A program made the position numbers and the translations under genes. From positions 352,001-416,000 of the forward strand of contig CAWGYD010000001.1 of assembly GCA_963826785.1 (NCBI GenBank): a stretch of 64,000 bases of DNA, given 5' to 3'. This document shows positions 1-64,000 of this stretch, piece after piece. A model generated the notes under the pieces. That model saw nothing but the letters and a program-made list of their open reading frames with translations, did no database searches and was not told the origin of the DNA. Source of the DNA: an uncultured delta proteobacterium. GTDB lineage: Bacteria; Desulfobacterota; Desulfobacteria; Desulfobacterales; Desulfosalsimonadaceae. Positions within the stretch are counted from its first letter, which is position 1. Every line of letters begins with the position of its first letter.

Positions 1-564
1 TGGTTTTTCACCTTCTATGTCCAATGGGGCGTTTTCTGGTACAAGATCTCTGTTTCCGCGCTCACCCTGACGGCCCTGTCGTTCGTATTCCAATCCCCCC
101 GCAAGCTGCACCTGAAATTTGACCTGCGCGCGGCCGCCCTGGGCCTGGCATCCGCTGTTCTGCTGTACCTGGTCTTCTGGGCGGGAAAGACCGTTGCCGC
201 GATGATCCTGCCCTTTGCCGGCGACCAGATCGGCTCCATTTATGGAAAAGGGGAGGGGACCGCCATCTGGAAAATCGCCCTGCTGCTCTTCTTTGTCACC
301 GGACCCTGTGAAGAATTCTACTGGCGGGGATTCCTGCAGCGCCGGCTGATGGGCCGGTTCGGAAATCTACAGGGATGGGTCATCGCCACCGTGCTTTATG
401 CCGGCGTGCATATCTCATCGCTCAATTTCATGCTCATCGGGGCCGCCGGTGTCGCCGGCGCTTTCTGGGGCGCCATGTACTGGCGCTTCAAAGACCTCAC
501 CCCGGTCATCATCTCCCATTCCATCTGGAGTACGGTTATTTTTGCCATTCTCCCGGTGCCGTAG
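1..564 (+). CDS. CPBP (CAAX/Abi) family intramembrane metalloprotease, 5' truncated by window edge
   Basis: Frame 1 is open from base 1 (WFFTFYVQWG...); motifs EEFYWRG, YAGVH and SHSIWS; hydrophobic. Confidence 0.88.
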   Translation, partial: WFFTFYVQWGVFWYKISVSALTLTALSFVFQSPRKLHLKFDLRAAALGLASAVLLYLVFWAGKTVAAMILPFAGDQIGSIYGKGEGTAIWKIALLLFFVTGPCEEFYWRGFLQRRLMGRFGNLQGWVIATVLYAGVHISSLNFMLIGAAGVAGAFWGAMYWRFKDLTPVIISHSIWSTVIFAILPVP

Positions 565-757
565 GGACACCCCCCAAGCCCCCCTCAAGGGGGGAATAAA
601 AAAGGGAGGCCCCCTCAAGGGGGGAATTGGAAAGGAGTCCCCCTCAAGGGGGGAATAAAAAAGGGAGGCCCCCTTGAGGGGGCTTGGGGGGCTTGGGGGG
701 GGATTTGATCGTAATTTCAAGTCCTAATCCCCCCTTGAGGGGGGCAGGGGGGTGTCC
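565..757. repeat. REP/MITE-like element: ~30-bp terminal inverted repeats enclosing tandem CCCCC-TCAA-GGGGGG hairpins
   Basis: Left end GGACACCCCCCAAGCCCCCCTCAAGGGGGGAAT; right end reverse complement GGACACCCCCCTGCCCCCCTCAAGGGGGGAT; ~30-bp internal units at 580, 610 and 639 (first and third identical). Confidence 0.8.
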
Positions 758-813
758 TTTCGGCTGCCGCTGAAAAGTTCCTTCCTGTAAAAAAGAGCGC
801 ATGAGGCATTCAC

Positions 814-1589
814 ATGATCGGTGCCATTGCCGGCGATATCATCGGCTCCGTGTATGAGCACTTCCCCATCAAAACCAAGGATTTTCCCCTCTTTGATCCC
901 GCATGCCGCTTTACCGATGACAGTGTTCTGACCATTGCCGTGGCCAGCGCCATTCTCACCGGCCAATCATACGAGCGGCCATCCGGGAGATCGGCCGGCG
1001 CTACCCCGACGCGGGATATGGCGGCTCGTTTATCCGCTGGTTGTTTTCGGACCACCCGCAGCCCTACAACAGCTGGGGAAACGGTGCGGCCATGCGGGTC
1101 AGTCCAATCGGGTTTGCCTTCTCAACCGAAGACGAAGTGCTGGAGGCGGCCGGGAAAAGTGCCTCGATCACCCACGACCACCCCGAGGGCATCAAGGGCG
1201 CCCGGGCCACCGCACTGGCGGTCTTTCTGGCCCGGACAGGGCACCCGAAGGAGACCATCCGCTCCACGATCGGCCGGCGTTTCGGGTATCATCTGACCCG
1301 GGACGTCGACGAAATCCGCCCCGGCTATGCGTTTAATATTTCCTGCCAGAAAACCGTGCCCGAGGCCATCATCGCCTTTCTCGATTCCGACTCCTATGAG
1401 GACGCCGTCCGCAATGCGGTATCGCTGGGCGGGGACAGCGATACCCTGGCCTGCATCACCGGCGGCATCGCAGAGGCTTTCTACGGGGGCGTGCCCGATT
1501 CCATCCGGGAAAAAGTACGGGGCATCCTTCCCCCGGACCTGATGCAAATCGCCGAAACCTTCTGCAGGCAATTTGGAAATCGGGCCTAA
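814..1589 (+). CDS. ADP-ribosylglycohydrolase family protein, frameshifted near 974
   Basis: GAIAGDIIGS and FTDDS lie in one frame; GYGG, SWGNGAAMR, THDHPEG and GGDSDT lie in the next; one base is missing around TACGAGCGGCC. Confidence 0.85.
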
Positions 1590-1789
1590 AGCATAATTTT
1601 AACAGAATTCCCCGGGTTGAATGCGGAAAGGCGAAAATGCCGATCGCCATAAATGAGTTGCAGGCCGTTTGAAAAACAGAGATAATCTGTTTGATCTGAA
1701 TCGAGCAGATAAAAGATGGCAGGCAGCAGAATTTTTTCCGACAATGCGGTTTCCCCAACACAAAAAGAACCCACATCAAGGAGGCGGTG

Positions 1790-3799
1790 ATGGCTTTTGC
1801 ATACCAGCAGGAAGATACCCAGTCCGGGCTTTTTTTCAGGCAGGCGGAGAATTTCAGCAATGACGTGTTCATGCGGGCCAAAATCAAAGACGGCATTTCC
1901 TGCGATGAATGGATCGACACCACCTGGGGGAAAGCCGCACAGGAGGCGCGCTGCATGGGGGCCGGGCTGATCGAAATGGGGATCGGCAAAAATGACCGGG
2001 TCGGGATTTTCTCCCACAACCGGCCCCGGTGGGTCATCGCGGATCTGGCGATTCAGGGGGCCGGCGCTGTCGGCGTGCCCATCTATCCCACCAGCACCGA
2101 TCACCAGCTGTCGTTTATTTTAAACGACTGCGAGGCAAAGGCGGTGATTTCCGGGGACGAATCGCTTCTGGAGCAGGTCCTTCGGGTCCTGCCGGAAGTG
2201 CCAACGCTTAAATTCATCGGATGCCTCTCCCCGGTCAAAAAAGCCGTGGACGACCGGGTTATCGATTTTGATGCCCTGGTGAAGAAGGGGGCGGATTCCG
2301 CTTCCGGCCTGGCGGCGTTTAAGAAAAGAAGCGATCAATTGAAGGCGGAAGATACCGCAGCCATCATTTATACTTCAGGAACCACCGGAAACCCCAAGGG
2401 GGTCGTGCTGAGCCAGGCCAATTTCAAGGCCCAGACCGATGTGCTTCTGAGCACGCCGCTTCCCCAGAAGATCATGGAGCGCAATATCCGCCTGGAAAGC
2501 CTCTGCTTTCTCCCCCTGTGTCATGTCATGGGCAGGGCGACCGATTACCACATGCAGATGGCCATGGGGACGACGATCAATTTCGCCGAAGGCATCAAGA
2601 CCATTCAAAAAGATCTCCTGGAGGTTCGTCCCAATATCTTCTTTTCCGTGCCGCGGCTTTACGAGAAAATTTATGAAGGCGTGAATCTGCATGCCCGGAA
2701 GCTGACGGGTTTTTCAAAAAAGATGTACGACTGGGCCATCAAGACCGGCGATGTGGCCTCGGATCACATGATCGAAGGGACGCCGCTTCCTCCGGCGCTC
2801 GGTCTGAAATTCGCCCTGGCCAACGTCATGGTGTACGACAAGATTCGCAAGATGACCGGCTTTGACCGCCTGGTGGTGGCGGGCAGCGGGGGGGCCGCCC
2901 TTCCCAGGGATATCGCCAAATTTTTCCGCAGCATGAACATCACCATCACCGAAGGGTATGGGCTGACGGAAACCACATCGGCCATCACCTCGAACGCGCC
3001 CATATTCACGGAGCCCCTGCCGGATAAATGGATTTACAAAAAGGCGATGGACTGGCTCGTGGATACCATGGTGATCATGCAGGGAAGCGGCAAAAGCCCC
3101 TTTAAGACCCTCAAAGGGGGCCTCAAGATGACCGTCGTCTCGAAGCTGATTTCGCCGCGTTTTATCATCAAGCCCGGATTTGTCGGCCGGCCCTGCAAGG
3201 ATACGGAAATCAAAATCGCCGAAGACGGCGAGGTGCTGGCAAGAGGGCCCCAGGTGTTCTGTCGGGAGAGCGGCTATTTCAACCAAAGCGGCAAAACAGA
3301 AGAGGTGTTCACCAAAGACGGCTTCTTTAAAACAGGCGATATCGGGGAGATCGATGAAGACGGCTTCCTGAAAATAACGGATCGCAAGAAGGAGCTCATC
3401 GTGACCTCCGGGGGAAAGAACATCGCCCCGCACCCCATCGAAATGGCGCTCAACCTGAACATGTATGTGGATCAGGCCTGCATCATCGGGGACGGCCGCA
3501 ATTACATCACCGCCCTGATCGTCCCGCATTATGCGCTTCTCGAAGAAATGGCCCGGGAGAAGGGGATCTCCTATGACACGATGGCCGGCCTGCTCCGCTC
3601 CCCTGAGATCGTCGGATTTTTCGATGAGCAGGTAAAAAAAGTCAACGAGGGACTGGCCCGCTATGAGCAGATCAAAAAATACTGCCTGCTGGCCGCGCCC
3701 TTCAGCGAGGAAACGGGTGAGCTCACCCCCACCCAGAAGATGAAGCGCAGAATCATATTCGAAAAATACAAGCCCGAAATCGATGCGCTGTACCAATAA
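1790..3799 (+). CDS. Long-chain acyl-CoA synthetase (AMP-forming) with an internal insertion
   Basis: YTSGTTGNPKG, GYGLTET, FKTGDIG and DRKKELI motifs; AGGAGG RBS. Confidence 0.92.
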   Translation: MAFAYQQEDTQSGLFFRQAENFSNDVFMRAKIKDGISCDEWIDTTWGKAAQEARCMGAGLIEMGIGKNDRVGIFSHNRPRWVIADLAIQGAGAVGVPIYPTSTDHQLSFILNDCEAKAVISGDESLLEQVLRVLPEVPTLKFIGCLSPVKKAVDDRVIDFDALVKKGADSASGLAAFKKRSDQLKAEDTAAIIYTSGTTGNPKGVVLSQANFKAQTDVLLSTPLPQKIMERNIRLESLCFLPLCHVMGRATDYHMQMAMGTTINFAEGIKTIQKDLLEVRPNIFFSVPRLYEKIYEGVNLHARKLTGFSKKMYDWAIKTGDVASDHMIEGTPLPPALGLKFALANVMVYDKIRKMTGFDRLVVAGSGGAALPRDIAKFFRSMNITITEGYGLTETTSAITSNAPIFTEPLPDKWIYKKAMDWLVDTMVIMQGSGKSPFKTLKGGLKMTVVSKLISPRFIIKPGFVGRPCKDTEIKIAEDGEVLARGPQVFCRESGYFNQSGKTEEVFTKDGFFKTGDIGEIDEDGFLKITDRKKELIVTSGGKNIAPHPIEMALNLNMYVDQACIIGDGRNYITALIVPHYALLEEMAREKGISYDTMAGLLRSPEIVGFFDEQVKKVNEGLARYEQIKKYCLLAAPFSEETGELTPTQKMKRRIIFEKYKPEIDALYQ

Positions 3800-3812
3800 G
3801 AAGATAAGCTGA

Positions 3813-5651
3813 TCAATACATCGCTTCGATCATGTCCGAAAAGGCCTGGTTGACGTATTTTCGTTTCACCTTCAGGGTGGGGGTGACTTCCCCGTCTTCT
3901 TCGTAGAGCTTCTTGGGGAGTATGGTGAACCTGCGGATGTTTTCCACCCGGGCCAGGGCCGAATTCACCTGCTCGATTTCCCGGCCGATCAGTTCGTTCA
4001 CCTTTCGGTGCTGCGCCAGGTCCCGGTAGGTGGAAAACTGAATTTTTGCGTCCTGGGCGAATTTCACCACGTTGTCCTCGTCGATCATGATCAGTGCGGT
4101 CAAATACTTGCGCCGATCTCCGATGACCACGGCATCGTTGATGTAGATGCTGGCCTTTAGCATGTTTTCGATGTACTGGGGTGAAATATTCTTACCGCCG
4201 GCCGTGATGATGATGTCTTTTTTCCGGTCTGTAATTTTCAAAAAGCCATCTTCATCCATGGTCCCCACGTCACCCGAGTGCAGCCATCCGTCCACCAGAG
4301 TCTCGCCTGTGGCCGTCTCGTTTTTGAAATATCCCGCAAACACACCCGGTGATTTCACCAGGATCTCTCCATCTTCGGCAATTTTTACTTCCGTTCCCGG
4401 TACCGGGGTGCCCACGGTGCCGAATCGTGTTTTTCCCACCCGGGAAGCGCAGGTAACCCCGGTCCCTTCCGTCTGCCCGTATCCTTCGACCAGGTCAAGC
4501 CCAATGGATTGATAGAAATGAAGGACATTGGGCGAAATGGGTGCCGCGCCGGAATAGGCGACCCGGATCCGTTCAAACCCGAGCCTTTCTTTTAGTTTGC
4601 GGAAGACGGCCAGATGGGCGATTCGGAACAAAATCTCCAGACCGAAGGGGACTTTCTGTGAATTCATCTGAAAGAGGGCCCGGCGCTGTCCGATTTTTAA
4701 CGCCGCATGAAATGCCAGCCGTTTCATGCGGGTGGCATCCGACATCCGGATCAGTATGCCCGAATAATATTTTTCCCAGATGCGCGGGACGGCATATCCC
4801 ACTGTGGGGGATACCTCGACCATGTTGTCGGTAATCGTGTCCGGTTTTTCGACGAAGTTCACCACGTAGCCGTGCCGGATATGGGCGAATACGGAAAAGA
4901 GGCGTTCGAAGATGTGGCACAGGGGCAGGAAGGAAAGGACCTCGTCTTTTTCGTGCATGGGGTTTTGGCTTTCGATGGCCTCGGCCATCCAGGTGACATT
5001 CCGGTGGGTCAGCATGGCCCCCTTGGGCGGTCCGGTGGTGCCCGAGGTGTAGATCAGAACGCACAGGTCGCCGGGAGACAGGTTGTCGCTGCGCGCATCC
5101 ACCTTTTGCAGGTCCAGCTTCCTTCCGTGTTCGACCAGTGCCTCATAGGACATCACCATCGGGTCATCAAACTCCCGCAGTCCCTTGGTGTCCCAGACAA
5201 TGACCTTTTTAAGCCCCGGCGCGCGATCCCGGAAATTGAGCCACTTATCCAGCTGCTCTTCATTTTCGGCGAACAGGAAAACCGACTCGGAGTGGGTGAC
5301 CACGTATTCGACCTCCTGCCAGGCGTTGGTCGTGTAAATGCCCACTGAAACACCGCCGGCGCACTGGACCCCCATGTCGATCATCACCCATTCGGGGCAG
5401 TTGTCGCCGATCACCGAAACACAGCCCCCCGGGGGCAGCCCCAGGTCAATCAGGGCGGCCCCGATCTGCCGGGCGGTCTGGTAATAGCGGTTCCACGAAA
5501 TATCGTGCCACACCCCGTATTTCTTGTGGCGCAAGGCAACCGCATCACCTTTGGCGCGTGTCATGCGTTTAAACACCTCAGGGGTGGTCGGCCGCTGCGT
5601 CGATGCGTTTTTCACTCCGGTTTTCACTCTGGGTCCTGCAGGATCCTTCAT
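3813..5651 (-). CDS. Long-chain acyl-CoA synthetase at the end of the Liv-type ABC operon
   Basis: YTSGTTGPPKG, GYGQTEG and LHSGDVG motifs; ATG overlaps the livF stop (TAATG). Confidence 0.92.
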   Translation of the reverse strand: MKDPAGPRVKTGVKNASTQRPTTPEVFKRMTRAKGDAVALRHKKYGVWHDISWNRYYQTARQIGAALIDLGLPPGGCVSVIGDNCPEWVMIDMGVQCAGGVSVGIYTTNAWQEVEYVVTHSESVFLFAENEEQLDKWLNFRDRAPGLKKVIVWDTKGLREFDDPMVMSYEALVEHGRKLDLQKVDARSDNLSPGDLCVLIYTSGTTGPPKGAMLTHRNVTWMAEAIESQNPMHEKDEVLSFLPLCHIFERLFSVFAHIRHGYVVNFVEKPDTITDNMVEVSPTVGYAVPRIWEKYYSGILIRMSDATRMKRLAFHAALKIGQRRALFQMNSQKVPFGLEILFRIAHLAVFRKLKERLGFERIRVAYSGAAPISPNVLHFYQSIGLDLVEGYGQTEGTGVTCASRVGKTRFGTVGTPVPGTEVKIAEDGEILVKSPGVFAGYFKNETATGETLVDGWLHSGDVGTMDEDGFLKITDRKKDIIITAGGKNISPQYIENMLKASIYINDAVVIGDRRKYLTALIMIDEDNVVKFAQDAKIQFSTYRDLAQHRKVNELIGREIEQVNSALARVENIRRFTILPKKLYEEDGEVTPTLKVKRKYVNQAFSDMIEAMY

Positions 5652-6418
5652 TAACGCCACACCTTTTTTCGTTTCCACCGCTGGTAGCCCTTGGCCGATT
5701 CCTGCGATCGCATGCCCATGTAAAATTCCCTGACGTTTTCATCCTTCATCAGTTCGCTCGATCTGCCCGTGAGGACGAATCGCCCGTTTTCGAGGATCAG
5801 TGCATGGTCGGATATCTCCAGGGCCTTGCGGGCGTTTTGCTCCACCAGCAGAATGGTGACCCCTTCCCGGTTGATCTGGCCGATGATCCTGAAAATTTCT
5901 TTGACCAGCAGCGGTGAAAGTCCCAGGGAGGGCTCATCGAGAAAAAGAAGCCGCGGACGGCTCATTAACGCCCTGCCCATGGCCAGCATCTGCTGCTCCC
6001 CTCCGGAGAGGGTGCCCGCCCACTGGTTGATTCGCTGGGAAAGCACCGGGAAATAGGCGAAGATCCGGTTAAAATCACGATCAATGCCTTTTTTGTCCTT
6101 GCGGATGTATGCCCCCATCATCAGGTTTTCGCGGACCGTGAGTTCCTCGAATACTTCGCGGCCCTCGGGAACACAGGAAATCCCCAGCCGGACAATCTGC
6201 TCCGTATCCAAACCATCGATCCGCCGGCCTTCAAATTCGATCGTCCCTTTATCCGGCTGATCCTTGAGAAGCCCCATGACGGTTCGTAAAATAGTGGTTT
6301 TTCCCGCCCCATTGTTGCCGAGAATGGCGGTGATGCTCCCTTCCGCGACACTCAGCGAAGCGCCCCGGATCGCATAGATCAGGTCGTAATAGGTCTCGAT
6401 GTTTTTTATTTCAAGCAT
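5651..6418 (-). CDS. livF: Liv-type ABC transporter ATP-binding subunit
   Basis: GNNGAGKTT, LSGGEQQML and LDEPSLGL motifs. Confidence 0.92.
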   Translation of the reverse strand: MLEIKNIETYYDLIYAIRGASLSVAEGSITAILGNNGAGKTTILRTVMGLLKDQPDKGTIEFEGRRIDGLDTEQIVRLGISCVPEGREVFEELTVRENLMMGAYIRKDKKGIDRDFNRIFAYFPVLSQRINQWAGTLSGGEQQMLAMGRALMSRPRLLFLDEPSLGLSPLLVKEIFRIIGQINREGVTILLVEQNARKALEISDHALILENGRFVLTGRSSELMKDENVREFYMGMRSQESAKGYQRWKRKKVWR

Positions 6419-6523
6419 TCAGCCCTTTTCGTCAATAAATGGGATGATTTTGCACCCGTATGCGGCCGCCCCATGATCCCGGCCCCCAGCAAACCCGATT
6501 GCTCGGTCCTGGTGAAAATCGTT

Positions 6524-7354
6524 TCAGTCAGCTGAAATGACATCCGGGAGCACGGGCTCCGGAGCGCTGTCTGCTTCTGCGTCATCGGCTTCCCCGAGAT
6601 AGGCCGTGAGGACATCGGGGTGTATCCTCACCGCATCGGGAGTCCCTTCGGCAATGGGGCGCCCGAAATTCAGGGCCAGTATCCGGTCGGATATGTCCAT
6701 CACCATGTTCATGTCGTGTTCGATGAGCAGGATGGTGATGCCGAGTTCATCCTGGATATCCTTGATCCAGAAAATCATGTCCTGTTTTTCTTCGGCGTTC
6801 ATCCCGGCACAGGGCTCATCCAGCAAAAGCAGTTCGGGTTCGGCGGCAAGCGCCCGGCCGAGTTCGATTTTTTTCTGGATGCCGTAGGCAAGGCCCCCCA
6901 CCATCTTATTCCGGACCGCCTGGAGTTCCAGCAGATCGATGATCTCCTCCACCTTGCGCCGGTGGGCGATTTCCTCTTTTCCCGCAAACGAATGTTTCCC
7001 CCACATCAATCCGCCCCGGAACAGCCCGGTTTTCATGAACAGGTGCCGGCCCAGCATGATATTTTCCATGGTGTTCATCTTGGAAAACAGCTCGATATTC
7101 TGAAATGTCCGGGCGATCCCCGCCTGGGCCACCTGGTAGGGCTTTTTCCCCTGCATGTTCCGGCCCTTGAAAATGACACTGCCCGCCGATGGGGGATAAA
7201 TGCCGTTGATGCAGTTGAACATGGTGGTTTTGCCTGCACCGTTGGGGCCGATGATGGCATAAACCTCTCCTTTGCCGACTTCGAAGGTGACGCCGTCCAG
7301 GGCAGTCAAGCCGCCGAAGGACATGGAAAGGGATTGTACCGCAAAAAATGTCAT
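6524..7354 (-). CDS. livG: Liv-type ABC transporter ATP-binding subunit
   Basis: GPNGAGKTT, RTFQN, LLLDEP, IEHDM and AYLG motifs. Confidence 0.92.
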   Translation of the reverse strand: MTFFAVQSLSMSFGGLTALDGVTFEVGKGEVYAIIGPNGAGKTTMFNCINGIYPPSAGSVIFKGRNMQGKKPYQVAQAGIARTFQNIELFSKMNTMENIMLGRHLFMKTGLFRGGLMWGKHSFAGKEEIAHRRKVEEIIDLLELQAVRNKMVGGLAYGIQKKIELGRALAAEPELLLLDEPCAGMNAEEKQDMIFWIKDIQDELGITILLIEHDMNMVMDISDRILALNFGRPIAEGTPDAVRIHPDVLTAYLGEADDAEADSAPEPVLPDVISAD

Positions 7355-7430
7355 GCGCGGATCTCCCGGGATGAGGGGAGTTCAGCGAATCTGAAATCCC
7401 CCCATCTTGTTTGGGGCTCCCAAAAGACCA

Positions 7431-8675
7431 TCAGTCCCCCGTCGGGATATAGGTGGTTTTGATCCAGTCGGTGAGGATCTTGGATTTTCCGTCCGCCGTG
7501 CACTGCTGCAGGTAGATTTCATTCTGGCCCAGCCGGCACTGAGGATCATCGGGGTTGAACGGGGCATAGCTGATATTTCCCATGAGCCCCTTGAAATTCT
7601 TCATTTTCTCGAGTTCCTGGACCAGTTTTTCACGGGTCAGCTCCGGACCGCACCGCTTCAGCGCCTCCACCAGGGGTTCGGCCAGGCCGATACCCGTAGT
7701 GAAGGTGTATCCCCACCGTTCATCTTTGGCAGCGAACTGGTCGTAGACTTCTTTTTTATATTTGGCCAGAAGCGCCAGGCTCGGATTTTCGATGCCCTGT
7801 ATTTCGCCGACGTTTCCGGTCGGCTGTGCCATGCCGAAGCTTGCCGTGATCACGCCTTCATATAAACCCTTGGTGATATCCATCATCAGGGGAAAATCCC
7901 CGCATGTGGTCGAACTCATCCACTGGGGTTGAAACTGCATCGCCTTGCCCGTGCCGATCATCCGGGCCACAATGCCGGGGGTGACGAAAAGAAGGACGGC
8001 ATCCGCATCGGCCTGCTTGAGCTTCATGACATGCGGTTTCATATCCGTTTCGGTGACCGCCACGGGCACTTCCGCGATGAGTTTTTTCCCCATCTTGTCC
8101 AGAATGTACCGGGCACCCTCCAGCCCCTGTTTGCCGTAGTCGTCGTTCTGGTAAAGGATGGCGATGTTCTTTTTGCCCATTTCATTTACGGCATACCGGG
8201 TGAGCACCTGGGCGTCCCCCAGGTATAGCGGATAGACGTTGAAGAGGTATTTCTGGGGCGGCTGCACCCAGTGGCGAGAACCGGACGACGGCCCGACCCA
8301 GGGGATCTTGCGCTCCATGAGATAATCCTCCACCGCAAGACCCGGTGCCGTGCCGACCCCGGAAACCCAGGCGAACATGCCGGTCTGCTCCTGGAGCTGT
8401 TTGACGCCGGCCTTGGTCTTGGCCGGGTTGTAGGCATCATCGAAGTAGTGGTGCACCAGTTTGCGTCCGTTGATCCCGCCGTTGGCATTGATCCATTTGA
8501 AATAGGCGTCCGTGCCCCGGGCGACAGCGCCCCAGGGTGCTGCCGGGCCGGTCTGGGGACTCCACTGTCCGATGTGAATTTCCGTGTCCGTCACGCCGAC
8601 TTCACAATTGCCGGCGGCGCCCAGGGCGAAGACCAATACGAAACCGATTAATGCGGTCATCCATTTTCTTCTCAT
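7431..8675 (-). CDS. Liv-type ABC transporter substrate-binding protein
   Basis: Signal peptide; INANGGINGRKL, DDAYNP and YQNDDYGK motifs. Confidence 0.9.
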   Translation of the reverse strand: MRRKWMTALIGFVLVFALGAAGNCEVGVTDTEIHIGQWSPQTGPAAPWGAVARGTDAYFKWINANGGINGRKLVHHYFDDAYNPAKTKAGVKQLQEQTGMFAWVSGVGTAPGLAVEDYLMERKIPWVGPSSGSRHWVQPPQKYLFNVYPLYLGDAQVLTRYAVNEMGKKNIAILYQNDDYGKQGLEGARYILDKMGKKLIAEVPVAVTETDMKPHVMKLKQADADAVLLFVTPGIVARMIGTGKAMQFQPQWMSSTTCGDFPLMMDITKGLYEGVITASFGMAQPTGNVGEIQGIENPSLALLAKYKKEVYDQFAAKDERWGYTFTTGIGLAEPLVEALKRCGPELTREKLVQELEKMKNFKGLMGNISYAPFNPDDPQCRLGQNEIYLQQCTADGKSKILTDWIKTTYIPTGD

Positions 8676-8748
8676 CGGGACCTTCCTTTCTTATTGGTTA
8701 AACGCAAAATTCCGACCCGTCATCCGATTGAAAATTGTCCCGGGCCGG

Positions 8749-9624
8749 TCACACTTTTTTCACATAATGCCGCGCGAACAATCCGCTCGGCTTGATGCAC
8801 AACACAATGACGATTACCGCAAAGGCCACCACCGACTTGAACTCGATGGATATGTATCCGCCGAAGAGATGTTCGACGATGCCGACGATATAAGCGCCGA
8901 ATACCGCTCCCGGCAGAGACGTCATTCCCCCCACCACGGCCCCGGCAAATCCCTTGAGCAGCGGGTCCCACATCATATAGGGCTCCATGATGGTCGGCGC
9001 GATCAGAAGCCCGGCCACCGTTCCCACCATGGCGGAGATCCCCCAGGTCATCATTTTGACCCGGTTGGTCCTGATTCCCATAAGGCGTGCGGCGGTTTCG
9101 TTCTGCTGGGTGGCTTTCATGGCCACGCCGAGCCTGGAAAAGCGAAAGAAGAGAAACAACCCGGTCATCAGGACGAGGGCAACCACCAGCGTCAGCAGAT
9201 CGAGCAGGCTGATGTACATGCCGCCGAACATCACGCTCGCATAGGGGGAGATCGGAAAGGGCATGGTCCGCTGGTCGGCCCCGAATTTCCATGACACCAG
9301 CCCCATCAGCATCATCTCCATTCCGATGGTGATAATAATCAGACCGAGAATATTGGGTTCCTTGGCCCTGCGGACGACGGCAAACTCCAGAAAACATCCC
9401 AGGAAAGCGGCAAAGAGAAGTGCGCCGGCAAATGCCGCCCATAGGGGAAGGCCGTAGGAATGGATGATCAAATAAGCGATGAAAACGGGCAGGAGCGCCA
9501 TTTCCCCCTGCACGAAATTGGGGACTTCAGAGGCTTTGTAGATTAGGACCATACCCAGTCCCATCAGCGCATAGGAGCTTCCCACCGCGATTCCGCTGAT
9601 GACCATCTGCAAAAATTCAATCAT
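8749..9624 (-). CDS. livH: Liv-type ABC transporter permease
   Basis: GSSYALMGLG, NFVQGE, AARLMGI and KPSGLF motifs. Confidence 0.9.
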   Translation of the reverse strand: MIEFLQMVISGIAVGSSYALMGLGMVLIYKASEVPNFVQGEMALLPVFIAYLIIHSYGLPLWAAFAGALLFAAFLGCFLEFAVVRRAKEPNILGLIIITIGMEMMLMGLVSWKFGADQRTMPFPISPYASVMFGGMYISLLDLLTLVVALVLMTGLFLFFRFSRLGVAMKATQQNETAARLMGIRTNRVKMMTWGISAMVGTVAGLLIAPTIMEPYMMWDPLLKGFAGAVVGGMTSLPGAVFGAYIVGIVEHLFGGYISIEFKSVVAFAVIVIVLCIKPSGLFARHYVKKV

Positions 9625-9645
9625 GGCAGTGCGATTTCCTCCGGA

Positions 9646-10695
9646 TTAAAAGGGCCAGGTTTTCCAGTATTTTTTGGTGCGGATCCAGAAACCGTAAATT
9701 CCCATCGGCTCGAAGATGATGATGAGCACCAGAATCGCCCCGAAAATGATGAACTGGATGTTTGAAACGCCGGTGAGCGAGAAATAATTTTCCGAAAGCT
9801 GCCTCAGCCAGGTCCCCACGTAAGGGATGGATAGAACATTTCGCAGTTCAAGGTCGAGCCAGCTCAACAGGATCGCCCCGGCAATCGGACCCATGATTGA
9901 ACCCAGTCCGCCCACCACCGCCATGGTCAAAAACATGATCGACATGAACATGGAAAACAGGTCGGGTTCGATAAACCGGAGTACAAAGGCGTATAAACCG
10001 CCGGCAATCCCGGCATAGAAGGCGCTGAGGGCAAAGGCCATGGTTTTGTAGAGCACCAGGTTCACCCCCATGGTTTCGGCGGCGATTTCCGCATCCCGTA
10101 TGGCGATAAAGGCCCTGCCGACTTTGGTCCTGGTTACGTTTCGCGCAAACAGAACGAGCAGAATGGTGATGCCCATCACCACAAAATATAATTCCCGATC
10201 GGTATCCAGGTGCCGGCCCCAAATGACCAACTCCGGTGCATGCAGGCCCATCCTGCCGCCGAGCAGTTCGATCTTGCCGATAATCTGGGTAATGGTCAGG
10301 CCGAAACCGAGTGTGGCGATGGCAAGGTAAGGTCCTTCCAGGCGCAGTGCCGGAAGCCCCAGGAGGAAGCCCAGGGATGCGGCCGTCAATCCGCCTGCGG
10401 CAAGGGCGGCCGGAAAGGGGAAATGGGCCAGAGACATGAGGGCGATTGTCGCATAGGCGCCGACGGCAAAAAAGCCGGCATGCCCCAGGGATATGTGCCC
10501 GGTATATCCCACCAGCAAATTGAGCCCGACAACGACGATGATATTGATGGCGATGTAATTGGCGACATAGACATCATAGTTTTTGGCAAAAAACGGAAAG
10601 AAACCGAGAAAAACGATCAGGGCGGCAAACCAGAAGAGGACTGCACCCGAGGAAAAGAAAGCGACATCTTCATAGTAGCTTCTTTTTATATCCAT
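9646..10695 (-). CDS. livM: Liv-type ABC transporter permease
   Basis: GYTGHISLGHAGFF, YLAIATLGF and GRAFIAIRD motifs. Confidence 0.9.
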   Translation of the reverse strand: MDIKRSYYEDVAFFSSGAVLFWFAALIVFLGFFPFFAKNYDVYVANYIAINIIVVVGLNLLVGYTGHISLGHAGFFAVGAYATIALMSLAHFPFPAALAAGGLTAASLGFLLGLPALRLEGPYLAIATLGFGLTITQIIGKIELLGGRMGLHAPELVIWGRHLDTDRELYFVVMGITILLVLFARNVTRTKVGRAFIAIRDAEIAAETMGVNLVLYKTMAFALSAFYAGIAGGLYAFVLRFIEPDLFSMFMSIMFLTMAVVGGLGSIMGPIAGAILLSWLDLELRNVLSIPYVGTWLRQLSENYFSLTGVSNIQFIIFGAILVLIIIFEPMGIYGFWIRTKKYWKTWPF

Positions 10696-10789
10696 GAGGA
10701 TGATCTTTCGAGGGAAAGGCGGATGAGAAGGAAAACCCGTTTACGGGCCTGTCTGGAGCGATCTCGAGATGAAATGGACGAGGTCTTGG

Positions 10790-10833
10790 TAAACATTGTT
10801 TAATAACCTAAACGGAAATTTTTACCATGTCAA
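10790..10833 (-). promoter_or_regulatory. Sigma70 promoter of the liv-acyl-CoA synthetase operon with an adjacent palindromic operator
   Basis: TTGACA-17-TAGGTT on the minus strand (10833-10805), followed by the perfect palindrome TAAACA-N-TGTTTA (10790-10802). Confidence 0.6.
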
Positions 10834-11102
10834 CAAAAGTTCGACAGGAAAAGCCGAAGTTTTCCGGAGGGATGCAGCTGTGCTCGCAAATACGGCGGAT
10901 CGGCCCTGGCCCCGCCGGTCCCACCGAAGGCGCGCGTGCGCGCTTCCGGGCGCCTTGTCCGGGAAAATCCGTAATTCATCGCTTGCATCGATCTCAACCG
11001 GTGTTAGGCTTTTTCTGTATCAGTATTGGCGAATGGTGAAATTACCGAAAATTCCAAACCGTGCCCATCCCTGATGGATGGATCACAAGGCAAGGAGCGG
11101 CC

Positions 11103-11832
11103 ATGGAAGAAATTTCAGGAAAAGTGGCATTGGTAACCGGGGCAAACCGGGGCATCGGAAGGGCAATCGCGCTTGGCCTTGCCCAAATCGGCCTCGATGT
11201 GGGGGTGCATTTTCTCTCCGATGAAGAAAAGGCGGAATCGGTCTGTGCCCGTATACGCGAACTCGGCCGGCAAGCGGTCAAAATTCAAGCCGATGTATCA
11301 CAAGCGGCAAATATCACCCGGATGGCAAAAACGATCGAGCAGGAACTCGGCACGATCCAGGTGCTGGTGAACAACGCCGGGATCGCCCACCAGGGCAAAC
11401 TGGAAGATCTTACCGAAGCCGAATGGGACAGAATCATGGCGGTGAACCTCAAATCGGCCTTCCTGTTGACCCAGGCGTGCCTGGCCGGCATGCGGGAGAA
11501 AAAGTGGGGCCGGATCATCAATATTTCCTCGGTGGCCGCCCAGACCGGCGGTGTCACCAGCCCCCTCTATGTCACCTCCAAGGCCGGGCTCATCGGCCTG
11601 ACCCATTCGTATGCCGCCATCCTCATCAAGGAAGGGATCACGGCAAACGCCATCGCCCCGGCGCTGATCGACACGGACATGGTCCGTGAACTGGGGGCAA
11701 AACCCGAAAAAATTCCGGTGGGCCGGTTCGGCACGCCCGGAAGAAGTCGCCCAGGTCGCGGCAATGCTGATCCAAAACGGATATATCACCGGCCAGACCC
11801 TCAACGTCAATGGCGGATGGTACTTCAGTTAG
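11103..11832 (+). CDS. FabG-like short-chain dehydrogenase/reductase, frameshifted near 11737
   Basis: TGANRGIG, NNAG and YVTSK motifs; removing one base at ACGCCCGGAA restores the C-terminus GTPEEVAQV...YITGQTLNVNGGWYFS*. Confidence 0.85.
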
Positions 11833-11884
11833 GCAATTTATTCGCTGCCCCATATTTTGAGTCATCAAATTTCTTGAAATCCTT

Positions 11885-11913
11885 CTAAATCCCCCTTTTC
11901 CAAAGGGGGACTT
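11885..11913. repeat. C5/G5 hairpin (REP-like or terminator)
   Basis: AATCCCCCTTTTCCAAAGGGGGACTT. Confidence 0.5.
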
Positions 11914-12188
11914 TTCTGCCCCGATTCAGGTATCGCCTCACCCCAAAATCTGCCCCCCAAAAAAAATTTGAGCACGATTATGGTCAAATATCAAACACCT
12001 CTGCTCCCCGTGCAGGGTGCCGATATAATTTGTCACCTGATAACAAGGTTTCCTATTGTAAACCCAGTTTTTTGCTGTTAAGAGAACGGGGAAATATGTC
12101 AAACGCATGATCCCCCAAGGATTGTCATCAGCGGATTTGAAGCGTGTCCTTTTTCGGACACCCCCAACAGCGAGAAACTGGCGGCAGA

Positions 12189-12204
12189 CGGCAATGCAAA
12201 TGCA
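12189..12204 (+). promoter_or_regulatory. Possible sigma54 (-24/-12) promoter of the acetate channel gene
   Basis: CGGCAATGCAAATGCA has GG-N10-GC spacing; TGTCA-containing motifs lie upstream. Confidence 0.3.
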
Positions 12205-12300
12205 GTCTATTCAAAACGCGACAGGCCGAGGTGATATCGATTTGAACATATTATCCGATAATTGGATGGTCATTACCTCAACAGAAAAAAAGGAGAATTT

Positions 12301-12900
12301 ATGTCAGAAAATCACACCTTCGTTTCCCCCGGCCCGGCAGGACTTGGCGCTCTGGCAGTTGCATGTTTCGGTTTCGGGGCGGTATTTACCGGCAAGGTCG
12401 GATTGGGCGGGCTGCCCCTTCTGGCTGCATGGCTCATCGGGGGCGGAATTGTACAGTTCACCGTTGCGGTCATGGAATTGAAAGACCACAACATGACCGG
12501 CGGCAATGTATTTCTTTTCTTCTCCGCTTTTTTCATGTTCGGCGCCGCCCTGTCCGTATTTGCCAAATTCCTGATGCTTTCCGGTCTCATGGGCACCACG
12601 CCGCCCCAGTCCATGGTGGAAGGTTTTTGCTGGATGGCGGGCGCTGCCTTCCTCACCGCGGTAACCCCTGCCTATTTGAAGAGCCCCAAGCCCCTGTGCT
12701 TGATTGTCATCCTTATTGACATCGCCCTTTGGCTCATCGTCGGGCTGGATATGGGCCTGATCGGCGCTTCCATGAAACCCGTGGTCGGCTACCTTCTTTT
12801 CGGCGCCGGCTGGCTGGCCGTCTATATCGTTGCCGCCGTCGTCAATAATCATGTATACGGCAGGGTCGTGATTCCCACATTCGGCACCTTCGTTAAATAA
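12301..12900 (+). CDS. satP: GPR1/FUN34/YaaH family acetate uptake channel
   Basis: N-terminal SPGPAGLGAL resembles the family NPAPLGL motif; about 6 TM helices; AAGGAG RBS. Confidence 0.8.
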   Translation: MSENHTFVSPGPAGLGALAVACFGFGAVFTGKVGLGGLPLLAAWLIGGGIVQFTVAVMELKDHNMTGGNVFLFFSAFFMFGAALSVFAKFLMLSGLMGTTPPQSMVEGFCWMAGAAFLTAVTPAYLKSPKPLCLIVILIDIALWLIVGLDMGLIGASMKPVVGYLLFGAGWLAVYIVAAVVNNHVYGRVVIPTFGTFVK

Positions 12901-12925
12901 GTTTCTAAAGAGAGCTTAAACCCGG

Positions 12926-12976
12926 AGCGGGTGATCTGCGCGCAAACCTTGCAGCGCACATCACCCGCTTTTTTTT
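12926..12976 (+). terminator. Rho-independent terminator
   Basis: AGCGGGTGAT...ATCACCCGCT stem followed by a T-run. Confidence 0.8.
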
Positions 12977-13195
12977 ATGGCAACGCCTGGGCACCTGCGG
13001 GGCAAAATGCGGTGATGGAGTTTGATTCAACTCATGAACGGTAAATGGCAGATCATAGGGCCATAGGGCCAGAAATTTTCAATTATGTAGCCGATCGGAG
13101 GACCGGGTTGGTATTTTATATTTGATTTTGTCTTACCGACCATTTAAAGTCCATTTTCTTAATTTATTGCACCATAAACAGGTATTGGACGAGAA

Positions 13196-13408
13196 ATGAA
13201 GGGACGAATCGAAATCAACCGGGAACTGTGCAAGGGATGTGAAATCTGCATCTTCTTTTGCCCGAAAAAATCGATCACGCTTTCGGACGAACTGAATGCC
13301 GCGGGCTATCTGCCGTCGACTTTTACCAACGACGGCGGGGAGTGCACCGGGTGCGCCATCTGCGCGCTGGTGTGCCCGGATGTGGCGATAGAGGTGTATC
13401 GTGGCTGA
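13196..13408 (+). CDS. 2x[4Fe-4S] delta subunit of 2-oxoacid:ferredoxin oxidoreductase
   Basis: CKGCEICIFFCP and CTGCAICALVCP. Confidence 0.9.
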   Translation: MKGRIEINRELCKGCEICIFFCPKKSITLSDELNAAGYLPSTFTNDGGECTGCAICALVCPDVAIEVYRG

Positions 13409-14477
13409 TGAAAAGGTATTGATGACAGGAAACGCCGCCATCGGCGAGGCCGCCATAAGGGCCGGCTGCCAGTCCTATTTCGGCTATCCCATTACACCGC
13501 AGAATGAATTGACGGAATATATGGCGGCGAAACTGAGCCGGAGGCCGGGATGCGCCTTCGTGCAGGCCGAAAGCGAGATCGCGGCGATCAACATGGTTTA
13601 CGGCGCAAGCGTTGCGGGCGTGCGGGCCATGACCTCCTCCTCCAGCCCCGGGATCAGCCTGAAGCAGGAAGGCATATCCTATCTGGCCGCGTGCCAGCTC
13701 CCGGCGGTCATCGTGAACATGTCGAGGGGCGGTCCGGGACTCGGGAGCATCAGCGCGGCCCAATCCGACTATTTTCAGTCCACCCGGGGCGGCGGGCACG
13801 GGGATTACCGGACCATCGTGCTGGGCCCGGGCTCGGTGCAGGAACTGGCGGATCTCACCCGGCACGCCTTCGAACTGACCGATAAATTTCTTATCCCCGT
13901 CATCATCCTGGGGGACGGCATGCTGGGCCAGATGATGGAGCCGGTGAAATTTCAGCACGAAGCCCCCAAGGTTCCGCCGGTAAGAAAAGACGCGCTCAGG
14001 GGAGCGAAAGACCGGCCGAGCCGGTTTGTGCGCACGTTCACCTCCAACCCCCCTGATCTGGAAGAGCTGAACTGGAGCCTGTTCAGGCGCTATCAGCTTC
14101 TGCAGAAACAGGAAGTGATGTGGGAAAATTATATGACCGAAGATGCAAGGCTCATCGTGACCGCCTTCGGCATAGCGGCCCGGATCGCCAAGGGGGCCAT
14201 CAGGCAGGCCCGGGACATGGGCCTCAAGATCGGGATGTTCAGGCCGATCACCCTCTGGCCGTTCCCCTCAGAGCCGCTCCGGGAACTGTCAAATACCACG
14301 AAATACTTTCTCGATTTCGAGATGAACATGGGGCAGATGATCGAGGACGTGAAGCTGTCCCTCGAAGGCCGTGGTGACGTCTCCTTCCACGGAAGACCGG
14401 GCGGCGTGATCCCCACCCCGTCCGAGGTGCTGCGCATCATCACGCGCATTTACTATCAAAAGGGTTTGAACAAATAG
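13401..14477 (+). CDS. 2-oxoacid:ferredoxin oxidoreductase alpha subunit (VorB-like)
   Basis: GYPITPQ, QAESE, TSSSSPG and RGGPGLG motifs. Confidence 0.9.
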   Translation: MADEKVLMTGNAAIGEAAIRAGCQSYFGYPITPQNELTEYMAAKLSRRPGCAFVQAESEIAAINMVYGASVAGVRAMTSSSSPGISLKQEGISYLAACQLPAVIVNMSRGGPGLGSISAAQSDYFQSTRGGGHGDYRTIVLGPGSVQELADLTRHAFELTDKFLIPVIILGDGMLGQMMEPVKFQHEAPKVPPVRKDALRGAKDRPSRFVRTFTSNPPDLEELNWSLFRRYQLLQKQEVMWENYMTEDARLIVTAFGIAARIAKGAIRQARDMGLKIGMFRPITLWPFPSEPLRELSNTTKYFLDFEMNMGQMIEDVKLSLEGRGDVSFHGRPGGVIPTPSEVLRIITRIYYQKGLNK

Positions 14478-15232
14478 TGAAAAAGATATTCAGCCATCCC
14501 AAATCGTTGAAAAAGGCCGTTTTTCACTACTGCCCCGGATGCGGGCATTCCATCATCCACCGGATCACCTGCGAGGTGATCGACGAACTCGGCATCCAGG
14601 AGCGGGCCATCGGCGTCCCGCCGCCGGGCTGCTCGGTATTTGCCTATTACTATTTCGATGTCGATATGGTCGAGTCCGCCCACGGCAGGGGCGCGGCAGT
14701 CGCCACCGGGATCAAACGGGCCTATCCGGAATCCATCGTGTTCACTTACCAGGGCGACGGGGACCTTGCGGCCATCGGGACGACCGAAACGCTGCACGCC
14801 GCGAACCGGGGCGAGAATATCACGGCCATTTTCATCAACAATGCGGTTTACGGTATGACCGGCGGCCAGATGGCCCCGACCACCATGCTGGGGATGAAGA
14901 CCACGACCTCTCCTTTCGGCCGGGACGGCAAGTTTGAAGGACATCCCATCAAGATGAGCGAAATCCTCGGACAGGTCCAGGGGAGCTGCTACGTGGAGCG
15001 GGTCGCGGTAAATTCGCCGGCCAATATCAAAAAAGCGAAGAAAGCCATCAAAAAAGCCTTCCAGAATCAGATCGAGGAAAAAGGCTACTCCCTTGTGGAG
15101 ATACTCTCCCCATGCCCCACGAACTGGAAGATGAGCCCGGTAAAATCATGGCAGTGGGTGGATGAAGTCATGGCAAAGGAATTTCCTCTCGGATTAATCA
15201 AGGATACCACGGGTAAGAAAAGTGCTGATTAA
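14477..15232 (+). CDS. 2-oxoacid:ferredoxin oxidoreductase beta (TPP-binding) subunit
   Basis: YCPGCGH, QGDGD, NNAVYGMTGGQ and SPCPTNW motifs. Confidence 0.9.
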   Translation: MKKIFSHPKSLKKAVFHYCPGCGHSIIHRITCEVIDELGIQERAIGVPPPGCSVFAYYYFDVDMVESAHGRGAAVATGIKRAYPESIVFTYQGDGDLAAIGTTETLHAANRGENITAIFINNAVYGMTGGQMAPTTMLGMKTTTSPFGRDGKFEGHPIKMSEILGQVQGSCYVERVAVNSPANIKKAKKAIKKAFQNQIEEKGYSLVEILSPCPTNWKMSPVKSWQWVDEVMAKEFPLGLIKDTTGKKSAD

Positions 15233-15752
15233 AATCATTTTCGCCGGTTTCGGCGGACAGGGCGTATTGTCGATGGGGCTTAACCTGGCTCAGGCCGCCA
15301 TGCTGGAAGGAAGACATGTGACGTACCTTCCGGCCTACGGTGCGGAAGTGCGGGGGGGCACGGCAAACTGCACGGTGTCGGTGTCCGACGAGGAGATCGC
15401 CTCCCCGGTGGCCTCCTCTCCCAGCTATATCGTGGCCATGAACCAGCCGTCCATGGTGAGGTTCCAGAACAAGCTGCAGTCAGGCGGCCTGTTTTTTTTA
15501 AATTCCACCTTGATCAAAGAGCCGGTCAGCCGCGGAGACATCGAATTCGTAAATGTACCGGCCAATGCCATGGCCGAGGAACTGGGCAACATCAAATCGG
15601 CCAACATGATCATGCTGGGGGCCTTTATCAAGAAGAGCAATTTGCTAAAAATCGACAGCCTGATCGACGGACTGACGGTTGCAATGAAGGGCAAACAGAA
15701 GATTATCGACATCAACAAAAAGGCCCTGACCGCCGGGTACAGTATGGCTTAA
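15222..15752 (+). CDS. 2-oxoacid:ferredoxin oxidoreductase gamma subunit
   Basis: AGFGGQG, YGAEVRGG and NMIMLGA motifs. Confidence 0.9.
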   Translation: MLIKIIFAGFGGQGVLSMGLNLAQAAMLEGRHVTYLPAYGAEVRGGTANCTVSVSDEEIASPVASSPSYIVAMNQPSMVRFQNKLQSGGLFFLNSTLIKEPVSRGDIEFVNVPANAMAEELGNIKSANMIMLGAFIKKSNLLKIDSLIDGLTVAMKGKQKIIDINKKALTAGYSMA

Positions 15753-15771
15753 CACTTTTCTGGAGAGACTC

Positions 15772-16203
15772 ATGTCCATCAAACAGATATCCGTCAGTCT
15801 TGACAACACCCCGGGAAAATTCCTGAGCATCAGCGAATACCTGGCCACCGAAGGGATCAACATCCGGGCCATCACCGTGGCCGATACCTCCGATATCAGC
15901 ACGGTGCGCTTCGTCACCAACGATCCTCAGAAGACCGTGACCACTTTGAAAAGTCACGGATTCTCGCCGAAGGAGACGGACGTGATCGCAGTAGAAGTTC
16001 CCGACCATCCGGGAGGCCTCAGGGCGATCCTGAAACCGCTGAAATCCGCAAACATCAACGTGCTCTATTTTTATCCCTTTCTCGGAAGGGGCGAGAGCGG
16101 CCAGCCCGTCGTGATCCTGGGGGTCGACAAGACCGAGGAAGCCATGGCGGTATTGAAGAAAAACTGGGTGCACACGTTCGGCGGGGAAATCTATTCTCTG
16201 TAG
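15772..16203 (+). CDS. ACT domain-containing protein
   Basis: Tandem ACT pattern (IKQISV..DNTPG, INIRA, VPDHPGGL, INV). Confidence 0.85.
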   Translation: MSIKQISVSLDNTPGKFLSISEYLATEGINIRAITVADTSDISTVRFVTNDPQKTVTTLKSHGFSPKETDVIAVEVPDHPGGLRAILKPLKSANINVLYFYPFLGRGESGQPVVILGVDKTEEAMAVLKKNWVHTFGGEIYSL

Positions 16204-16217
16204 GCGTCGCGCCTGTT

Positions 16218-17135
16218 TTAATTTGCTTCCGGAACAGGTTTGATGAAGCCGGGCTTTGAAAACGCCGGATCCGGATAAGCATAAAAGCCCTTGCCCGTTT
16301 TTTCCCCCAGTTCGCCTTTGTCCACATAACGCCTCATGAATTCGGCATTCTTCATCTGCTGGGGATCTTTCACGATTTTGGCCCAGTAATCGGTGAGCTT
16401 CCACACCGTATCAATGCCGATGCTGTCCATGATCCCGAAAGGGCCCATCAGTGTGTGCATAACCCCCATCCAGGCCCGGTCGATGTCTTGAATGGTGGCC
16501 ACGCCGTTGGCGGCCAGGGTCTGGGCGGACTTAAAAAGCTCCATCAGCATCGCGTTAAAAACATAACCGAAATTTTCCCTCTTCAACACAATGGGTATCT
16601 GGCCGATGCGAACGGCAAAGGCTTCTATCAATGCCGCCACTTCCGGCAATGTGCCCGGATGGGGCATGATGTCGACAACCTGTGTGACCCGCGTGTCATG
16701 GAAATGAAACGCCGCAAACCGTTCAGGCCGCCCCGTGGCTTCCGCAATCATGGAGGGCACCAAAGAAGATGTGTTGGTGGTGAAAATGGTATGGGCGGGG
16801 CAGATCTCATGAAACTGGGCAAATACTTTTGCTTTGAGTTTCGGATCTTCGGGGACGGATTCACTGACGAAATCAGCATCTGCGCCCGCGATCACGGGGT
16901 CTGTCGTCATTTGCATTCTGGACCTGGCCGCCCCAGCGGTTTCTTTTGTCAGCCGGCCGCTGGAAATATATGACCGGGACAGCTTATCCAATCGATTGTT
17001 CGCCGTTTGCAGCATGTCCTCGGAGATATCGTACATCACGACGTCAAATTCGCAAACCGCGCATTGAAAACCGATCTGCTGGCCCATGGTGCCGGCTCCG
17101 ATAATCAGTATGGTCTTGATATCTTCCAGCTTCAT
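16218..17135 (-). CDS. 3-hydroxyacyl-CoA dehydrogenase family protein
   Basis: GAGTMG, ESVPE, TNTSS, GPFGIMD and GEKTGKGFY motifs; GGAGG RBS. Confidence 0.88.
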   Translation of the reverse strand: MKLEDIKTILIIGAGTMGQQIGFQCAVCEFDVVMYDISEDMLQTANNRLDKLSRSYISSGRLTKETAGAARSRMQMTTDPVIAGADADFVSESVPEDPKLKAKVFAQFHEICPAHTIFTTNTSSLVPSMIAEATGRPERFAAFHFHDTRVTQVVDIMPHPGTLPEVAALIEAFAVRIGQIPIVLKRENFGYVFNAMLMELFKSAQTLAANGVATIQDIDRAWMGVMHTLMGPFGIMDSIGIDTVWKLTDYWAKIVKDPQQMKNAEFMRRYVDKGELGEKTGKGFYAYPDPAFSKPGFIKPVPEAN

Positions 17136-17438
17136 GTTGTCCTCCTCCATTTTGAAGTAATCTGATCCGCTGATATTCGCGTGCGCCTGAATTTAGTCAG
17201 TGCCGCCGATTTTTATACAGCAGAAACAATAAGTCAATAAAATAACGAACGCTCGCTCTATATTTTTATTGACAAGCATTCCGCTACTCTTTTATGAATT
17301 TATAATCGAGTTTTCCATTTTCTTTTATGGCAGGAAAACAGAATTCATTCATCGGATTCACAGAGCTCAAACAGGTGAATCGATTTACCCGCATGCTCTG
17401 TGGAGAATCTTTGCAATTCAAAACAAAAAGGAGCAGTC

Positions 17439-18197
17439 ATGGTGTCATTTGATTTAAAAGACAAAATCGCCGTTGTCACCGGCGCCAGCCGGGGCATCGG
17501 CCGGGCGATCGCCGAAACGTTTGCGAGCCGCGGTGCCGAGGTGGTGCTGGTCAGCCGAAAAATAGACGCCGTAACAGAGGCCGCCGATGCCATCGCGGCC
17601 AAAGGCGGAAAAGCACGGCCGGCTGCCTGCCATACGGGCGATCTCAATGCCATTGAGACGCTTTTCAACATGATTGAAAAGACATATGGCCGCCTGGATA
17701 TTCTGGTGAACAATGCGGCCACCAACCCCTACTTCGGGGAAATGGCCGGTGTAGACGAAAGCGCCTGGAACAAGACATTTGATGTCAATCTCAAAGGCCC
17801 CTTTTTCATGATCAAGGCCGCCATCCCCCTGATGAAAGCCGCCGGAGGGGGCGCCATTGTCAATGTGTCGTCGGTCAACGGCCGGCGTCCGGCCCCGTTC
17901 CAGGGAATTTATTCCGTCACCAAAGGGGCGCTGATCACCATGACCCAGGCCTATGCCAAAGAACTTGCACCCTTCAAAATCCGCGTCAACGCGCTGCTGC
18001 CGGGATTTACGGATACCAAGTTTTCCGCCGCCCTGATGCAGCAGGATTCAATTTATAAACATGTCATCGCCCAGATTCCCATGGGCAGACATGCCGACCC
18101 TGAAGAAATGGCCGGTGCCGCGCTGTACCTGGTCTCGGATGCTGCTTCTTTTACCACCGGCACCTGTATCACCTGCGATGGCGGCTATCTTGCCTGA
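17439..18197 (+). CDS. Short-chain dehydrogenase/reductase
   Basis: TGASRGIG, NNAATNPYFG and YSVTK motifs. Confidence 0.9.
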   Translation: MVSFDLKDKIAVVTGASRGIGRAIAETFASRGAEVVLVSRKIDAVTEAADAIAAKGGKARPAACHTGDLNAIETLFNMIEKTYGRLDILVNNAATNPYFGEMAGVDESAWNKTFDVNLKGPFFMIKAAIPLMKAAGGGAIVNVSSVNGRRPAPFQGIYSVTKGALITMTQAYAKELAPFKIRVNALLPGFTDTKFSAALMQQDSIYKHVIAQIPMGRHADPEEMAGAALYLVSDAASFTTGTCITCDGGYLA

Positions 18198-18325
18198 TCT
18201 GCGCCGGAATATCGACAACGGCAGCCGGCGGGGCTGAGCAATAGTTCTCCGAGTGCGGCTGTAATGGTGATATGATCCTTTCAACTCATGTGGTACTGTT
18301 TACAAAAATGGCGAAAGGGATGATC

Positions 18326-19111
18326 ATGAAAACAGCCGTTGTTTCAGGCGCTTCGAAGGGCATTGGCGCTGCCGTAGCTTCCGCTCTTGTTGAAAACGGA
18401 TATAAGGTCTGGGGCTTGTGCCGCACTAAACCAGCCGACAAAAAAATCTGTTTCCTTTCCTGCGATGTCACCGATGCAAAACGCGTGGGCGAATGCTTCA
18501 AAACAGTATTTGACACTGACGGGAAAATCGACATTTTGATCAATAATGCTGGCATGGGCATTTCCGGAGCGGTTGAATTTGCCTCTGACAAAGATATAAA
18601 GCACCAGATGGAAGTGAATTTCATGGGAGCCGTAAACTGCGTGCGGTCTGCAGTTCCTTATATGCGTGAATCAGGCGGAGGAAAAATATTATTCACATCA
18701 TCCCTTGCAGCCGTCTTTCCGTTGCCATTTCAAGCTTATTATTCGGCAAGTAAAGCGGCGGTCAGCATCTTTAGTGATGCTTTGCGGCTGGAAACATCAC
18801 CGTTTAAAATCAAAACCTGTTCGTTGCTTCTCGGCGATATAAAGACCGCATTCACGTCAAACAGAATTAAAAATGATAGGGGGGATGCGGTCTATTCGGG
18901 CCGCATATCGAAATCGGTTGCCGTAATGGAACGTGATGAGCAAAACGGGATGTCTCCGGATTCTGTTGCGAAGATAGTGGTTTCGCTTCTTGGCAAAAAA
19001 CACCTTCCATCCAAGAAGGTGGTGGGATTCAATTATAAATTCTTTTATCTTCTTTCAAAAATTCTACCGTCATCTCTTACCCTCAGGATCGTTGGCCTGA
19101 TTTATGCGTGA
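18326..19111 (+). CDS. Short-chain dehydrogenase/reductase with AT-richer codon usage
   Basis: SGASKGIG, NNAG and YSASK motifs. Confidence 0.88.
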   Translation: MKTAVVSGASKGIGAAVASALVENGYKVWGLCRTKPADKKICFLSCDVTDAKRVGECFKTVFDTDGKIDILINNAGMGISGAVEFASDKDIKHQMEVNFMGAVNCVRSAVPYMRESGGGKILFTSSLAAVFPLPFQAYYSASKAAVSIFSDALRLETSPFKIKTCSLLLGDIKTAFTSNRIKNDRGDAVYSGRISKSVAVMERDEQNGMSPDSVAKIVVSLLGKKHLPSKKVVGFNYKFFYLLSKILPSSLTLRIVGLIYA

Positions 19112-19275
19112 GGTTATCGCTCAGGGGATAGGGGATAATATGCGGATAACTTGTCAGCATCTGTTTAATATTGCCTCTCAAACCCCCTGAACACTGGATC
19201 TGGCAATCCCCACCCGCGATAGATTTCCAGGAATGCCGGTCCATAGCCGGAATATGCATCGGGAGCAAAACATCT

Positions 19276-19419
19276 TTAAGTCAATGGCCACTCGACCGTG
19301 ATGGCGGTTCCATGGCCGGGCCCGGATTCAATCTTAAAATTTCCGCCTGAAAGCTCAACGCGCTCTCTCATGCTGGTCAACCCGAGCCCTTGCCGATGAT
19401 TTTCCATGTCAAATCCCAC
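19276..19419 (-). pseudogene. C-terminal remnant of a HisKA_3-type sensor histidine kinase ATPase domain
   Basis: VGFD...GLGLTSMRERVELSGGNFKIESGPGHGTAITVEWP; the upstream part of the frame is unrelated. Confidence 0.7.
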
Positions 19420-19467
19420 CCAATGAGGATCGGTATGTATGAATTGAGTAATCGAGGAGCAAGGGCA

Positions 19468-19629
19468 ATGAATCTTAAAGAGGAACTTGAACACCTCATT
19501 CCTGGTGTCGAACAAAGCCCGTGGCGGAACCATGAGCATGACCGAGGATATGGAGTCTTCGGTTTCGTACAAGAAGAGAACTGGGGGTATCTGAACATTA
19601 TGCCGGAGGATGATGCAGATTCGTCATGA
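19468..19629 (+). CDS. Possible small acidic hypothetical protein (53 aa)
   Basis: GAGGAG upstream of ATG; MNLKEELEHLIPGV...; no family recognised. Confidence 0.3.
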   Translation: MNLKEELEHLIPGVEQSPWRNHEHDRGYGVFGFVQEENWGYLNIMPEDDADSS

Positions 19630-19672
19630 CTGTTTTTCTTGATCCTTAAAGATAATTACTTACTATTGGAAT

Positions 19673-20614
19673 ATGTCTATTTTCCAACAAAAAAGCTTAA
19701 TCGGCGCCCTCATCAAAGGCATGTGCATCCTGGCTGTAAGCTGGTTTGTGTTCATATGCGTTATTGTGCGCGCGGAAAATAAGGCGGACGCGTTTCCGGA
19801 GATGCCCCGGCCGGACCACGTTGTCATCGTGATCATGGAGAACAAGTCATTTTCTGACATTATCGGCAATTCGGAGGCACCGTATATCAATTCGCTTGCC
19901 CGGAGCGGAGCGCTTTTGTCCCGTTCTTACGGCATCTCCCATCCAAGCGAGCCCAATTATCTGGCATTGTTTTCCGGTTCTACCCAGGGAATTTATAGCG
20001 ACTCCTGCCCGCACACGTTTACCAGTCCGAATCTCGGGAGCGAACTGCTGGGCATGGGCCTGAGCTTCGGTACATTTTCTGAATCGATTCCATCGACGGG
20101 GTTCACCGGCTGTGTCCACGGCCAGTATTACCGCAAGCACAACCCGGCGGTGAACTGGCAGGGCGTAAATATCCCTCCTGAAACAAATTTGTCTTTTTCA
20201 AGCTTTCCATCAGATTACAACCTGCTGCCCACAGTGTCCCTGGTCATCCCCAACATCATCAACGACATGCATGATGGGAGTATTGCCGCGGGCGATAAGT
20301 GGCTAAAGGATAATCTGGATGGTTATATCGCATGGGCACGCACCCACAACAGCTTGCTGATTCTGACCTGGGATGAAGGCAAAACCTGGTTTGGCTTTAT
20401 AGGGGGCAATCATATCCCCACCATTCTGGTCGGAGAGGATGTGCAAAATGGCGTGTACAATCGGCGGGTGGATCACTATGACATGCTGAGAACCATTTTG
20501 GAAATGTACGGATTGAATCCAATCGGTAAAAGTGGAGATGCCAGGCCGCTTGTGGACATATGGAAGAAATCAGAATCCAATCAACCGGCGGATAGTGCAC
20601 GAAAGAACTTCTGA
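19673..20614 (+). CDS. Secreted acid phosphatase / phosphoesterase family protein
   Basis: HVVIVIMEN, HPSEPNY, YYRKHNP, DMHDG and TWDE motifs; N-terminal hydrophobic segment. Confidence 0.88.
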   Translation: MSIFQQKSLIGALIKGMCILAVSWFVFICVIVRAENKADAFPEMPRPDHVVIVIMENKSFSDIIGNSEAPYINSLARSGALLSRSYGISHPSEPNYLALFSGSTQGIYSDSCPHTFTSPNLGSELLGMGLSFGTFSESIPSTGFTGCVHGQYYRKHNPAVNWQGVNIPPETNLSFSSFPSDYNLLPTVSLVIPNIINDMHDGSIAAGDKWLKDNLDGYIAWARTHNSLLILTWDEGKTWFGFIGGNHIPTILVGEDVQNGVYNRRVDHYDMLRTILEMYGLNPIGKSGDARPLVDIWKKSESNQPADSARKNF

Positions 20615-20670
20615 AAGGCTTGGTTTTTAGGGAGTTTCTGTATCGGATGGGATCTGCTTGGATTGTAATT

Positions 20671-20693
20671 TGGTGGTCCGAATGGGAATTGAA
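20671..20693 (-). repeat. Degenerate copy of the tRNA-Glu 3' end (att-like site)
   Basis: TGGTGGTCCGAATGGGAATTGAA versus TGGTGGTCCCAACGGGAATCGAA at 21699-21721; 20/23 identical, same orientation. Confidence 0.75.
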
Positions 20694-20772
20694 AAGAAAG
20701 GATAATAGTCTGATAAATAAAATAATAAGGAGTTTGATTTTAAAAAACGCGCCCGAATTGGAGATTACTTTT

Positions 20773-21015
20773 TTACAGATAAGAATAAAACTCTTGTTTA
20801 GTTAATCCGGATTGTTCAATCATTTTGCCAAGCAACCTGTGCCCGTATTTTTCTTTTTTACTTTTCATATGGTCCACTGTCACAATTCGCCTCTTGCCAT
20901 TTACGTATCCCTCCCATTGGGCGTGACTTGCCTTCTGGCGCTTTACTGTAAATCCTGCTTTGGTTAAGATTTGTTCAACTTGCTGGCGGTCAAGAGGCGG
21001 GAATTTTTCTCCCAT
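20773..21015 (-). CDS. hicA: HicA-family toxin
   Basis: Basic 80-aa protein with L..AGF..KRQKASH, IVTV and QSGLT.QEF; TAATG coupling to the upstream gene. Confidence 0.8.
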   Translation of the reverse strand: MGEKFPPLDRQQVEQILTKAGFTVKRQKASHAQWEGYVNGKRRIVTVDHMKSKKEKYGHRLLGKMIEQSGLTKQEFYSYL

Positions 21016-21353
21016 TAGCACTCATTGGCTAAGTGGAACGGAATAAACTCATTAAAAACGAGCTTATCCTTAAAATCGCGGAATGAAACAATTGCTTTAA
21101 TGCCGTAATAAATCAACCAGTCTTTAATTGGAGCTTTGCGGGAGAGCAACTCGGGAATGGAATTATGGTTATCTGTGTCTGTAACAGCCTCAATATAGCT
21201 ATATATCGTATCGGCAAGTTTCTCTTTTAAAGATTCGAGCGACTCTGCCTCTACCGCTATGTTGAGATCAAGGCAAACACCATACCAATCTCCAGAATCT
21301 AATCTATGCCCATAACACCGCAACACAAGTTTGCTAATTGAAATATTGGCCAC
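21015..21353 (-). CDS. HicB-like antitoxin
   Basis: WYGVCLDLNIAVEAESLESLKEKL fits the HicB N-terminal partial RNase H pattern; coupled to hicA. Confidence 0.65.
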   Translation of the reverse strand: MANISISKLVLRCYGHRLDSGDWYGVCLDLNIAVEAESLESLKEKLADTIYSYIEAVTDTDNHNSIPELLSRKAPIKDWLIYYGIKAIVSFRDFKDKLVFNEFIPFHLANEC

Positions 21354-21657
21354 GGCTCCACCCCCCAATCAATCGTTAATTTTTCATCCAAATTCAATAA
21401 TATATATTTTAATTTCATCGTCAAGGAAATTCTATAAATTTCACAATGCTTCCTCATTGACTCCAAGGGACATTTTCAACTTGTCCAACCCTTCTTTGCT
21501 TCAACCTGTTCCAATATTGCCCTGACTGGATGAATGATCAAGGGATAACCTGAAATTGTATTACCTCTGATTCAGGGTGGCTCTTCAAGGGGGCGATTTT
21601 GGAAAATGCTTCTTCAGGTTGGAAATAGCTTTGGAAAAGAAAATTCTAAAAATGTGA

Positions 21658-21688
21658 AAGGGGGTCACAGAATCGTTGTAACCCCCTT
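21658..21688 (-). terminator. Hairpin downstream of tRNA-Glu
   Basis: AAGGGGGTCACA...TGTAACCCCCTT inverted repeat. Confidence 0.6.
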
Positions 21689-21698
21689 AAATTATTGC

Positions 21699-21774
21699 TG
21701 GTGGTCCCAACGGGAATCGAACCCGTGTTTTCGGCGTGAGAGGCCGACGTCCTAGGCCGCTAGACGATGGGACC
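21699..21774 (-). tRNA. tRNA-Glu (anticodon CTC)
   Basis: 76-nt cloverleaf: GGTCCCA acceptor stem, TCGGC-CTCTCAC-GCCGA anticodon arm, GTTCGATTC T-loop, encoded CCA. Confidence 0.96.
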
Positions 21775-21849
21775 AGAGAGGGTAAATCCGTGTGCGGGGC
21801 GGATGTCGATTCGTGCTGAAGTGAATGGGCGCCCGCCAAAATCTGCCAA

Positions 21850-21878
21850 AACATAGTCGGGCGGCGGACTTTTGTCAA
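21850..21878 (-). promoter_or_regulatory. Sigma70 promoter of tRNA-Glu
   Basis: TTGACA-17-TATGTT on the minus strand. Confidence 0.65.
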
Positions 21879-21962
21879 TTAATATTTCGCTGCATCGAAT
21901 CCGGTGCGGGCGGGTTTCCAAAGGACATGAAAAATAAGCGCCCTGGTGTTTCCGGCCGGGTT

Positions 21963-22172
21963 TTACTGGGGTTGCCGGACGCCTCGACGGAACCCGATAA
22001 TCAGATAGATCAGCCATCCCACAAAGGGGATAAGGGACACGATCCACCAGAAGATTTTTTCGCCGGTGGAGGGAAACTGCTTTACCGCGACATTGATCAG
22101 TGCCCACAGGGTCAGCAGAAAAAAAGGGATCGTTGCTGCGAACACCAGGGCGACTGTCTGGAGATTGATCAT
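21963..22172 (-). CDS. Small membrane protein, PLDc N-terminal domain-like
   Basis: Two TM segments with K..WW....IPFVGWLIYL. Confidence 0.75.
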   Translation of the reverse strand: MINLQTVALVFAATIPFFLLTLWALINVAVKQFPSTGEKIFWWIVSLIPFVGWLIYLIIGFRRGVRQPQ

Positions 22173-22175
22173 TAT

Positions 22176-23078
22176 TTAATAGCCTTTAAGTTTCTCCGAG
22201 ATATTCAAGACGGTGTTCACGTAATAGCTGCTGTGATTGTAATTGTATACCACCTTTTCGGCATCCTTCCGGCTGATGCCGGGAACCCATCCGTAATATT
22301 TAAGGTAATTGGCGATGCTGGCGATGGCGTCCGCATGGTGAAACAGGTTGACTTTTCCATCCTTGTTGCCGTCCTGGGCCAGAATGAGAATGTTGCTGGG
22401 CATGAACTGGGCGATCCCCATGGCACCGGCATATGAGCCGTTGATTTCAACGGGATCGATCTGCTCCCGGTCGGCATACTTGAGAAATGCCTTGAGCTCC
22501 TTGTAGGCCCACTCCGATTTCTGTTTCGCTTTCCGGTCATATTCCGCCCGGGTGATCCGGTTTTGAACCGGGATTTCATCCCAGAACTCCGCCTGAATTT
22601 TGGGATCGGACAGGGCCGCCATGGTGGCGAGGATCCCCAGGACCGAACGGTTGCCCACGTAAGTGCCCAGCCGGGTTTCCACCAGCATGATGGCTGTGAT
22701 CACGTGCCGGTCCACCCCGTATTCCATTTCCGCCTTCAACAGATCGGCATGATACCGCTCCATGTATTTTTTGGCCTTTGAAATGGAATCCTCCTGGAGG
22801 AACTGGTCGTAATTGAGCTTGCTTTCCTGGTGCCGGAAGTACGATGAGATCCCCTTGACATCGAAATCCAGTTCCGAATTGTTGAATATGGCGGCGATCG
22901 CCTCCGGGTCGAATTTGTCATCGGGATCTGCGATGAGCCGCTGCTGGAGACTGTTGAAATTGAGCTCTTTTTCGGCCCGGCAAGCGGTAAAGGACAGGGC
23001 GATAAATGCAATGGTGAAAAACAGGTGAAAACAGCAGGTGATGAATGGTCTGGGATACAAACGGTTATAAGCGGTCAC
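22176..23078 (-). CDS. Lytic murein transglycosylase (MltB-like)
   Basis: VETRLG, GSYAGAMGIAQFMPS, DGNKDG, SIANYL and YNHSSYY motifs. Confidence 0.9.
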   Translation of the reverse strand: MTAYNRLYPRPFITCCFHLFFTIAFIALSFTACRAEKELNFNSLQQRLIADPDDKFDPEAIAAIFNNSELDFDVKGISSYFRHQESKLNYDQFLQEDSISKAKKYMERYHADLLKAEMEYGVDRHVITAIMLVETRLGTYVGNRSVLGILATMAALSDPKIQAEFWDEIPVQNRITRAEYDRKAKQKSEWAYKELKAFLKYADREQIDPVEINGSYAGAMGIAQFMPSNILILAQDGNKDGKVNLFHHADAIASIANYLKYYGWVPGISRKDAEKVVYNYNHSSYYVNTVLNISEKLKGY

Positions 23079-23910
23079 ACTGCCTCCGGAATTGGGGTTT
23101 GTCGAATGATAAAGCGATCGGGTCTATTGGAATCTGATAGCGGCGCCGGCGATGAAAACCGGTCAGATGATGGTATCCGGATGCCTGCAGCAGTTTGATT
23201 GCTTTGTCAAAATGCTGCCCGACACTGTCCGGTCGGTGGGCGTCTGATCCGAGCGTCATTGGGATGCCTTTTTGCCGGCATTTTTCCACCAGCGCGGCAT
23301 CCGGATAACTCTCCTTAGCCGGGTGGTTGAACCCGCTGGTATTGAGTTCGACTACGATATTTTTATAGCTGATTATGTCCAGTATTGCATCAAGTTTTTC
23401 GAAAAAGCGGATAGTGGCGCGCCGGCCGAACTTCTTGACCACGTCTATGTGGCAGATCATGTCAAACCAGTCGCATTGAAGCATCGCCTCCAGGTGCTCA
23501 AGGTATGACTCGCAGATAAAGTCCATGTCGGCATTTTCCCTGGCTTCGGTCTGGCGGCTGCTGACCAGGTTGATGTCGTAAATAAAATGGACCGAGGCGC
23601 CGATGACATCGAAAGCCAACGGCGCGATGATTGCGGCGATGCGGCCGGCATTTTCGGGGTCGTAATCTATTTCCAGCCCCGCTTTTATGTCGATCCTATC
23701 CCTGTACCGGTGGGCCAGCCCCCGGACCGCATTGAGGTAAAGGGGAAGGTCGCCCGGCGTCATGGACAGATGACTTCCCCCCCTGTGCAGGGTGAGATGT
23801 TCCAGGAAGCAGATTTCCGAGAGCCCTTTTGCGACGGCTGCTTCGATGTACTGGATCATGCTTCCCCGGGCATGACGGCACAGGGGTGTGTGCATGTGGT
23901 AGTCGATCAT
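23065..23910 (-). CDS. Histidinol-phosphatase HisJ family (PHP domain)
   Basis: DYHMHT.LC.HA, GLEID, ELNTSG and GSDAH motifs. Confidence 0.88.
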   Translation of the reverse strand: MIDYHMHTPLCRHARGSMIQYIEAAVAKGLSEICFLEHLTLHRGGSHLSMTPGDLPLYLNAVRGLAHRYRDRIDIKAGLEIDYDPENAGRIAAIIAPLAFDVIGASVHFIYDINLVSSRQTEARENADMDFICESYLEHLEAMLQCDWFDMICHIDVVKKFGRRATIRFFEKLDAILDIISYKNIVVELNTSGFNHPAKESYPDAALVEKCRQKGIPMTLGSDAHRPDSVGQHFDKAIKLLQASGYHHLTGFHRRRRYQIPIDPIALSFDKPQFRRQCDRL

Positions 23911-24058
23911 GGCTAAAAAGAACTTTAAATCATTTGGAAAATCATTATAATAAACCCGTCGGGGCGCAACGGGGCAATGAATCGATCATGCCATTTGACC
24001 GCGGCGCTGTCAACGTGAACCGGCATGCTTGTGCGGCGCCGGAAAATGAATTGGGAAA

Positions 24059-25429
24059 ATGATAAAGAAAAGCAGCCTCAAAACTCTGTACTGCTGCCGG
24101 GAATGCGGGCATTCGGCCCCCAAGTGGATGGGCCGGTGTCCGGACTGCGGCGGGTGGGATACGTTTGTCCAGGAGCAAAAAAAAGAGGGGCGCCCCTATG
24201 GGTCGGCATCTTCAGCTACCGGTTTCGCCCGGCCGGTGCCCATCGATTCGGTGGTCCTGGAGGACGAATTCCGGATATCCACCGGGATCAATGAATTTGA
24301 CCGGGTCCTGGGGGGCGGGGTGATTCCCGGCAGCCTGGTGCTGATCGGCGGCGACCCGGGAATCGGCAAGTCGACCCTGCTGCTGCAGGTGTTTCATCAG
24401 CTGGCCAACAGCGGCCGCAAGGTGCTCTACGTGTCCGGGGAGGAATCGGTGCGGCAGCTGAAAATGCGCAGCCAGCGCCTCAATGCCGTATCCCCCAACA
24501 TGCTGGTGGTATCTGAAATCGATATGGAGTCGGTCCTGTCCATGGTGGATTCGGTCAAACCCGACGCCCTGGTGATCGACTCCATCCAGACCATGTATTC
24601 ACACGATGCGGGATCGGCCCCCGGCAGCGTCAGCCAGGTTCGGGAAGCCACCATGAAGCTGATGGTCATGGCGAAGAACACCAACGTGCCCACCTTTCTC
24701 ATCGGCCATGTCACCAAGGAGGGTGCCATCGCCGGGCCGCGGATCATGGAGCACATGGTGGACACGGTGCTCTATTTCGAGGGGGATCAGAATCATGTAT
24801 TCCGCATCCTGCGGGCGGTGAAGAACCGGTTCGGCTCCACCAACGAGATCGGGGTGTTTGAAATGAAGGAATTCGGCCTTGCCGAGGTGCCCAATCCCTC
24901 GGCCGTGTTCCTGGCCGAGCGGGCCGCCAATGCGCCCGGTTCGGTGGTGACCGCCTGCATGGAAGGCACCCGGCCGATCCTCATCGAACTGCAGGCGCTC
25001 ATCAGCAGCGCGGGTTTCGGAACCCCCCGGCGTACGGTGCTGGGTCTGGATTACAACCGGGTTTCCCTGCTGGTGGCGGTGATGGAGAAGAAACTGGGGC
25101 TGAACATGGCCGGCCAGGACATCTTCATGAACGTGGCCGGCGGGGTGAAGGTCACCGAACCGGCGGTGGACCTGGGGATCGCGGCCGCAGTGGCGTCGAG
25201 CTTTTTGGATCGCCCCATCCCGGAGGGGACCCTGTTGCTGGGGGAGGTGGGCCTGTCAGGAGAGGTGCGGGGGATCTCCCACCTGGAAAGCCGGGTCGCA
25301 GAGATCCGGAAAATGGGCTTTACCCGGTGCCTGGTGCCCGCCAGCAGCTTAAAGCCTCTGAAGAAGATGAGCGGTATCGAGCTGATCGGGATCCGGCAGC
25401 TCGCCGAGGTGATGGAAATCCTGTTTTAA
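24059..25429 (+). CDS. radA: DNA repair protein RadA/Sms
   Basis: C4 zinc finger, GDPGIGKST and KNRFG motifs. Confidence 0.97.
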   Translation: MIKKSSLKTLYCCRECGHSAPKWMGRCPDCGGWDTFVQEQKKEGRPYGSASSATGFARPVPIDSVVLEDEFRISTGINEFDRVLGGGVIPGSLVLIGGDPGIGKSTLLLQVFHQLANSGRKVLYVSGEESVRQLKMRSQRLNAVSPNMLVVSEIDMESVLSMVDSVKPDALVIDSIQTMYSHDAGSAPGSVSQVREATMKLMVMAKNTNVPTFLIGHVTKEGAIAGPRIMEHMVDTVLYFEGDQNHVFRILRAVKNRFGSTNEIGVFEMKEFGLAEVPNPSAVFLAERAANAPGSVVTACMEGTRPILIELQALISSAGFGTPRRTVLGLDYNRVSLLVAVMEKKLGLNMAGQDIFMNVAGGVKVTEPAVDLGIAAAVASSFLDRPIPEGTLLLGEVGLSGEVRGISHLESRVAEIRKMGFTRCLVPASSLKPLKKMSGIELIGIRQLAEVMEILF

Positions 25430-25549
25430 ATCTGAAAAATTCTGACTCCCCATTTCGTACAAGCGGGGCAGGGCGGGGCACCAAATCCCCTGAATCTCTC
25501 TTTAATGGATGCGGAAGGCCTTGACGCGGGGCGGTATTAGGTATAGAAA

Positions 25550-26206
25550 ATGGCAAAAAAGCAATCCAGACCCGGTAAGCTGAAAAGCCGGTATCAGACC
25601 GATTTTTACGCGCAGAAAGCCAAAAAAGAAAATTTCGCGGCGCGCTCGGTTTACAAATTAAAGGAAATCCAGCAGAAATATGCCCTGATCCGCAAAGGGG
25701 GCAGGGTGCTTGACCTGGGCTGTGCGCCGGGATCCTGGCTGGAATTTGCCGCAGAGATCACCGGTCCGGCGGGTTTAGTGACGGGGATCGATTTGAAACC
25801 GGTGGACCGCAGGTTTCCCTGCCATGTCCGGGTATTCACCGGCGATGTCCTGGAAATGGCCGGGGTGTCGGAAGGCGAGTTGGCGGATCGGATCGGGGAC
25901 GGCTTCCAGGCCGTGCTGAGCGACATGGCCCCGTCCACCACCGGACGCAAGGAAGTGGATGCGGCCCGGTCCTATCATCTCTGCCGGGCCGCCCTCAAGA
26001 TCGCGGAAAAAGCCCTGGAACCCGGCGGCAATTTCGTGTGCAAGATTTTCCAGGGGGAGGATTTCACCGATTTTGCGGCGTCGGTGCAGGGCGCTTTTGA
26101 GATGTCGAAAATTTTCAAACCGCAGAGTTGCCGCAAGGAAAGCAAAGAAATCTATATCATCGGCATGATGAAAAAAAAAGAGGAGGATCGAAATGTCAGG
26201 ACATAG
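25550..26206 (+). CDS. rlmE: 23S rRNA Um2552 methyltransferase
   Basis: [21 protein letters not shown] and SKEIY motifs. Confidence 0.93.
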
Positions 26207-26942
26207 CAAGTGGGCGAATATCAAGCATAAAAAAGGTGCTGAAGACGCCAAGCGGGGGAAAGTATTTACCAAGATCGTAAAAGAGATCATCGTGGCCGCC
26301 CGTACCGGCGGCGGTGACCCCACCGGCAACCCCCTGCTGCGCACCGCCCTGGCAAAGGCCAAAACCAACAATGTCCCCAAGGACAATATCGAGCGGGCCA
26401 TCAAGAAGGGGACGGGCGAACTGGAAGGGGCCAACTACGAGGAATCCACCTATGAAGGATACGGGCCCGGCGGCGCGGCCGTGCTCATTGAATCGCTTTC
26501 GGACAACAAGAACCGCACCGTGGCCGAGATCCGCCATATCTTTTCCAAGCACGCCGGAAATCTGGGGGAAAACGGGTGTGTTGGCTGGATGTTCGAAAAA
26601 AAAGGGTGGTTTGCTGTCAGCCGGAAAGACACGGACGAGGAAACCCTGATGTCCGTGGCACTGGACGCGGGGGCAGAAGACATCAAGGATGAAGGCGAAG
26701 ATAATTTCGAGATCATTACCGCGCCGCAGGATTTTGATGCGGTAAAGGAAGCGCTGGAAAAGGCTTCCATTCCCGTTGAAGATGCCGAAGTCACCATGCT
26801 GCCCCAGAACTATGTCAGCCTGACCGGCAAGGAAGCCGAGCAGATGGTTAAACTCATGGGCGCACTGGAAGACAACGACGATATCCAGAACGTCTACACC
26901 AACGCCGATATCGATGAGGAATCGATTCAGGAAATGGCATAG
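26193..26942 (+). CDS. yebC: YebC/PmpR family protein
   Basis: [22 protein letters not shown] and SDNKNRT motifs. Confidence 0.96.
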
Positions 26943-26971
26943 GCGCTGTTGCAGTATAGTTGGGGTTCAGT

Positions 26972-27025
26972 CCTTGAGGGGGGCGTTTTTCACCCCCCCT
27001 GTCCCCTCCCGTCATGGGAGGCGAA
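26972..27025. repeat. Degenerate C/G-rich REP-like element
   Basis: CCTTGAGGGGGG...CACCCCCCCTGTCCCCTCCCGTCATGGGAGG shares motifs with 565-757. Confidence 0.5.
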
Positions 27026-27058
27026 TTTGAAAGCGATATTCCGCCAATGAGCGGAATT

Positions 27059-27154
27059 CATTCCATCATTCCATCATTCCATCATTCCATCATTCCATCA
27101 TTCCATCATTCCATCATTCCATCATTCCATCATTCCATCATTCCATCATTCCAT
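27059..27154. repeat. Perfect tandem repeat (CATTCCAT) x12
   Basis: 96 bp counted directly; lies between the convergent yebC and nadA. Confidence 0.95.
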
Positions 27155-27163
27155 TTTTTCCCC

Positions 27164-28066
27164 CTATTTCAATTCGATCATCCGCTGCACCGAGGAGAGG
27201 GCGGGCAAGCGGATTTCTTCGGGTACTCTGACTTCGTTTTCCAGGGTTTCCAGGGTGGACCGCACGTCGGCCACGGTGATTTTTTTCATGTCTTTACATT
27301 CCATGGCTTCGGATGCCGGGTAGAAGGTTTTTTCCGGATTCTTTTTTTTCAGGGGGTAGAGGAGGCCGACTTCGGTGCCCACGATGAATTCGCGCTTTGA
27401 GGATTCTTCGGCATACCGGAGCATGCCCGAGGTGCTGGTGACCACATCGGCGATATCCAGTACCTCCTGCCGGCATTCGGGATGGGCCATGACCACGGCA
27501 TCGGGGTGCGCAGCCTTTTGAGAAAGGAGCATTTCTGCACTCAGCTTGTCGTGAAAGGGGCAGTAGCCGTCCCATGCATGGATGATTTTGTCGGTTTTGG
27601 CGGCGGTGTAGGCGGCCAGGTTCCGGTCGGGAACCATCAGGACTTCTTTTTGGGGAAGGCTTTGCACCACTTTGATGGAATTGGCGGAAGTGCAGCAGAT
27701 AGTGGTCAGGGCCTTTACCGCTGCAGATGAATTCACATAGGTGACCACCGGCAGACCGGGGAATCGGGCCATTTTCGCCTTGAGCGCATCCGGGGTGACC
27801 ATGTCGGCCATGGGGCATCCGGCGGACCGGTTGGGCAGCAGCACCGTTTTTTCCGGGGAGAGGATGGATGCGGTTTCCGCCATGAAGTGGACCCCGCAGA
27901 AGACGATAATCTGCGCATCGGTTTTGGCGGCCCGGATGCTCAATTCCAAAGAATCGCCGCACAGATCGGCGATCTCCTGGATTTCCGGCGGCTGGTAGTT
28001 GTGTGCTAAAATGACGGCGTTTTTTTCCCTCGCCAGTTTACGGATGAGCTCTTTTTCTGAGGGCAT
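27164..28066 (-). CDS. nadA: Quinolinate synthase
   Basis: AHNYQ, FCGVHFMAET, AGCPMA, YVNS, AHPEC and the third Cys in MECKDM. Confidence 0.96.
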   Translation of the reverse strand: MPSEKELIRKLAREKNAVILAHNYQPPEIQEIADLCGDSLELSIRAAKTDAQIIVFCGVHFMAETASILSPEKTVLLPNRSAGCPMADMVTPDALKAKMARFPGLPVVTYVNSSAAVKALTTICCTSANSIKVVQSLPQKEVLMVPDRNLAAYTAAKTDKIIHAWDGYCPFHDKLSAEMLLSQKAAHPDAVVMAHPECRQEVLDIADVVTSTSGMLRYAEESSKREFIVGTEVGLLYPLKKKNPEKTFYPASEAMECKDMKKITVADVRSTLETLENEVRVPEEIRLPALSSVQRMIELK

Positions 28067-28180
28067 GCGTTTTCCTGTTTCCGGGGCGGACACCCCAAGC
28101 CCCTGAAAGGGGATTTGGTTAATGATCGCGGTTATCCGCTTGCTCCGGCATAACCGAGGTTCTTTAAAAAGCAACAGGCG

Positions 28181-28861
28181 CTATTTGTCGAGTTCCACTA
28201 CATCGGATCCCGGGGGGATTTGGAACTCGAACAGGCTCTGGGCCAGGTTATCGGAAAATTTAAGGTTGGAAAACCGCAGTTTGGTTTCATCGCCATAGGC
28301 GTTTTTCGTAATCACCTGGAGGATGTCAAACGTCTGCCTGTCGATATTGACGATGATGGCGCTCAGATCAAGCTGCTGTTCCCGGGGGACCAGCTTGAGG
28401 GTGTACACGCCGTCTCCTGCAGGCGGCTCCCGGGTCACCGTGAACATTTCTTTGAGCAGGCTCATGTTGGAGAGAAAGCTTGCGCCCTTGCCGTTGCCGA
28501 AGTAGGCGGAGGCATCCCCCACCACCACCTGGTTGTCCACCGGCCGGTAGATCCACAGGGTTTTTCCGTCGGTGATAATCGCGTGTTTCTCCGGAGTTTC
28601 ATATTCCCAGCGCATCATGCCGGGATGCTTGAACCATGCTTTTCCGGTGGCCGTATCCGTGATGTCCATGGCCTGGAGCGTCGATTCCTGGGAAAAATCT
28701 GCGGAAAAATCTTTGCCCGTATAGCGGTTTTCGAGCCGGGCGATGATTTCCGGGGTGGACAAGCCGGCTGCCGGGGATTGATCTCTTTGTGTTGCGTCCT
28801 GTGCAAAACCGGCTGCGGGCAGGACGGTAATGATGAGCAAAATATAAAATATTCTAAGCAT
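28181..28861 (-). CDS. lolA: Outer-membrane lipoprotein carrier LolA family protein
   Basis: Signal peptide; FSADFSQ, PGMMRWEY, DGKTLWIY and FEFQIPPG motifs. Confidence 0.88.
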   Translation of the reverse strand: MLRIFYILLIITVLPAAGFAQDATQRDQSPAAGLSTPEIIARLENRYTGKDFSADFSQESTLQAMDITDTATGKAWFKHPGMMRWEYETPEKHAIITDGKTLWIYRPVDNQVVVGDASAYFGNGKGASFLSNMSLLKEMFTVTREPPAGDGVYTLKLVPREQQLDLSAIIVNIDRQTFDILQVITKNAYGDETKLRFSNLKFSDNLAQSLFEFQIPPGSDVVELDK

Positions 28862-29098
28862 TTGCAATATTTCCTTGGGGTCGTTTTTTTGCGTAAAATA
28901 CCAAATATCCCTACCATATAATGTTCGGTGTGTAAAATAAATGTTGTCCGATTGAAAATCGCTTTTTTTTCAAACGAAAACGCGTTTGAGGCAATTCTGC
29001 AAATCAACAGGGATACGCGATTTATCCTATGGTTCTTTACGGGGCGATGATCTGAAGTTTCGCCCGAGTCGATAAATCATTTTTTATTGGTCCGCGAC

Positions 29099-29112
29099 TG
29101 AATGGTTATTCA
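29099..29112. promoter_or_regulatory. Palindrome upstream of fadN, possible TetR-type operator
   Basis: TGAAT-GGTT-ATTCA; a TTGACA hexamer lies downstream at 29187. Confidence 0.35.
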
Positions 29113-29284
29113 TTGGAATCTACCGGGTTTGCGATAAGTTTCGGAATTTATAATTAAATGTCGGGTCTTTACGATCGAGTTTTTTCTTGACACCGAAAAA
29201 AGCACTCTGTTAAGAGTAATCTTTTGCCTTTTTTGAGGGGTTTGTGGCATTTTTGCTAAACACTATATATCTCAGGAGGTCATT

Positions 29285-31693
29285 ATGCAAAGAAGAATCA
29301 GGAAGGTAGCCGTCATCGGTTCCGGTATCATGGGCGGGGGGATCGCTGCCCTTCTTGCCAGTGCCGGAGTGGAAGTCCTGCTGTTGGACATCGTACCATT
29401 CGATTTAAAGGAAGAGGAAAAAAACAATCCGAAGGCCAGAAACCGGATCGTTCAGGGCGGCCTGGATGCCACCGTTAAATCAAAACCGCCGCTGTTCATG
29501 GACAAAAAAAATGATCTGGCCCTGGTATCCACCGGCAACCTGGAAGACGACATCGACAAACTGTCCGACTGCGACTGGATCGTCGAGGTGGTGGTGGAGA
29601 ACCTGAATATCAAGAAAAACCTGTTCAAGAAGATCGAAGGCGTCCGGAAAAAGGGAACCATTGTCAGCTCAAACACCTCCGGTATTCCGCTCAAAGACAT
29701 GTCGGCCGATTTGAACCCGGAAATGCGGCAGCACTTCCTGGGCACCCATTTTTTCAATCCCGTCCGCTACATGCATCTCCTCGAGATCATCGCCGGTGAG
29801 GAAACCCTGCCGGAAGTTTTAGATTTCATGGCCGATTTTGGTGAAAAAATGCTTGGCAAGGGAATCGTCTGGGCAAAAGACACCCCCAACTTCATCGGCA
29901 ACCGCATCGGCGTCCAGGGCATCGGCATGGCCATGCAGGCCATGCTGGAGCATGACATGACCATCCCGGAAGTGGATGCCCTGTTCGGTCCTCCCATGGG
30001 CCGGCCCAAGACCGCAATTTTCAAGACCTCCGACCTGGTGGGTCTGGACACCATGAAGCACGTGTCCGACAACTGCTATGAGTTGTGCCCCAATGATGAA
30101 ATGCGCGACACCATGAAAGTGCCGGATTTTGTCAACAAGATGGTGGAAAACAAGCAGCTGGGAAACAAGACCAAGGGCGGTTTTTACAAGAAGGAGCTGA
30201 CCCCGGAATGGAAGCAGATCCGCAAGGTCATCAATCCCAAGACCGGCGAATATGAGGAATACGGCAAGCCCGATTTCCCCTGCCTCGCCGAAGCCAAAAA
30301 AGCCGCCACCCTGCCTGAAAAAATGAAGGCCATCGTCTACGGTGACGACAAGGGTGCCAAGTACGCCTGGGATGTGGTGGCCAACGGCATGATCTACTCC
30401 GCCAACCGGATTCCCGAAATCTCCGACACCATCGTGGACATCGACAATGCCATGAAGTGGGGCTACAACTGGGAACTGGGCCCGTTTGAATCCTGGGATG
30501 CCATCGGCGTGAAAAAATCCGTGGAGAAAATGGAGAAAGACGGCCGCAACGTTCCGGAAAAGGTCAAGAAGATGCTGGCCTCCGGCAATGAAACCTTCTA
30601 CAAGCTGGAAGGCAGCCAGCGCATGTTCTATGATTTCGCCTCCGGTTCCTACAAACCCGTGCCCACCAATGCCAAGCAGATCATCCTGGCCGACCTGAAG
30701 GCCGACAACAAGGTGGTCAAATCCGTTCCCTCCTGCTCGCTCATCGACCTGGGTGACGGCGTGTTCGACCTGGAATTCCATTCCAAGATGAACGCCATCA
30801 ACAAGGAAATGGTCGATTTCATGATGGAAGCCGGTGAATACGTCCTGGAAAACGGCGTCGGCATGGTGATCGGCAACCAGGCTTCGGGCATGCCCGCACC
30901 GTTCTCCGCGGGCGGCGATCTTGCCTACATGCTGGGCCTGGCCAAGGCCGGCAAATTTTCCGAAATCGATGATTTCATCAAGAACGTGCACAAGGGCATC
31001 ATGGGCACCAAGTATGCACCGTACCCGGTGGTGGCGGCCCCCTACGGCCTGGCCCTGGGCGGCGGATGCGAAGTCTGCCTGGCAGCCGACAAGATCGTGG
31101 CCCACGCGGACCTGTTCATGGGGCTGGTGGAAATCGGCGCGGGTCTGGTCCCCGGCGGCTGCGGCATGATCAACCTGTGGCAGAATTACGTCAATGCGAA
31201 GCCGGAAGCGGCCAGCCTGACCGACCTGGGCGGCTTCTTTATCCAGGCTTTCATGAACGTGGCCCAGGCCAAGGTGTCCAATTCCGCGGCGGACGCCCGG
31301 AACAAGGGCTTCCTGCGGGCAACGGACCGGATCGTGTACAACCGGGATTTCCTCATCGGCGAAGCCAAGAAGGAAGTCTTGAAGATGGTGGACGACGGTT
31401 ATGTCGCGCCCCGGAAGAAGGATGTCACCGTATTCGGCCGGGAAGCGCACGGCATGCTGTGGGCTGAGATGCTCAACATGAAATCCGGCGGCTACATCAC
31501 TCCGCACATGGAATTCATCGCCAAGAAGGCGGCATTCTGCATGTCCGGCGGCGATGTGCCTTCAGGGACCAAGGTCAGTGAAGATTACCTGCAGACGCTG
31601 GAAAGAGAAGCGTTTGTGGATTTGTGGAAGACTGAAAACACCCAGAAGATGGCCGAGAGCATGATGACCACCGGCAAGCCGTTGTTCCTTTAA
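29285..31693 (+). CDS. fadN: 3-hydroxyacyl-CoA dehydrogenase / enoyl-CoA hydratase (FadN-type)
   Basis: GSGIMG, SNTSG and HFFNP...LLE; C-terminal crotonase motifs ALGGGCE and GLVE. Confidence 0.92.
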   Translation: MQRRIRKVAVIGSGIMGGGIAALLASAGVEVLLLDIVPFDLKEEEKNNPKARNRIVQGGLDATVKSKPPLFMDKKNDLALVSTGNLEDDIDKLSDCDWIVEVVVENLNIKKNLFKKIEGVRKKGTIVSSNTSGIPLKDMSADLNPEMRQHFLGTHFFNPVRYMHLLEIIAGEETLPEVLDFMADFGEKMLGKGIVWAKDTPNFIGNRIGVQGIGMAMQAMLEHDMTIPEVDALFGPPMGRPKTAIFKTSDLVGLDTMKHVSDNCYELCPNDEMRDTMKVPDFVNKMVENKQLGNKTKGGFYKKELTPEWKQIRKVINPKTGEYEEYGKPDFPCLAEAKKAATLPEKMKAIVYGDDKGAKYAWDVVANGMIYSANRIPEISDTIVDIDNAMKWGYNWELGPFESWDAIGVKKSVEKMEKDGRNVPEKVKKMLASGNETFYKLEGSQRMFYDFASGSYKPVPTNAKQIILADLKADNKVVKSVPSCSLIDLGDGVFDLEFHSKMNAINKEMVDFMMEAGEYVLENGVGMVIGNQASGMPAPFSAGGDLAYMLGLAKAGKFSEIDDFIKNVHKGIMGTKYAPYPVVAAPYGLALGGGCEVCLAADKIVAHADLFMGLVEIGAGLVPGGCGMINLWQNYVNAKPEAASLTDLGGFFIQAFMNVAQAKVSNSAADARNKGFLRATDRIVYNRDFLIGEAKKEVLKMVDDGYVAPRKKDVTVFGREAHGMLWAEMLNMKSGGYITPHMEFIAKKAAFCMSGGDVPSGTKVSEDYLQTLEREAFVDLWKTENTQKMAESMMTTGKPLFL

Positions 31694-31730
31694 TGTTCGT
31701 ATACATAAATTATTTCAGGAGGAAACACTC

Positions 31731-32936
<1,206 letters not shown>

Positions 32937-33053
32937 TCCATCAAAACAAATGCCGGGGGGGCACAACGCCCTCCCGGTAAATCCCCGATGAGCGGGGTTT
33001 ACCCCCGCTCCGCGCTGGCCTGATTCATCTGAATCGGGACACAAACTGCAAGA

Positions 33054-33090
33054 GCAAAGGGCCGCTTTTTCCCAAAAGCGGCCCTTTTGC
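33054..33090 (+). terminator. Rho-independent terminator
   Basis: AAAGGGCCGCTTTT...AAAAGCGGCCCTTTT. Confidence 0.8.
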
Positions 33091-33287
33091 TTCTCGATGC
33101 TGCAGTATCAATAGAAGACCTAAATTTTTCTTGAAAAACAAAAAATCCTGCCCTATTGCTTAATTATTATTTTCTTCGGCACCGGGGGATTTTACGCCAA
33201 TACCCATGGGCGGTATTTCAAAAAATGGCATGCTGTAAGTATTTTCCGGCCCGTCCTCTTTTCATCTTTTCATAAAGGATTCAGTTG

Positions 33288-33566
33288 ATGAAGCTTTACG
33301 TCGGCAATCTCGCCTACTCCGTCACGGAGTCGGACCTCAGCACAATGTTTGGTGAGTTCGGTGAAGTTTTAAGCGCAAAAGTCATTACGGATCGTTTTAC
33401 GGGCAAATCAAAGGGATTCGGCTTCGTGGAAATGGCGAACAAGGAGCAGGGCGAAAGTGCGATTGCCGCGCTTAACGGCAAGTCACATGATTCCAGGGAC
33501 ATGGTGGTCAACGAAGCCCGTCCCCAGGCGAAAAAAGAGTTCAAATCCGGCCCCAAGCGCTGGTAA
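33288..33566 (+). CDS. RRM-domain RNA-binding protein
   Basis: RNP2 LYVGNL and RNP1 KGFGFVEM. Confidence 0.95.
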   Translation: MKLYVGNLAYSVTESDLSTMFGEFGEVLSAKVITDRFTGKSKGFGFVEMANKEQGESAIAALNGKSHDSRDMVVNEARPQAKKEFKSGPKRW

Positions 33567-33616
33567 TTGCCGATGGTCTCGGCCTTGGCCGCTATTCTGT
33601 AGAAACGTAAGCGTCA

Positions 33617-33651
33617 AAAGGGGACTGCTGTCTTCAACGGTCCCCTTTCTT
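33617..33651 (+). terminator. Rho-independent terminator
   Basis: AAAGGGGACTG...CGGTCCCCTTT followed by a T-rich tail. Confidence 0.7.
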
Positions 33652-33700
33652 GTAATTCGCAGAAAACGCTGCGCACTGGATCAATTCAAGAGGAGCCGGC

Positions 33701-33916
33701 ATGGAAGTATGTACCTTAAATGAGTTTATGAAATCTATCCAGCCCTGGATCTCCGAGCAATATATTCGCAAAGCCTACCTGGATAATAACGGTGACTTCG
33801 TTCTGGCCTTCACGGACGGAGTGAAAAATGTCTACCGGGTGGCGGAATGTTCCCGGGACCAGCTGGTGGAGATACTCAAGGACATGGAGAAAGATGGAAT
33901 TGAGGTGTCCTTTTGA
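33701..33916 (+). CDS. Small hypothetical protein (71 aa)
   Basis: AGGAG RBS; TGATG coupling to the next gene. Confidence 0.7.
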   Translation: MEVCTLNEFMKSIQPWISEQYIRKAYLDNNGDFVLAFTDGVKNVYRVAECSRDQLVEILKDMEKDGIEVSF

Positions 33917-34515
33917 TGAAGGCTCAGCTGCGATCCGCCGCGGCGTCCGTTTACATCACCATAGAAGCGATCGGCGACATACTGCTGCGGAAGAGCAGCC
34001 GCGCAAAGCACCTGCATCTGAGCATCCGGCCGTATGATGGGATCCAGGTGGCGGTGCCGGAAAACGTGACGTTTGAGGCCGCGGAAAAATTCGTCCGCTC
34101 AAAAACGGACTGGCTCAAAAAACATCTCCCCAAAATCCAGGCACTGGAAGCCGGGGCCGACCGGCTGCGGCAGGAATCGGTCATGGACCGCAAAACCGCC
34201 CGGGGCATCATCGTTGCCCGCCTGCAGGTACTCGCCGAAACATCGGGGTTTTCCTACAACCGGGTCTATGTCCGATCTCAGAAAACCCGGTGGGGAAGCT
34301 GTTCGGAGAAGAACAACATCAACCTGAACATCGCCCTGGCCTACCTCCCCCGGGAATTGATGGATTACACGATTTATCATGAACTGGTGCATACCCGTAT
34401 CAAAAATCACGGCCGCGGATTCTGGCAGGAACTGGAGAGACATGTTCCCGGTGCCAGGCAACTGGACCGTAAACTCTGCCGGTATCAGGCGGTTCTGTAT
34501 CTGAACAACCCTTAA
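33916..34515 (+). CDS. YgjP/DUF45-type metal-dependent hydrolase
   Basis: QKTRWGSCS, HELVH and NHGRGFW motifs. Confidence 0.9.
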   Translation: MKAQLRSAAASVYITIEAIGDILLRKSSRAKHLHLSIRPYDGIQVAVPENVTFEAAEKFVRSKTDWLKKHLPKIQALEAGADRLRQESVMDRKTARGIIVARLQVLAETSGFSYNRVYVRSQKTRWGSCSEKNNINLNIALAYLPRELMDYTIYHELVHTRIKNHGRGFWQELERHVPGARQLDRKLCRYQAVLYLNNP

Positions 34516-34533
34516 TGTTTAATGAGGAGAGAC

Positions 34534-34755
34534 ATGGCGGAAGGCAAGATCACCCAATCCATGGCGAAGTTCTGCAAGGACACCTGCCCGGTCTGCACAC
34601 GGGCACGGGAAAACGGCCAGGGAATTCTGTATCAGCTGACCCGGGTCGAAGAGCACGTATGCCCGGCCTGCCGGTCCTACAAGAAAGTGTACGGGGTGCC
34701 GGCCCATGAAAAGATCGTAAAAAAGACCCGCGCCCGGCGAAAGAAGAAAAAGTAG
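34534..34755 (+). CDS. Small Cys-rich hypothetical protein
   Basis: GAGGAG RBS; CKDTCPVC...CPAC; basic tail. Confidence 0.7.
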   Translation: MAEGKITQSMAKFCKDTCPVCTRARENGQGILYQLTRVEEHVCPACRSYKKVYGVPAHEKIVKKTRARRKKKK

Positions 34756-34894
34756 CCCGGCTTCGTTGACCCTGCCGCTGCAGATTCCTATTATTTTACA
34801 AGATAGTCTCTATACACAAATGAGATAATTTGCCCGATTCGCGGGGTGTGGATGCGGATATGAACTGCACGTTTCCATAAAAAGGGGGGACTTT

Positions 34895-35512
34895 ATGGCT
34901 GTGATCACGATTGCACGCCAGTTCGGGGCCGGCGGGCAGACCGTCGGGCGGATGGTCGCTTCGCGGTTGGACTATCTTTTTCTCGATGATGCCATCATCC
35001 AGGAAATTTCCAGAAAAACCCGGGTGACCCAAGGGGCGGTCAAGGGAATGGAGTCGATGGCCGGCGGGTTTATTTCCCGCGTCATTACCGGCGCCATCAG
35101 CCGCAGCTATATGGAGCGGCTGATGGGTGACCGTGCGGGCTACATGGATGAAAACATCTATGTGGAAACACTGATTGCCGTCATCCGCGAATTTGCGGAA
35201 AAAGACAACGTGGTGCTCCTGGGGCGGGGCGGACAGTACGTCTTAAGGGATTTTGAAAATGCATACCATTTTCTGCTGGTGGCGGGAAAAGAGGATCGCA
35301 TCCGTTTTATGAAGAACACCTATCACCTTTCCGAATCCAATGCAGCCGGGGCCGTTGCGGACGGCAGCAAGCGGCGGGCCAACCTCTACTCCAAATTCGG
35401 AAGGACTGACTACAATGATCCGTCCCTTTACCACCTGATCTTAAACATGAGCAGGATCAGCGTTGAGCAGGCGGTTTTGCAAATCTGCAGCCTGGTGCAA
35501 AAGAGTTCCTGA
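34895..35512 (+). CDS. Cytidylate kinase-like family protein
   Basis: ITIARQFGAGG, VLLGRGG and YHLILN motifs. Confidence 0.88.
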   Translation: MAVITIARQFGAGGQTVGRMVASRLDYLFLDDAIIQEISRKTRVTQGAVKGMESMAGGFISRVITGAISRSYMERLMGDRAGYMDENIYVETLIAVIREFAEKDNVVLLGRGGQYVLRDFENAYHFLLVAGKEDRIRFMKNTYHLSESNAAGAVADGSKRRANLYSKFGRTDYNDPSLYHLILNMSRISVEQAVLQICSLVQKSS

Positions 35513-35538
35513 ACGAAACGAACTTTTTGCCCGAAAGT

Positions 35539-35862
35539 TCAGCAACAGGCTGACCGCGATTTCTTCCCTGCTTGCGTCGGTTCGATCACACAGCAGCATT
35601 CCGAACCTGAGCGGCCCAGAAACGAGTTGATGACCGCGGCCGCACACCCGACCCCGGCATCGACCCGGATCGCGTCCGCCGGGCAGTTTTTGGCGCAGGC
35701 CCCGCATTCCATGCAGGCATCCCGGTCCGCAATTTTAGCGCAGCCGTTTTCCAATTGAAAAACCGCGTGCGGACAGACCACCGTGCACATGCCGCAGCCC
35801 ACACAGGCACCTTCATCCAGTTTCAGTGTAACCACATCTTTCAGGTACTTCATCTCGTTCAT
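35539..35862 (-). CDS. hgcB: Mercury methylation ferredoxin HgcB
   Basis: Two CxxCxxCxxxCP motifs including CMECGAC; GVGCAAA; C-terminal vicinal cysteines; starts 16 bp after the hgcA stop. Confidence 0.95.
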   Translation of the reverse strand: MNEMKYLKDVVTLKLDEGACVGCGMCTVVCPHAVFQLENGCAKIADRDACMECGACAKNCPADAIRVDAGVGCAAAVINSFLGRSGSECCCVIEPTQAGKKSRSACC

Positions 35863-35878
35863 TGTTTCTCATTGTTTT

Positions 35879-37048
35879 TTACATCTTTAAGGCGAAACCC
35901 ACCCACAGGATCAGGCCTGCGGCGGCGGCTGCGATCTGTGCCGGAACCGCCCGCTTCATTTCTTTTCTGACCCCGGAAAGCGACGTGTAGGTGGATGATC
36001 CGGTAAAATTCATTCCCAGAAAAGAACCTGCCGCCGCGGCCATCAGGGCCAGTGCGGCAAACGGCATCAGTGGGGGCAGACTTCCGGAGAGGCCGTCCCA
36101 CAGGAACATTACCGTGACCGCACAAACAAACCCTGCGGCGGCACCCTTGACGGAAAAGGACCTCCCGGGAAGCCACGGCAACAGCAGCGGGGTGAGCACC
36201 GTTCCCCCGGCCAGGCCCCCGACCAGAACAGCCAGGGCAAACAATCCCGCCCGGGGATCAAACGAATCCATCGGGGAAATCAGGCCGCCCAGGAGGAACA
36301 GAACGGGAGCAGCCAGCAAAACCCATTTCAAGGTCGGGACCAGCTCCATGGGGATCAGGGCCGCGCGTTCGGCGATGGGAAATGTTTTGCGCCGCATCTG
36401 CGGCGTGGCTTTTTCCCCGCAGTCCAGGAAGCGCGGGAGATCGGCAGCCTCCACCGGACCGTAAACAACCGAGAATCCGGATTGTTTCTTCACCATGTGG
36501 GCGGCGATTCCGGGAGCGCCCAACTGCGGCAGGATCAGCTTCCGGTGACTGACCACGGTGGAAAGTCCGCTGGCCCGGATTCGCAAAACCAGTTCATCCG
36601 TGCCGAAAGTGCCTTTTCCTGCGGCGCACCAGACATTGATGCCCCGGGTGTCCAGCACCAGCATCCATGCAGGGCGGCCGGAAAGCTGCGATCGGAGCCG
36701 GTCAAAGCTCATCTTGTAGTTGGCTGTCACCAGGACGGGGGACTGTTCATCCGGATTTCCGGCGGCATACAGCCCGGGGTCCACGGTATAGGTCATGCGG
36801 CCGATTCCCCACCGGGCTTTGACGGTGCCCCACCGGTCCGCAGGCTCAAGTGCGGTGGGAATCCGGGGGATCGGTCCGGATGCGGTTTCCACCTTTCCCA
36901 TGACAAAAGGCTGCGTTGCGCGGGGGCGTTCAAACTGAACCCGCTTCCGGGGCGGTCAGCAGGAAGCGGAGGAAGCCGGCTGGATTTCAGCCTCGTTTAC
37001 GGTCGCCGCAATATTGACCGGAAATTCATTCATGTCGGTTTTGGCCAT
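35879..37048 (-). CDS. hgcA: Mercury methylation corrinoid protein HgcA, probable selenoprotein (Cys30-Sec31)
   Basis: TANYKMSFD, cap-helix GINVWCAAGKGTFG, LPQLGAPG, C-terminal TM domain with NFTGSSTYTSLSGV; frame extends to ATG 37048 through one TGA at 36958-36956. Confidence 0.93.
36920..36958 (-). promoter_or_regulatory. Candidate bacterial SECIS element after the in-frame UGA of hgcA
   Basis: mRNA UGA-CCGCCCCGGAA-GCGG-GUUCA-GUU-UGAAC-GCCC-CCGC; the apical loop starts with GU 20 nt after UGA. Confidence 0.7.
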
Positions 37049-37078
37049 TTCATTGTCCTGGATATGTTTTTACAAGGT

Positions 37079-37140
37079 ATTCGAATCCGCCTGGATCCGT
37101 TCCGGGAACACTATTTTAAGACATTTTCCGCTATTTTCAA
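37079..37140 (-). promoter_or_regulatory. Putative hgcAB promoter and downstream imperfect palindrome
   Basis: TTGAAA-16-TAAAAT (37140-37113); ATTCG-N8-TGGAT at 37079-37096. Confidence 0.45.
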
Positions 37141-37297
37141 GATCAATCGTTATTTCGGCGGCCGCACTTGCTTCTTTCAGAACATATTTCCGAGGGGGGA
37201 TGCAACCCCCTTTTTTGCGGCTTTGCGAGAGAAAATTTCGCGTTTCATTTCATGGAAACGATCGGTGGCGTGAGCGGATCACCGGATGGGAATTTTT

Positions 37298-38713
37298 TTA
37301 CCGGGCAGGGGAGGCGCTTTCGGAATGGATTGAATTTCCGGTCGGTGACCGCTGATCCAAATGAAAGCAGCTTCCGGGTATGGATTTGACCCGCTTTTTG
37401 ACTTCGGCGCAGGCATCGTTGACCTCCAGGTACTGCCGGAAAGCCTGTTGGGACAGGTCCACCCCGGCCAGGCTGATGCTCATGATGGGAAAGACCATGT
37501 TGCGCTCCTGGCGGTCCTTGGCGGCGATGCATCCCGATTGGGCGTCCTTCTGGTCGTAAAAACGGGTGATTCCGTCGTCGAACCGGCGGATGATCTCCTC
37601 GCATACCCGCCGGCACTGATCGGAGCCGATCAGCAGGATGAAATCGTCTCCGCCGATATGGCCGATAAACCCTTGCTGCCCGTTATGTCCGGCGATGACG
37701 TCCTTGAAGATACCCGCGGTAAACCGGATCACGTCATCCCCCCGGGCAAATCCGTACTTGTCGTTGAAGGGTTTGAAGAAATCAAGGTCTGCATGGATGA
37801 CGCAGATGTCATGATTTTCTGATAGCGCCTGGTTGATCGCTTCGGCAACGGAGTTATTTCCCGGCAGGCCCGTGTTGGGATTGGCATCAAGGGCAAGGCG
37901 GTTGAGCATTTCCAGTTCAAGCATGGCAGTGCGGAGATTCAGGTGATTTTTCACCCGGACCTTGACGATTTGCGGGTTGATGGGTTTGATGACATAATCG
38001 ATGGCGCCGATGTCCAGGCCGCGGTATTCATCCGCTCCTTCATGCAGGGCGGTGATAAAGATCACTGGAATGTCCCTGGTTTTCGGGTTGGTCTTGAGCA
38101 GTTTACAGACGGCATACCCATCCATATCCGGCATCATGATATCGAGCAGGATCAGGTCCGGCGCGTTTTGCGCCACCATCCTGAGCCCCTGCCGACCGTT
38201 TTCGGCCACCAGTGTCTCGTATTCGGATCCCAGAACATCCACCAGGATGTCAATGGTGAGCGGATCATCGTCTACGATCAGGATTCTGTGCCTTGCCTTG
38301 GCCATTCGGTGCGCCGGCGGTGCGAATTTTTTTTCTTCCGTCTCGTTGCGCCTGATTCGGCTGATCGAACCCAGGACTTCAGCAAGCGCATCGTTGAATC
38401 GGGTGATGGTGCCGCTGTTTGCCGTCAGGTTCCCGTCAGCGGCCGCTTGTTCGAGGTCTGCCGCCGCGTGCTGCAGGGATTGTGCGCCGAAGATCGCAGC
38501 GACCCCCTTGATGGAATGGGCCGTGCGGCGCACCCATTTTAAATTATTTTTTTCACAGGCTCTCGTCATCAAGCGTACGGTCTGCCCGTATTCATGGTCA
38601 AACGTCTGGAGAAGAGAAATGCAAAGGTCATTGTTCCCCTTGAACCACCTCTGCATCTTTTCCATATTGATGCCCGGCAAGTGAGCGGGCAAATCGCCTG
38701 ACTGATTTTGCAT
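37298..38713 (-). CDS. Hpt-REC-GGDEF signalling protein
   Basis: AHSIKG (Hpt); IVDDD, LLDIMMP and KP (receiver); FKPFNDKYG and GHIGGDDF. Confidence 0.88.
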   Translation of the reverse strand: MQNQSGDLPAHLPGINMEKMQRWFKGNNDLCISLLQTFDHEYGQTVRLMTRACEKNNLKWVRRTAHSIKGVAAIFGAQSLQHAAADLEQAAADGNLTANSGTITRFNDALAEVLGSISRIRRNETEEKKFAPPAHRMAKARHRILIVDDDPLTIDILVDVLGSEYETLVAENGRQGLRMVAQNAPDLILLDIMMPDMDGYAVCKLLKTNPKTRDIPVIFITALHEGADEYRGLDIGAIDYVIKPINPQIVKVRVKNHLNLRTAMLELEMLNRLALDANPNTGLPGNNSVAEAINQALSENHDICVIHADLDFFKPFNDKYGFARGDDVIRFTAGIFKDVIAGHNGQQGFIGHIGGDDFILLIGSDQCRRVCEEIIRRFDDGITRFYDQKDAQSGCIAAKDRQERNMVFPIMSISLAGVDLSQQAFRQYLEVNDACAEVKKRVKSIPGSCFHLDQRSPTGNSIHSESASPAR

Positions 38714-39018
38714 GCGCAATTTTCTCACAAAAAATGAATTTATATTTTGAATTGAAAAGAACCGGTGGAGACGATGAGAAGCATGGGCGGAAAAACCGCA
38801 GCATGCATATTAGATGAAATTACAAACTTACACCAAAATTCTAAAAATGCAATATCAGAGTGCGTTTTCCAAACAAATGCAAGGATTTTTGCAGATAAAA
38901 CCATAAAATGCAAATCCACTTTTGGTTTGATAAATATCACTATCCGGTATATCGGAGTTGGTTGATTCGATCGGCATCATGCCGTTAAATCGCAAGCAAG
39001 CTGTATGGAAGGGATAAG

Positions 39019-40104
39019 ATGATGGGCGATTCTCAAGTCAAGATCGGGATGTTGGATATCCGGGATCGCATCGGCGGGATGGTGGATGATCTTTTTCTGA
39101 TGCTCCCGAAGATGATCCGGCCCTTTATTCCCCTGCCGGACATGGACCGCAAGCTTTACGAGCGCCAGATCGACTTTTATTTCGATGCCGGGTACGTGGA
39201 CTCGCCTGTCGATTTTTTCAGGCTGCCCGAGGCGGTTCCGGAGGCCAGGGTCGTCTCGAGCACCCCCTTTTTGAGTGGAAAGCGTGAAGTTTATGCCTTT
39301 GACAGCGGTTATGAACCGGCAAACCCCCTGGTGGCCGACCGTTTTTCCGCTTTTTCCGAAAACAGGACCGCTTACCTGGTGAAGTGGTCCCATGGGGAGG
39401 AAGGCCGGAAAACCGTTCTCTGTCTGCACGGCTACATGCTGGGTGACCCGGACCAGGCCGAAAAGATGTTCAATGTCGCCCGGCTGCATCAGATGGGCCT
39501 GGACGTGGCGCTGTTCATATCGCCCTTTCACTGGCGGCGGGCGCCGGAATCGAAGGTGCATCGGGGCATTTTCCTGCAGCCCAATGACGTGGTCATGACG
39601 TGTGAATGTTTCGGTCAGGCCATGCACGACCTTTACCGCTCCATGCGATTCCTCAGGAGCCGCGGGGCGGCAGATATCGGCATTATCGGGGCCAGTCTGG
39701 GCGGCTACAACGCCGGACTGATCGCTGCATTGACCGATGCCGCTTTTTTTTCCGCATTGATGGTGCCGGCCGTGCAATTTACCGGGGGAAATTTCACCCC
39801 GGAAGCGGTCCGGCATCCTTTTCCCATAGAGGCCGAATTCATGGATCGGATCATGCAGGTATGGACGCTGCATTCACCGCTCAATTTCATGCCGAAGATC
39901 TCGAAGGAGCGGATTCTGGTCATCGCCTCAAAGGGAGATCAGCTGTGCCCCTTCGAACATGTGCTTGCCCTGTGCAGAAAATGGGGATGGCCCCCCCACC
40001 TGTTCATGACCGGCGGCCACTGGCTGATGTTTGATGCCAAGGCCCGGGGGCGGATGTGGTACCGCTTCCTGTCCGACATGGGATTTGTGTCCGAAGCCCC
40101 CTGA
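39019..40104 (+). CDS. Alpha/beta hydrolase
   Basis: LHG oxyanion motif, GASLGG nucleophile elbow, GDQL and GGH. Confidence 0.82.
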   Translation: MMGDSQVKIGMLDIRDRIGGMVDDLFLMLPKMIRPFIPLPDMDRKLYERQIDFYFDAGYVDSPVDFFRLPEAVPEARVVSSTPFLSGKREVYAFDSGYEPANPLVADRFSAFSENRTAYLVKWSHGEEGRKTVLCLHGYMLGDPDQAEKMFNVARLHQMGLDVALFISPFHWRRAPESKVHRGIFLQPNDVVMTCECFGQAMHDLYRSMRFLRSRGAADIGIIGASLGGYNAGLIAALTDAAFFSALMVPAVQFTGGNFTPEAVRHPFPIEAEFMDRIMQVWTLHSPLNFMPKISKERILVIASKGDQLCPFEHVLALCRKWGWPPHLFMTGGHWLMFDAKARGRMWYRFLSDMGFVSEAP

Positions 40105-40113
40105 AGAAGATCT

Positions 40114-40248
40114 TTATCGGATCAGTCCCAGAATGCCGAAAATGATCAGGTACAGTGCGATGAAGTAATTGAGCAGTTTGGGCATGATCAGAATCAGAAT
40201 GCCGGTGATCAATGAAATGACCGCCTGGAGATCAAAATGGGGATTCAT
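40114..40248 (-). CDS. DUF3096-like small membrane protein (44 aa; below the ORF-track cutoff)
   Basis: MNPHFDLQAVISLITGILILIMPKLLNYFIALYLIIFGILGLIR*; AAGGA RBS. Confidence 0.8.
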   Translation of the reverse strand: MNPHFDLQAVISLITGILILIMPKLLNYFIALYLIIFGILGLIR

Positions 40249-40328
40249 ATGATTTCCTTTCTGCAATAAATAGGGTTCGTCGAAAAACAAGGATTACCTT
40301 TGGCGCCGATCCATTCAAGTTTTGGGGT

Positions 40329-42434
40329 TCAGCTTTTCAGTATGGGAATATCGATCTGATCGGCGGCGGGCGGTGCCGTGATGTGACGGGCCTTAATGGC
40401 CAAATCCCGCACCCGCTTGAAATCCGCGTCCGTGAGCACACCCTCCAGCCCGGAGATGGAAGCCAGCTTCATTCCGTGCTTGAGCCCCATCTGATAGATT
40501 TCGCTGACCTTCTCCCATTTGATGTCTTTTCCCATGCTGAAATTTTCAAACCGGCCCTCCAGGGCCAGCACGATGGTTTCCGCCAGCGATGCGTAGGCGA
40601 CACCCGGCGGCAGCCCGATATCCTTCATTTCCGGCTGTCCGGGCAGGGTGATCTCGCCGGAAGCGATGATCAGAACATCCGGCCGCTTCCGGGCGTCCTT
40701 GACGGTGAAGTTGAGCGGCCGGTTGACATCGGTGATCACGCAGCCGGGTTTGACCTGCATGATGTCCAGTATCTTGCCGGTCCCGGTCTGCCCCGCGGTC
40801 ACGATGACGTCCATGTCTTCCAGGTACTTGTCCGAACGGGTGCTCACATGCACCTTGACGTTTTTGATTTCACTGATGATGGATTCTCGAAGGGCCAGCA
40901 GCTTGACATCATGGACATCCACCATGTAGACCTCATCGAATGCGGTGGCCAGGAGCTTGCTGCACACGGACCCCACGGCCCCGGTGGCGCCGATGACCAT
41001 GGTCTTGCCGTTTAGCTTTCGGCCCCTGGTCATCCTGAGCAGCCCCATTCGACGCACCGCCTCGGCAGCTGCCCACAGCGCTGCGGACGCGCTGTAGCTG
41101 TTTCCGGTGGTCACGGGAATTTCGGAAAATTTCGCCACGGTGACGCCGGCATCCCCGAGAGCTTTGGTGAGCGCACCCAGCCCCATGATCTGCGCGCCCA
41201 GGTTTTTGGCGATCCTGGCTGCCTTCACCAGCCGGGCATTGATGAACTCGGGGTCATGGGCCAGCATCTGGCGGGGGGTGGCGCCGATGGCGATCAGCCA
41301 CCCTTCGGCCTCTACCCCGGTGGGCGACTTGATCCCGGTAATCTTGGAATACTTGAACGGCGGGGAATAGGCCATGAGCTTTTCGATGGCGTTCATGCCG
41401 GTTTTCCGGGTCAGTTTCGAAATCAGCCGCACCGGTTTGAGTTTTTTCAGGTAATCCTGGCTCAGGGGGTGGACCACGAAGGCGAACCGGTTGACCCGCT
41501 TTTTTTCACCCGACGGATATACCACCCGCGGGTCCATGCGCAGATCGGAAATGACTTCCAGGAGGTCGTCGCTGGTCAGCGTTTCCGGCGTCTTGTCCAG
41601 TGCCGTCATGATCATGGCCTCAATCACGCTGACTCCCACGACTTTTTTGAGCATCTTCGGGGTGGTATCGATGATTGTATCCACCCCCCGCTCCCTGAGA
41701 AATTGAATCCGGTCGTCGTAGGCCGTAGACGTGATGACAGTCTTGCCTCCGAGTTCTGTGATGCCGAATTCACCGACAAATTTATAAAAATCATGATAGG
41801 GGACCACCACGACATTGGCCTGCTGGATGGCCCGGCGGATGATGAACTGCGTGTATGCGCGCAGAGGCATGGCATAGTCCGAGAATCTCCGGCTGGGCAC
41901 CCATTTCAGGATGGAGTGCAGTCCCCCGGCATAGAGTTTCAGGTCGTCCATGGACGTCAGGAACTTGGGGATGCCGTTTTCAAGGATGGGATCGCAGAAC
42001 ATGAGATTGGTCGTATACTCGGAAAGCGCCCGGGCCAGGGTGGCGTTGCTCATGCCGGACAGAAAGACGATCCGGCTGTTATTGAAGTAGCTGTTTCCCT
42101 GGGTATACTGGATGTGTCGGATGCTCCACTCATGGGTGACGGTCCGAAGGGCATCTCCGGCGGTGAACGGGGTGGACAGCCGGTCGGCCAGTTTACGGAG
42201 TTCCCGGGTCTTGTGGGCCATGAGCTGCTTCGAACCCAGCGCATAGGGAAACTGGATATACCCCAGGCCGATGGCATCCGCCTTCTGGTCCCATTCCTGG
42301 AGAAGTTCCGCGGTTTCATCGATATCGCCGTCCGTTCCGAATCTCAGGATGTGGAAGTCAACCTTCATGAACCGGGTTTTGAAATCGTAATCATCCTTGC
42401 GGGGGCCCATGCTGATATTGACGATGGTTTTCAT
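40329..42434 (-). CDS. Two-domain NAD(P)-dependent oxidoreductase with a C-terminal acyl-ACP-reductase-like (COG5322-type) domain
   Basis: FAFVVHPL, MGLGALT, TTGNSY, GATGAVG, DVNRP and AETIVLALEG motifs. Confidence 0.7.
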   Translation of the reverse strand: MKTIVNISMGPRKDDYDFKTRFMKVDFHILRFGTDGDIDETAELLQEWDQKADAIGLGYIQFPYALGSKQLMAHKTRELRKLADRLSTPFTAGDALRTVTHEWSIRHIQYTQGNSYFNNSRIVFLSGMSNATLARALSEYTTNLMFCDPILENGIPKFLTSMDDLKLYAGGLHSILKWVPSRRFSDYAMPLRAYTQFIIRRAIQQANVVVVPYHDFYKFVGEFGITELGGKTVITSTAYDDRIQFLRERGVDTIIDTTPKMLKKVVGVSVIEAMIMTALDKTPETLTSDDLLEVISDLRMDPRVVYPSGEKKRVNRFAFVVHPLSQDYLKKLKPVRLISKLTRKTGMNAIEKLMAYSPPFKYSKITGIKSPTGVEAEGWLIAIGATPRQMLAHDPEFINARLVKAARIAKNLGAQIMGLGALTKALGDAGVTVAKFSEIPVTTGNSYSASAALWAAAEAVRRMGLLRMTRGRKLNGKTMVIGATGAVGSVCSKLLATAFDEVYMVDVHDVKLLALRESIISEIKNVKVHVSTRSDKYLEDMDVIVTAGQTGTGKILDIMQVKPGCVITDVNRPLNFTVKDARKRPDVLIIASGEITLPGQPEMKDIGLPPGVAYASLAETIVLALEGRFENFSMGKDIKWEKVSEIYQMGLKHGMKLASISGLEGVLTDADFKRVRDLAIKARHITAPPAADQIDIPILKS

Positions 42435-42615
42435 GATGATTTCCTTTCTCTGGAAGCGTGCCCAACCGGGAAGTGGATCTCCTGGTACTGAAAAACTAAA
42501 GATCGACAGCAGGGATAAGCCGGCATACACGTCCGGTATGCAGGCCTATTCTCAAACATTATCCGGACCCTTGTCAAACAAAAGGAATATTGTCGATAGT
42601 TTTTCTGATTTCAGG

Positions 42616-43746
42616 CTAATGCCACTTGAAAATTTTAAGCCCGACCGAAAAGAAGAAGACGCCGGTGGCCAGAAGAATGGCCGCCGGAATCCAGATGTCG
42701 GCAAATCCAGCCCCTTCGATAAAAATGCTGCGCATGCCGTCCGTCAGCAGGGTCAGGGGGAGAAACCGGATGAAGGGAATGCTCCAGTCCGGAAAGTTGT
42801 GGTAGGAAAAAAAGATACCGGACAGAACGGTGAGGGGCAGGACTACGGCATTGATGATTCCGTTGCCGATCTCCGTATTGGCGGTGTGGGAGGAGACGAA
42901 AATGGCCAGCCCGCCGAAAGCGATGTTCCCGGCCAGGAATACGATCATCAGGGCGCCCGGATTCCCCTGGATGGTGATGTCGAAGACCATCCAGGCGACA
43001 AGAAACAGCAGGACCGCCTCGATAAAATTCATGAGCACCCGGACCGAGATCAGGGCCACCAGGAAATGCGATTTCTTCATGGGGGTGGCCACCATCCGGC
43101 GCAGCAGTTTCTTCGATCGGCGTTCGATCATGCCGTAGCTGATTCCCCACATGCACGACATCATGATGTCCACGGCAATCAGTCCGGGCACCAGAAAATC
43201 GATGTACCGGGTCCCGGGCACCGTCAAGGGGACAATCTCTGCCTGCGGCGGCGCTCCCCCCGGCGTTTGCATCCCCGCCATCAGGTTGGCCAGCTTCAGA
43301 TAGGTCAGCTGGGCATCCGGGTTTTTGGGATCAAAATAATACCGTATGCGGCCGTTTTCCTCCTTGACGATGAGGCTCAGGCTGCCGCGCTTGAGGCTCT
43401 TCAAGGCCTCCGGCCAGGACGTGCGGATAAACGTGAAGGTGGTATTTCCCATTGCGTCATTATTTACGGTCAGCTGATATCGCACGGGGGCTGTGCTTGT
43501 CTGTTCGGTGCGGTTTTCGAGAAACGATTCAAATGCGGATGCCCCGGATCCGGCGGGCGCCTGCCGGCTGTTTTGTTCAACGACGGCCACGCTTCGGACG
43601 ACCTCGGATTTCTGGGTAAAGGCGATTCCCAGCCCCAGGGCCATGAGAATGGGAAACACGATGCCCCAGAACAGCACCGCCGGCTGGCGGATGATTTCCT
43701 TGGCATGGGCGATGGTCAGCTGGATCAGCTGAAATAAATTGATCAT
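42616..43746 (-). CDS. ABC-2 type exporter permease
   Basis: LFWGIVFP, RYIDFLVPGL and LSGIFF motifs. Confidence 0.88.
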   Translation of the reverse strand: MINLFQLIQLTIAHAKEIIRQPAVLFWGIVFPILMALGLGIAFTQKSEVVRSVAVVEQNSRQAPAGSGASAFESFLENRTEQTSTAPVRYQLTVNNDAMGNTTFTFIRTSWPEALKSLKRGSLSLIVKEENGRIRYYFDPKNPDAQLTYLKLANLMAGMQTPGGAPPQAEIVPLTVPGTRYIDFLVPGLIAVDIMMSCMWGISYGMIERRSKKLLRRMVATPMKKSHFLVALISVRVLMNFIEAVLLFLVAWMVFDITIQGNPGALMIVFLAGNIAFGGLAIFVSSHTANTEIGNGIINAVVLPLTVLSGIFFSYHNFPDWSIPFIRFLPLTLLTDGMRSIFIEGAGFADIWIPAAILLATGVFFFSVGLKIFKWH

Positions 43747-44707
43747 GATTCGGTCAGCCGTCTTCCGGTCATGGCAATGAACAGGTCGTCTAAGGTCTGG
43801 CGGCGGCATTCCAGATTTTTCAGGTGAATCCGGTTGTTTTTCAGAAAAGAGAGAAAATCCGGAAGCTGGTTTTCCATGTCGGTCAGGGTGATATTGCCTT
43901 TCCGGTTCTGTGCATCCCAGTCGACGGCAAAGGGGCAATTGCCCATCAGCCGGCTTATCGGCGCGGTTTCTCCGGGTTCGACCGAAAATTCGATGTATTT
44001 TTCATCGCCGCTGTCGCGCAGCAGCTGATCCAGCGTCCCTTCCCGCAGAATCTCACCATTGTCCATGATGATAATGGCGTCGCACAGTTTTTCCGCCTCT
44101 TCCATGTAGTGGGTCGTCAGGATCAGCGAGGTTTCGGACCCGGCTTTCAGGTTGAGCAAAATGTCCCAGATCTCCCGCCGGGCATTGGGGTCCAGGCCGG
44201 TGGTGGGTTCGTCCAGGAGCAGGATTCTGGGCCGATTGATCAGGGCGATGCCCAGGGCCAGCCGCTGGCGCTGGCCGCCGGAAAGATTGACCGTAAAGGC
44301 ATCGCGTTTGGCATCGAGCCCCACCAGATCGATAATTTCTTCCACCCGGTCCTCACGCAGGCCGTAAAAGCTGGCGAACAGGCGAAGGGTCTCCTTAAGG
44401 GTCAGCTTGTCGATGAACCGGGTCTCCTGCAGGGACAGGCCGATGATCCGGTGAATCTCATCCGCACTGTCTTTCCAGGACATGCCCATGACCCGGATGT
44501 CGCCCCGATCCGGCTGCTGAATCCCCTCGATCATTTCCACCAGGGTGGTCTTACCCGCGCCGTTGGGGCCCAGGATGCCCGTGAACTGCCCGGGATCGAT
44601 TCGCAGGCTCACCCCCCGGACCGCGTCGACGGTCCTGAAGGATTTGTAGACGTCATCGACTTCGATAACCGCGGCAGCTGCGCCGTCGTTTATGGAGATT
44701 CTTTCAT
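43743..44707 (-). CDS. ABC exporter ATP-binding subunit, probable frameshift at ~44693 just after the start
   Basis: GPNGAGKTT, LSGGQRQR, LDEPTTGLD and TTHYMEEA; AAGGAAG-ATG at 44707 is one base out of frame with the open IEVDDVYKSF segment. Confidence 0.85.
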
Positions 44708-44738
44708 CTTCCTTTGTTCGTGATTCGAATCTGATTTG

Positions 44739-46391
44739 TCATCCCCCCGCCGACTCAAATGCCTGGCTGACGATCGCCTGGGCCTCCTGCTGGATCTTTT
44801 TCAGGTGATCCTTTCCCGAAAAACTTTCCGCATAGATCTTGTAAATCGCTTCGGTGCCGGAGGGGCGTGCGGCAAACCATCCGTTTTGCGTCACCACCTT
44901 AAGCCCGCCGATGGGCGCCTGGTTGCCCGGGGCGCGGGTCAGCGTGGCCGTGATCGGCTCGCCGGCCAGCTTGTCGGCGCGGATCGCTTCCGGAGACAGG
45001 TTTTTCAGGATATCCTTCTGCCGCCCACTGGCCGGCGCGTCCATGCGTTCATAGAAGCTTTGGCCGAACCGGTTTTCCAGATCCTTGTACAGCCCGGCAG
45101 GATCCCTGCCGGTTTTCGCCATGATTTCGGCGGAAAGCAGGTCCATGATGATTCCGTCCTTGTCCGTTGTCCAGACGGTGGCATCCTTTCTCAAAAATGC
45201 GGCGCCGGCGCTTTCTTCGCCGCCGAAGGCGCAGGTGCCGTCCAGCAGACCGTCCACGAACCATTTGAACCCCACCGGGACCTCGGAAAGGGTCCGGTCA
45301 AGGGATTTGGCCACCCGGTCGATCATGGAGGTGGAGACCAGCGTTTTGCCCACGGAAGCGGTTTTCGGCCAGCCGGGGCGGTTCTGGAAGAGATACCACA
45401 CGGCCACGGACAGGTAGTGGTTGGGGTTGAGCAGGCCCGCCTCCCGGGTGACGATGCCGTGCCGGTCCACATCCGGGTCGTTTCCAAAAGCGATGTCAAA
45501 GGAATCCTTGAGATGGATCAGACGCTGCATGGCATAGGGGGAGGAGCAATCCATCCGGATTTTACCGTCCTTATCCAGGGTCATGAAGGAAAAGGTCGGG
45601 TCAACGGTCTTGCTGACCACTTCAAGATTAAGATGATACTGCTCGGCGATGGGCTCCCAGAAGGCCACCGCCGCCCCGCCCAGGGGATCCACCCCCAGTT
45701 TGAGGCCGGCTGCGGAAATGATGTCCATGTCGATGATGGTTTTAAGATCGGCCACATAGGGGGCGATGTAGTCATACGATCGGACGTGGCTTGATTTCAT
45801 CGCCCTTTCAAAGGGTATCCGTTTAATGGCCGCGATATTTTCGGCCAGGAGTTCGTTGGCCCGTCCGGCGATGGCGGTGGTGGTGCCGGTATCGGCCGGG
45901 CCGCCGTGGGGGGGGTTGTACTTGAACCCGCCGTCTTCGGGCGGGTTGTGGGAGGGGGTAATCACCACCCCGTCGGCCAGTCCCTGTTTCCGGTTCCGGT
46001 TGTAGCTCAAAATCGCATGGGAAATGACCGGGGTGGGGGTGTAGCCGAACCCTTCCTGGACCATGACCGTGATGCCGGCGGCGGCAAACACTTCCAGGGC
46101 GGTGGCCAGGGCCGGTTCGGAAAGAGCGTGGGTATCCATTCCCAGAAACAGGGGGCCGTCGATTCCTTTGGATGCCCGGTGTTCACAGATGGCCCGGCTG
46201 ATCGCCAGGATGTGGTTTTCATTGAAGCTGTTCTTCAGCGAGGTGCCCCGATGCCCCGAGGTGCCGAAGGCCACCTTCTGACCCGGTTCTGAAACATCCG
46301 GCTGATGGGTGTAATATGCGGATACCAGCCGGGGAATATTGGCCAGAAGTTCATTCGGCGCCGGCTTTCCCGCCAGTTCATGTATGCTCAT
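44739..46391 (-). CDS. pgm: Phosphoglucomutase (alpha-D-glucose phosphate-specific)
   Basis: [26 protein letters not shown] and RPSGTE motifs. Confidence 0.96.
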
Positions 46392-46558
46392 ATTCCTCCT
46401 TTCCGGGTAAAGAGCCGTCGATTCCATGGCTGCAGAAGTCGGCTCGAAATGTCAAACCCTCATTTTCCCAGCATTAAATCATAAGTCTTGAAGAAGGACG
46501 ATGCCAGCGGATATCCTTCCGAACCGATTTGGATCGATTTGCTTTGATCGGATTTGCT

Positions 46559-47200
46559 TTAGCGGGGGGCATACGGGGGGACTGGGGGGGATCCGTTCGT
46601 TTTGGCGGCCGCATTTTTGTTTCTGCATTCACTGCCGGAAACGTCAGGCCCCCTTCCATCTCTGTCTGTTTCTCCCCGGTGCGTCTCCTCGCTGCATCCG
46701 GGCAGGGCCGCTGACTGATCATCGGGACGGCGCCAGAAGACCCGGACCAGGATATATCCGGCAACTGCGGCGATGCATCCCAGGATCATGCCGCCGGTCC
46801 AGACATAAACCGCGTTGGTGAACACCTGCCGGACCGGGCCGACCGGTTTGATATGCCCGGCGGCCAGAAATCCGGGGAGATGAGAAAAGACGAACCGGCC
46901 GATCCTGAATTCGACCACGTAAACATAAATCATGGTAAACGGATTGGTGATCCAGCAGGCGGCCAGGGCGATGGGCAGGTTGACCCGGAGCCAGATGGCG
47001 CAGATGGCGCTGATCAGCATCTGAAAGGGAATGGTGGGGGTAAAGGCGATAAACAGCCCCAGGGCCAGGCCGCCGGATATGGTTCGCCGGTTGATGTGCC
47101 AGATTTCCCTGTCGAAGAGCCGGTCCCCCAGCAACCGGTGGATCACTTCACCGCGAAGGCGTTCCTGGGCAAACACATACTTATCCAGCCATTTGTTCAT
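46559..47200 (-). CDS. DUF2062 family membrane protein
   Basis: GLALGLFIAF.P, RVNLPIA and WITNPFT motifs. Confidence 0.85.
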   Translation of the reverse strand: MNKWLDKYVFAQERLRGEVIHRLLGDRLFDREIWHINRRTISGGLALGLFIAFTPTIPFQMLISAICAIWLRVNLPIALAACWITNPFTMIYVYVVEFRIGRFVFSHLPGFLAAGHIKPVGPVRQVFTNAVYVWTGGMILGCIAAVAGYILVRVFWRRPDDQSAALPGCSEETHRGETDRDGRGPDVSGSECRNKNAAAKTNGSPPVPPYAPR

Positions 47201-47465
47201 TCTGATCTCCGGAAAAACAACCCGTTCAGGGCATCAGGCATCGCGCCCAAATACCGGCGCAAGAGGGCGGGCAAGGTGCATGAACAGGAAAACCGTGTCG
47301 AATTTCGAATTTGATCTGACATACAACAGATTTGCAGAGAAAATCAAATTAAAACAAAGGGCGCCTGTCCGGGTCGAAAGTCTCTGATTTTAGACGAACC
47401 GATTTGGTGAACAACTGAAGGACGGATACCGCTGCCGGATCGTTATGGCAGCAGTCGGAAGTAAA

Positions 47466-47500
47466 AAACCAGTTCCTCGATAAATTCGAGGAACTGGTTT
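47466..47500. terminator. Perfect 15-bp hairpin; one arm duplicates the 3' end of the VWA gene
   Basis: AAACCAGTTCCTCGA-TAAAT-TCGAGGAACTGGTTT. Confidence 0.7.
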
Positions 47501-47640
47501 ACGGGACAGGGGATGTTCCAACTTTATAACTGAGGCCTGATCGGAAATCTTATATCGATCACAAAACAGCCGTTTTGAAATACTTCTACGAAGCCGACAG
47601 ATGCATAAGGGCGTTTTCGTCGATGACGATAAAGAGGATT

Positions 47641-47904
47641 CTATTTTTTATAGACGCTCCCTCTAAATCCTACGATCTCGATGAATATTGTTTTGCGGAA
47701 TTCGTCGATGGAGTAGATAATCCGGATATCGCCCATCCGAATCCTGCAGCTTCCAGACAATTCCCCTTTCAGTTGCTTGACATTGGGTAGGTTGAACGGA
47801 TCTTCAGCCAGTTTTTCGAAGATTCGATTCAGACGGCCTGCAGTAGCATCATCGACCTGCTGGTAAAATTTAGCAGCCTTGCGAGCGAATTCGATCTTAT
47901 ACAT
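47641..47904 (-). CDS. RelE/ParE family toxin
   Basis: MYKIEF...LAEDP...KQLKG...RIRMGDIRIIYSID...IVGFRGSVYK. Confidence 0.9.
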   Translation of the reverse strand: MYKIEFARKAAKFYQQVDDATAGRLNRIFEKLAEDPFNLPNVKQLKGELSGSCRIRMGDIRIIYSIDEFRKTIFIEIVGFRGSVYKK

Positions 47905-48124
47905 TCCGCTTTATATTTTTCCAGCTCACGGTCCTTCCAGTTCGGATGTCTTCTTTGGCTTGGCGGTATTCTTCCATGAATCCGCTCATATAAATCAGTT
48001 CCTCTGTTGCCTTCTCATCGCTTTGTCTGAGATCTTCAAGGAAATCGAGTGCAATCTGCAACTTTTGTGGTGGAAGATGTTGAATAGTATCATGAATTCT
48101 GTCTTTTATTTCCATGGGTTTCAT
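47897..48124 (-). CDS. Cognate antitoxin
   Basis: 75-aa gene overlapping the toxin start by 8 bp; EDIRTGRTVSW C-terminus. Confidence 0.75.
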   Translation of the reverse strand: MKPMEIKDRIHDTIQHLPPQKLQIALDFLEDLRQSDEKATEELIYMSGFMEEYRQAKEDIRTGRTVSWKNIKRNV

Positions 48125-48347
48125 AAGTGGCCTTCTTTTTCAGGTTTCCTCCGGTCTTGTTGCTTTTGGGGTATTTGGCAATTTCTGCAAAACTTTAATC
48201 TTTTGGTGCTTCATGAGGTGATTTTATTTAAAAGTTCAATATAAGCACTTTTTACATCAAATAATACGATAAATAAAGGAAAATGGCAGGGAGCGAATTC
48301 GGGCGTGAATTCAGGTGTGTCCCGGCTGTGCGCGAATTTCATCCGCT

Positions 48348-49718
48348 TTAAAACACCAGTTCCTCGACGAAATCAATGAGCTGGTTTAAGTTCCGGCAGG
48401 GGCGGATTTCGTGGCAGTAGGCCTTGTAGACGTTCATTTCGCTGTCGCCCGTGCCCCAGAATTCTTCGGGTTCCGGGTTGAGCCAGATCACCCGGCGGCA
48501 TCGGGCCCGCATCTCCTCCAGCAGCTGCTCCCGCGGATTGTGGTAGTTGGATCGGCCGTCCCCCACGATGATCAGGGTGGTCTTCTGGGTGAGCAGGTGC
48601 AGATAATCCCGGTGAAACTGGTGAAATACCTCCCCGTAGTCGGTCAGGGCATTCAAGTTGATGTCCGTGTCGGTGATCACCTTTTCAATGGCCCGGTTGA
48701 CCTCGTGCTTCTCGAAAATGTCGGTGATATTGATCGTGCTGCAGACAAAGGCGAAGCTCTTGACGTCGGAAAAGCAGTCCTGGAGCGAATAGATCATGTT
48801 GAGCATGAACCGGGCCGCGCTCCAGACGGATCCGGACACGTCGCACAGGGTGACGACCTTGGCCTTGCGCAAAGGCCGGCTGCGGTACTTGATCACGATG
48901 GGAATCCCCTGGAAGCGGCCGGCATGGCGCAGGGTCTTCTTGACATCGAGGGTCCCCTTGTTCCGGGAGGCATACCGGCGGGTCATGATGTCCTTCATCT
49001 TGCGCACCAGATGTTCGATCACCACCCGCATCTCGGCAATTTCGGCTTCCGAAAGGGAGGCAAAGGGGCGTTCCCCCAGCCCCTTGTAATGCGTATCGTG
49101 GGTCTTGACCTGCTTGAGCCCGTCATTGTAGGGCCGGGTCTCCTCGGAGAGCATCCGGGCCGCGGTATCCAGGCGGCCTTTCAGGTAATTGATTGCATCT
49201 GCTGCACCCGGCCCGGCGTTTCCCCCCTGGAGTTGGACCACCCGGTTTCGGGCGCGGTTGATCCGGAGCATGATTTCCAGCCGGCTGGAGAGCTGGCCCA
49301 GGTTGGATTTCACCGAGCGGGTGCTGTATTCTTCCTGGCTCTCCACCCGCTGGATCTCGGAGAGATAGCCGATGGGGTCTCCGGAGAGAAAGTCCAGCAG
49401 GGCCTGGCTGATGGCGTCGTCCTCGGTCCGGCCGGAAAGGGCCTCGAGCAGGTTTTCCATTTCAGGGGAGCGGCCGCTTTCGGGTACCGCTTGCGCCTGG
49501 GGCTGGACATCATGGAAAAACAGGTGGTAGATCCGGTCGAACGTGCGCTGCTCCCGGCGGCTCTTGGCGAAGTTGGCCCGCAGGGCCGCCTTGAACTGCG
49601 CCTCATCCAGCATATCGACCAGCTTTATCTGCCGTACGCAGTCGATGACCTCGGCGGTGGAGACCCGCAGCGTGGCGGTCCGGCAGGCCTCCACGAATTT
49701 GAGCATCACGTCGAGCAT
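48348..49718 (-). CDS. VWA domain protein, CoxE-like
   Basis: MIDAS DVSGS, TDYG, GDGRSNY and WLNPE motifs. Confidence 0.88.
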   Translation of the reverse strand: MLDVMLKFVEACRTATLRVSTAEVIDCVRQIKLVDMLDEAQFKAALRANFAKSRREQRTFDRIYHLFFHDVQPQAQAVPESGRSPEMENLLEALSGRTEDDAISQALLDFLSGDPIGYLSEIQRVESQEEYSTRSVKSNLGQLSSRLEIMLRINRARNRVVQLQGGNAGPGAADAINYLKGRLDTAARMLSEETRPYNDGLKQVKTHDTHYKGLGERPFASLSEAEIAEMRVVIEHLVRKMKDIMTRRYASRNKGTLDVKKTLRHAGRFQGIPIVIKYRSRPLRKAKVVTLCDVSGSVWSAARFMLNMIYSLQDCFSDVKSFAFVCSTINITDIFEKHEVNRAIEKVITDTDINLNALTDYGEVFHQFHRDYLHLLTQKTTLIIVGDGRSNYHNPREQLLEEMRARCRRVIWLNPEPEEFWGTGDSEMNVYKAYCHEIRPCRNLNQLIDFVEELVF

Positions 49719-49723
49719 GACGG

Positions 49724-50629
49724 CTACAGAAGCCTGCCGACGGCTGATTTCACCAGGGCCATGTCCGAACGGTACTTGCAGACCATGTTGAGGGTGTCGG
49801 AAATGATTTCCGGGGACAGTTCCCGGGCGTTTAGCACCATCAGGGACCGCGCCCAGTCCAGGGTTTCGGAGATGCAGGGCCGTTTTTTCAGATCCATTTC
49901 CCGGATGCGGTTGACGGCATTGATCAGCTGTTCGGCCAGGCATTCCTCGATTCCGGGAACCTTGAGCAGAAGAATCCGCTTTTCCAGCGTCTTGGGCGGG
50001 TAATCGATATATAAATGGATGCACCGCCGCTTCAGCGCATCGCTCATGTCCCGGTAGTTGTTGGAGGTCAGGATCACCATGGGGATGTTCTTGGCCTTGC
50101 GGATGCCGATTTCCGGGATGGAGACCTGAAATTCGCTCAGCAGCTCCAGCAGGAAGGCTTCAAATTCCGGGTCGGACTTGTCGATCTCATCGATGAGCAG
50201 CACCACCGGGTTGTCCGATGAGATGGCCTGGAGGAGGGGCCGGGCCAGAATGAACCGTTCCGAAAAAAAGGCATCCTCCTGCTGGGCGATCTTGTCCACG
50301 GCATCGGCCAGGCAGGTGGCCCCGGCGATCAGGTCGTTGATCTTCTCCTTGATCATCTGGGTGTAGAGCAGCTGCTTGGCATACTCCCACTCATAGAGCG
50401 CCTTGGCCTCGTCCAGCCCCTCGTAGCACTGGAGACGGATTTTTTTCCGGTTCATGCACCGGGCCAGGGCCCGGGCCAGTTCGGTCTTGCCGGCCCCGGC
50501 CGGGCCTTCCACCAGGATGGGCTTGTTGGTTGCCGCGGCCAGGAACACCACGGTGGCGATTTCCCGGGAGGGGATGTAATCCGCGCTCTCCAGCTTCTGC
50601 TGCACGTCCTCGACGCTGACAAACTCCAT
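49724..50629 (-). CDS. MoxR family AAA+ ATPase, CoxD-like
   Basis: GPAGAGKT, RLQCYEGLD, LIDEIDK and ALKRRC motifs. Confidence 0.92.
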   Translation of the reverse strand: MEFVSVEDVQQKLESADYIPSREIATVVFLAAATNKPILVEGPAGAGKTELARALARCMNRKKIRLQCYEGLDEAKALYEWEYAKQLLYTQMIKEKINDLIAGATCLADAVDKIAQQEDAFFSERFILARPLLQAISSDNPVVLLIDEIDKSDPEFEAFLLELLSEFQVSIPEIGIRKAKNIPMVILTSNNYRDMSDALKRRCIHLYIDYPPKTLEKRILLLKVPGIEECLAEQLINAVNRIREMDLKKRPCISETLDWARSLMVLNARELSPEIISDTLNMVCKYRSDMALVKSAVGRLL

Positions 50630-50642
50630 TTAAGAATTCCTT

Positions 50643-51809
50643 TCAGATAAATGCTTTAATCCGATTCAAATATTCTAATCGGCATCGGTTTTCAATGTCA
50701 ATGAGCTTTGCCAGGGCACCGTTGAAATCGAGCCCGTCGATGGTAAATACGCCGTGGCCGTATACGATCACTCCGGGCTGGTGTGCCAGGGCGGACGGGA
50801 CCGTACGGCACAGCCCGGTCCGGCCGGTGCCCACTTCGCCTGATACCACCGGAAATCCGCAGACCTGCCGATTTTGCGGGCATGCCGCATGGCACCGGCC
50901 CCGGTTTTCACAGCCATGCATCTCGCAGTCCATGGATAAAATCACGGAAAATTTGGGATGGCCGTGCAGGATCGCCCGGCAACCGGTTGATTTTACAATT
51001 TCCAGGTGCGCGGGCAGTTCGCTGGAGGCGGTCATGCCGGTGCAGGAGGAGCCGTCCAGGGGGACCGGGTCGATGCAGCCGGTCAGGGCATCCAGAAACG
51101 CCCCGGTCTGGCTGATGTAGAGAAAATCGCCTAAAAGATACGAAATGTTGCCGAAGCTGGAATCCACCAGTTGCAGATCCACCACCTGCCGGCCGGCTTC
51201 CACCAGTGCCGCCGTAACCTGTTCTTCCGAATCAAACGGACCCCGGATCAGCTGCCCCGAAAATTCACAGCCGGGCGGCATTTTGCTTAAAACCTCTGTC
51301 AGCACCTGTCTTTTAACCGGGTCCAGGTTTCCGGCGCGGGCGTCGCGAAGCATATCGGTAAAAAATTTGACGAAACAGGCAAAGCAGACCGATGAATAGG
51401 TTACCGTCGGCTGTTCCAGACTGACCGATCCGTGGGCGAGCACACCGACTCCGGGGATAATGACGGATTTGCGGTTTCGAAGCTTGGCTGCGATGGGCGC
51501 AGTCGACAGGGCAGGGGCCACCGGCAGGTCGTGGAGAAAGGTGCGGGTTTCGCAGTCCTCAGGACAGACGGCATCGCCGGAGGTTGATGCCAGGTAGTCG
51601 ATAATGGTGCGGTAGGGTTCGGCCGGCCGGGCAAAAATCAGGGCATTGATGTTCATCTTCGAAAACAGGGGCAGCAGGACGGCTTGCGCCTCATGGCTGC
51701 GGTTGGTTTCGATTTGAGCATCCGCCATTGCCAGAAACAGATCCGTTTTTTTCACCAGGCCGGATCGGATGAGCCGGTTTTCAAAGGCCGCAAAATACGA
51801 ATAGTTCAT
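50643..51809 (-). CDS. Class II aldolase/adducin family protein (duplicated fold)
   Basis: C-terminal GNIS, SSELPAH, HGH and GHGVF; degenerate N-terminal copy. Confidence 0.8.
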   Translation of the reverse strand: MNYSYFAAFENRLIRSGLVKKTDLFLAMADAQIETNRSHEAQAVLLPLFSKMNINALIFARPAEPYRTIIDYLASTSGDAVCPEDCETRTFLHDLPVAPALSTAPIAAKLRNRKSVIIPGVGVLAHGSVSLEQPTVTYSSVCFACFVKFFTDMLRDARAGNLDPVKRQVLTEVLSKMPPGCEFSGQLIRGPFDSEEQVTAALVEAGRQVVDLQLVDSSFGNISYLLGDFLYISQTGAFLDALTGCIDPVPLDGSSCTGMTASSELPAHLEIVKSTGCRAILHGHPKFSVILSMDCEMHGCENRGRCHAACPQNRQVCGFPVVSGEVGTGRTGLCRTVPSALAHQPGVIVYGHGVFTIDGLDFNGALAKLIDIENRCRLEYLNRIKAFI

Positions 51810-53544
51810 CGGGACAACCCCAGTTCGGCGGCTTTTTCCGATGTGGGGCGCCCCGTTTCATCCAGGCCCCGGATCCGGTAATAGGCGGCCCGGGCGGATA
51901 AAAACGCCTCCCGGTCGATGGCGCCAGGGCCGCCGGTTTTTTGGTGACCGACTTCGAAAAACCGCCCGGGCAGATCGTCTGATGCGGCGTTAAACCCGCA
52001 GGCCGCGTTCATGATCCGCTCCTGGTAGCAGATGCGTTCCCCGATATCGGCCAGGTCCTGGCCCGAGCTGGGATGCCCGGTCACCGCTGTATAGACTCTG
52101 GCGTATTCCTCCAGGGATGCGGCGAAAAAGATGAACTTGCAGGCGGTCAGGGAATCGGCCATGGCATTGACGTCTTCCTGCATCTTGATGATCCGGGCCT
52201 TTCCCGTAAAGGTGAAGCGGTCCGTGGGAACCGGTTTTCGCAGTATTTCATGGCTGATGGGATAGGCCCGCAGGTGGTATCCCCCCGGGTGGCCACCGCA
52301 TAGGCGAGCGCCATGCCGCAGGCGCCCCGGGGATCATAGGCGGGCAGTTCCAGGTGCTTTACCGACATGGCGGCTTCCGGTTTTCCCTTTGAGGTTGCAT
52401 ACCGGGCCGCTCCCTGGCCCAGCTCGATGCCGACCCCCCGTCGCAAACCGATATCGGTGAGCAGCGAAATCACCAGCGCCGGGGATGGCTCTATTTCGTT
52501 TATTTCGAAATGACAGGCCAGCACGGAAGCCGCGGAGATGGTGTCCATTCCCAGATCGTTGCAGATGCCGTTTGCCGCCATGACCGTGTCAAGTTCGGAA
52601 TTTCCGATCAGGGCGGAAAAGTGGGAAAGAGTTTCAAATTCCGGAAGATGGTGCCCATCGGTCGATTTTTTTTTGCACCGGATGTGGCATCCCGCACACC
52701 CTGTCTTCAAGGGGTGAAAGCGCTGGTGCAGGGCATGGGCGTTTGCGGTACAGGCCCCTTCGAACCGGCTTTGGGTGAAATTCCGGGTCGGCATCATATG
52801 CCGGCTGTCCATGAGATCATAGAGGGCGGGGGTGCCAAACCGGGAGATGCCGAACGGCCCTGAGATGGCCGGAGACGCCGACACCAGCCGGTAGATGTCC
52901 TCCCGGGCGTCTTTGAGCGCCTCCGGATCGGCCGTCCGGATGCGGCCGGAACCTTTGACGGTGATGTACTTGATGTTTTTGGCGGCAAAACAGCACCCGA
53001 TGCCGCCCCGGCCCGCCGCATATTCGCCGTCGATGATCAGGCCGGCATAAAGGACCCCGTTCTCCGCGGCAGGTCCGATCACTGCAGTTGCGCCCCCCGG
53101 TTTCAGGCGGGAAAGGACGGTGCTGACGGGTTGCCGGTTTAAATGCGGGCAGGCCGCAATAAAGATGCCGTGATCGGTGATTTCAATGCCGCAGACGGTT
53201 TTGCTGCGGCCGGTGATGATCAGCCCGTCAAGCCCCGCCTTTTTCAGCTGTGTGCCGAAAGTCCCCCCCACGGAGGAATCGCCCACCGTTCCGGTCAGCG
53301 GTGAGCGGGACATGACGGTCATGCGGCCGGAAGTGGGAGAGGCGGTCCCCACCAGCGGTCCGGTAAACAGCAGAATCGGCATGTCCGGGTTATCCCAGTC
53401 CAGGTGAGCAGAATCTTTTAAAAAATGGCCGGCCATGCCCCTGCCGCCGACAAACCGGCGGCACAGATCCGGGTCAAGCTCAGCCGTTTCCACCTGGTTG
53501 CGGGTCAGATCGATCAAAGCGATGCGGCCGCACCATCCGGACAT
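51806..53544 (-). CDS. Aldehyde:ferredoxin oxidoreductase family (W/Mo-pterin) enzyme, frameshifted at 52281-52286
   Basis: SPLTG, GPAAEN, AGRGG, CAGCHIRC, EFET, GMDTIS and YDPRG; one extra G restores RGGYHLRAY...SLTAC...DDLPGRF. Confidence 0.88.
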
Positions 53545-53779
53545 GGCAATGCTTCCAATTTGAGGTGATTTCCATAACGCGCCTGGCGCAGGGGGCGATA
53601 TGGATAAGATAGCCCCCATTCTCACTTTTCGTCTACCACCGGACCTGAAATGCCGCAAGGCAAATCGGGGCGGCAAAATTAAACGATTTGACCTGATCTG
53701 AGGATTTTGTTAATTTTTAATCAAATTGAAAATGGATATCGATGAGATTTTCTCAGAAATGGAAAAAAAAGGAGTCGAC

Positions 53780-54415
53780 ATGACGGTGAAGGGCGAAGAA
53801 GTCAAACCCCGGGGGGATCGGTTCGAGATGCTGACCGGCGATATTTCGAAAACGGAACCGGTCAGCATCGAGGCCATCGGCGATCGGATTCGGGGGCTGA
53901 GGGAAGGGCGGCGGATCAGCTTCGAGGAATTGTCCAACGTGACCGGATTCGATGTGGACCTGCTGAAAAAGATCGAGCGCAGCGAGGTCCAGCCCCAGCT
54001 GGGGACCCTGGTCAAGCTGTCCAAGGCCCTGGACAGCGCCTTTGCGCGCCTGGTCTCCGATGTGGGAAACAAGCTTTTTTCAATCACCCGGAAAAATGAA
54101 CGAAAAACGGTTTCCCGGTCCACTTCGGAAAAAGGGAAAAATCTGTATTCCTACCAGAGCCTGGCTCCCGAGGTGAAGGGGCGCCATATGGAAGCCCTGT
54201 TCGTCAAGCTGGAGGAAAACCCGGAGCAGGAAACCTCGGTTCACGACGGGGAGGAATTTATCTACGTGATCAGCGGCACGGTGCTGCTCAAGATCAATGA
54301 GGACCTTTTCGAACTGCAACCCGGAGACAGCGTTTACTATCTCTCCACCACCCCTCACATGGTGGCGGCCAAACAGGGGAGCGCCGATATTCTGGCGGTG
54401 ATTTACGGGGAGTGA
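53780..54415 (+). CDS. XRE-family HTH plus cupin transcriptional regulator
   Basis: IGDRIRGLR...KIER...P.LGTL and HDGEEFIYV...GDSVY...PH; AAGGAG RBS before 53780 (alternative start 53732). Confidence 0.9.
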   Translation: MTVKGEEVKPRGDRFEMLTGDISKTEPVSIEAIGDRIRGLREGRRISFEELSNVTGFDVDLLKKIERSEVQPQLGTLVKLSKALDSAFARLVSDVGNKLFSITRKNERKTVSRSTSEKGKNLYSYQSLAPEVKGRHMEALFVKLEENPEQETSVHDGEEFIYVISGTVLLKINEDLFELQPGDSVYYLSTTPHMVAAKQGSADILAVIYGE

Positions 54416-54445
54416 TTAAATTAATTTAAAATCTCCAGTTTAATT

Positions 54446-54480
54446 CTGCAGGGGCAGCCCCAACAGGGTTGCCCCCGCAG
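54446..54480. terminator. Hairpin between convergent genes
   Basis: CTGCAGGGGCAGCCC-CAACA-GGGTTGCCCCCGCAG. Confidence 0.55.
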
Positions 54481-54481
54481 C

Positions 54482-55393
54482 CTAATTTTCTTCTGTCTTG
54501 ATTTTACAGGAATACCCTTCCCATTTCTCGTCCACCTCTTTCTGGAGCGCCGCGATCTGATCTTCGCTGAGCGCCCTGAACCGCGACTGTGTTTCAAAAT
54601 ATTCCTTTACCGGACGCCGGGCCTTGCCCAGCAGTTTCTCCGAGGCGCCGGTGAGCCGGAATTTGCCATGATCAATCTCGTAGAGGTCGTATAACCCGGT
54701 TTCCACGGCCAGACGGCCGATTTTGACCGTATGTCGGGGATTGAATCCCCACCCGGCCGGGCAGGGGGTGTGCACATGGATGTACTTGGGGCCGGAAATG
54801 GTTTTTGCCTTGACGATTTTGTCATAGATGTCCAGTGGATAGGCGGCTGTGGCCGTGGCCACATAATCGAGGTGATGGGCCGCCATGATGGCGGGCACAT
54901 CCTTTTTCCGCTGCAGCTTGCCGCTGATGGGGGTGGTGGTGGTGATCACGCCCTGGGGAGTGGTGCCGGAGCGCTGGACCCCGGTATTCATGTAGGCCTC
55001 GTTGTCATAACAGATGAAGATGAAATTCTCGCCCCGCTCGCAGGCCCCGGACAGGGCCTGGAGGCCGATGTCGCTGGTTCCGCCGTCCCCGGCCCATGCA
55101 GCCACGGTGATGTCGTCTTTTTTCTGCGCCCTTAATGCCCCCAGCACGCCGGTGGCCGCAGCCGCAGTGGATGCAAAGGTTACGTTGAGGCAGGGGAGCT
55201 GGGTGGCGGCGATGGGATAGAGCCCCTGGAGCACGGTGAGACAGCTGGGGGGGACCACCAGGATGGTGTTTCTGCCCAGTGCTTTCAGACCGATGCGGTA
55301 GATGAGGCTCAGGCCGCAGCCGGCGCAGGCCCGGTTCCCCGGGTGGACGAGTTCGTCTTCGGGAAGGTTGAGTATGGTTGTCTTGGTTGTCAT
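54482..55393 (-). CDS. porB: POR-type 2-oxoacid:ferredoxin oxidoreductase beta subunit
   Basis: ACAGCG, GDGG, DNEAYMNTG.QRS and PCPAGW motifs. Confidence 0.88.
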   Translation of the reverse strand: MTTKTTILNLPEDELVHPGNRACAGCGLSLIYRIGLKALGRNTILVVPPSCLTVLQGLYPIAATQLPCLNVTFASTAAAATGVLGALRAQKKDDITVAAWAGDGGTSDIGLQALSGACERGENFIFICYDNEAYMNTGVQRSGTTPQGVITTTTPISGKLQRKKDVPAIMAAHHLDYVATATAAYPLDIYDKIVKAKTISGPKYIHVHTPCPAGWGFNPRHTVKIGRLAVETGLYDLYEIDHGKFRLTGASEKLLGKARRPVKEYFETQSRFRALSEDQIAALQKEVDEKWEGYSCKIKTEEN

Positions 55394-55458
55394 ATGGTTT
55401 CCCTGTCGATAAAGGGTTTTCAGGGTTATAGGGTAAAGGCGGCAATGATGAGCCGCTT

Positions 55459-55625
55459 GACACCCCCCTGGCCCCCCTCAAGGGGGGAATTTTCTTTCCG
55501 GTGCTATTCTTTTAATACCCCTCAATGGACGATCGTCTTTCGGGTGTTCTTTTTTTTACCCCCCCTGAGGAGGGCCGATCGTCTTTCGGGTTTTCTCTTC
55601 TTAATCCCCTCTTGAGGAGGGGGTA
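55459..55625. repeat. Second copy of the REP/MITE-like element with degenerate ~45-bp internal repeats
   Basis: GACACCCCCCTGGCCCCCCTCAAGGGGGGAAT at 55459; CGATCGTCTTTCGGGT occurs twice; ends with ATCCCCTCTTGAGGAGGGGG. Confidence 0.75.
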
Positions 55626-55631
55626 AGGCAT

Positions 55632-56824
55632 TTAAAGTTTAAGCCCGATCCACCGGGGTGTATCGCCGATCTGTTCTCTTTGGGTGCATGAACTCCGCAG
55701 CGCCGTCATCAGGTCCCCGGTTTTGATTTCCCGGCCGCCCAGGCCCAGGATGTAGTTATGGACGAAGGGCCGGTTGGCGGCAGGGTAAAGGGCCGCCTTG
55801 ATGTCTGCATAGAGCGCCCCCTGGTTGCCGTAGCTCAAAGCCTTTTCGAACACGATGGCACCCTTGGCATTTTTGAAATGATCGACGATGGCCTGGTCGG
55901 GAAAAGGCCGGTAGAGCCGCAAACCGGAAACGCCAACTAAGAGGCCCTCTTCCCGCAGGACATCTACCACGTCCCGCAGCTGATAGGAGAGCGATCCCAG
56001 GCAGATGGCGATAAATTCGGCATCATCGCACCGGTAGGCCTCGATGAAGGGATCGGTTCCCCGGTTGAAATCCCCCTTGAACTGCTTGCTGATCTCTTCC
56101 ACCACCGGGATGGCGCCGCGCATGTCCATGTGCAGGTTATGCCGGATCTCCATATATCCCGGTGCCATCTGGCCCCGGATATCCGGCCGGATATCGGGAA
56201 GGGTCACCGTGTTCAGGTTGGCCGGACATTTCGGGTCCAGCGCATAGGCCGGCTTGAAGGGGGGAGAAATTTGTCCACGGCTCTGGCCTCCGGGACCTCG
56301 AAGGGCATGTAGGTGTGGGACAGAATGTAGCCGTCGTAGCAGACCATGACCGGAACGCTGACGGTCTCGGCCAGGTAGAAGGCCTGTATCACCGTATCGA
56401 TGATCTGCTGGTGGTCGCAGGCATAGAGCTGAATCCACCCGGTGTCCCGCTGGGCGATGGAGTCCTGGTGATCGTTCCACACGGTCCAGGGGGCGCCGAT
56501 GCCCCGGTTCACCACGCACATGACGATGGGAAGCCGAGCGCCGGCGGCCCAGTGGAGCTGCTCATTCATGTAGAGCAGGCCGTTGGCGCTGGTGGCGGTA
56601 AAGGCCCGGGCACCGGTGCTTGAGGCGGCGATGCAGACCGACAGGGCGCTGTGCTCGCTTTCCACGGGAATGTACTGTGCTTTCATCTCGCCCCCGTCCA
56701 CGAGTTCGGAAAGCTTTTCTGTGAGCGGGGTCTGGGGGGTGATGGGGTAGGCGGCGATCACCTGGGCGCGGGAGAGTTTCACCCCGTAGGCGGCGGCCAC
56801 ATTGCCCGATTCAATCACATGCAT
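55632..56824 (-). CDS. porA: POR-type oxidoreductase alpha subunit, frameshifted at 56259-56264
   Basis: AYPITPQT, VESEHSA and DGYILSH in one frame; LYRPFP and LGLGGRE in another; joined by one extra base in the 6-base run. Confidence 0.88.
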
Positions 56825-56827
56825 GGC

Positions 56828-57133
56828 TTATTCCTCCTCCTTGATGAACACCGTTTCCTCCACCATGGTGATGGCGCCCACCGGGCATTCCTCCGCGCAT
56901 ATTTCGCACCCCTTGCAGTATTCGTAATCGATTTTCGGGGGAATGGTGCGGGAGATCACACCGTCAGGGCAGTAGAGCCAGCAGTTGAAGCAGGCTTTTT
57001 TATTGGATTTGGCAGGGATGCATTTGGTCAGATCGATCACCGGACGCACCACCCGCCAGGAACCGGTCCGACCGGCATCGCCCGGCCCGGGCTCGCTATG
57101 GGATTTATGGCATCCGAAATCCTTTTTTTTCAT
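56828..57133 (-). CDS. porD: POR-type oxidoreductase delta subunit
   Basis: TGSWR..RP, CFNCWLYCP and YCKGCEICAEECP. Confidence 0.88.
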   Translation of the reverse strand: MKKKDFGCHKSHSEPGPGDAGRTGSWRVVRPVIDLTKCIPAKSNKKACFNCWLYCPDGVISRTIPPKIDYEYCKGCEICAEECPVGAITMVEETVFIKEEE

Positions 57134-57696
57134 GAGATTTCTCCGATGAGGGTGTTTTCGTAGACGGTCCGGGCCGCCTTGGCATTTCGTTTGGGTTTGC
57201 TCTTTTTGAATTCAGCCTCGATGGCCGCCGCCAGTTCGTCGATGCCGATCAAGCCGGAAGCCTTGGCGAAGGCGCCGATGATGCCCGTGTTGACGATTCC
57301 CTGGGGAAGCCCCACGCCGGCGGCCAGCGTGGTAACGTCCGCGGTGGCGACTTTCATCCCCTTGAACGGGTAGGCATCGGGATGGCGGGGCGTGTTGATG
57401 ATGACCACTCCGCCCGGTTTGAGACCGCTGGTGACGCCCGCTTCTTCCACCAGCAGGTGATCGAGCACCACCACCATGTCCGGCGCGGTGATGGGGGACA
57501 GGTCATAGATCTTGTTTCTGGAGATTTTAAGCGAAGTCAGAACGGGCGCTCCCCGTCTTTCCGTACCAAAGGTGGGGGTCATGACCACTCCGCCGTACCC
57601 GGAGGCAAACGCCGCATTGGCCACAATTTTAGCGGCCGTGATCGCGCCCTGGCCCCCCCGGCCGTGCCATCTGATGGCAATGATATCGTCTCTCAT
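57130..57696 (-). CDS. porC: POR-type oxidoreductase gamma subunit
   Basis: RWHGRGGQG, FGTERRGAPV and NTGIIGA motifs. Confidence 0.88.
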   Translation of the reverse strand: MRDDIIAIRWHGRGGQGAITAAKIVANAAFASGYGGVVMTPTFGTERRGAPVLTSLKISRNKIYDLSPITAPDMVVVLDHLLVEEAGVTSGLKPGGVVIINTPRHPDAYPFKGMKVATADVTTLAAGVGLPQGIVNTGIIGAFAKASGLIGIDELAAAIEAEFKKSKPKRNAKAARTVYENTLIGEIS

Positions 57697-58128
57697 ATTG
57701 CGTCACCCAGTTTGATTCGTCGGTTTGTAAATCAGGGTTATTTCGAAGGAAACTTCAATTCATATCCCAATGCAGAAAAAAAATCAAGTTTCCATGGAAT
57801 TGGGTTTGGTGGCTATAAGCCTTTGATCTATAAAACAAAAAACATTATGTATCCGGACAGCGAATCTTTCGAAAAAGGTTGGGCATGGCATTGAGATTCA
57901 TGGAAATAAAATTGTTTGTCAACCTTTAATTCTCACCGGCCGAGGGCGTTTGAATTCATATAACCTGCTTGAATTTAGATGGTTTAATCGTCAACCCGGG
58001 GTGAAAACCAAACTTCACCCGTGTGTTAATTTTTCTTGATCATCAACCATAAAAGTTTTAGGGAGTAGAAATAACCCGTTTTCAAGTAAAAAATGAAATG
58101 AATCCAGCAGTTCTGAATGGAGAAAAAG

Positions 58129-59190
58129 ATGTCGATCAGGATCGTTGAGTCAAAAAGCCGCAAACCGCTGCCGAATGAAGGTGAATTGACTTTCGGCACG
58201 CAGTTTACAGACCATATGTTCAATCTGGATTACGACCGTAAGAACGGTTGGCATAATGCCCGGATCGAACCCTATCAGCCGATTGCCATGGACCCGTCCA
58301 CCATGGTGCTGCACTATGGCCAGTCCATATTCGAGGGGTTGAAGGCATATAAGACCCCCGCCGGCCGCGTCCAGCTGTTTCGGCCCGAGGAAAATTTCAA
58401 GCGCTTCAACCGGTCCGCGCACCAGTTGTGCATCCCGCCCATCGACGAGCGTCTGGCACTGGAAGCCCTCAAGAAACTGCTGGAACTCGATCTTCAGTGG
58501 GTGCCTTCCGCCCCCGGGACATCGCTGTATATCCGGCCCACCATCATCGCCATGGATCCCTACCTGGGCGTGCGGGCTTCCAACACGTACCGCTTCTTCA
58601 TCATCCTGTCGCCGGTGGGCGCTTATTATAAGGAAGGGTTCAACCCGGTGAAGATCTGGGTGACCGACAAGTATGTGCGGGCCGTGCGCGGCGGCATGGG
58701 CGAAGTGAAAACCGCCGGAAATTATGCGGCCAGCCTCTATGCCGGTGAAGAGGCCCACCAGAAGGGATTCACCCAGGTCCTCTGGTTGGACGGGGTGGAG
58801 CTGAAATATATCGAGGAAGTCGGGTCCATGAACATCTTTTTTGTCATCGATGACGAAATTGTCACCCCGTCCTTGAGCGGCAGCATCCTTTCGGGCATCA
58901 CCCGGGACACGGTCATCCAGATGGCCGAGTACTGGGGATCACCGGTGCGGCAGCGGCGGATCAGCATCGACGAAGTGGTCGCCGCACACGATGCGGGCAA
59001 GCTTCAGGAGGTGTTCGGATCCGGAACGGCCGCGGTGATCTCCCCTGTGGGGGAAATCAAATACAAGGACAGAGTCATGAAGGTGGGCAACGGCGAAGTG
59101 GGCCCGTGGGCGAATAAATTTTTCACCGCCATTACCGATATTCAGTTCGGCAGGGCCGAAGATCCCCACGGCTGGGTCATGCCGCTGTAA
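58129..59190 (+). CDS. ilvE: Branched-chain amino acid aminotransferase
   Basis: LHYGQSIFEGLK, LYIRP, KTAGNY, EEVGSMN, LSGITR and GTAAVI motifs. Confidence 0.95.
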   Translation: MSIRIVESKSRKPLPNEGELTFGTQFTDHMFNLDYDRKNGWHNARIEPYQPIAMDPSTMVLHYGQSIFEGLKAYKTPAGRVQLFRPEENFKRFNRSAHQLCIPPIDERLALEALKKLLELDLQWVPSAPGTSLYIRPTIIAMDPYLGVRASNTYRFFIILSPVGAYYKEGFNPVKIWVTDKYVRAVRGGMGEVKTAGNYAASLYAGEEAHQKGFTQVLWLDGVELKYIEEVGSMNIFFVIDDEIVTPSLSGSILSGITRDTVIQMAEYWGSPVRQRRISIDEVVAAHDAGKLQEVFGSGTAAVISPVGEIKYKDRVMKVGNGEVGPWANKFFTAITDIQFGRAEDPHGWVMPL

Positions 59191-59281
59191 AATAATATCC
59201 ATCCGGAAGGGCCATCCTTATTTTCCGGATATAAACCACAAATTGGCACATGCCGGCTGATGAAACCGCCGGTTTCCTTTC

Positions 59282-59311
59282 CGGGCGGAAAAGTCTCTTC
59301 TTTTCCGCCCG
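59282..59311 (+). terminator. Hairpin after ilvE
   Basis: CGGGCGGAAAAG-TCTCTT-CTTTTCCGCCCG. Confidence 0.6.
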
Positions 59312-59896
59312 AATTGTTTCCCCCCCCTCATTTCCGCCTTAGAACCGCTTTATGCGTGCGATAGAATCCTTATTTGATCTGCCACTACATAAGAGATACG
59401 GATTCATAGCGCATATTAGGGTTTTGCCGTAACCTGAATCCGGGTGCCGGCGCCTTTTCCCCACCGAAACGATCTTCTTTCCTCCTGATTTTTTCATCTT
59501 TTTATCCTACCCTGCCGGGGTTTTTTCCCATGAATGTCGTTCGAATATACATAAAAACTCTGCCGAAAATACCTGTCCTCATTTATTTCAAAGAAAATTA
59601 TTCCACGTTAAAAGTTCTATTAACATTGAGCACGTCCCCTTTTGGGATGTTCTCTTCTTATGGATACTGAAACCATGAGGCACTTTCTGGGACAGTGGGC
59701 ATGAATGAAGGCTTCAGCAGCAGATAAGCGGAAAAAAAAGTTTGCGGCGGTTGAGTTCCGGTGGGGGCTAACCTGAGGGTTCCCGGATGTGTGAAAAAAT
59801 TCCGGAGTTTTGACTTTTTGCAAACCGAAATTACCGGAATTGATGATCATGTCCTTTTTTAATTTACCACTATGAAAATAACGGGGGATTTAGACA

Positions 59897-60619
59897 ATGC
59901 GTTTTTCTCTGCGAAATCGCAAATCTGCGGCTGGAATCGGCACGGCGCTTCTACTGGTGATTTTTCTGATGGGATGCGCTTCTCAAAATGTGAAAACTGT
60001 CGATTTAACGGATAAATCGAATATTCCGGTCACTGTTTCGGAAACCGAGGTGGCATTATCCCCGGGAGATATCATCGACGTCAAGTTTCCTTATGCCAGT
60101 GAATTCAACGAAACGCTGACCATTCTGCCCAATGGGAAAATTATCATGCCCCTGGCCGGCGAGGTGATGGCCGCAGGCAAAACGCCCGTCGCCCTTCAAA
60201 AGGAACTTTTTGATATTTATTCAGGTCAGCTGCAGCATCCCGAACTCGCGGTTATTGTCCGTTCGCTATATGAGCGCCGGGTTTTCGTGGGCGGAGAAGT
60301 GAACACGCCCGGTGCGGTCCCTTTGCCCGGAAACCTCTCCGTGCTGGAAGCCATAATGGAAGCCGGCGGGTTCATCATGGATAACGCGGATGTCTCCGAT
60401 ATCCTGGTGATGCGCCAGCGAAACGGCGAAAAAGTCGTATTAGTGCTCGATTACGAGGATGTCCTGGATGGCCAGGCCGCAAACCAGCCTTTCTATCTTC
60501 AGCCCCAGGATGTGGTGTTCGTCCCCAGAAAAGGCATCGTCAATTTCGATGTGTGGGTGAGACAGCATTTCTGGGATCTTTTGCCGAACTTCGGTGTGGC
60601 ATACACATTTGGAAATTAG
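59897..60619 (+). CDS. Polysaccharide export (Wza/Poly_export) lipoprotein
   Basis: Lipobox LMGC; PGD.I.V, GKIIMPLAGEV.AAG, GEV..PG and AGGF motifs. Confidence 0.88.
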   Translation: MRFSLRNRKSAAGIGTALLLVIFLMGCASQNVKTVDLTDKSNIPVTVSETEVALSPGDIIDVKFPYASEFNETLTILPNGKIIMPLAGEVMAAGKTPVALQKELFDIYSGQLQHPELAVIVRSLYERRVFVGGEVNTPGAVPLPGNLSVLEAIMEAGGFIMDNADVSDILVMRQRNGEKVVLVLDYEDVLDGQAANQPFYLQPQDVVFVPRKGIVNFDVWVRQHFWDLLPNFGVAYTFGN

Positions 60620-60646
60620 AAAGTCCAGAACGAAGGAAAAATCATT

Positions 60647-62160
60647 ATGCAAGATTTCAACGATTACAGCGTTTCCAAAAAAACATCCCTCAGAGATATC
60701 TTTTTCGTTCTCTTCAAGCATAAAAGCCGCATCGCCGTCTTTTTCCTGGGCATCATGCTGACCGCGAGCGTGGGGACGTTCTTCGCTTCCCGGATTTACC
60801 AGTCCGAGGCCAAGCTTTTCATCAACCTGGGAAGAGAAGAAGTGACGCTGGATTCCTCCGCGTCCAACCAGGGGCAGCGTCGGGTACAGGTCAGCCAGTC
60901 CCTTGAAAACCAGATCAATACCGAAGTCGATATCCTGCAGAGCCAGGAATTGCTGGAGCAGGTGGTAGCGAGCATCGGCGTGGGTGCCTTCATCAATGAC
61001 GGGGGCAAATACGGACCCGTCGGCAATTCCGCGGTGGATGAAATCCGCCTGAAACTCAAAAAGATGCTGGCCTTCCCCAAGCACGCCATTGCCAATTTCA
61101 TTACGCCATCAGCAGAATCCCGGACCCGGGGATGATCAGGTTACGGTCAAAAAGATCGCCAAGGACCTAAAGGACAGTCTCGATATCGAGTCCGTCAATG
61201 ACAGCAACATCATCGCGCTGATGTTTGAAGCGAAAAATCCCCAGCTGGCCCATGATGTGCTCCAGCAGCTCATCAATTTCTACATGGTAAAACACCAGCA
61301 GGTTCACGGAACGCCGGGATCATTCGAATTTTTCGAAAAGCGAAACCGCCAAATACCGGGAGCGGCTGGAAAAAACCGAACAGGAGCTCAGGGCGCTCAA
61401 GGACAGGATCAATATCTCCTCCCTTCAGGACCAGCGACGAATCCTTTCCGAGCAGACCGGCGCGATTCAACAGAAGCGCGAAGAAGTCGAAGCGGCTATC
61501 GCTTCGTATAAAGCCAAGGCAAACCAGGGCATAAACGAGTATTTTGATCTTTCAGTGGCAAGCGAATCGACCCGCTACCCCGAATCCAGCCTGGATGGCA
61601 TGCGCAAGCAGCTTTACGAATTGAAATTCAAGGAACAGGAACTTTTGTCCGTGTACAAGGCCGAAAGCGTTCCGGTTACAGAAATCCGGCGGCAGATCAA
61701 GGAGGCGGAATCGCTCCTCAAGAGGGCCCAGGAGGGGACCATTGAAGCACTTTCCGCAAAATCGGACGCACTGGGGCAGCAGCTGGCCAGGACAAACCAT
61801 GAATTGATCAAGCTCAATGATGCCGAGGTCCGGCTGGCCCAGCTGGAGCGTCAGAAGAAACTTCTGGAAGAAAAATATATCAAATATTCCGACAGTCTGG
61901 AGCAGACGCGGATCGACGAAGCCCTGAACATTGAAAAGATATCCAATATACGGGTAGCCCAGGCCCCTCTCATGCCGATTGCCCCCATACGGCCGAACAC
62001 GGGACTGAATCTGGTGATGGGGTTGTTCCTGGGCCTTTTCGGCGGGTTGGGACTGGCCTTTTTCCTGGAATACATCGATGAAAGCCTCCAGAAGCCGGAA
62101 CAGATCGAAGAGACACTCGAACTGCCGGTGCTGGGTTCGATCCAAAAAATGGTGAAATAA
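60647..62160 (+). CDS. GumC/Wzc-type chain-length determinant, with frameshifts at ~61130 and ~61338
   Basis: N-terminal TM, coiled coil and PIRP...TM...EYIDE; three consecutive frames joined by removing one base in a G4 run and one in an A4 run. Confidence 0.82.
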
Positions 62161-62163
62161 AAA

Positions 62164-63570
62164 ATGTACCAGAATTTCTACCAGTTTTCCAGCAAACCGT
62201 TCGGCGTAACCCCGGATCCGAAATTTCTCTTTCTCAGCCACACCCACCGGGAAACCCTGGCATCGTTGATCTACGGCATACGGGAACGCAAAGGTTTTGT
62301 TGCCGTCATCGGTGAAGTGGGAACCGGCAAGACCACCCTTTTGAAGGCCACTCTGGAAAATCTGGATGACAATACCCGGTCGGCCTTTATCTTCAATTCA
62401 GACCTGGCCTTTGATGAAATATTGCACCATATCCTGGTGGATCTGGGTTTGACCGAACCGGAAAACGTGCTTCCCAAGTTCATGGCAATGGATCGTCTCA
62501 ACCGGTATGCCATCGATCGATTCTCCGAAGGCGGAAACGTGGTCATCATCATCGATGAGGCACAGAACCTGGACCTTCGCACCATGGAAAACCTGAGGCT
62601 GCTGTCCAATCTGGAAACCAGCCGGCATAAACTGGTTCAGATCATACTGTCCGGGCAGCCGGAACTAGATGACCTGCTGAGAAAAAAGGAACTCCGGCAA
62701 CTGGCCCAGCGGATCAACCTTCGCCGGTACATTTCTCCCCTGAGCGAGGATGAGACGTATCAATTTCTGGACCATCAGTTAAAAGTTGCCCAGTATCCGG
62801 GTGGCCGCCTGTTTGAAAAAGCCGCGCTCAAGCTGGTGTGGGAGTACTCCGGAGGCATTCCCCGGAAGATCAACATGCTTTGCGATAACGCCCTGCTGAT
62901 CGCATACGGCATGGGAAAGAAAAAGATCACCCCCTCGGTCATGCAGGAATCCATCCGTGACCTGAGCTGGAGCCCTTTTGCGGGCGGCGCTGCCGAAGGC
63001 GGCGGAAGTTCGCCGGAAACAGGCCGCAATCCCGGGCCGAACCCCAGGCACCGGTTTTCTCTTGCCGCCGGTATTTTGATGGCAACGCTTTTTCTCAGTG
63101 CAGCGGGGGCCGGCGTATGGATGTCCAGGGCATCGCTGCCCCGCCTTGCCGGCTTTTCATCCCAAAAGGGGGTTTCCCTGACCGCAGTCGGGGGCCTTCC
63201 CGCACCGATGATGCAAAAACAGCCAGCCGGTCAGGCTGAAACGGATGCGCCCGGGGTCCGGATGAAAAAACCCCTTGTGGAGACGCTCCCCCGGAGGTCT
63301 TCGGCACCGGTCGATGCCGGGGGTTCCCGGGAGGTGGTGATTCAAAAGGGGGACTACCTCTACCGGATCATCAAGGACGCATATGGAAAAGACAAGCAGA
63401 TGCTTTCCCTGGTGCTTAAGGCAAATCCCCAAATTGAGGACCCCAATCGCATTCTTCCGGGCCAGATCATTCGGTTGCCCGGATTAGACAGCCCGGAAAA
63501 ACCCGGCCGGATTGAGGAATATAACCTGACCAGTACAAAAAAACCCGTCTCGTCATCGGTCGAAGAATAA
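62164..63570 (+). CDS. ExeA-like AAA ATPase with TM segment and C-terminal LysM domain
   Basis: PFGVTPDP, GEVGTGKTT, IDEAQ, SGQPEL and GIPRKIN; IQKGD.L...NP.I.DPN.I.PGQ.I.LP. Confidence 0.88.
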   Translation: MYQNFYQFSSKPFGVTPDPKFLFLSHTHRETLASLIYGIRERKGFVAVIGEVGTGKTTLLKATLENLDDNTRSAFIFNSDLAFDEILHHILVDLGLTEPENVLPKFMAMDRLNRYAIDRFSEGGNVVIIIDEAQNLDLRTMENLRLLSNLETSRHKLVQIILSGQPELDDLLRKKELRQLAQRINLRRYISPLSEDETYQFLDHQLKVAQYPGGRLFEKAALKLVWEYSGGIPRKINMLCDNALLIAYGMGKKKITPSVMQESIRDLSWSPFAGGAAEGGGSSPETGRNPGPNPRHRFSLAAGILMATLFLSAAGAGVWMSRASLPRLAGFSSQKGVSLTAVGGLPAPMMQKQPAGQAETDAPGVRMKKPLVETLPRRSSAPVDAGGSREVVIQKGDYLYRIIKDAYGKDKQMLSLVLKANPQIEDPNRILPGQIIRLPGLDSPEKPGRIEEYNLTSTKKPVSSSVEE

Positions 63571-63587
63571 AGGAAAGGAATGGTCGT

Positions 63588-64000
63588 ATGGGAAAAACAC
63601 ATCAGGCGCTGCAACGTGCTGAGAAGGAATATCAGGAAAAGTATCAGGTGCTGAAAGCGGACACCGACCGCGTCGATTCCCAGGAATCCCAGACCCGGAT
63701 GCCCACATTGCCATCGAAGTCAAAACCGCCGGTGCGGACCCGCGTCGAGGGATACCGGGATCAGTATGATTCCCTGAAAATCAATCTGTTCAGCCGATAT
63801 CCCGCGGAGCAGCTCAAGCTGATTGTATTCACCGGAACCGCATACGGAGACGGAAATTCCACTACGGCGGTGAACTTCGTCACGTCTCTTGCCAAAGACC
63901 CCAAGCGTTCCGTGTGCATCATCGATGCGAATATTCAGAAGCCGTGCCTCCATCAGGTATTCAACCAGGACCTGAAAGAGGGGTTGACGGATTTTCTGGC
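63588..64000 (+). CDS. CpsD/CapB-family BY-kinase-like protein, 3' truncated by window edge
   Basis: MGKTHQAL..., VFTGTAYGDGNSTTAVN, IIDAN.QKP and GLTDFL; not in the ORF track. Confidence 0.8.
   Translation, partial: MGKTHQALQRAEKEYQEKYQVLKADTDRVDSQESQTRMPTLPSKSKPPVRTRVEGYRDQYDSLKINLFSRYPAEQLKLIVFTGTAYGDGNSTTAVNFVTSLAKDPKRSVCIIDANIQKPCLHQVFNQDLKEGLTDFL

Follow-up and report, generated by a model that had tools for sequence, protein, structure and literature searches.

The hgcA-hgcB locus

The window analyzed in this study, i.e., the whole stretch of 64,000 nucleotides, carries on its minus strand the gene pair hgcA and hgcB, the latter located directly downstream of the former. The features of the locus are as follows.

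35879..37048, minus strand: hgcA, encoding 389 aa with selenocysteine (Sec), comprising a corrinoid-binding domain, the cap helix NVWCAAGK (138-145) and five C-terminal helices
36902..37048, minus strand: hidden N-terminal arm of HgcA, residues 1-49, based on the frame and a predicted model
36956..36961, minus strand: Cys30 (TGC) and putative Sec31 (TGA), motif S-C-U-P-P, 107 codons ahead of cap-helix Asn138
36920..36944, minus strand: putative bacterial SECIS hairpin, loop motif C-A-G-U from 19 nt past the UGA, based on conservation and covariation
36899..36901, minus strand: Met50, the start chosen by a plain ORF caller, without a ribosome-binding site (RBS)
37056..37059, minus strand: AGGA, a Shine-Dalgarno-like element 7 nt ahead of ATG 37048
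37113..37140, minus strand: sigma-70-like promoter candidate TTGAAA-16-TAAAAT, a consensus match only (10/12)
35539..35862, minus strand: hgcB, a ferredoxin with two CxxCxxCxxxCP motifs, a conserved extra Cys, a CCC cluster and a C-terminal CC

By every feature that could be tested in the sequence, hgcA is a mercury-methylating gene, the methylation of Hg itself being predicted. The whole protein scored 451.1 bits against the HgcA family model NF040863 (cut-off 275), which places it within the family, and HgcB scored 119.6 bits against NF040864 (cut-off 99). An HgcAB-like fusion (NF043039, 197.4 vs. a cut-off of 285) and the CFeSP gamma subunit (NF003195, 77.4 vs. a cut-off of 306) were both rejected for this HgcA. 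Residues N138 to A142 of the cap helix were invariant across 76 sequences, and we take the motif to be the one that carries the cobalt-ligating Cys of HgcA. In the structure model the predicted membrane helices span residues 232-256, 265-288, 298-321, 327-351, and 357-388.

The sequence-only reading had proposed that the hgcA frame continues upstream of its apparent start through a TGA, and this was borne out. The frame is open from ATG 37048 to 35879, running from ATG 37048-37046 through MAKTDMNEFPVNIAATVNEAEIQPASSASC to the TGA at 36958-36956 (codon 31) and further through PPRKRVQFERPRATQPFV to Met50. The start of the table-11 ORF is ATG 36901, i.e., Met50, which is 49 codons short of ATG 37048; hgcA almost certainly starts those 49 codons before the start given by the naive caller, with the UGA read as selenocysteine. 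The pLDDT of the predicted model was <50 for residues 1-23, 69 for residues 31-40, and 96 for residues 41-50. Residues 1-23 are thus predicted to be disordered and residues 41-50 to be ordered, and a start at Met50 would remove an ordered segment (41-49). The related expectation that standard gene callers would truncate the protein holds for plain ORF calling, but Haft and Gwadz (bioRxiv 10.1101/2022.07.06.499078) report that reference data were added to NCBI's PGAP.

Conservation of the Cys-Sec motif

The gene hgcA was present in 28 of the 60 relatives. Cys-TGA was found in 11 of these 28; in ten the distance to the cap helix is exactly 107 codons, and in one, a PCUGP form, it is 112. Cys-Cys was present at the same site in 15 and neither in two, which agrees with the expectation that C-[U/C] would be conserved at this position. 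A wider sample, which leans toward close relatives, was assembled from two sources, a draw across the phylum, in which 91 of 301 genomes were positive, and the 80 best of 597 named loci. Its 186 distinct loci comprised 64 with Cys-Sec (CU), 79 with Cys-Cys (CC), 19 with a lone U, and 24 without the arm in the examined stretch. Most of the CU sites (54 of 64) sit at 107 codons before the cap helix; 12 of the 19 lone-U calls fall within 105-110 codons, and the approximately seven outside this range were treated as ordinary stops. Among the 64 CU sites of this biased sample, SCUPP occurred in 8, PCUGP in 10, and CUGP in 15, and SCUPP together with related xCU[P/A/V] forms made up the majority.

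In the FastTree analysis, which included 181 of the 186 rows after short or masked ones were dropped, the present HgcA fell into a 12-member clade composed entirely of CU forms, including one from a Desulfosalsimonas MAG, a placement that would suggest Desulfosalsimonadaceae. Sixteen changes between Sec and non-Sec forms and nine changes in the Cys beside Sec were counted. The tree was unrooted, and therefore gain and loss of Sec are indistinguishable. Judged from the sequences, the HgcA arm is evolutionarily labile, with Cys-Cys, Sec-without-Cys, and motif-free forms all occurring.

Several variant forms were also observed. Sec without a preceding Cys (TU, LU, GU, and SU, two of them with UC) is scattered over the tree (loci L102, L115, L123, L132, L139, L144, L159, L167, L197, L208, and L239), and the same SECIS motif was present in 10 of these 11 forms. 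At locus L192, Ser (TCA) replaces the TGA about 107 codons before the cap helix while the SECIS hairpin is intact, and this is likely a recent loss of Sec by a single base change. Smithella-like arms have CxC (GCGCG or similar) in place of CC/CU (loci L099, L103, L109, L111, L210, L216, L230, and L252). Locus L035 (genome G054) has an hgcA without the CC/CU arm in the examined stretch and an hgcB with TGA at the position of the conserved Cys73, a position at which Haft and Gwadz describe an HgcB Sec site (10.1101/2022.07.06.499078).

The putative SECIS hairpin

The stem-loop described in the sequence-only reading begins 11 nt after the UGA, as had been claimed, and spans 11-36 nt after it; its loop, however, does not start with G, for in the register of the family the loop reads AGUUU, with G as its second base and a closing C-G pair. 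Published constraints on bacterial SECIS elements (bSECIS) require a hairpin at 16-37 nt after the UGA and a G in the loop (PMC13188914), and the present hairpin agrees with them, having its loop 20 nt from the UGA, a loop G, a 5-bp upper stem, and a folding energy of -10.6 kcal/mol. Compared with the bacterial SECIS consensus (PMC13188914, Fig. 2A legend), this copy has the 5-nt loop register AGUUU, unlike most members of its clade, in which the loop is 4 nt long.

Folding of the single sequence was rejected as proof of a SECIS element, because the hairpin was no more stable than shuffled sequences (z = +0.4 to +1.2). The generic bSECIS rule is also weak when used alone, since it was passed by 67 of 300 ordinary TGA stops (22%); seven of 12 hgcA Sec sites passed it, three of them through another hairpin. 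An Rfam scan of positions 33000-39000 returned six chance-level matches, none near the gathering score.

Comparison among relatives was more informative. In the DNA alignment past the UGA, C at +19 and G at +21 are invariant even though the encoded residues vary. The loop motif C[AG]G[GT] was defined on the 12 Sec sites of a discovery set of 27 sequences, where 11 of those 12 sites carried it; none of the 15 CC sites did, and among true TGA stops it was present in 11 of 571. Of the forms in the wider set, 59 of 75 with Sec and one of 62 with Cys-Cys had the motif, and hairpins with four or more base pairs were present in 51 of the 75 and none of the 62; when the 27 discovery sequences were removed, the motif remained in 48 of 63 Sec forms vs. 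one of 47 CC forms. Neither motif nor hairpin was present in the 12 CC forms closest in flanking peptide. Compensatory changes on both sides were seen in 5/7 and 4/6 predicted pairs of consensus folds, again among kin that are not independent. The stem codons outside those dictated by the loop motif were skewed, with Ala encoded by GCT in 28 of 33 cases (background 14%) and Ser by AGY in 30 of 30 (background 24%). The sequences are kin, so that these counts are not independent, and they are given without p-values. A lineage-level SECIS consensus for HgcA near GGCUC-AG[G/U]U-GAGCC emerges from the alignments. Conservation across relatives puts the Cys-TGA and the loop motif beyond chance, which the hairpin alone does not, and the proposal of a SECIS-like element 3' of the UGA is thereby supported by motif, hairpin, and covariation.

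Translation start and upstream region

Pairing with the anti-Shine-Dalgarno sequence was estimated at -4.0 kcal/mol for ATG 37048, -1.5 for ATG 37033 (Met6), and +1.1 for ATG 36901 (Met50). These values uphold the earlier observation that an AGGA precedes ATG 37048 and that the downstream ATG has no evident RBS; with a best value of just -4.0 kcal/mol, however, the RBS of hgcA is modest even at best. The promoter candidate lies 65 nt farther upstream of the region of the AGGA and ATG 37048, and the scan that found it returned two sites vs. 0.6 expected. An open upstream ATG was present in 66 of 69 Sec-form relatives. A Met at the position equivalent to Met50, on the other hand, was found in none of the 69 Sec-bearing relatives, the present gene being alone in this among 70 Sec forms, and 22 of the 69 have an ATG somewhere between Sec and the first conserved strand. 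No conserved element was found in the upstream non-coding DNA of hgcA in nine relatives. A 7-codon out-of-frame ORF (MKWPKPT; 37030-37053, minus strand) begins 5 nt before the hgcA ATG and 2 nt past the AGGA, and it probably lies too near this RBS for the ORF to be used.

Selenocysteine machinery and assembly quality

The check on Sec machinery gave a mixed result. A canonical tRNA-Sec is intact in the assembly, whereas selA is split by a one-base loss (contig C3:45278-46644) and neither selB nor selD was found in this 87.8%-complete, error-prone assembly. A search of the same assembly for selU was likewise negative. The gene yedF and one Sec formate dehydrogenase (Fdh) are also frameshifted. 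Besides hgcA, an in-frame UGA occurs in four MvhD genes, in which Sec occupies either of two positions, and in two formate dehydrogenase alpha genes; these genes (C4:350226, C8:41782, C6:660732, C1:61886, C3:220975, and C1:515833) have SECIS-like hairpins. All six pass the bSECIS rule, and five UGA genes besides hgcA look whole. A 96-nt tRNA-Trp(CCA) reported by ARAGORN (C1:229358-229453) is poorly paired, looks spurious, and was rejected.

All 19 good-quality relatives with hgcA had selB, and 18 of the 19 had selD. Among hgcA-positive genomes of the phylum, 80 of 82 were searched (G138 and G300 were left out), and selB and selA were each found in 76 of the 80. The two genomes with neither (G230 and G084) have non-Sec HgcA, and one CU genome in 660 contigs (G308) has selA and no match to selB. 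As selA and selB are nearly universal among hgcA-positive genomes, the co-occurrence of Sec machinery with Sec-HgcA is a test of low power.

The state of these genes in the present genome could be caused by the assembly. The genes neighboring selB and selD in relatives (purM, tsaD, hemW, and hom; pyrK, pgeF, rlmB, and yicC) gave no tblastn match in the assembly, and a family search for tsaD and purM found neither. Single-copy leuS and topA (C8:6655-19024) and dsrK (C6:513414-515010) are frameshifted as well. Genome-wide, 21 of 323 orthologues are broken, and 28 breaks were counted in 402 kb, i.e., one per 14 kb, often clustered. The broken fraction among Sec-linked genes (3/9 vs. 21/323) gives p of about 0.02 in a hand binomial calculation on a set chosen after the fact. 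Contigs from one DNA read run (a 0.07 share) did not bridge the break in selA. Since essential neighbors are missing or broken too, gaps and errors of the assembly are the most likely cause of the defects in selA, selB, and selD, and frameshift findings from this genome should in general be distrusted.

Relation to known systems

It was reported by Haft and Gwadz (2022; bioRxiv 10.1101/2022.07.06.499078) that the majority of HgcA proteins contain Sec, in a CU motif located ahead of the start that had been predicted, with PCUGP in 20 of 20 sequences and lengths of 363-400 aa; server-confirmed SECIS elements were not used in that preprint. A 2026 review also lists HgcA as a CU selenoprotein under NF040863 (PMC13188914). 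The N-terminal CU motif that had been mentioned in the sequence-only reading is therefore in the literature, and the Sec arm of HgcA is not new. The present HgcA resembles the published Sec-HgcA in its hidden extension, in the one UGA after Cys, in its length of 389 aa, which is within the range, and in the hgcA-hgcB pair, and differs from it in having SCUPP instead of PCUGP. It thus belongs under the CU trait, outside the PCUGP subgroup, although SCUPP-like variants may already be contained in the alignment of Fig. S7 of Haft and Gwadz. Neither an experimental test of Sec in HgcA nor a description of its SECIS turned up in a search that covered few subscription papers, and passages of bioRxiv 10.1101/2022.10.17.512643 contain nothing on Sec.

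The protein also resembles HgcA of Pseudodesulfovibrio mercurii ND132 in the cap-helix Cys, the corrinoid domain, and the five membrane helices (PMC11588087; PMC7305189), and the top fold match of its model was the ND132 model 9a0b (E 2.9e-19, 48% identity). The published ND132 model (329 residues), however, has no Sec arm, and the same presumably applies to the purified protein. The HgcB proteins of the two organisms share two 4Fe-4S motifs and a Cys tail; unlike that of ND132, the HgcB studied here has a CCC cluster besides the terminal CC.

Mechanism and alternative explanations

Taken as a whole, the mercury methylase HgcA encoded here is probably a selenoprotein with an accessory soft-metal arm. 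Read-through with Sec at UGA31 is very probable on the comparative sequence data; given read-through, an accessory metal-handling role of Cys-Sec is slightly favored. Translation would start at ATG 37048, as the RBS, the promoter candidate, and conservation suggest. In bacteria, SelB binds a hairpin just 3' of the UGA and brings Sec (PMC13188914). Here SelB with Sec-tRNA(Sec) would bind the hairpin, to which the covariation lends a SECIS role, through the loop G, and Sec would be inserted at codon 31. The predicted product would have a floppy N-terminal leader ending in Cys30-Sec31, with some 10 residues linking it to an ordered strand in the cobalamin domain. As shown for ND132, cobalt is bound by the cap-helix Cys of HgcA and the methyl group comes from SAM (PMC11588087), and the terminal Cys pair of HgcB has been proposed as an Hg shuttle (PMC7305189). 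The Cys-Sec arm could take Hg(II) from thiols or hold the methylmercury product, and it could hand Hg to or from methyl-cobalamin in parallel to the C-terminal Cys pair of HgcB; Cys30-Sec31 may be the high-affinity Hg site that had been proposed, and the proposed tie between methylation and selenium supply is likewise hypothetical. The arm is probably accessory, in view of the 16 changes between Sec and non-Sec forms and of the methylation of Hg by E. coli lysates expressing ND132 HgcA (PMC11588087), which is apparently a short form without the arm, judging from its 37 kDa and the Cys93 numbering. The metal-handling role itself is opposed by the 24 of 186 sampled loci in which the examined stretch has no CC, CU, or U arm, and by the apparent activity of the short ND132 form.

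Cys-Sec pairs have redox roles in other selenoproteins. It is possible, though less likely, that Sec is inserted here and Cys-Sec acts as a redox or reactivation center (a selenenyl-sulfide) or as a site for another metal(loid), the true substrate of HgcAB, with Hg handling being incidental. About ten relatives have Sec with no preceding Cys, often with a Cys nearby, which shows that the vicinal Cys-Sec geometry is not fixed, and Hg methylation is not regarded as a means of detoxification (PMC7305189). On the other hand, the pair is predicted to lie on a flexible arm, and its Cys-Cys alternative (79 of 186 loci) parallels the Cys pairs with which MerA and HgcB shuttle Hg (PMC7305189).

The UGA could also be mainly a selenium-dependent translational gate, at which low selenium would lead to a stop at codon 31 and to little HgcA, perhaps with a weak restart at Met50 in this organism. 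The UGA precedes every catalytic part, and an ATG follows it by 55 nt here, as some such ATG does in 22 of the 69 Sec forms. This is nevertheless unlikely as the main role. The 16 interchanges of Sec and Cys took place mostly in genomes having SelA/SelB, a pattern that favors side-chain chemistry over regulation; besides, Met50 has no RBS and is not conserved, and a start there drops the ordered residues 41-49 of the predicted model. Both the redox or other-substrate explanation and the gate overlap with Sec insertion being real.

More improbable still is a lineage in the process of losing Sec. UGA31 would by now act as a stop and the arm would be a remnant, with HgcA either produced in a short form from Met50 or absent. 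The failure to find selB and selD in the assembly, the frameshifts in selA, yedF, and one Sec-Fdh, and the Met at position 50, seen only here among 70 Sec forms, would fit such a loss, as would the three broken genes out of nine Sec-linked ones, somewhat above the genome-wide expectation of 6.5%. However, the assembly also has no match to the genes found beside selB and selD in relatives, the frameshifts extend to leuS, topA, and dsrK at one break per 14 kb, the tRNA-Sec is intact, and five other UGA genes look whole. Finally, a chance origin of the upstream frame and hairpin within a GC-rich leader has almost no probability left: in spite of the positive z-score and the want of an Rfam match near the gathering score, it is refuted by the fixed distance of Cys-TGA in 54 loci and by a motif that splits Sec from Cys-Cys forms, and the trait was published independently (10.1101/2022.07.06.499078).

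Significance

Based on the results of this study, the selenoprotein reading of this locus is a correct rediscovery, real and, as far as sequence comparison goes, well supported, and already published for the family. The small additions are a motif wider than PCUGP, a lineage-level SECIS consensus, and relatives with Sec minus the preceding Cys. The SECIS pattern could be used for re-annotating hgcA starts.

A stronger reading, which we regard as doubtful, is that a SECIS specific to one large lineage of Desulfobacterota makes full-length HgcA selenium-dependent, with Sec and not the Cys-Sec pair being conserved and Met50 serving as a fallback here. If so, selenium supply would set the methylmercury output, and this organism would be an exception in which the fallback gives an arm-less enzyme under selenium shortage. 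In that case, the published enzymology, done with the short form, would have overlooked an Hg-loading arm that the second half-reaction requires.

HgcAB is the maker of environmental methylmercury. If many methylators need Sec for full-length HgcA, a need that is already in print as a prediction, selenium and the Sec machinery would be testable controls of methylation, and biochemistry on the short annotated HgcA would miss the likely Hg-handling arm.
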